Virus record (IMG/VR): IMGVR_UViG_2690316321_000005
Origin: a virus
Lineage: Duplodnaviria > Heunggongvirae > Uroviricota > Caudoviricetes
Strand: one strand, 5' to 3'
Length of the DNA stretch: 18,942 nt
The position numbers and the translations under genes were made by a program. Of the stretch, positions 1 to 18,942 are shown one piece after another. Positions within the stretch are counted from its first letter, which is position 1. Every line of letters begins with the position of its first letter. The notes under the pieces were generated by a model. The model worked only from the letters and a program-made list of their open reading frames with translations. It ran no database searches and had not been told where the DNA came from.

Positions 1-7173: not shown

Positions 7174-7228
7174 AAATTTAAGACTTCTTAATTTGTTGGT
7201 CAAGTGTATTTTTGAAGAAAACTTAATT
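7174..7228 (-). promoter_or_regulatory. pL promoter with P22-type OL operators
   Basis: Minus strand: -35 TTGACC (7198-7203), 17-nt spacer, -10 TAAATT (7175-7180). Operator-like sites ATTTAAGACTTCTTAATT (7174-7193) and TTTGAAGAAAACTTAATT (7211-7228) fit the P22 c2 operator pattern. Confidence 0.5.
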
Positions 7229-7272
7229 TTATGAGTGTGAATTTAGTTTGTCTTTGATTTTTAACGGGAAAT

Positions 7273-7294
7273 AAAAAAAAGGGGCGAAAGCCCC
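7273..7294 (-). terminator. Intrinsic terminator downstream of the repressor gene
   Basis: Minus strand: GGGGCUUUCGCCCC hairpin then U8 (plus strand aaaaaaaaGGGGCgaaaGCCCC), abutting the c2 stop codon. Confidence 0.65.
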
Positions 7295-7945
7295 TTAAGG
7301 AAGGTTTGCTAGCTTGGCATCAACGACAACGCCAATGATTTTACAGTTCCCATTGATTTCAATCATTGGGTATTGTGGATTGAGTGGTTTCAGGAATTTT
7401 CTACCGGCATCAATAACTAACTTTTTGAATGTCGCCTCGTTTTCTCCTTCAAGTTTGGCGACTACCAGCTTTCCATTACGTGGTTCGACTTCTGGGTCGA
7501 CGAGAATAATCATCCCCTCAGGAATGCTCAGTCCTGCCTGGGCAGTCATTGAGTCGCCTTTAACGTCGAGCCAAAAAGAGTCTTCAGAACAATCTACCGT
7601 TGTGTCGTACCAGTTATCTATTGCACGCCTATGATATGGCTCTACAGCTTCCATCCAACATCCTGCGCTTACCCAGCTAATTAGAGGATACGAACCTCTT
7701 GGATCATGCCTGCTGTGATAGGCAATGTTTGAAAGACTATCCTCTCCTTTCAACAGGTAATCAGGGGAACACTGCAAAGCCTTGGCTAAGGCCAATAGGT
7801 TTTCGCCATTGGGCTCAGTTTCAGATCGCTCCCATTGGGAAATAGCAACATTAGACACGCCAACCATCTTGCCAAGGGCAGCCTGCCTAATCTTGAGTTC
7901 TTTTCTGCGAGCGCGAATACGCTCACCCATCAGTTGTGTATTCAT
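7295..7945 (-). CDS. c2: Prophage repressor, P22 C2-type (HTH N-domain plus LexA/S24-like autocleavage C-domain)
   Basis: 216-aa ORF MNTQLMGERIRARRKELKIRQAALGKMVGVSNVAISQWERSETEPNGENLLALAKALQCSPDYLL...GDSM...KL..., recognised as near-identical to P22 C2; divergent from cro across the operator region. Confidence 0.95.
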   Translation of the reverse strand: MNTQLMGERIRARRKELKIRQAALGKMVGVSNVAISQWERSETEPNGENLLALAKALQCSPDYLLKGEDSLSNIAYHSRHDPRGSYPLISWVSAGCWMEAVEPYHRRAIDNWYDTTVDCSEDSFWLDVKGDSMTAQAGLSIPEGMIILVDPEVEPRNGKLVVAKLEGENEATFKKLVIDAGRKFLKPLNPQYPMIEINGNCKIIGVVVDAKLANLP

Positions 7946-8025
7946 AGTTAAGACATCTTAAATAAACTTGACTTAAGATTCCTTTGGTGGATAATTTAAG
8001 TGTTCTTTAATCTCGGAGCGAGTCT
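7946..8025. promoter_or_regulatory. OR operator region with divergent pRM/pR promoters
   Basis: Three P22-type operator sites: AGTTAAGACATCTTAAAT (7946-7963), ACTTAAGATTCCTTTGG (about 7971-7987), ATTTAAGTGTTCTTTAAT (7994-8011). pR -35 TTGACT (7968-7973) and -10 GATAAT (7990-7995). GGAG SD before cro. Confidence 0.7.
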
Positions 8026-8211
8026 ATGTACAAAAAAGATGTTATTGACCACTTCGGAACCCAGCGTGCTGTTGCTAAAGCACTAGGCATTAGCGATGCA
8101 GCAGTCTCTCAGTGGAAAGAAGTTATCCCAGAGAAAGACGCCTATCGATTGGAAATCGTTACAGCTGGCGCCCTGAAGTATCAAGAAAGTGCTTACCGCC
8201 AAGCGGCATAA
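8026..8211 (+). CDS. cro: Cro repressor (P22-type)
   Basis: 61-aa ORF MYKKDVIDHFGTQRAVAKALGISDAAVSQWKEVIPEKDAYRLEIVTAGALKYQESAYRQAA, recognised as P22 Cro. Confidence 0.9.
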   Translation: MYKKDVIDHFGTQRAVAKALGISDAAVSQWKEVIPEKDAYRLEIVTAGALKYQESAYRQAA

Positions 8212-8218
8212 GTAAATT

Positions 8219-8258
8219 GCTCTTTAACAGTTCTGGCCTTTCACCTCTAACCGGGTGA
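8219..8258 (+). promoter_or_regulatory. nutR: nutR site (boxA GCTCTTTAACA plus boxB-like hairpin)
   Basis: Identical boxA to nutL (GCTCTTTAACA, 8219-8229), followed by hairpin TCACC-tctaaccg-GGTGA (8241-8258). Immediately downstream of cro. Confidence 0.55.
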
Positions 8259-8326
8259 GCAAACATCAGCGGCAAATCCACTGGGTGTGCCGCTATAACT
8301 CCATATCAATATAGGAAAATTAACAA

Positions 8327-8623
8327 ATGGCACAAGCAAGTTACAGCAAGCCAACACAGCGAGAAATTGATCGCGCAGAAACAGATTTACTCATCAACCT
8401 GTCAACGCTTACCCAGCGCGGTCTGGCAAAGATGATTGGCTGTCATGAATCGAAGATAAGCAGAACGGACTGGAGATTTATTGCTTCGGTCTTGTGTGCT
8501 TTCGGAATGGCATCAGACATCAGTCCGATTAGCAGGGCTTTTAAGTATGCGCTTGATGGAATCACAAAGAAAAAATCCCCGGCCGCCACCGAGGATTTTA
8601 AGCAAATTGATATGCAATTCTGA
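8327..8623 (+). CDS. c1: CII-like transcriptional activator of lysogeny (P22 C1 equivalent)
   Basis: 98-aa ORF with HTH region ...LAKMIGCHESKISRTDWRF... and C-terminus ...KKKSPAATEDFKQIDMQF, paralleling the lambda CII C-terminus ...KKRPAATERSEQIQMEF as recalled. Confidence 0.8.
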   Translation: MAQASYSKPTQREIDRAETDLLINLSTLTQRGLAKMIGCHESKISRTDWRFIASVLCAFGMASDISPISRAFKYALDGITKKKSPAATEDFKQIDMQF

Positions 8624-8655
8624 GGGAATTACTGGATCAATCCACAGGAGTCATT

Positions 8656-8817
8656 ATGACAAAACGTCGTAAGAAATACCAGGAAAAAGAAGAGATTCGA
8701 CACCCTGATTCACCTGAGGGATTAGTGGTAGCCGCAGCAAATAACAGGGCGTTCGCAGAGCGCCTTGTTGGTGTTTACAGACTAGCCAAAGCAGGAGTGA
8801 AACATGGGCGTCGTTAA
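8656..8817 (+). CDS. Hypothetical small basic protein (53 aa)
   Basis: ATG at 8656 with AGGAG 7 nt upstream; translation [53 protein letters not shown]; its 3' end overlaps the start of the O-like gene. Below the track's length cutoff. Confidence 0.4.
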   Translation: MTKRRKKYQEKEEIRHPDSPEGLVVAAANNRAFAERLVGVYRLAKAGVKHGRR

Positions 8818-9625
8818 GTTAGCTGATTACAGGCCTCAACTGGAGGTCGTGGAGCATCGCGTGGCAGATACCGAAGATGGTTTCATGCGCGTTGCTAACG
8901 AGATTACCGACAGTCTGCTGATGGCTGATTTAACCGTCCGGCAGTTGAAGGTGATGCTCGCTATCATGCGCAAGACATACGGATTCAATAAGCCGATGGA
9001 TCGACTCACAAACACGCAGATAGCAGCCATGACAGGTATTCATCACACTCATGTTTGCGCTGCCAAGCGCCAGCTTATTGAGCGTAAATTCCTCATTGCT
9101 GATGGCGTGAAAATCGGAGTGAACAAGGTGGTTTCTCAGTGGATTAGCCAGGACAGCTTAACATTAGCTAAAACAGCTAATAAAACATTAGCCAAGTCGG
9201 CTAATGGGTATAAGCCAAGTCAGCTAAACACAAAAGACAATATACAAAAGACAATAAATACAAATACCCCCTTACCCCCTAACGGGGGCGGCGATGGGCA
9301 GGTTAAACCTGAACGTCGCAAGGCAGAACGAATCGACTACGAATCCTTCCTGAACGCCTACAACACCGAAGTCGGTGACAGACTGCCACACGCTGTTGCG
9401 GTCAACGAGAAACGCAAACGCCGCCTGAAGAAAATCATCCCGCAACTGAAAACGCCAAACGTGGACGGTTTCAGAGCGTATGTCAGGGCGTTTGTGCATC
9501 AGGCCAAGCCGTTTTACTTCGGAGACAACGACACGGGCTGGACGGCTGATTTTGATTACCTGCTGAGGGAAGATTCGTTAACGGGAGTACGGGAAGGGAA
9601 GTTTGCAGGCAGGGGGATTGCATGA
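8804..9625 (+). CDS. Replication initiation protein, lambda O / P22 gp18 family
   Basis: 273-aa ORF; N-terminal region ...[38 protein letters not shown]... parallels lambda O (...ADLTKRQFKVLLAILRKTYGWNKPMDRITDSQLSEIT...) as recalled. Contains the iteron origin internally. Confidence 0.85.
9146..9266 (+). repeat. Origin of replication: four iterons plus AT-rich region inside the O-like gene
   Basis: Four roughly 20-bp-spaced repeats: AGCCAGGACAGCT (9146-9158), AGCTAAAACAGCT (9166-9178), AGCCAAGTCGGCT (9190-9202), AGCCAAGTCAGCT (9212-9224). Followed by an A-rich stretch with tandem CAAAAGACAATA x2 (9231-9256). Same architecture as lambda ori. Confidence 0.6.
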
Positions 9626-10998
9626 GACAGGATATCGAAGCGAGCGTTATCGGTGGCCTGCTGATTGGTGGATTAACACCAACTGCCAGTGACGTTCTGG
9701 CAACGCTTGAGCCGGAAGCGTTTTCAATTCCGCTCTACCGGAAAGCCTTCGAGGTTATCCGGAAGCAGGCGCGAAACAGAAACCTAATCGACGCGCTGAT
9801 GGTTGCCGAGGCGTGCGGAGAGGAGCATTTCACGTCAATCCTGATGACCAGCAAAAACTGCCCGAGTGCCGCAAACCTGAAGGGATATGCCGGAATGGTC
9901 GCGGATAACTATCACCGCCGTCTGGTGCTGGAAATCATGGATGAAATGCGTGAACCAATTCAGAGCGGAACCATCGACGCATCGAGTCAGGCGATGGATG
10001 AGCTTGTAAAGCGTCTTTCAGCCATCAGAAAGCCCCGTGACGAGGTTAAACCTGTACGGTTAGGGGAAATCATCACTGACTACACTGACACGCTTGACAG
10101 GCGTCTGAGGAACGGAGAGGAATCAGATACCCTGAAGACCGGAATCGAAGAACTTGACGCCATCACCGGAGGGATGAACGCGGAAGACCTGGTGATTATC
10201 GCTGCTCGTCCGGGTATGGGGAAAACCGAACTGGCGCTGAAGATTGCCGAAGGCGTTGCAAGCCGCGTTATTCCTGGTTCTGACGTCCGGCGCGGAGTGT
10301 TGATTTTCTCAATGGAAATGAGCGCATTGCAGATTGCAGAGCGAAGCATTGCCAACGCCGGGAGGATGTCGGTTAGCGTACTGCGAAATCCTGCATCGAT
10401 GGATGACGAAGGCTGGGCGCGTGTTGCTAACGGCATGAGTCAGCTTGCAGATTTGGATGTATGGGTAGTCGATGCCTCGCGGTTATCGGTCGAAGAAATA
10501 CGCTCAATCGCAGAACGACACAAACAGGAAAATCCAAACCTGTCACTCATCATGGCGGATTATCTTGGCCTGATTGAGAAGCCGAAAGCAGACCGCAACG
10601 ACCTCGCAATTGCTCACATCTCCGGAGGACTGAAGGCGATGGCGAAAGACCTGAAAACGCCTGTTATCTCCCTGAGTCAGCTTTCGCGCGATGTTGAGAA
10701 GCGACCAAACAAACGCCCGACAAACGCAGATTTGCGTGATTCAGGAAGCATTGAGCAGGACGCAGACTCAATCATCATGCTCTATCGGGAAGCGGTATAT
10801 GACGAGAACAGTAGCGCCGCGCCATTTGCTGAAATCATCGTGACGAAAAACCGTTTTGGCTCACTTGGTACGGTTTACCAGCGGTTCTGCAACGGACACT
10901 TTGTTGCATGTGACCAGGATGAAGCCAGACAGATTTGCACAGCATCAAATGCACCTGCTGCGCGTGGCAGACGATATGCACAAGGGGCGGACGTATGA
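9622..10998 (+). CDS. Replicative DNA helicase, DnaB family (P22 gp12-like)
   Basis: 458-aa ORF with Walker [18 protein letters not shown] and DnaB-like motifs (...LIFSMEMS..., ...[17 protein letters not shown]...[13 protein letters not shown]...). Start overlaps the O-like gene stop. Confidence 0.9.
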
Positions 10999-11023
10999 CC
11001 ATCTACATCACTGAGCTAATAAC

Positions 11024-11052
11024 AGGCCTGCTGGTAATCGCAGGCCTTTTTA
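11024..11052 (+). terminator. Candidate intrinsic terminator (tR2-like) after the helicase gene
   Basis: AGGCCTGC-tggtaatc-GCAGGCCT (perfect 8-bp stem) followed by TTTTTA. Confidence 0.5.
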
Positions 11053-11070
11053 TTTGGGGGAGAGTAAATC

Positions 11071-11397
11071 GTGGCTGACTGGCAAATACCAATCATCATT
11101 CTTGCCGGAGCCTCGCTGGTTGCTGGCTTTATCCTGCTGAAAAAGCATAAAGACCGTGATCAAAAAGTCGAAGTTCTCTATGGGTATCCAGCGAACAGCA
11201 CAACATGGCTGACCATTTACCACTACCGAAAATCAGGCCGCTGGGTATTCGAATGGGATGATCTGTTCGCTGAAAAGCGACCAAAGTCATGGGGAGACAT
11301 CAGCGAATGCATGATGTTTGAAGAAAGAAAATCCGGCGCAACCCGAGAAGAGTTTAACGAAGCGTGGAGGCGATTAAGTGAGAGAGGGTATCAATGA
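11071..11397 (+). CDS. Hypothetical protein with N-terminal transmembrane anchor (108 aa)
   Basis: GTG start with GGGGAGAG SD 8 nt upstream; N-terminus MADWQIPIIILAGASLVAGFILLKKHK is hydrophobic. No family recognised. Confidence 0.55.
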   Translation: MADWQIPIIILAGASLVAGFILLKKHKDRDQKVEVLYGYPANSTTWLTIYHYRKSGRWVFEWDDLFAEKRPKSWGDISECMMFEERKSGATREEFNEAWRRLSERGYQ

Positions 11398-11630
11398 GCA
11401 GAATTAAATCTGGTTATCCAGGGAATGGGGAATACCCGAAGCCATATTTACCTGTAACAGTGACCACTCAATCTAAGCATCCACATCATTTCAAGCATAG
11501 TGGTACAGCTTATTGGAGTGGCAAGCGGTGGATAGGTATTGATGGGTTCAAAATTGGGTATGCAAAGGTAATTAAATGGGAATTTAACATCGCACACTGG
11601 AGTTCATCCCATGAGGAAACTAACGTTTGA
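11394..11630 (+). CDS. Hypothetical protein (78 aa)
   Basis: ORF whose start overlaps the upstream stop (ATGA) and whose end overlaps the ninB start; His/Trp-rich. No family recognised. Confidence 0.45.
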   Translation: MSRIKSGYPGNGEYPKPYLPVTVTTQSKHPHHFKHSGTAYWSGKRWIGIDGFKIGYAKVIKWEFNIAHWSSSHEETNV

Positions 11631-12051
11631 ACTAAGAAGCCCCATCCATCAGCAGAACGCCATTCAAGCCATCCAGCAAATCCTTCCAGACCCAACCAAA
11701 CCAATCGTAGTAACCATTCAGGAACGCAACCGCAGCTTAGACCAGAATCGAAAGCTTTGGGCTTGCCTTGGTGACGTCTCTCGTCAGGTTGAATGGCATG
11801 GTCGCTGGCTGGATGCAGAAAGCTGGAAGTGCGTTTTTACAGCAGCATTAAAGCAGCAGGACGTTGTTCCTAACCTTGCCGGGAATGGCTTTGTGGTAAT
11901 AGGCCAGTCAACCAGCAGGATGCGTGTAAGCGAATTTGCGGAGCTATTAGAGCTTATACAGGCATTCGGTACAGAGCGTGGCGTTAAGTGGTCAGACGAA
12001 GCGCGACTGGCTCTCGAATGGAAAGCGCGATGGGGAGATCGGGCTGCATGA
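11611..12051 (+). CDS. ninB: NinB recombination protein (Orf family)
   Basis: 146-aa ORF MRKLTFELRSPIHQQNAIQAIQQILPDPTKPIVVTIQERNRSLDQNRKLWACLGDVSRQVEWHGRWLDAESWKCVF..., recognised as near-identical to lambda NinB. Confidence 0.85.
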   Translation: MRKLTFELRSPIHQQNAIQAIQQILPDPTKPIVVTIQERNRSLDQNRKLWACLGDVSRQVEWHGRWLDAESWKCVFTAALKQQDVVPNLAGNGFVVIGQSTSRMRVSEFAELLELIQAFGTERGVKWSDEARLALEWKARWGDRAA

Positions 12052-12575
12052 CTATCAAATCAAATACGCCATCACACGACAAGGACTGCTGGCAAACGCC
12101 GCTCTGGCTTTTTGATGCACTGGATATTGAGTTTGGATTCTGGCTGGATTCGGCAGCGAGCGACAAAAATGCTCTGTGCACTCACTGGCTAACTGAGGCT
12201 GACGACGCGCTAAATTCTGAGTGGATAAGCCACGGTGCAATCTGGAATAACCCACCGTACAGCAATATCAGGCCGTGGGTGGAAAAAGCCGCTGAGCAGT
12301 GCATACAACAACGACAGACGGTAGTGATGCTTGTGCCAGAGGATATGTCTGTCGGATGGTTCAGCAAGGCTCTGGAGAGTGTCGACGAAGTTCGCATTAT
12401 CACTGATGGACGGATTAATTTTATCGAACCATCGACAGGGCTGGAGAAGAAGGGAAACAGCAAAGGCTCCATGCTGCTGATTTGGCGACCGTTCATCAGT
12501 CCTCGACGGATGTTTACTACCGTATCCAAAGCGGCATTGATGGCGATCGGGCAGGGCGTCAGGAGGGCGGCATGA
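12048..12575 (+). CDS. dam: Phage DNA N6-adenine methyltransferase (orphan Dam-type MTase)
   Basis: ATG at 12048 overlaps the ninB stop (ATGA). Product [48 protein letters not shown]... with catalytic NPPY motif (..[10 protein letters not shown]..). The track ORF's upstream extension is antisense-free read-through and not used. Confidence 0.8.
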
Positions 12576-12748
12576 GGCGACAACGACGAAGTATCACCGA
12601 CATCATCTGCGAAAACTGCAAATACCTTCCAACGAAACGCTCCAGAAATAAACGCAAGCCAATCCCAAAAGAATCTGACGTAAAAACCTTCAATTACACG
12701 GCTCACCTGTGGGATATCCGGTGGCTAAGACATCGTGCGAGGAAATGA
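12572..12748 (+). CDS. ninE: NinE protein
   Basis: ATG at 12572 overlaps the dam stop. Product [58 protein letters not shown] recognised as lambda NinE. Confidence 0.75.
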
Positions 12749-13095
12749 CAATGGATTATTCACAGTTAAGTGATTTTGAAATTAACAAGCGAGTATTTAA
12801 AGCGATAGTTGGGGCAAAACCATTAGGTTATCCGCACAACGCAGATGGACGGTCTGTTGGCAATGAAGCAAATGGTAATTATAGATGGTACGACTACTGC
12901 AATAACCCAGCAGACGCATGGCCGATTATCACTGAAAACAACATCAGCATAATTTTAGACAATCCCTCAATGCCGTGCGCCACAGACAACGCAAGGGACT
13001 TGTTTGATGATGCCGGACCGAATGTTGGTGTCGCATATGACAATCCACTCCGTGCCGCCATGATTGTCTTTCTCATGATGCGGAGAATCCAATAA
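12745..13095 (+). CDS. Hypothetical nin-region protein (116 aa), possibly NinX-like
   Basis: ATG at 12745 overlaps the ninE stop. Product [66 protein letters not shown]... Sits between ninE and ninF, where P22 has ninX; assignment is by position only. Confidence 0.55.
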
Positions 13096-13271
13096 TGCTT
13101 AGCCCATCCCAAACCCTTCAATACCAGAAAGAAAGCGTCGAGCGAGCTTTAACGTGCGCTAACTGCGGTCAGAAGCTGCATGTGCTGGAAGTTCACGTGT
13201 GCTCCGATTGCTGCGCAGAGCTGATGAGCGATCCGAATAGCTCAATGTACGAGGAAGAAGACGATGAGTGA
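13095..13271 (+). CDS. ninF: NinF protein
   Basis: 58-aa ORF translated by hand: [58 protein letters not shown], recognised as lambda NinF-like (Cys-rich). Below the track cutoff. Confidence 0.7.
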   Translation: MLSPSQTLQYQKESVERALTCANCGQKLHVLEVHVCSDCCAELMSDPNSSMYEEEDDE

Positions 13272-13476
13272 TTACCTGAAATGGTATCTCTGCCACCGCT
13301 GGTTAATTAAGTTTGCTGTAAAAGACTGGATGACAGCGGATGCCAACAAGCTTAAGCAAAGAAAAGACTATTACTACGCCAGAATGAAGGAAAACTACTG
13401 CTCAATTCGCACTCGCATATTTATTAAAAAAGACCTTCAGTCAATTCTTCAATTGCGAGGGAAGGTAAATGGCTAA
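13264..13476 (+). CDS. Hypothetical protein (70 aa)
   Basis: ATG overlaps the ninF 3' end; product MSDYLKWYLCHRWLIKFAVKDWMTADANKLKQRKDYYYARMKENYCSIRTRIFIKKDLQSILQLRGKVNG; AT-rich. No family recognised. Confidence 0.45.
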   Translation: MSDYLKWYLCHRWLIKFAVKDWMTADANKLKQRKDYYYARMKENYCSIRTRIFIKKDLQSILQLRGKVNG

Positions 13477-13759
13477 CCTACGCAAAGAAGCGCGCGGCAG
13501 AGAATGCCAGGTACGTATTTACGGCGTATGCAATGGCAATCCTGAAACTACAGTTCTGGCACATTACCGGATGGCTGGAATTTGCGGAACGGGAATGAAA
13601 CCTGACGACCTGATCGGCGCATGGGCTTGTAGCGCGTGTCACGCGGAGATCGACCGACGCACCCATAATCTCGAAAACAAAGACGCCAGACTTTACCACC
13701 TCGAAGGCGTGATCAGGACGCAGGCGATACTGCTGAAGGAGGGGAAGATTAAGCCATGA
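13469..13759 (+). CDS. DUF1364 / YbcO-like protein (putative nuclease of the nin region)
   Basis: 96-aa ORF MANLRKEARGRECQVRIYGVCNGNPETTVLAHYRMAGICGTGMKPDDLIGAWACSACHAEIDRRTH... with conserved Cys/His pattern; resembles E. coli DLP12 YbcO as recalled. Confidence 0.7.
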   Translation: MANLRKEARGRECQVRIYGVCNGNPETTVLAHYRMAGICGTGMKPDDLIGAWACSACHAEIDRRTHNLENKDARLYHLEGVIRTQAILLKEGKIKP

Positions 13760-14118
13760 ACGAATATCAGTTTGTGCTTCCATACCCGCCGTCGGTGAAT
13801 ACCTACTGGCGAAGACGGGGAAGCCAATACTACATCAGCGATAAAGGCCAGAAATACCGAAAAGACGTTCAGCAAATCATCCGCCAACTCAAGTTAGACA
13901 TTTTCACCAAATCACGACTACGAATCAAAGTCATCGCAGACGTTCCAGACTCCCGCCGCCGCGACCTCGACAACATTCTTAAAGGTTTACTCGACTCCCT
14001 TATCCACGCCGGATTTGCGGAAGACGACGAGCAATTCGATGACATTCGCGTAATTCGTGGTGTGAAAGTACCAGGCGGACGGCTTGGAATAAAAATCACC
14101 GAACTGGAGAACGTATGA
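13756..14118 (+). CDS. rusA: Holliday junction resolvase RusA
   Basis: 120-aa ORF with RusA motifs (...YPPSVNTYW...RRRDLDNILKGLLDSLIHAGF..DD.Q..D.R...K...GGRL.I.I.E...). Confidence 0.88.
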   Translation: MNEYQFVLPYPPSVNTYWRRRGSQYYISDKGQKYRKDVQQIIRQLKLDIFTKSRLRIKVIADVPDSRRRDLDNILKGLLDSLIHAGFAEDDEQFDDIRVIRGVKVPGGRLGIKITELENV

Positions 14119-14303
14119 ACGCCACAATTCAAACGATACCAGAGCTTCTTATCCAGACACGAGGAGATCAGACCGAAGTGGCGAGGATGCTTTCCTGCGC
14201 AAGAGGAACAGTGCTCAAGTACAACCGAGACAGCAAAGGCGAGCGTCACGTAATAGTTAACGGCGTCCTGATGGTCAAACAGGGCAAGAGGGGAAGACCA
14301 TGA
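14115..14303 (+). CDS. ninH: NinH-like protein
   Basis: 62-aa ORF MNATIQTIPELLIQTRGDQTEVARMLSCARGTVLKYNRDSKGERHVIVNGVLMV...; parallels lambda NinH (..TIPDMLVEAYGNQTEVARRLKCSRGTVRKY...) as recalled. Confidence 0.7.
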   Translation: MNATIQTIPELLIQTRGDQTEVARMLSCARGTVLKYNRDSKGERHVIVNGVLMVKQGKRGRP

Positions 14304-14923
14304 GACTCGAAAGCGTAGCTAAATTTCACTCGCCAAAAAGCCCGATGATGAGCGACTCACCACGGGCCACGGCTTCTGACTCTCTTTCCGGTACTGATGT
14401 GATGGCTGCTATGGGGATGGCGCAATCACAAGCCGGATTCGGAATGGCTGCATTTTGCGGTAAGCACGAACTCAGCCAGAACGACAAACAAAAGGCTATC
14501 AACTATCTGATGCAATTTGCACACAAGGTATCGGGGAAATACCGTGGTGTGGCAAAGCTCGAAGGAAATACTAAGGCAAAGGTGCTGCAAATGCTCGCAA
14601 CATTCGCTTATGCGGATTATTGCCGTAGTGCCGCGACGCCGGGCGCAAGATGCAGAGATTGCCACGGTACAGGTCGTGCGGTTGATATAGCAAAAACAGA
14701 GCAGTGGGGGAGAGTTGTTGAGAAAGAGTGCGTAAGATGCAAAGGCGTCGGCTATTCAAGGATGCCAGCAAGCGCCGCATATCGCGCTGTAACGATGCTA
14801 ATCCCAAACCTTACCCAACCCACCTGGTCACGCACTGTTAAGCCGCTGTATGACGCTCTGGTTGTGCAATGCCACAAGGAAGAGTCAATCGCAGACAACA
14901 TTTTGAATGCGATCACACGTTAG
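14300..14923 (+). CDS. Q: Late gene antiterminator Q (lambda-type)
   Basis: 207-aa ORF MRLESVAKFHSPKSPMMSDSPRATASDSLSGTDVMAAMGMAQSQAGFGMAAFCGKHELSQNDKQKAINYLMQFAHKVSGKYRG... with zinc-binding CRDCHGTG...C..C.G, recognised as near-identical to lambda Q. Confidence 0.95.
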   Translation: MRLESVAKFHSPKSPMMSDSPRATASDSLSGTDVMAAMGMAQSQAGFGMAAFCGKHELSQNDKQKAINYLMQFAHKVSGKYRGVAKLEGNTKAKVLQMLATFAYADYCRSAATPGARCRDCHGTGRAVDIAKTEQWGRVVEKECVRCKGVGYSRMPASAAYRAVTMLIPNLTQPTWSRTVKPLYDALVVQCHKEESIADNILNAITR

Positions 14924-14965
14924 CGCCATGATTGCCACGGATGGCAACATATTAACGGCATAATA

Positions 14966-15010
14966 TTGACTTTTTGAATAACTTTGGGGAAACTTGACAC
15001 CAATAATGGG
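14966..15010 (+). promoter_or_regulatory. Late promoter pR' with overlapping qut region
   Basis: TTGACT (14966-14971), 17-nt spacer TTTTGAATAACTTTGGG, then GAAACT, closely paralleling the lambda pR' region TTGACTTATTGAATAAAATTGGGTAAATT as recalled. The -10 is degenerate relative to lambda. Confidence 0.5.
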
Positions 15011-15202
15011 CGTTTTTTACATGTCATTGATGAGTCTCAATAACCTGCCGCCGAGTAGTTTTTATGCTCTGAATTGTATTTGTGTAGTAAACATGCTGAC
15101 TGCAATGTAATAGAGTTTTTTTAGCCTGTAACCTCTTGACGGCATTGAATTGCTTTTGTTATGAGTTGTAAGCCAATGTTATCATCTTGTATTGGGGTGG
15201 TT

Positions 15203-15919
15203 ATGAAGGATGGTGCACTGCTCAGGAGTTCTTCACTTTTTATTGCCTACATGGGATGCCTTGGATGGGGGAGTGCTTATTTCTATGGATGGGGTACTTC
15301 TTTTTACTACGGCTTCCCATGGTGGATTGTAGGTGCAGGTGTTGATGATGTTGCCAGAAGTTTATTTTTTGCAGTTATCGTCATTGCTATATTTCTTATC
15401 GGTTGGGGTATTGGTGTTGTATTCTTTTTCGCAGTGAAAAGAAAACATTCTATGCAAGAGCTAAATGTATTTCGCCTTTATTTTGCTGTGGAATTATTGT
15501 TTGTGCCGGCAATTATTGAGTTTTCTATATTGAGACAGAAGATTCAGGTACCTCTTTTGCTACTGTCAGCAGCGATTGCGCTGGCGGTTACAATTTCGAT
15601 AAGATCTTATGGGCGATTTTTATCGGTATCATGCTTCTATGATAAGCCATTTATAAAAAAACATTTTTTTGAGATTGTGATGATTGCTTTTGTGGCATAT
15701 TTCTGGCTTTTTTCATTTCTGACAGGATATTACAAACCGCAGTTTAAGAAAGAATATGAAATGATTAATTATAATGATGGTTGGTATTATGTTCTTGCTC
15801 GTTATGATAATTGTCTGGTTTTGTCTACTTCTTTCAATGCAGGTAGTAAAAGGTTTGTCATTTATCAATCAGCACAAGATAAGAATCTTCAGGTTGATAT
15901 TGTAAGGACCAGAATTTAA
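15203..15919 (+). CDS. Hypothetical multi-pass inner-membrane protein (about 238 aa), AT-rich moron between Q and the lysis cassette
   Basis: The track ORF starts at 15161; ATG at 15203 is preferred because it has a G-rich SD (GGGGTGG) and lies downstream of a candidate extended -10 (TGtTATCAT, 15177-15185). The product has several long hydrophobic segments and aromatic-rich loops (GWGSAYFYGWGTSFYYGFPWWIV). Composition is clearly more AT-rich than Q or the lysis genes. Confidence 0.65.
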   Translation: MKDGALLRSSSLFIAYMGCLGWGSAYFYGWGTSFYYGFPWWIVGAGVDDVARSLFFAVIVIAIFLIGWGIGVVFFFAVKRKHSMQELNVFRLYFAVELLFVPAIIEFSILRQKIQVPLLLLSAAIALAVTISIRSYGRFLSVSCFYDKPFIKKHFFEIVMIAFVAYFWLFSFLTGYYKPQFKKEYEMINYNDGWYYVLARYDNCLVLSTSFNAGSKRFVIYQSAQDKNLQVDIVRTRI

Positions 15920-16349
15920 TTGGCTGCATAAATAATATTTTAAGTTGCAAGTTGGCTATTCGTAGGAATAGAACCTTAGGCATGCTGAATGCGTTTTCTG
16001 AACATTGTTTTATAAACTGTGTCTGCTTGCTGTTGTGATCCTGCTTTTAGTGATGGTGATGATGGATTTCACCAGCAGGATAATGTTGGTACTGACTGAT
16101 GGCGCTCTGGTCTGCGGCATTGTGGTATTGCTGTGGCCGATGATGAAAAAACAGAATGAATAATCCTTGACTTTTTTGTTTACTGTTTATTAAAAAATCA
16201 ACCGCATGGTGAATCCTCCTTGGAGGGGCTAAATGATCGAGTTTTAAGGGCACGTAGCGAGTTCTGTTTGATCATTGCAGAACTTAGCGGGAGGCGCCAT
16301 GCGTACATCACTAATGTTATTTCCTTCTATCATTTTCCTTGTGAGTTCT

Positions 16350-16377
16350 GGCTGCGCATGGCGCGGCCTTTTTTTTA
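16350..16377 (+). terminator. Intrinsic terminator in the Q-to-holin intergenic block
   Basis: GGCTGCGC-atg-GCGCGGCC (8-bp stem with one G-U pair) followed by T8. Confidence 0.55.
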
Positions 16378-16554
16378 TGACCTGCCACTGGCAGATGGTC
16401 ATCCTGTGATTTGATTCCGGTTCCGGCTTTTTAACTCTGTTCCTGTACACGGGAGAAATTCTATGTCGATTAATCGTTATGATATTGGTTACAAGAAGTA
16501 CCACGTATTGTGTTGAGATAGAAAGCCTGGTGCCAGAGGTAAATGCAGCAGCAT

Positions 16555-16605
16555 AATAAAAAAGAGCCAGCGCAGAAGAGAACGGGTAAAAGAGTCTGCG
16601 CTGGC
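16555..16605 (-). terminator. Intrinsic terminator oriented for leftward (minus-strand) transcription
   Basis: Perfect 11-bp stem GCCAGCGCAGA / TCTGCGCTGGC (16566-16576 and 16595-16605) with an 18-nt loop; the minus-strand transcript continues with UCUUUUUUAUU. No U-run follows on the plus strand. Confidence 0.5.
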
Positions 16606-16784
16606 GTGGGGATATTCCCCGTGGAGAAATGATATGTAACACACATCGGGAACCTTTCTATATAAACATTATCATTATTGTCAATCATAACAGTCAGGTA
16701 TTATGACGTTTATGCATCAGGGCCATCAGGAATTAACTGGTGGCTTTTTATTGTTGTCAGCTTCCGGATAACGGGAGACGGGGT

Positions 16785-17000
16785 ATGTACCAGATGGAAA
16801 AAATCACAACAGGTGTGTCATACACCACGTCAGCGGTGGGGACGGGATACTGGCTACTGCAGTTGCTGGACAAAGTCTCCCCATCCCAGTGGGTGGCAAT
16901 AGGCGTATTGGGTAGCCTGGTGTTTGGCTTGCTGACGTATCTGACAAACCTTTATTTCAAGATTAAAGAAGATAAGCGTAAGGCTGCGAGAGGTGAATAA
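16785..17000 (+). CDS. S: Class II holin / pinholin (phage 21 S-like) with dual-start motif
   Basis: Start at ATG 16785, internal to the track ORF, with GGGAGACGGGG SD. Product [71 protein letters not shown] (71 aa) has two TM segments and a charged C-terminus. Second start codon at 16794 (MEK..., 68 aa) gives the antiholin/holin pair. Confidence 0.85.
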
Positions 17001-17497
17001 TGTCGCCATCATTACGCAAGGCTGTTGCTGCTGCTATTGGTGGTGGGGCTGTTGCCATAGCGTCTGTGCTCATCACTGGTCCGAGTGGTGACGATGGCCT
17101 GGAAGGTGTCAGCTACATACCATACGAAGATATCGTTGGCGTATGGACTGTATGTCACGGACACACCGGAAAAGACATCATTCCCGGTAAAACGTATACC
17201 GAAGCAGAATGCAAAGCCCTCCTGAATAAAGACCTTGCCATGGTCGCCAGACAAATTAACCCGTACATCAAAGTCGATATACCGGAAACAACGCGCGGCG
17301 CTCTTTACTCGTTCGTTTACAACGTGGGCGCTGGTAATTTCAGAACATCGACGCTTCTTCGCAAAATAAACCAGGGTGATATCAAAGGCGCATGTGACCA
17401 GCTACGTCGCTGGACATACGCTGGCGGTAAGCAATGGAAAGGGCTGATGACCCGTCGTGATATTGAGCGTGAAGTCTGTTTGTGGGGGCAGCAATGA
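17000..17497 (+). CDS. R: SAR endolysin (T4-lysozyme-like muramidase, phage 21 R-like)
   Basis: 165-aa ORF with N-terminal signal-anchor-release segment [18 protein letters not shown] and lysozyme core (...[15 protein letters not shown]..., ...[27 protein letters not shown]...). Start overlaps the holin stop. Confidence 0.9.
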
Positions 17498-17961
17498 GCA
17501 GGGTAACCGCGATTATCTCCGCTCTGGTTATTTGCATCATCCTCTGCCTGTCATGGGCTGTTAATCATTACCGTGATAACGCCATCGCCTACAAAGAGCA
17601 GCGTGATAAAAAAGTCAGTGAGCTGAAGCAGGCGACCGCCACCATTACTGACATGCAGCAACGCCAGCGTGCTGCTGATGTACTCGATGCTAAATACACG
17701 AAGGAGTTAGCCAATGCGAAAGCTGAAAATGATGCTCTTCGGCGTAAGCTTGATAATGGTGGTCGGGTGCTCGTCAAAGGAAAATGCCCTGTGCCAGCCT
17801 CAGCCAAAACCTCCAGCTCCTCCGGCATGGGCAATGATGCCACCGTCGAACTCTCTTCAGTTGCTGGACGAAACGTTCTCGGTATCCGGGACGGAATTAT
17901 CCGTGACCAAACAGCACTGAGAACGCTTCAGGAGTACATCAGGACGCAATGCCTGAAATAA
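17494..17961 (+). CDS. Rz: i-spanin Rz
   Basis: Start ATG 17494 overlaps the endolysin stop (ATGA). Product [40 protein letters not shown]...[22 protein letters not shown]... closely parallels lambda Rz. Confidence 0.85.
17714..17920 (+). CDS. Rz1: o-spanin Rz1 (outer-membrane lipoprotein embedded in the +1 frame of Rz)
   Basis: ATG 17714 with AAGGAG 7 nt upstream; product [44 protein letters not shown]... with a signal peptide, lipobox-like VVGC and proline-rich mature part, as in lambda Rz1. Confidence 0.75.
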
Positions 17962-17993
17962 TTTTTTTGCAAATCACAAAGTCAATTTAATGA

Positions 17994-18016
17994 GCCTCGC
18001 GATGCGGGGCTTTTTT
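17994..18016 (+). terminator. Intrinsic terminator after the lysis cassette
   Basis: GCCTCGC-gat-GCGGGGC (one G-U pair) followed by TTTTTT. Confidence 0.55.
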
Positions 18017-18159
18017 ATGTCCGCAGTAAACGCGCATCTCACGCGCATATTAACGAGAGTCTTTCAGTAAGCGAGCCTGAGAAATGCCGTTATAGGTGGC
18101 GACCTCTCTCGGGCGGCTTTTCTGTGAGACAGGCTCACTTTCTAAAAGGTAAAGACGCT

Positions 18160-18684
18160 ATGAATAATCATTCAGTTATTCCAGCCTTCGACTTCCGAGA
18201 AATGGTGCAAGCCAAAAACGGAGAGGTCGTTACCACATCCAGAAAAATTGCCAAGTACTTCGGCAAGCGACACGGTGATGTTCTCAGGAAAATCGAGCAG
18301 GTTAAGGCTGATTGCTCGCGTGAGTTTAGCCAACGCAATTTTGCGTCGGCTGATTATATCGATGAGCAGGGCAAGGTTCGCCCGATGTACAGCCTGACGA
18401 AAGATGGCTGGATCATGGTTGTGATGGGGTTCACCGGGAAAGCTGCTGCGGCAATCAAGGAGAGCTATATCGCAGCATTCAACTGGATGGCAGAGCAACT
18501 GAGCCGCCGCATGGCAATTGGCGAAGAAATGCAGCACCGCTACGCCATCAAAGAAACACGCTCAAAGCTGAAAGGTACGATCGGCAGTCGGTTAATGAAC
18601 GAACGGAAGAAAGAGAAGCGTGTCCTGGCTGTCGAGCATGAATACATTTTGCAGGTGACACAGCCTGAACTGCTGATTAATTGA
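18160..18684 (+). CDS. rha: Rha-family phage regulatory protein (antirepressor-like)
   Basis: First ATG at 18160; the track ORF begins at an upstream GTG. Product MNNHSVIPAFDFREMVQAKNGEVVTTSRKIAKYFGKRHGDVLRKIEQVKADCSREFSQRNFASADYIDEQGKVRPMYSLTKDGWIMVVMGFTGKAAAAIKESYIAAFNWM..., the signature of the Rha N-terminal domain. Confidence 0.75.
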   Translation: MNNHSVIPAFDFREMVQAKNGEVVTTSRKIAKYFGKRHGDVLRKIEQVKADCSREFSQRNFASADYIDEQGKVRPMYSLTKDGWIMVVMGFTGKAAAAIKESYIAAFNWMAEQLSRRMAIGEEMQHRYAIKETRSKLKGTIGSRLMNERKKEKRVLAVEHEYILQVTQPELLIN

Positions 18685-18765
18685 AGATGTCATTACAAAG
18701 CCTATCTACGGGTGGGCTTGATAATGGCTTATACCCTGCACGGGATAACTTAACTGATATCCCTT

Positions 18766-18942
18766 TTAACGGATAAAGGTATTCAAGCCTGACACATCAT
18801 GCGCTGTATCGTCGCCGTATTCCCGCATTAACCATGATCGTAGCCCGACGGGGAATTCCTTCTGCGTGAGTGTGCGGGAATAATCAAAAACGATGCACAC
18901 CGGGTTTTTACCGCGTTTATGATTCGTGGGTTTGTCCCTCAT
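18766..18942 (-). CDS. Hypothetical ORF at the window edge (58 codons seen; may extend beyond the window)
   Basis: Minus-strand ORF reading MRDKPTNHKRGKNPVCIVFDYSRTLTQKEFPVGLRSWLMREYGDDTAHDVSGLNTFIR-stop. The ATG sits at the last three bases of the window, so the true start cannot be determined. Confidence 0.25.
   Translation of the reverse strand: MRDKPTNHKRGKNPVCIVFDYSRTLTQKEFPVGLRSWLMREYGDDTAHDVSGLNTFIR

Follow-up and report, generated by a model that had tools for sequence, protein, structure and literature searches.

An AT-rich mobile cassette between Q and the holin gene of a lambda-like prophage carries a gene for a predicted inner-membrane protein of the TfpB/STM1630 family

The window analyzed here is an 18,942-nucleotide stretch of viral DNA (Caudoviricetes; IMG/VR record IMGVR_UViG_2690316321_000005), and the region of interest lies between its late-gene antiterminator and its lysis genes. 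The antiterminator Q (14300-14923, plus strand) is of the lambda type (PF03589 Antiterm, E 3.7e-57) and is named "antitermination protein" by PGAP in an identical E. coli locus. It is followed by a pR'/qut-like late promoter region (14966-15010, plus strand) which was recognized from an alignment with phage mEp234 and matches the pR'/qut annotated in HK97-type phages at 90-92% identity. This region contains a -35 box TTGACT (14966-14971), a 17-nt spacer, a -10 box GAAACT (14989-14994; TAAATT in mEp234) and then a -10-like AATAAT pause element, and by homology it would act as a promoter in this prophage. Downstream lies the gene under study (15203-15919, plus strand), which encodes a TfpB/STM1630-family inner-membrane protein of 238 aa plus a stop codon. 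A second cargo gene (16005-16163, plus strand) encodes a 52-aa DUF3927/TciB-like small membrane protein (PF13064, E 1.4e-14; phrog_1470 "TciB-like"; "TciB" in the phage 434 annotation).

Two sRNA candidates follow. The first, which is STnc100-like (16174-16379, plus strand), matched Rfam RF02076 over its full length (1-206/206; 37.7 bits, E 1e-6) with a score short of the gathering score of 47, and ends in the terminator of the cassette described below. The second is a weak Esr41-like candidate (16556-16645, minus strand) which matched RF02676 over its full length (1-74/74) with 32.3 bits against a gathering score of 102 (E 3e-4) and has a 25-nt insertion in the terminator loop. The lysis cassette begins with an S21-type class II holin gene (16785-17000, plus strand; PF04971, E 1e-32; PGAP "class II holin family protein") and continues with the gene for a phage lysozyme, the endolysin (17000-17497, plus strand; PF00959, E 4e-45; PGAP rrrD). 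Stx phages carry tRNA genes in the slot between Q and the lysis genes; none were found in the Q-to-holin gap of the window.

The original prediction, made from the DNA letters, had placed a gene of about 238 codons between the late promoter and the lysis cassette, and ORF 15203-15919 between Q and the holin gene bears this out. Although the longest open frame (15161-15919) would encode 252 aa, the ATG at 15203 is the start kept in all homologues and the one chosen by PGAP, and a Shine-Dalgarno-like GGGGTGG (15194-15200) lies upstream of it. The peptide that had been quoted from this protein, GWGSAYFYGWGTSFYYGFPWWIV, corresponds to residues 21-43 of the 238-aa product. The gene had also been described as more AT-rich than its neighbors, and window-wise calculation agreed (GC 36% compared with about 51% for Q and endolysin). 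Specifically, the gene has a GC content of 0.363 and a GC3 of 0.305, whereas the values are 0.511 for Q, 0.508 for the endolysin gene and 0.466 for the whole window. Outside the Q-to-holin gap, none of the 717-nt windows (fraction 0.0) had a GC content as low as that of the gene, and the minimum there was 0.371. Judged from sequence comparison, ORF 15203-15919 is a real coding gene and is under purifying selection. In enterobacterial pairs of full-length intact homologues (26-68% identity) with estimable dS, dN/dS was 0.07-0.19, and it was 0.38 in a distant Neisseria pair, dS being near saturation for many pairs.

The gene belongs to a larger block that is missing from close relatives. The window has Q and pR' in common with mEp234 and the HK97-type phages (90-92% identity over 14927-15003/15010), but the distance from Q to the holin gene is 1862 bp here compared with about 435 bp in those phages. 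The block (15059-16487, plus strand) has a GC content of 0.384 and is about 98% identical to phage 434. Its boundaries were set by a megablast match to phage 434 (query 136-1564); the match to phage 2B8 starts already at the Q stop codon. The composition of the block was followed in 80 IMG/VR prophage contigs that encode a 100% identical protein. A lambda-type Q was found in 46 of these and an unrelated Q82-type Q in 32 (with lpxR in 31), a right flank of the window type was present in 38, and 25 had a SASA esterase gene alongside. Regardless of the Q type or the right flank, the block upstream of the gene was present in all 80 contigs and the DUF3927 gene in 79. Thus 15059-16487 is an AT-rich, horizontally mobile insertion that is absent from close relatives.

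The cassette is widespread in E. coli prophages, and pathogenic E. coli often have the gene. Among 5426 complete E. coli genomes, the arrangement lpxR-ylcG-Q82-gene was found in 618 and a lambda-type Q followed by the gene in 572, and the identical protein is encoded in about 14% of complete genomes (about one in seven), including O157:H7 and EPEC E2348/69. A scan of species-representative genomes returned only 5 loci, because E. coli is a single genome in that scan. Among 50,697 phage records, only those of 434 and 2B8 (three records) encode the protein. In 434B, a propagated clear-plaque phage, the annotated region of non-homology covers the gene. Comparison and the literature therefore point to a gene that is dispensable for lytic growth, since the region replaced in viable 434B includes it. 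The original prediction had read the gene as a moron, and this reading is supported by an insertion relative to close relatives, a mobile block found behind two types of Q, a deviant GC content, a 3' terminator and a dispensable gene. It had also raised the question of different cargo at the Q-to-S junction of related prophages; in mEp234 and the HK97-type phages this junction is short, at about 435 bp.

The DUF3927 gene travels with the 238-aa gene only in the E. coli cassette and is present without it in phage Evi. An obligate pairing of the two genes was considered and rejected, because DUF3927 is absent beside all divergent homologues.

Several elements could control transcription of the gene. 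The best-supported candidate promoter (15136-15165, plus strand) has a -35 box TTGACG (15136-15141), an 18-nt spacer and an extended -10 box TGtTATGAG (15157-15165). TTGAC and TGnTAtG-like boxes at equal spacing are kept 5' of the homologues from ETEC, the UPEC island, Stx-like prophages and C. rodentium, four lineages in which the upstream regions have otherwise diverged and the coding regions are 57-68% identical with dS near saturation. A different promoter had been proposed originally (15156-15185, plus strand), consisting of TTGTTA, 18 nt and a TG-extended TATCAT (9/12 matches plus TG in our scan). The string TGTTATCAT is indeed present at 15177-15185; however, it is weak evidence when taken alone, because promoter-like matches in the region are no more common than in shuffled sequence (5 found, 5.6 expected). 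Moreover, a promoter at 15156-15185 would give a leader of about 10 nt beginning inside GGGGTGG. The conserved element at 15136-15165 is the better candidate for a promoter of the gene, although the shuffle comparison weighs on promoter-like strings throughout this region.

Upstream of this element, the decayed remnant of a strong terminator (15045-15063, plus strand) was found, of which an intact version precedes the cassette in phage 434 and O157:H7. The hairpin of phage 434 has a folding energy of -13.3 kcal/mol with U8 (z -3.8), whereas the window version has -2.2 kcal/mol with U5, no better than shuffled sequences. Apart from this remnant, no terminator-like site, including a canonical tR', was found between pR' and the gene. 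The 3' terminator of the cassette has a stem at 16350-16368 followed by U8 (-15.2 kcal/mol).

The original prediction had proposed several hydrophobic helices, and the predicted structure of the protein supports this with five transmembrane (TM) helices. An AlphaFold model built with 25 close homologues had a pLDDT of 58 and was unusable; when distant relatives from an exhaustive profile search were added, giving a 30-sequence alignment, pLDDT reached 81 with a pTM of 0.74. Helices are predicted at residues 6-36, 47-78, 89-111, 116-136, and 149-181, followed by a C-terminal five-strand beta domain (residues 187-232). TM2-TM5 are backed by hydropathy, and TM1 is not strongly hydrophobic. The positive-inside rule predicts an N-in/C-out topology in all 30 family members. 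On this rule, and provided that TM1 truly spans the membrane, the beta domain is predicted to be periplasmic.

The conserved motif GWGSAYFY/GWGTSFYY-GFPWW lies on the predicted periplasmic side. At the outer end of TM1, the aromatic/glycine motif GWGxxxFY occurs in duplicate; it maps to the same side, as do the loop with GFPWW, the start of TM2 (DDVARSLF) and the C-terminal beta domain, so that all conserved features are predicted to face the periplasm in the model. In the family alignment conservation is concentrated at the two ends, the central TM region being variable, and in the wide alignment only A15, A25, Y26, G37, G175, and Y195 are invariant or nearly so. Family members from Enterobacteriaceae through Neisseria and Pasteurellaceae share this architecture: TM1 carries the aromatic/glycine motif, another four TM helices follow, and the C-terminal beta domain has the core YYVL...LILS.

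Searches for characterized relatives were negative. Pfam and NCBIfam scans with the protein alone and then with the 30 members of the wide alignment gave no consistent match, only scattered matches of single members with E > 0.001. A profile search against all PDB sequences returned nothing at E <= 10, and no structural relatives were found. An MscS-like mechanosensitive channel, to which there is a weak structural resemblance (a TM helix and then a small beta domain), was considered and rejected; no significant match in fold or sequence was obtained. A confident match to a housekeeping or phage structural family, a GC content like that of the flanks, and a lack of predicted TM helices had been named as evidence against the original prediction. 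What was found is the reverse in each case: no such match, a GC content unlike the flanks, and predicted TM helices.

The protein is 100% identical to CPT_434_68 of phage 434, a "putative membrane protein" (UMO75332.1). A search recovered 108 homologues, including the 100% identical P0001, and all carry the precomputed assignment PF27470 "TfpB". The protein also matches phrog_1521 (E 2e-154), and PGAP names the identical protein WP_001299184.1 a "STM1630 family protein". The first reading had been unable to assign a family. Labels do exist (PF27470 "TfpB", "STM1630 family", PHROG 1521), yet all of them are of unknown function, and the gene is thus already known as a member of a catalogued, uncharacterized family. 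The Pfam short name may go back to the tfpB ORF of the pilin-inversion region of Moraxella bovis/lacunata. No Moraxella proteins were among the matches of the homologue search. The family is narrow: in a set of 1.8 billion representative proteins, 75 clusters at 50% identity matched.

Homologues occur in diverse genomic contexts. On ETEC plasmids they neighbor eltAB/estB, and in Shigella they occur in 106 plasmid records, among them that of the virulence plasmid pWR501 (pINV). Both C. rodentium and Stx-like prophages have a homologue next to lpxR, and a UPEC-type island has one next to iroBC and bor. The CFT073 copy is a pseudogene. In the Stx-like prophages the homologue sits between a methyltransferase gene and a nanS-p-like esterase gene, which is where Stx phages have their stx genes. 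In Avibacterium, Neisseria, and Pasteurella the homologue is a single gene between housekeeping genes. No neighboring gene is conserved across the examined contexts. Part of the association with virulence loci may come from hitch-hiking in AT-rich cargo hot spots and from pathogen-biased databases.

The only studied homologue is that of Salmonella, a full-length match of 238 aa with 46% identity over 100% of the length (E 1e-70) located in an islet and adjoining the effector gene sseJ. In a published account STM1630 is placed between steB and sseJ, and a published deletion primer encodes the N-terminus of the homologue, which identifies it as STM1630 itself. STM1630 is bound by H-NS, is expressed in SPI-2-inducing medium and inside macrophages, and groups with the SPI-2 virulence regulon. 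Attenuation of STM1630 mutants has been reported in calves and chickens. With a clean deletion, replication in macrophages was not reduced, and it was increased in strain 4/74. Hypermotility had been reported as well but did not belong to the phenotypes that a re-test confirmed. Moreover, the STM1630 promoter is inactivated in all ST313 isolates tested, and the gene is absent from S. Typhi. The weak and inconsistent phenotypes, the inactivation in ST313, the absence from S. Typhi and the pseudogene of CFT073 together suggest that any benefit is conditional.

Taken together, we consider it probable, with considerable room for doubt, that the gene is a lysogenic-conversion moron in the Q-to-holin slot of a lambdoid prophage and that its product is a stand-alone inner-membrane protein which serves the bacterium rather than the phage. 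The presence of the family outside phages favors such a role in lysogen or host fitness. In the lysogen, the gene would be transcribed from its own conserved sigma-70-type promoter at 15136-15165, and in this prophage, given the decay of the upstream terminator, read-through from pR' may also reach it. In the lytic phase it would be transcribed again within the Q-antiterminated late transcript. By analogy with its Salmonella homologue, the gene is probably silenced by H-NS, given how AT-rich it is, and induced by host cues. The product, located on the periplasmic side of the inner membrane, would probably serve as a binding protein or scaffold rather than as an enzyme, as no polar residue of a catalytic type is conserved across the wider family, an argument from absence. 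It would need no dedicated partner gene, because no neighbor is conserved across contexts, and it would benefit the bacterial host in animal-associated niches.

Other functions were weighed against this reading. The protein could serve superinfection exclusion or anti-phage defense by blocking DNA entry or triggering abortive infection, as do HK97 gp15, P22 SieA, and T4 Imm. A prophage moron with promoter-like and terminator signals, encoding a multi-pass inner-membrane protein whose conserved parts are predicted to face the periplasm, would suit this role, as would the very common occurrence of the cassette in E. coli prophages and the tendency of AT-rich islands to gather defense genes as well. 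However, PADLOC, with 5027 defense models, returned no families at E <= 1, and in Pasteurellaceae and Neisseria the family consists of single conserved genes between housekeeping genes, with further members on virulence plasmids. The Salmonella homologue, moreover, is coregulated with SPI-2 and induced in macrophages rather than constitutive, and we regard exclusion as unlikely.

It is quite unlikely that the protein is an orphan immunity protein that protects lysogens in the gut from a membrane- or periplasm-acting toxin, such as a pore-forming colicin, a CDI toxin, or a T6SS effector. Such a role would agree with a partner-less, AT-rich, scattered single gene in mucosal Gram-negatives (Enterobacteriaceae, Pasteurellaceae, and Neisseriaceae), and with an inner-membrane protein that has conserved ends, a variable central TM region and a conserved surface predicted to be turned toward the periplasm. 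The family of the neighboring gene is, in addition, annotated as TciB-like "resistance to colicin". In none of the examined contexts, however, does a toxin gene adjoin the homologue, and the protein resembles known immunity proteins neither in sequence nor in fold. Its 100% identity across at least 80 prophage contigs is also unlike immunity genes, which usually diversify.

A link to envelope or LPS remodeling was suggested by lpxR, the gene for the outer-membrane lipid A deacylase, with which or with another lipid A/LPS modification the protein might act as an accessory. Three arrangements place lpxR at most about 1.5 kb from the gene: 434 and O157:H7 have lpxR(-)-ylcG-Q-gene(+), Stx-like prophages have gene(+)-lpxR(-)-pmrD, and C. 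rodentium has lpxR(-)-gene(+). The first of these is the arrangement of the 618 complete E. coli genomes, the EHEC lpxR is a virulence gene known from the literature to be regulated by Ler/Pch, and the conserved parts of the protein would again face the periplasm, as predicted. Yet no lpxR was found in the window or in the examined Salmonella, ETEC, Shigella, Pasteurellaceae, and Neisseria contexts, the adjacency can be explained by a shared cargo hot spot, and no biochemical link is known, which makes this role very unlikely.

That the protein modulates lysis, as the original prediction had offered among its speculative options, tuning holin triggering or envelope disruption as an antiholin-like or accessory factor, is most improbable: although it is a membrane protein encoded between pR' and an S21-type holin gene and is necessarily co-transcribed late, the presence of the family outside phages argues against this, most members lie far from lysis genes, 434B and most lambdoid phages have an S21-type lysis cassette like this one, or another type, but lack the gene, between it and the holin gene there are a strong terminator and about 400 nt with two sRNA-like elements, and the protein, with its 238 aa and five TM helices, does not resemble known holins or antiholins and has no holin Pfam match (the neighboring ORF matches Phage_holin_2_1).

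Beyond the favored reading of a lysogenic-conversion moron, a broader proposal can be made, which we hold to be rather unlikely. The TfpB/STM1630 family might be a group of unrecognized, structurally novel single-gene envelope factors that phages, plasmids, and islets have distributed specifically to Gram-negative pathogens associated with animals, where, from the periplasmic side of the inner membrane, they would alter the cell surface or its defenses during infection. The carriers in question are EHEC/EPEC prophages, Shigella pINV, ETEC toxin plasmids, the Salmonella SPI-2 regulon, Pasteurellaceae, and Neisseria, and the proteins may, for example, enable lipid A remodeling by LpxR, whose gene is often adjacent, or confer immunity to a membrane-active agent of a host or competitor.

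Taken by itself the feature is unremarkable: the moron is catalogued and its cargo slot is well known. Its value lies in the picture of the family, which is narrow and has no detectable relatives, has a confidently predicted fold, is invariant in E. coli prophages, and recurs beside hallmark virulence genes in several major enteric pathogens. STM1630 is the only member with experimental data; phage 434 and EPEC E2348/69 are tractable systems for the gene studied here. Should the protein affect the envelope, phage resistance, or colonization, a function would be gained for a gene found in about one-seventh of complete E. coli genomes.

Among known systems, the small membrane protein TciB/DUF3927 of phage P1 resembles the product of the downstream gene of the cassette (79 of 80 contigs) and is unrelated to the 238-aa protein; its "colicin/cell division" label is an annotation. 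Classical lambdoid morons and cargo, such as bor and lom of lambda, gp15 of HK97, and the stx and LT-II genes between Q and S, have no sequence or structural relation to the gene, and the 238-aa protein is not a toxin, an outer-membrane protein, or a lipoprotein. They nevertheless share its genetic role, with deviant composition, dispensability, promoter-like and terminator flanks, and a known cargo slot. STM1630 differs in being chromosomal and outside any prophage, and its upstream region and promoter are different, but it has the same length of 238 aa, the shared motifs, and a similarly low GC content (0.37). The closest counterparts are the genes of phage 434, O157:H7, and EPEC E2348/69, whose products are 100% identical and which lie between Q and an S21-type lysis cassette, as here. 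In 434 and O157:H7 the antiterminator is of the Q82 type, the terminator is strong, and lpxR lies upstream, whereas the window has a lambda-type Q with pR' and a decayed terminator. The 434 annotation starts the ORF 9 codons earlier (247 aa), and the DNA block that 434 shares with the window at about 98% identity includes the DUF3927/TciB gene and the terminator.

The window holds the left half of a lambdoid prophage, running from an integrase gene (1-1062, minus strand) through a cI-like repressor gene (7295-7945, minus strand), O and DnaB-type replication genes and nin-region genes to Q (14300-14923). Q is followed by a gap of 1862 bp, and then by an S21-type class II holin gene (16785-17000), a lysozyme gene (17000-17497), a spanin-like ORF and a Rha regulator gene. 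The gene of interest (15203-15919, plus strand) lies within this gap. The frame was found to be open from 15161 to 15919, and the ATG at 15203, which is kept in all homologues and is also the start chosen by PGAP, gives 238 residues, in agreement with the length originally estimated. The gene is likewise as AT-rich relative to its neighbours as had been claimed, its GC content being 0.363 (GC3 0.305), whereas Q has 0.511 and the endolysin gene 0.508; no stretch of 717 nt outside the gap between Q and the holin gene has a GC content as low. AT-richness is a feature of the whole family, all members of which have a GC content of 0.29-0.43 whatever the host. Intact full-length homologues show dN/dS values of 0.07-0.19 among enterobacterial pairs, which marks the gene as genuine and as subject to purifying selection. 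Elsewhere in the window, GC also falls to about 0.36-0.40 (5600-6800), and this second AT-rich stretch contains an early-left ORF of 227 codons (5573-6256, minus strand) with a match to Nmad5 (nucleotide modification associated domain 5; E 5e-71).

The original prediction of a moron was found to be real and correctly interpreted in kind, on the basis of extra DNA relative to related phages, cassette behaviour and dispensability. The window, mEp234 and HK97-type phages have Q and the pR'/qut region in common; however, the distance from Q to the holin gene is about 435 bp in mEp234 and HK97-type phages. The block at 15059-16487 behaves as a cassette. A relative of the protein is encoded by 188 IMG/VR viral contigs, and the best 80 of these encode a 100% identical protein. 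Among these 80, the upstream part of the cassette is present in all and the adjacent DUF3927 gene in 79. The left flank is a lambda-type Q in 46 and an unrelated Q82-type Q, usually with lpxR, in 32; the right flank is of the window type in 38 and a SASA esterase gene in 25. Among 5426 complete E. coli genomes, 618 have the lpxR-ylcG-Q82-gene arrangement and 572 have the lambda-Q-gene arrangement, many of them having both. Moreover, in phage 434B, as described in the literature, DLP12 DNA takes the place of about 5.5 kb that contains Q together with the late promoter and the lysis genes. The annotated 434/434B non-homology interval spans the gene, which is therefore dispensable for lytic growth.

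The DUF3927 gene (16005-16163, plus strand; PF13064, E 1e-14; phrog_1470) encodes a P1 TciB-like small membrane protein of 52 residues. It accompanies the gene only in the E. coli cassette, is absent beside divergent homologues and occurs alone in phage Evi. An STnc100-like sRNA candidate of an Hfq-type family (16174-16379, plus strand), whose full-length Rfam match is sub-threshold (37.7 bits, E 1e-6, against a gathering score of 47), is probably a third cargo element of the cassette. It has a TTGACT box just upstream (16168-16173) and ends in a terminator at 16350-16368 plus U8 (-15.2 kcal/mol), the first strong one 3' of the gene. A candidate similar to the EHEC sRNA Esr41 (16556-16645, minus strand) gives a full-length but weak match (32.3 bits, E 3e-4, gathering score 102); it keeps the seed-like CAUUUCUCCA-GGGG stretch and has a 25-nt insertion in the terminator loop. 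Two annotated ORFs, a 132-residue 'hypothetical protein' of PGAP (16244-16642, minus strand) and a 64-residue 'putative membrane protein' of the 434 annotators (16220-16414, plus strand), are probably spurious; each overlaps the terminator as well as the sRNA-like elements.

Upstream of the gene, pR' is recognisable (-35 TTGACT, 14966-14971; -10 GAAACT, 14989-14994). The -10 of mEp234 is TAAATT, and the two substitutions in the window, which include the first T, may weaken the late promoter. A strong terminator (-13.3 kcal/mol, U8; 2982-3007 in the phage 434 locus L001) separates the late promoter from the cassette in 434 and O157:H7, whereas the homologous hairpin in the window (15045-15063) is decayed (-2.2 kcal/mol, U5). 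Since no other terminator-like site was found between pR' and the gene, pR' transcripts could reach it without Q, provided that the altered -10 still works. The best candidate for a promoter of its own is considered to be TTGACG (15136-15141), followed after 18 nt by TGtTATGAG (15157-15165). This element has been kept in the upstream regions of the ETEC, UPEC-island, Stx-like-prophage and C. rodentium homologues, whose protein identity is down to 57-68% and whose synonymous sites are near saturation. The string first proposed as a promoter, TGTTATCAT, is indeed in place, but the region has only as many promoter-like hits as are expected from shuffled sequences, and the string therefore carries little weight alone; a promoter at TGtTATCAT is possible, but its leader would be very short.

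With 25 close homologues as input, AlphaFold gave a poor model (pLDDT 58). When 1.84 billion representative proteins were searched exhaustively with a profile, only 75 clusters matched, among them distant full-length relatives from Neisseria, Avibacterium, Gallibacterium, Actinobacillus, Pasteurella, Mannheimia, Klebsiella electrica and Mangrovibacter. With these added, a wide alignment of 30 sequences raised the pLDDT to 81 (pTM 0.74). The several hydrophobic helices originally noted appear in this model as five long helices (6-36, 47-78, 89-111, 116-136 and 149-181), followed by a five-stranded C-terminal beta domain (187-232). Because in all 30 family members Lys and Arg cluster in the N-terminus and in loops 2 and 4 (mean 8.3; loops 1 and 3, 0.8), an N-in, C-out topology is predicted. 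All conserved elements would then lie on the periplasmic side, namely the GWGSAYFY/GWGTSFYY repeat, a GFPWW loop, DDVARSLF at the start of TM2 and the beta domain. The two 8-residue repeats, within the family's most conserved motif, are encoded by a 24-nt tandem duplication (15262-15309, 79% identity); the aromatic and glycine-rich peptide quoted earlier corresponds to residues 21-43. Only A15, A25, Y26, G37, G175 and Y195 are invariant or nearly so across the wide family. As no catalytic-type residues are conserved family-wide, a non-enzymatic role is hinted at.

Homologues are found in diverse settings. In Salmonella the chromosomal homologue adjoins sseJ and is STM1630, since a published deletion primer encodes its N-terminus; STM1630 has been placed between steB and sseJ. 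In C. rodentium the gene occupies the same chromosomal locus, beside lpxR. In Stx-like E. coli prophages it lies between a methyltransferase gene and a nanS-p-like esterase gene and adjoins lpxR and pmrD, and in a UPEC-type island it is beside iroBC and bor, being a pseudogene in CFT073. The homologue of porcine ETEC plasmids (L004-L007) is 59% identical, IS-flanked and divergent from eltAB (heat-labile enterotoxin), about 870 bp away, near estB (STb). IS-flanked homologues are also found in 106 Shigella plasmid records, including the Shigella flexneri virulence plasmid pWR501 (L027, 6001-6717; 57% identical). Just 3' of the latter, an ORF of 138 codons (7257-7673) has a signal-peptide-like N-terminus and no match in Pfam. 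In Avibacterium, Neisseria and Pasteurella a lone gene sits between housekeeping genes, at a locus that differs by genus. No neighbour is conserved across the family contexts examined, thus the protein probably needs no dedicated partner.

Experimental knowledge of the family is limited to STM1630. It is bound by H-NS and grouped with the virulence regulon of SPI-2, and it is expressed both in medium that induces SPI-2 and within macrophages. S. Typhi lacks the gene, and in every ST313 isolate tested two SNPs in the -10 element silence it. Attenuation in calves and chickens is reported for signature-tagged mutants, a clean deletion mutant of strain 4/74 showed slightly increased replication in macrophages, and hypermotility seen in a cassette-insertion screen was not among the phenotypes confirmed on re-test. 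We moderately favour a general role in lysogenic conversion, as an envelope protein that is of use to the bacterium in animal-associated niches. The gene would be expressed in the lysogen and then again on the late transcript, and its product would work at the inner membrane, on the periplasmic face. That the protein instead excludes superinfecting phages is doubtful, and orphan immunity to a membrane-acting toxin is less probable still. An accessory role in lipid A/LPS remodelling would fit the repeated adjacency of lpxR, a lipid A deacylase gene found within about 1.5 kb in three arrangements, once with pmrD (L001, 810-1769; L029, 1667-2626; L014-L016, about 5970-6919; L013, 3863-4823), and is judged slightly more improbable again. 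Modulation of lysis is unlikely, as members of the family are mostly not encoded near lysis genes.

The protein belongs to a narrow, structurally orphan and pathogen-associated family whose function is an experimentally tractable question. Neither the protein alone nor any of the 30 alignment members gave a consistent match with local copies of Pfam and NCBIfam or with PADLOC, and a profile search against all PDB sequences gave no match. The original prediction assigned no family; labels do exist, but it stands in that no relative of known function was found. Every homologue is labelled PF27470 (short name 'TfpB'; a model more recent than the Pfam copy scanned) in the precomputed annotation of the protein collection, the identical protein is a 'STM1630 family protein' in recent PGAP annotation, and its PHROGs group is phrog_1521, a group of unknown function. 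The gene is widespread as prophage cargo: 767 of the 5426 complete E. coli genomes have at least 80% of it, with ≥99% identity in 679, and carriers include O157:H7 strains and EPEC E2348/69. A 3-kb contig binned as a Veillonella MAG (JAIITD010000172.1) carries the E. coli prophage gene at 100% identity along with the DUF3927 gene; it is almost certainly a contaminant of that bin. Of 50,697 phage records, only those of 434 and 2B8 (three records) encode the protein. It is 100% identical to CPT_434_68, a 'putative membrane protein' of the classical phage 434; the gene is already catalogued, its cargo slot is well known and its novelty is low.

Follow-up and report, generated by a model that had tools for sequence, protein, structure and literature searches.

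A short leftward transcript in the Q-to-holin spacer of a lambdoid prophage is the Hfq-bound small RNA EcOnc32, with published interactions that point to entC

The short leftward transcript encoded between Q and the holin gene of this lambdoid prophage is EcOnc32, a known prophage sRNA whose function is uncharacterized, and published interaction data point to a block of entC, a host gene for enterobactin synthesis. We consider it probable that the gene encodes an Hfq-dependent, trans-acting, base-pairing sRNA of Sp3/PP4-type lambdoid prophages that would repress entC. [quoted passage not shown] In the searched literature, the text of no paper discusses this RNA, whether under the name EcOnc32 or as ECs0817 or E2348C_1013. 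New here is the assignment, by sequence comparison, of EcOnc32 to the mis-annotated ORF E2348C_1013 / ECs_0817; we also add a paralogous relation to Esr41, agreement between two interactome data sets on entC, and a candidate Fur box.

From 16528 to 16800 the window has zero differences from prophage Sp3 of E. coli O157:H7 Sakai and from prophage PP4 of EPEC E2348/69. Over 16100-16800 it departs from Sakai at positions 16149, 16165, and 16527 only, and PP4 is 99.4% identical to the window across 14444-17500. Because the sequences are the same, the experimental data obtained in Sakai and E2348/69 apply directly. EcOnc32 was reported at Sakai positions 901574-901662 on the minus strand, within Sp3; it came up in five data sets, its Hfq-CRAC score was very high, and northern blotting showed a band of approximately 112 nt (Tree et al. 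2014, Mol Cell 55:199, Table S2). With the offset anchored on ECs_0817, these coordinates and the Hfq-CRAC peak fall at 16552-16640 on the minus strand of the window, matching in sequence, strand, and position. EcOnc32 also served as an annotation in the CLASH study of Waters et al. (2017), where 901660..901579 corresponds to window positions 16638..16557. The last nucleotide of the RIL-seq RNA2 reads that extend furthest 3', NC_011601 position 1060613, corresponds to 16557, right behind the U-run and inside the interval 16555-16566, where the earlier note had held that a minus-strand transcript must end. The length of the RNA is 91-95 nt when counted from the predicted promoter versus the approximately 112 nt estimated by northern blot.

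The perfect 11-bp stem followed by a U-run that the earlier note described was found exactly as stated: its two 11-nt arms (16566-16576 and 16595-16605) are 100% complementary, lie 18 nt apart, and were the sole inverted repeat returned by a repeat search of 16400-16800. Directly 3' of the stem on the minus strand is UCUUUUUUAUU (16565-16555), and the U-tail UCUUUUUU attains the length of at least 6 nt expected of an Hfq-dependent trans-acting sRNA. A simple terminator scan missed this hairpin because its loop limit was 8 nt. With 18 nt (CUCUUUUACCCGUUCUCU), the loop (16577-16594, minus strand) is unusually large; it is kept in both clades of the locus and could serve as a second seed or as an Hfq contact.

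The promoter named in the same note is likewise present, with TTGACA, a 16-nt spacer, and TATAGA at 16684-16657 on the minus strand, approximately 95 nt upstream of the terminator hairpin. This −35 hexamer and an A/T-rich −10 hexamer at equal spacing recur in diverged copies (TATAAA in loci L005 and L006) and in the paralogue Esr41. A promoter scan predicted a second candidate, CTGACT-18-GATAAT at 16697..16668, which lacks a counterpart in Esr41. Folding of the transcript, proposed earlier as a check, gave three hairpins for the 97-nt minus-strand RNA at −34.9 kcal/mol (z = −6.35), with 0 of 200 shuffled sequences as stable. Between hairpins 1 and 2 is a 10-nt stretch, AUUUCUCCAC, with a predicted unpaired probability above 0.9. 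The minus-strand hairpin, promoter, and fold signal at 16555-16700 exceeds chance. Coordinates of these and neighboring features are collected in table 1.

Table 1. Features of the EcOnc32 locus and the surrounding late region, in window coordinates
Feature	Position	Strand	Basis and remarks
Q	14300-14923		
Membrane ORF	15161-15919		
DUF3927 ORF, 52 aa, hydrophobic	16005-16163	+	Immediately upstream of PasD1
PasD1 (EcOnc13, STnc100-like sRNA)	16204..16376	+	100% identical to PasD1 of E2348/69; exact match to published northern probe
“Hypothetical protein” ORF, 132 codons (ECs_0817 / E2348C_1013)	16244..16642	-	RefSeq; first 86 nt are sRNA
EcOnc32 sRNA body, ~91-105 nt	16557..16650	-	3' end at 16557 published; putative 5' end at 16647-16661
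Intrinsic terminator	16557..16605	-	Stem 16605-16595 with 16576-16566; loop 16594-16577; U-run 16565-16557
Hairpin 2 (GGGGA-AUA-UCCCC)	16608..16620	-	Predicted fold
Seed CAUAUCAUUUCUCCAC	16621..16636	-	16630-16621 predicted unpaired; predicted to pair with entC Shine-Dalgarno and AUG
Hairpin 1 (GAUGUGU-GUU-ACAUAUC)	16631..16647	-	Predicted fold; G-U becomes A-U in clade B; Esr41 hairpin at this place differs
−10 hexamer TATAGA	16657..16662	-	16-nt spacer from −35; TATAAA in clade B
Fur-box-like AATAATGATAATGTTTATA	16661..16679		15/19 versus GATAATGATAATCATTATC; candidate by consensus match, across promoter spacer
−35 hexamer TTGACA	16679..16684	-	Read from sequence; also in clade B, Esr41, and the aligned PasA/PasC loci
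Class II (S21-like) holin	16787-17000		
Lysozyme	17000-17497		
Rz and Rz1	After lysozyme		

In all likelihood, the 132-codon ORF annotated over this transcript is a spurious CDS masking two sRNA genes, and approximately 600 of 5,426 complete E. coli genomes carry a “hypothetical protein” annotated over an sRNA gene in this manner. Were the RNA instead the 5' part of an mRNA, it would encode the 132-aa protein or the product of a 72-codon ORF (16470..16688), a reading that we regard as highly improbable. The CDS at 16244-16642 does stand in the original EPEC annotation and in the RefSeq annotation of hundreds of genomes, but both ORFs run through the strong terminator at which transcripts actually end. 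The sole Pfam match of the 132-codon ORF is a chance match below the cutoff, and a Pfam search assigned no family to the 72-codon ORF. In clade B, a 1-nt insertion in the terminator stem shifts the frame of both, and diverged copies of the longer ORF are annotated as frameshifted or partial. Moreover, PasD1 is antisense to the 132-codon ORF and is transcribed across it, and the RNA occupies the second position in 100% of its chimeras. We accordingly rejected a coding role for the 72-aa and 132-aa ORFs on the frameshift and the lack of a Pfam family, in line with the earlier opinion that the shorter ORF is probably not a gene.

In the published EPEC tables, E2348C_1013 has a baseMean of 2064 in DMEM RNA-seq and drops 7.5-fold without Hfq (log2[delta-hfq/wt] −2.91, padj 1.4e-23), an effect comparable to those of PasA and MgrR, while in LB its baseMean is 220 and its level is independent of Hfq (log2FC −0.24) (Pearl Mizrahi 2021). 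These data, from an identical sequence, establish Hfq binding together with hfq-dependent abundance in DMEM, with no such dependence in LB. The RIL-seq tables of the same study give E2348C_1013 eight partners, 900 and 304 chimeric fragments in two conditions, the second position in every chimera, and a longest U-tract of 6. Approximately 808,000 of 18.2 million RIL-seq fragments, or about 4.4% of Hfq-bound fragments, belong to EcOnc32, compared with 146,000 for ArcZ, 129,000 for Spot42, 107,000 for CyaR, and 26,000 for RyhB. Under conditions that induce virulence, few Hfq-bound RNAs of EPEC appear to be as abundant as EcOnc32. The absence of E2348C_1013 from the EPEC sRNA list likely reflects its CDS annotation and the fact that only four of its eight partners are CDS or 5'UTR, which is under the authors' 67% rule.

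Such abundance invites the proposal that the main effect of the RNA is to occupy Hfq, shifting the host sRNA network as a sponge or competitor, and not to regulate specific mRNAs. A share of Hfq-bound fragments above those of ArcZ, CyaR, and Spot42 in an RNA with only eight partners would fit this proposal, as would the high CRAC hit score in EHEC and the action of AgvB and AsxR, prophage sRNAs of the same slot, on other sRNAs. However, none of the RIL-seq partners of EcOnc32 is an sRNA, neither the AgvB nor the AsxR model of Rfam matches the window, and the chimeras with entC combine high specificity with a long pairing. We consider Hfq occupancy an unlikely main effect; it is compatible with an action on entC, as the two are not mutually exclusive.

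The strongest EPEC RIL-seq partner is the 5'UTR/start region of entC, with 263 chimeras in three libraries (p = 4e-165) (Pearl Mizrahi 2021). Its odds ratio is only 14, which is low because EcOnc32 is so abundant. Also recorded in those tables are 537 chimeras with the leader/start region of rpoS, 72 with a site in an nleB pseudogene, and 28 with the dnaK 5'UTR (Pearl Mizrahi 2021). In EHEC, RNase E-CLASH captured the seed of EcOnc32 (CAUAUCAUUUCUCCACGGGGAAU) linked to the RBS of entC (UUUUGUGGAGGAUGAUAUGGAUA) in one hybrid read (Waters et al. 2017). Two independent interactome data sets, EPEC RIL-seq and EHEC CLASH, thus agree on entC. Duplexes were computed in windows, replacing folds of whole-length RNAs that over-extended the pairing. 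The windowed duplex of entC with the seed is predicted at −27.6 kcal/mol (z = −3.2) and comprises approximately 15 bp with one bulged U over the Shine-Dalgarno and AUG, and the seed is itself predicted to be unpaired, so that an accessible seed coincides with in vivo chimeras. For dnaK, rpoS, and nleB, the best predicted duplexes lie in the 18-nt terminator loop and are no better than shuffles.

EcOnc32 is embedded in the lambdoid late region that forms the right end of the window. A hydrophobic DUF3927 ORF precedes PasD1 and is kept beside PasD and TerB-like genes in related prophages. PasD1, an Hfq-binding sRNA, ends at a plus-strand terminator at 16350-16368. This end is 180 nt from the 3' end of EcOnc32, and the rightward PasD1 and leftward EcOnc32 form a convergent pair, an arrangement described for the moron site that follows PR' in Sp3 and further prophages (Tree et al. 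2014, PMC4104026). The stretch 16488-16565 is homologous to the last ~80 bp and downstream flank of the sialate O-acetylesterase gene (nanS-p / yjhS) of Stx phages, and by this homology looks like the remnant of an esterase moron lost between PasD and the leftward sRNA. On the other side of EcOnc32 is a plus-strand intrinsic terminator (16719-16750, AGGGCCATCAGG...CTGGTGGCTTTTTATT), 40 nt upstream of the holin and homologous to a terminator of the PasA/PasC loci. In EPEC RIL-seq, the plus-strand RNA of the PasA-holin spacer occurs as RNA1 with PasB; by analogy, the stretch near 16719-16750 may also give rise to a short RNA directed rightward, away from the EcOnc32 promoter. A tRNA/tmRNA scan found none.

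The earlier note had suggested that the transcript could time lysis or belong to a toxin-antitoxin-like pair. As to the second suggestion, a type I system would require a small toxin ORF with mRNA complementary to the RNA, and zero plus-strand ORFs overlap the EcOnc32 body; the start region of the DUF3927 ORF, 390 nt away, does not pair with EcOnc32; we rejected a toxin-antitoxin role, as a complementary toxin ORF is absent. The lysis suggestion would make EcOnc32 a cis-antisense regulator that pairs with the Q-antiterminated late transcript or the holin start and so delays or tunes lysis. The gene is indeed antisense to late transcription, and PasA, PasC, and EcOnc32 all lie immediately upstream of a class II holin. 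Moreover, two blocks of the seed are complementary to the holin Shine-Dalgarno and AUG (−19.7 kcal/mol, z = −2.45). Nevertheless, 137 nt separate the 5' end of the RNA from the holin start, leaving the holin RBS outside the RNA, and the holin pairing is interrupted and, once corrected for 18 tests, non-significant. Uninduced lysogens contain plenty of the RNA but hardly any holin mRNA (baseMean 5 and 1). Every recorded partner is a trans-encoded host RNA, and the paralogue Esr41 acts in trans from a non-phage island. Regulation of lysis in cis is in our judgment improbable. The recorded experimental partners (entC, the rpoS leader, and dnaK) are trans-encoded host mRNAs, as expected of an Hfq-dependent trans-acting sRNA.

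At Rfam gathering thresholds nothing matched in the whole window. A permissive scan returned two sub-threshold matches: STnc100, at 16174-16379 on the plus strand (37.7 bits), and RF02676 (Esr41), which matched 16556-16645 on the minus strand over the full model at 32.3 bits (E = 4.7e-4), short of its gathering score of 102. Conversely, a covariance model built from EcOnc32 variants only, with Esr41 left out, recovered Esr41 at 29 bits (E = 2.4e-4). With models matching in both directions at E ~1e-4 over full-length alignments, EcOnc32 is, on sequence and structure comparison, a distant paralogue of Esr41. EcOnc32 and Esr41 / EcOnc14 are built alike: a TTGACA promoter is followed by the 5' hairpin 1, the (U)UUUCUCCA seed in single-stranded form, hairpin 2 of the GGGG/CCC type, and a GCCRGC...GCUGGC terminator. 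In contrast, the two RNAs have entirely different hairpins 1 and differing seed flanks, and a terminator loop of 18 nt in EcOnc32 compares with 7 nt in Esr41. The gene for Esr41 is located beside iha in the non-lambdoid island SpLE1 of EHEC, whereas EcOnc32 lies in a prophage late region. Esr41 represses cirA, chuA, and bfr and has an iron phenotype (PMC5286369); these targets are iron genes, as is the best EcOnc32 partner, entC. Hits of the Esr41 model have been found frequently near PasD (Zhu, Shabalina and Storz 2026 preprint), and presumably represent the EcOnc32 gene.

EcOnc32 shares its slot and orientation with PasA and PasC (EcOnc51/52), EPEC prophage sRNAs known from Pearl Mizrahi 2021 and from the 2026 preprint of Zhu, Shabalina and Storz: all three point leftward and directly precede a class II holin, and the published Table S6 gives the directionality as “> < >”. 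An alignment of the three loci shows homologous flanks: the −35 TTGACA, the ~80-bp esterase 3'-end remnant, and the plus-strand terminator before the holin. Their terminator stems are related (GCCAGC...GCUGGCU), and all three RNAs are Hfq-dependent and more abundant in DMEM. The seeds, however, differ and the RNA bodies cannot be aligned by BLAST. Under the EcOnc32 covariance model, the PasA locus reached only 19 bits and the PasC locus 17 (E = 0.03-0.07). An identity of EcOnc32 with PasA or PasC was rejected, as BLAST matches cover 14-15 nt of the terminator only.

Other known sRNAs are less close. AgvB and AsxR likewise come from prophages, are encoded in convergent pairs beyond PR', and run against late transcription, but they measure 51-60 nt against the ~95 nt of EcOnc32 and have no sequence or Rfam match to it. 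An anti-sRNA role like theirs was rejected given the absent Rfam match and the zero sRNA partners in RIL-seq. EvrS was set aside as a different locus. RyhB is, like EcOnc32, Hfq-dependent, and is an iron-homeostasis sRNA with a Fur box in its promoter, whereas the Fur box of EcOnc32 is a candidate only; the two lack homology, and RyhB stimulates the production of enterobactin, in contrast to the predicted block of entC translation by EcOnc32.

A survey of 5,426 complete E. coli genomes recovered EcOnc32 in 603, with an identity of ≥99% in 564. IMG/VR holds 67 loci with only 12 distinct sequences, which fall into two clades plus one truncated copy beside stx2i. Among GTDB species representatives there are zero EcOnc32-type copies and two of the Esr41 type, both in Escherichia/Shigella. 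Two diverged copies, L006 and L007 (E. coli STEC306 and CFIAFB20190172), closely follow the B-subunit genes of stx2 (e/i-type); L007 has its promoter and hairpin 1 replaced but keeps the seed, hairpin 2, and terminator. A MAFFT alignment of Esr41 with the EcOnc32 variants was mis-aligned and discarded. Covariation was a further check that had been proposed for the hairpin. Of the stem positions, 93.6% form pairs versus 31-53% in slid controls. The six double-sided changes all come from Esr41 in a model-fitted alignment and the remaining stem changes are one-sided, so that covariation proper lends weak support.

Spanning the promoter spacer, the candidate Fur box AATAATGATAATGTTTATA is the best match in the 18.9-kb window, and its score is equaled in 3% of whole-window and 0.45% of local shuffles; it is a consensus match within an A/T-rich promoter. 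The clade B promoter also scores 15/19, through different substitutions. The second-best match in the window is CATCATGGTAACCATTGTC (14/19) at 6964-6982. The approximately 9-fold higher abundance of EcOnc32 in iron-poor DMEM than in LB fits iron repression and is unspecific to it.

The mechanism we propose begins with a gene that is flanked by the moron region under Q control and by the holin gene and is directed against late transcription, whose putative sigma-70 promoter would drive a three-hairpin RNA ending at the strong intrinsic terminator. According to published data on the identical sequence, this RNA is made in lysogens, is very abundant on Hfq, has an Hfq-dependent level in DMEM, and is ligated in vivo to the entC translation-initiation region in both EPEC and EHEC. 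There the seed CAUAUCA(U)UUCUCCAC would pair with GUGGAGGAUGAUAUG of entC, blocking ribosome binding and lowering enterobactin output from entCEBAH. By analogy with the effect of Esr41 on cirA, chuA, and bfr, we infer that EcOnc32 represses translation of entCEBAH. More tentatively, the Fur-box-like site in the promoter spacer may make transcription iron-repressed.

It is possible, if doubtful, that EcOnc32 is a prophage-imposed, Fur-derepressed brake on siderophore synthesis, which at low iron would become the most abundant Hfq ligand and block entCEBAH translation, and which with Esr41 would form a horizontally moving “iron-rewiring” sRNA family. Lower enterobactin synthesis at low iron is counter-intuitive, which counts against the proposed repression of entC. 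Less likely still, the same seed might touch the holin start and tie lysis to iron status. If confirmed, a prophage sRNA that curbs enterobactin production would bear on iron competition, on colicin and phage receptor expression, and on the fitness costs and benefits of Sp3/PP4-type prophages.
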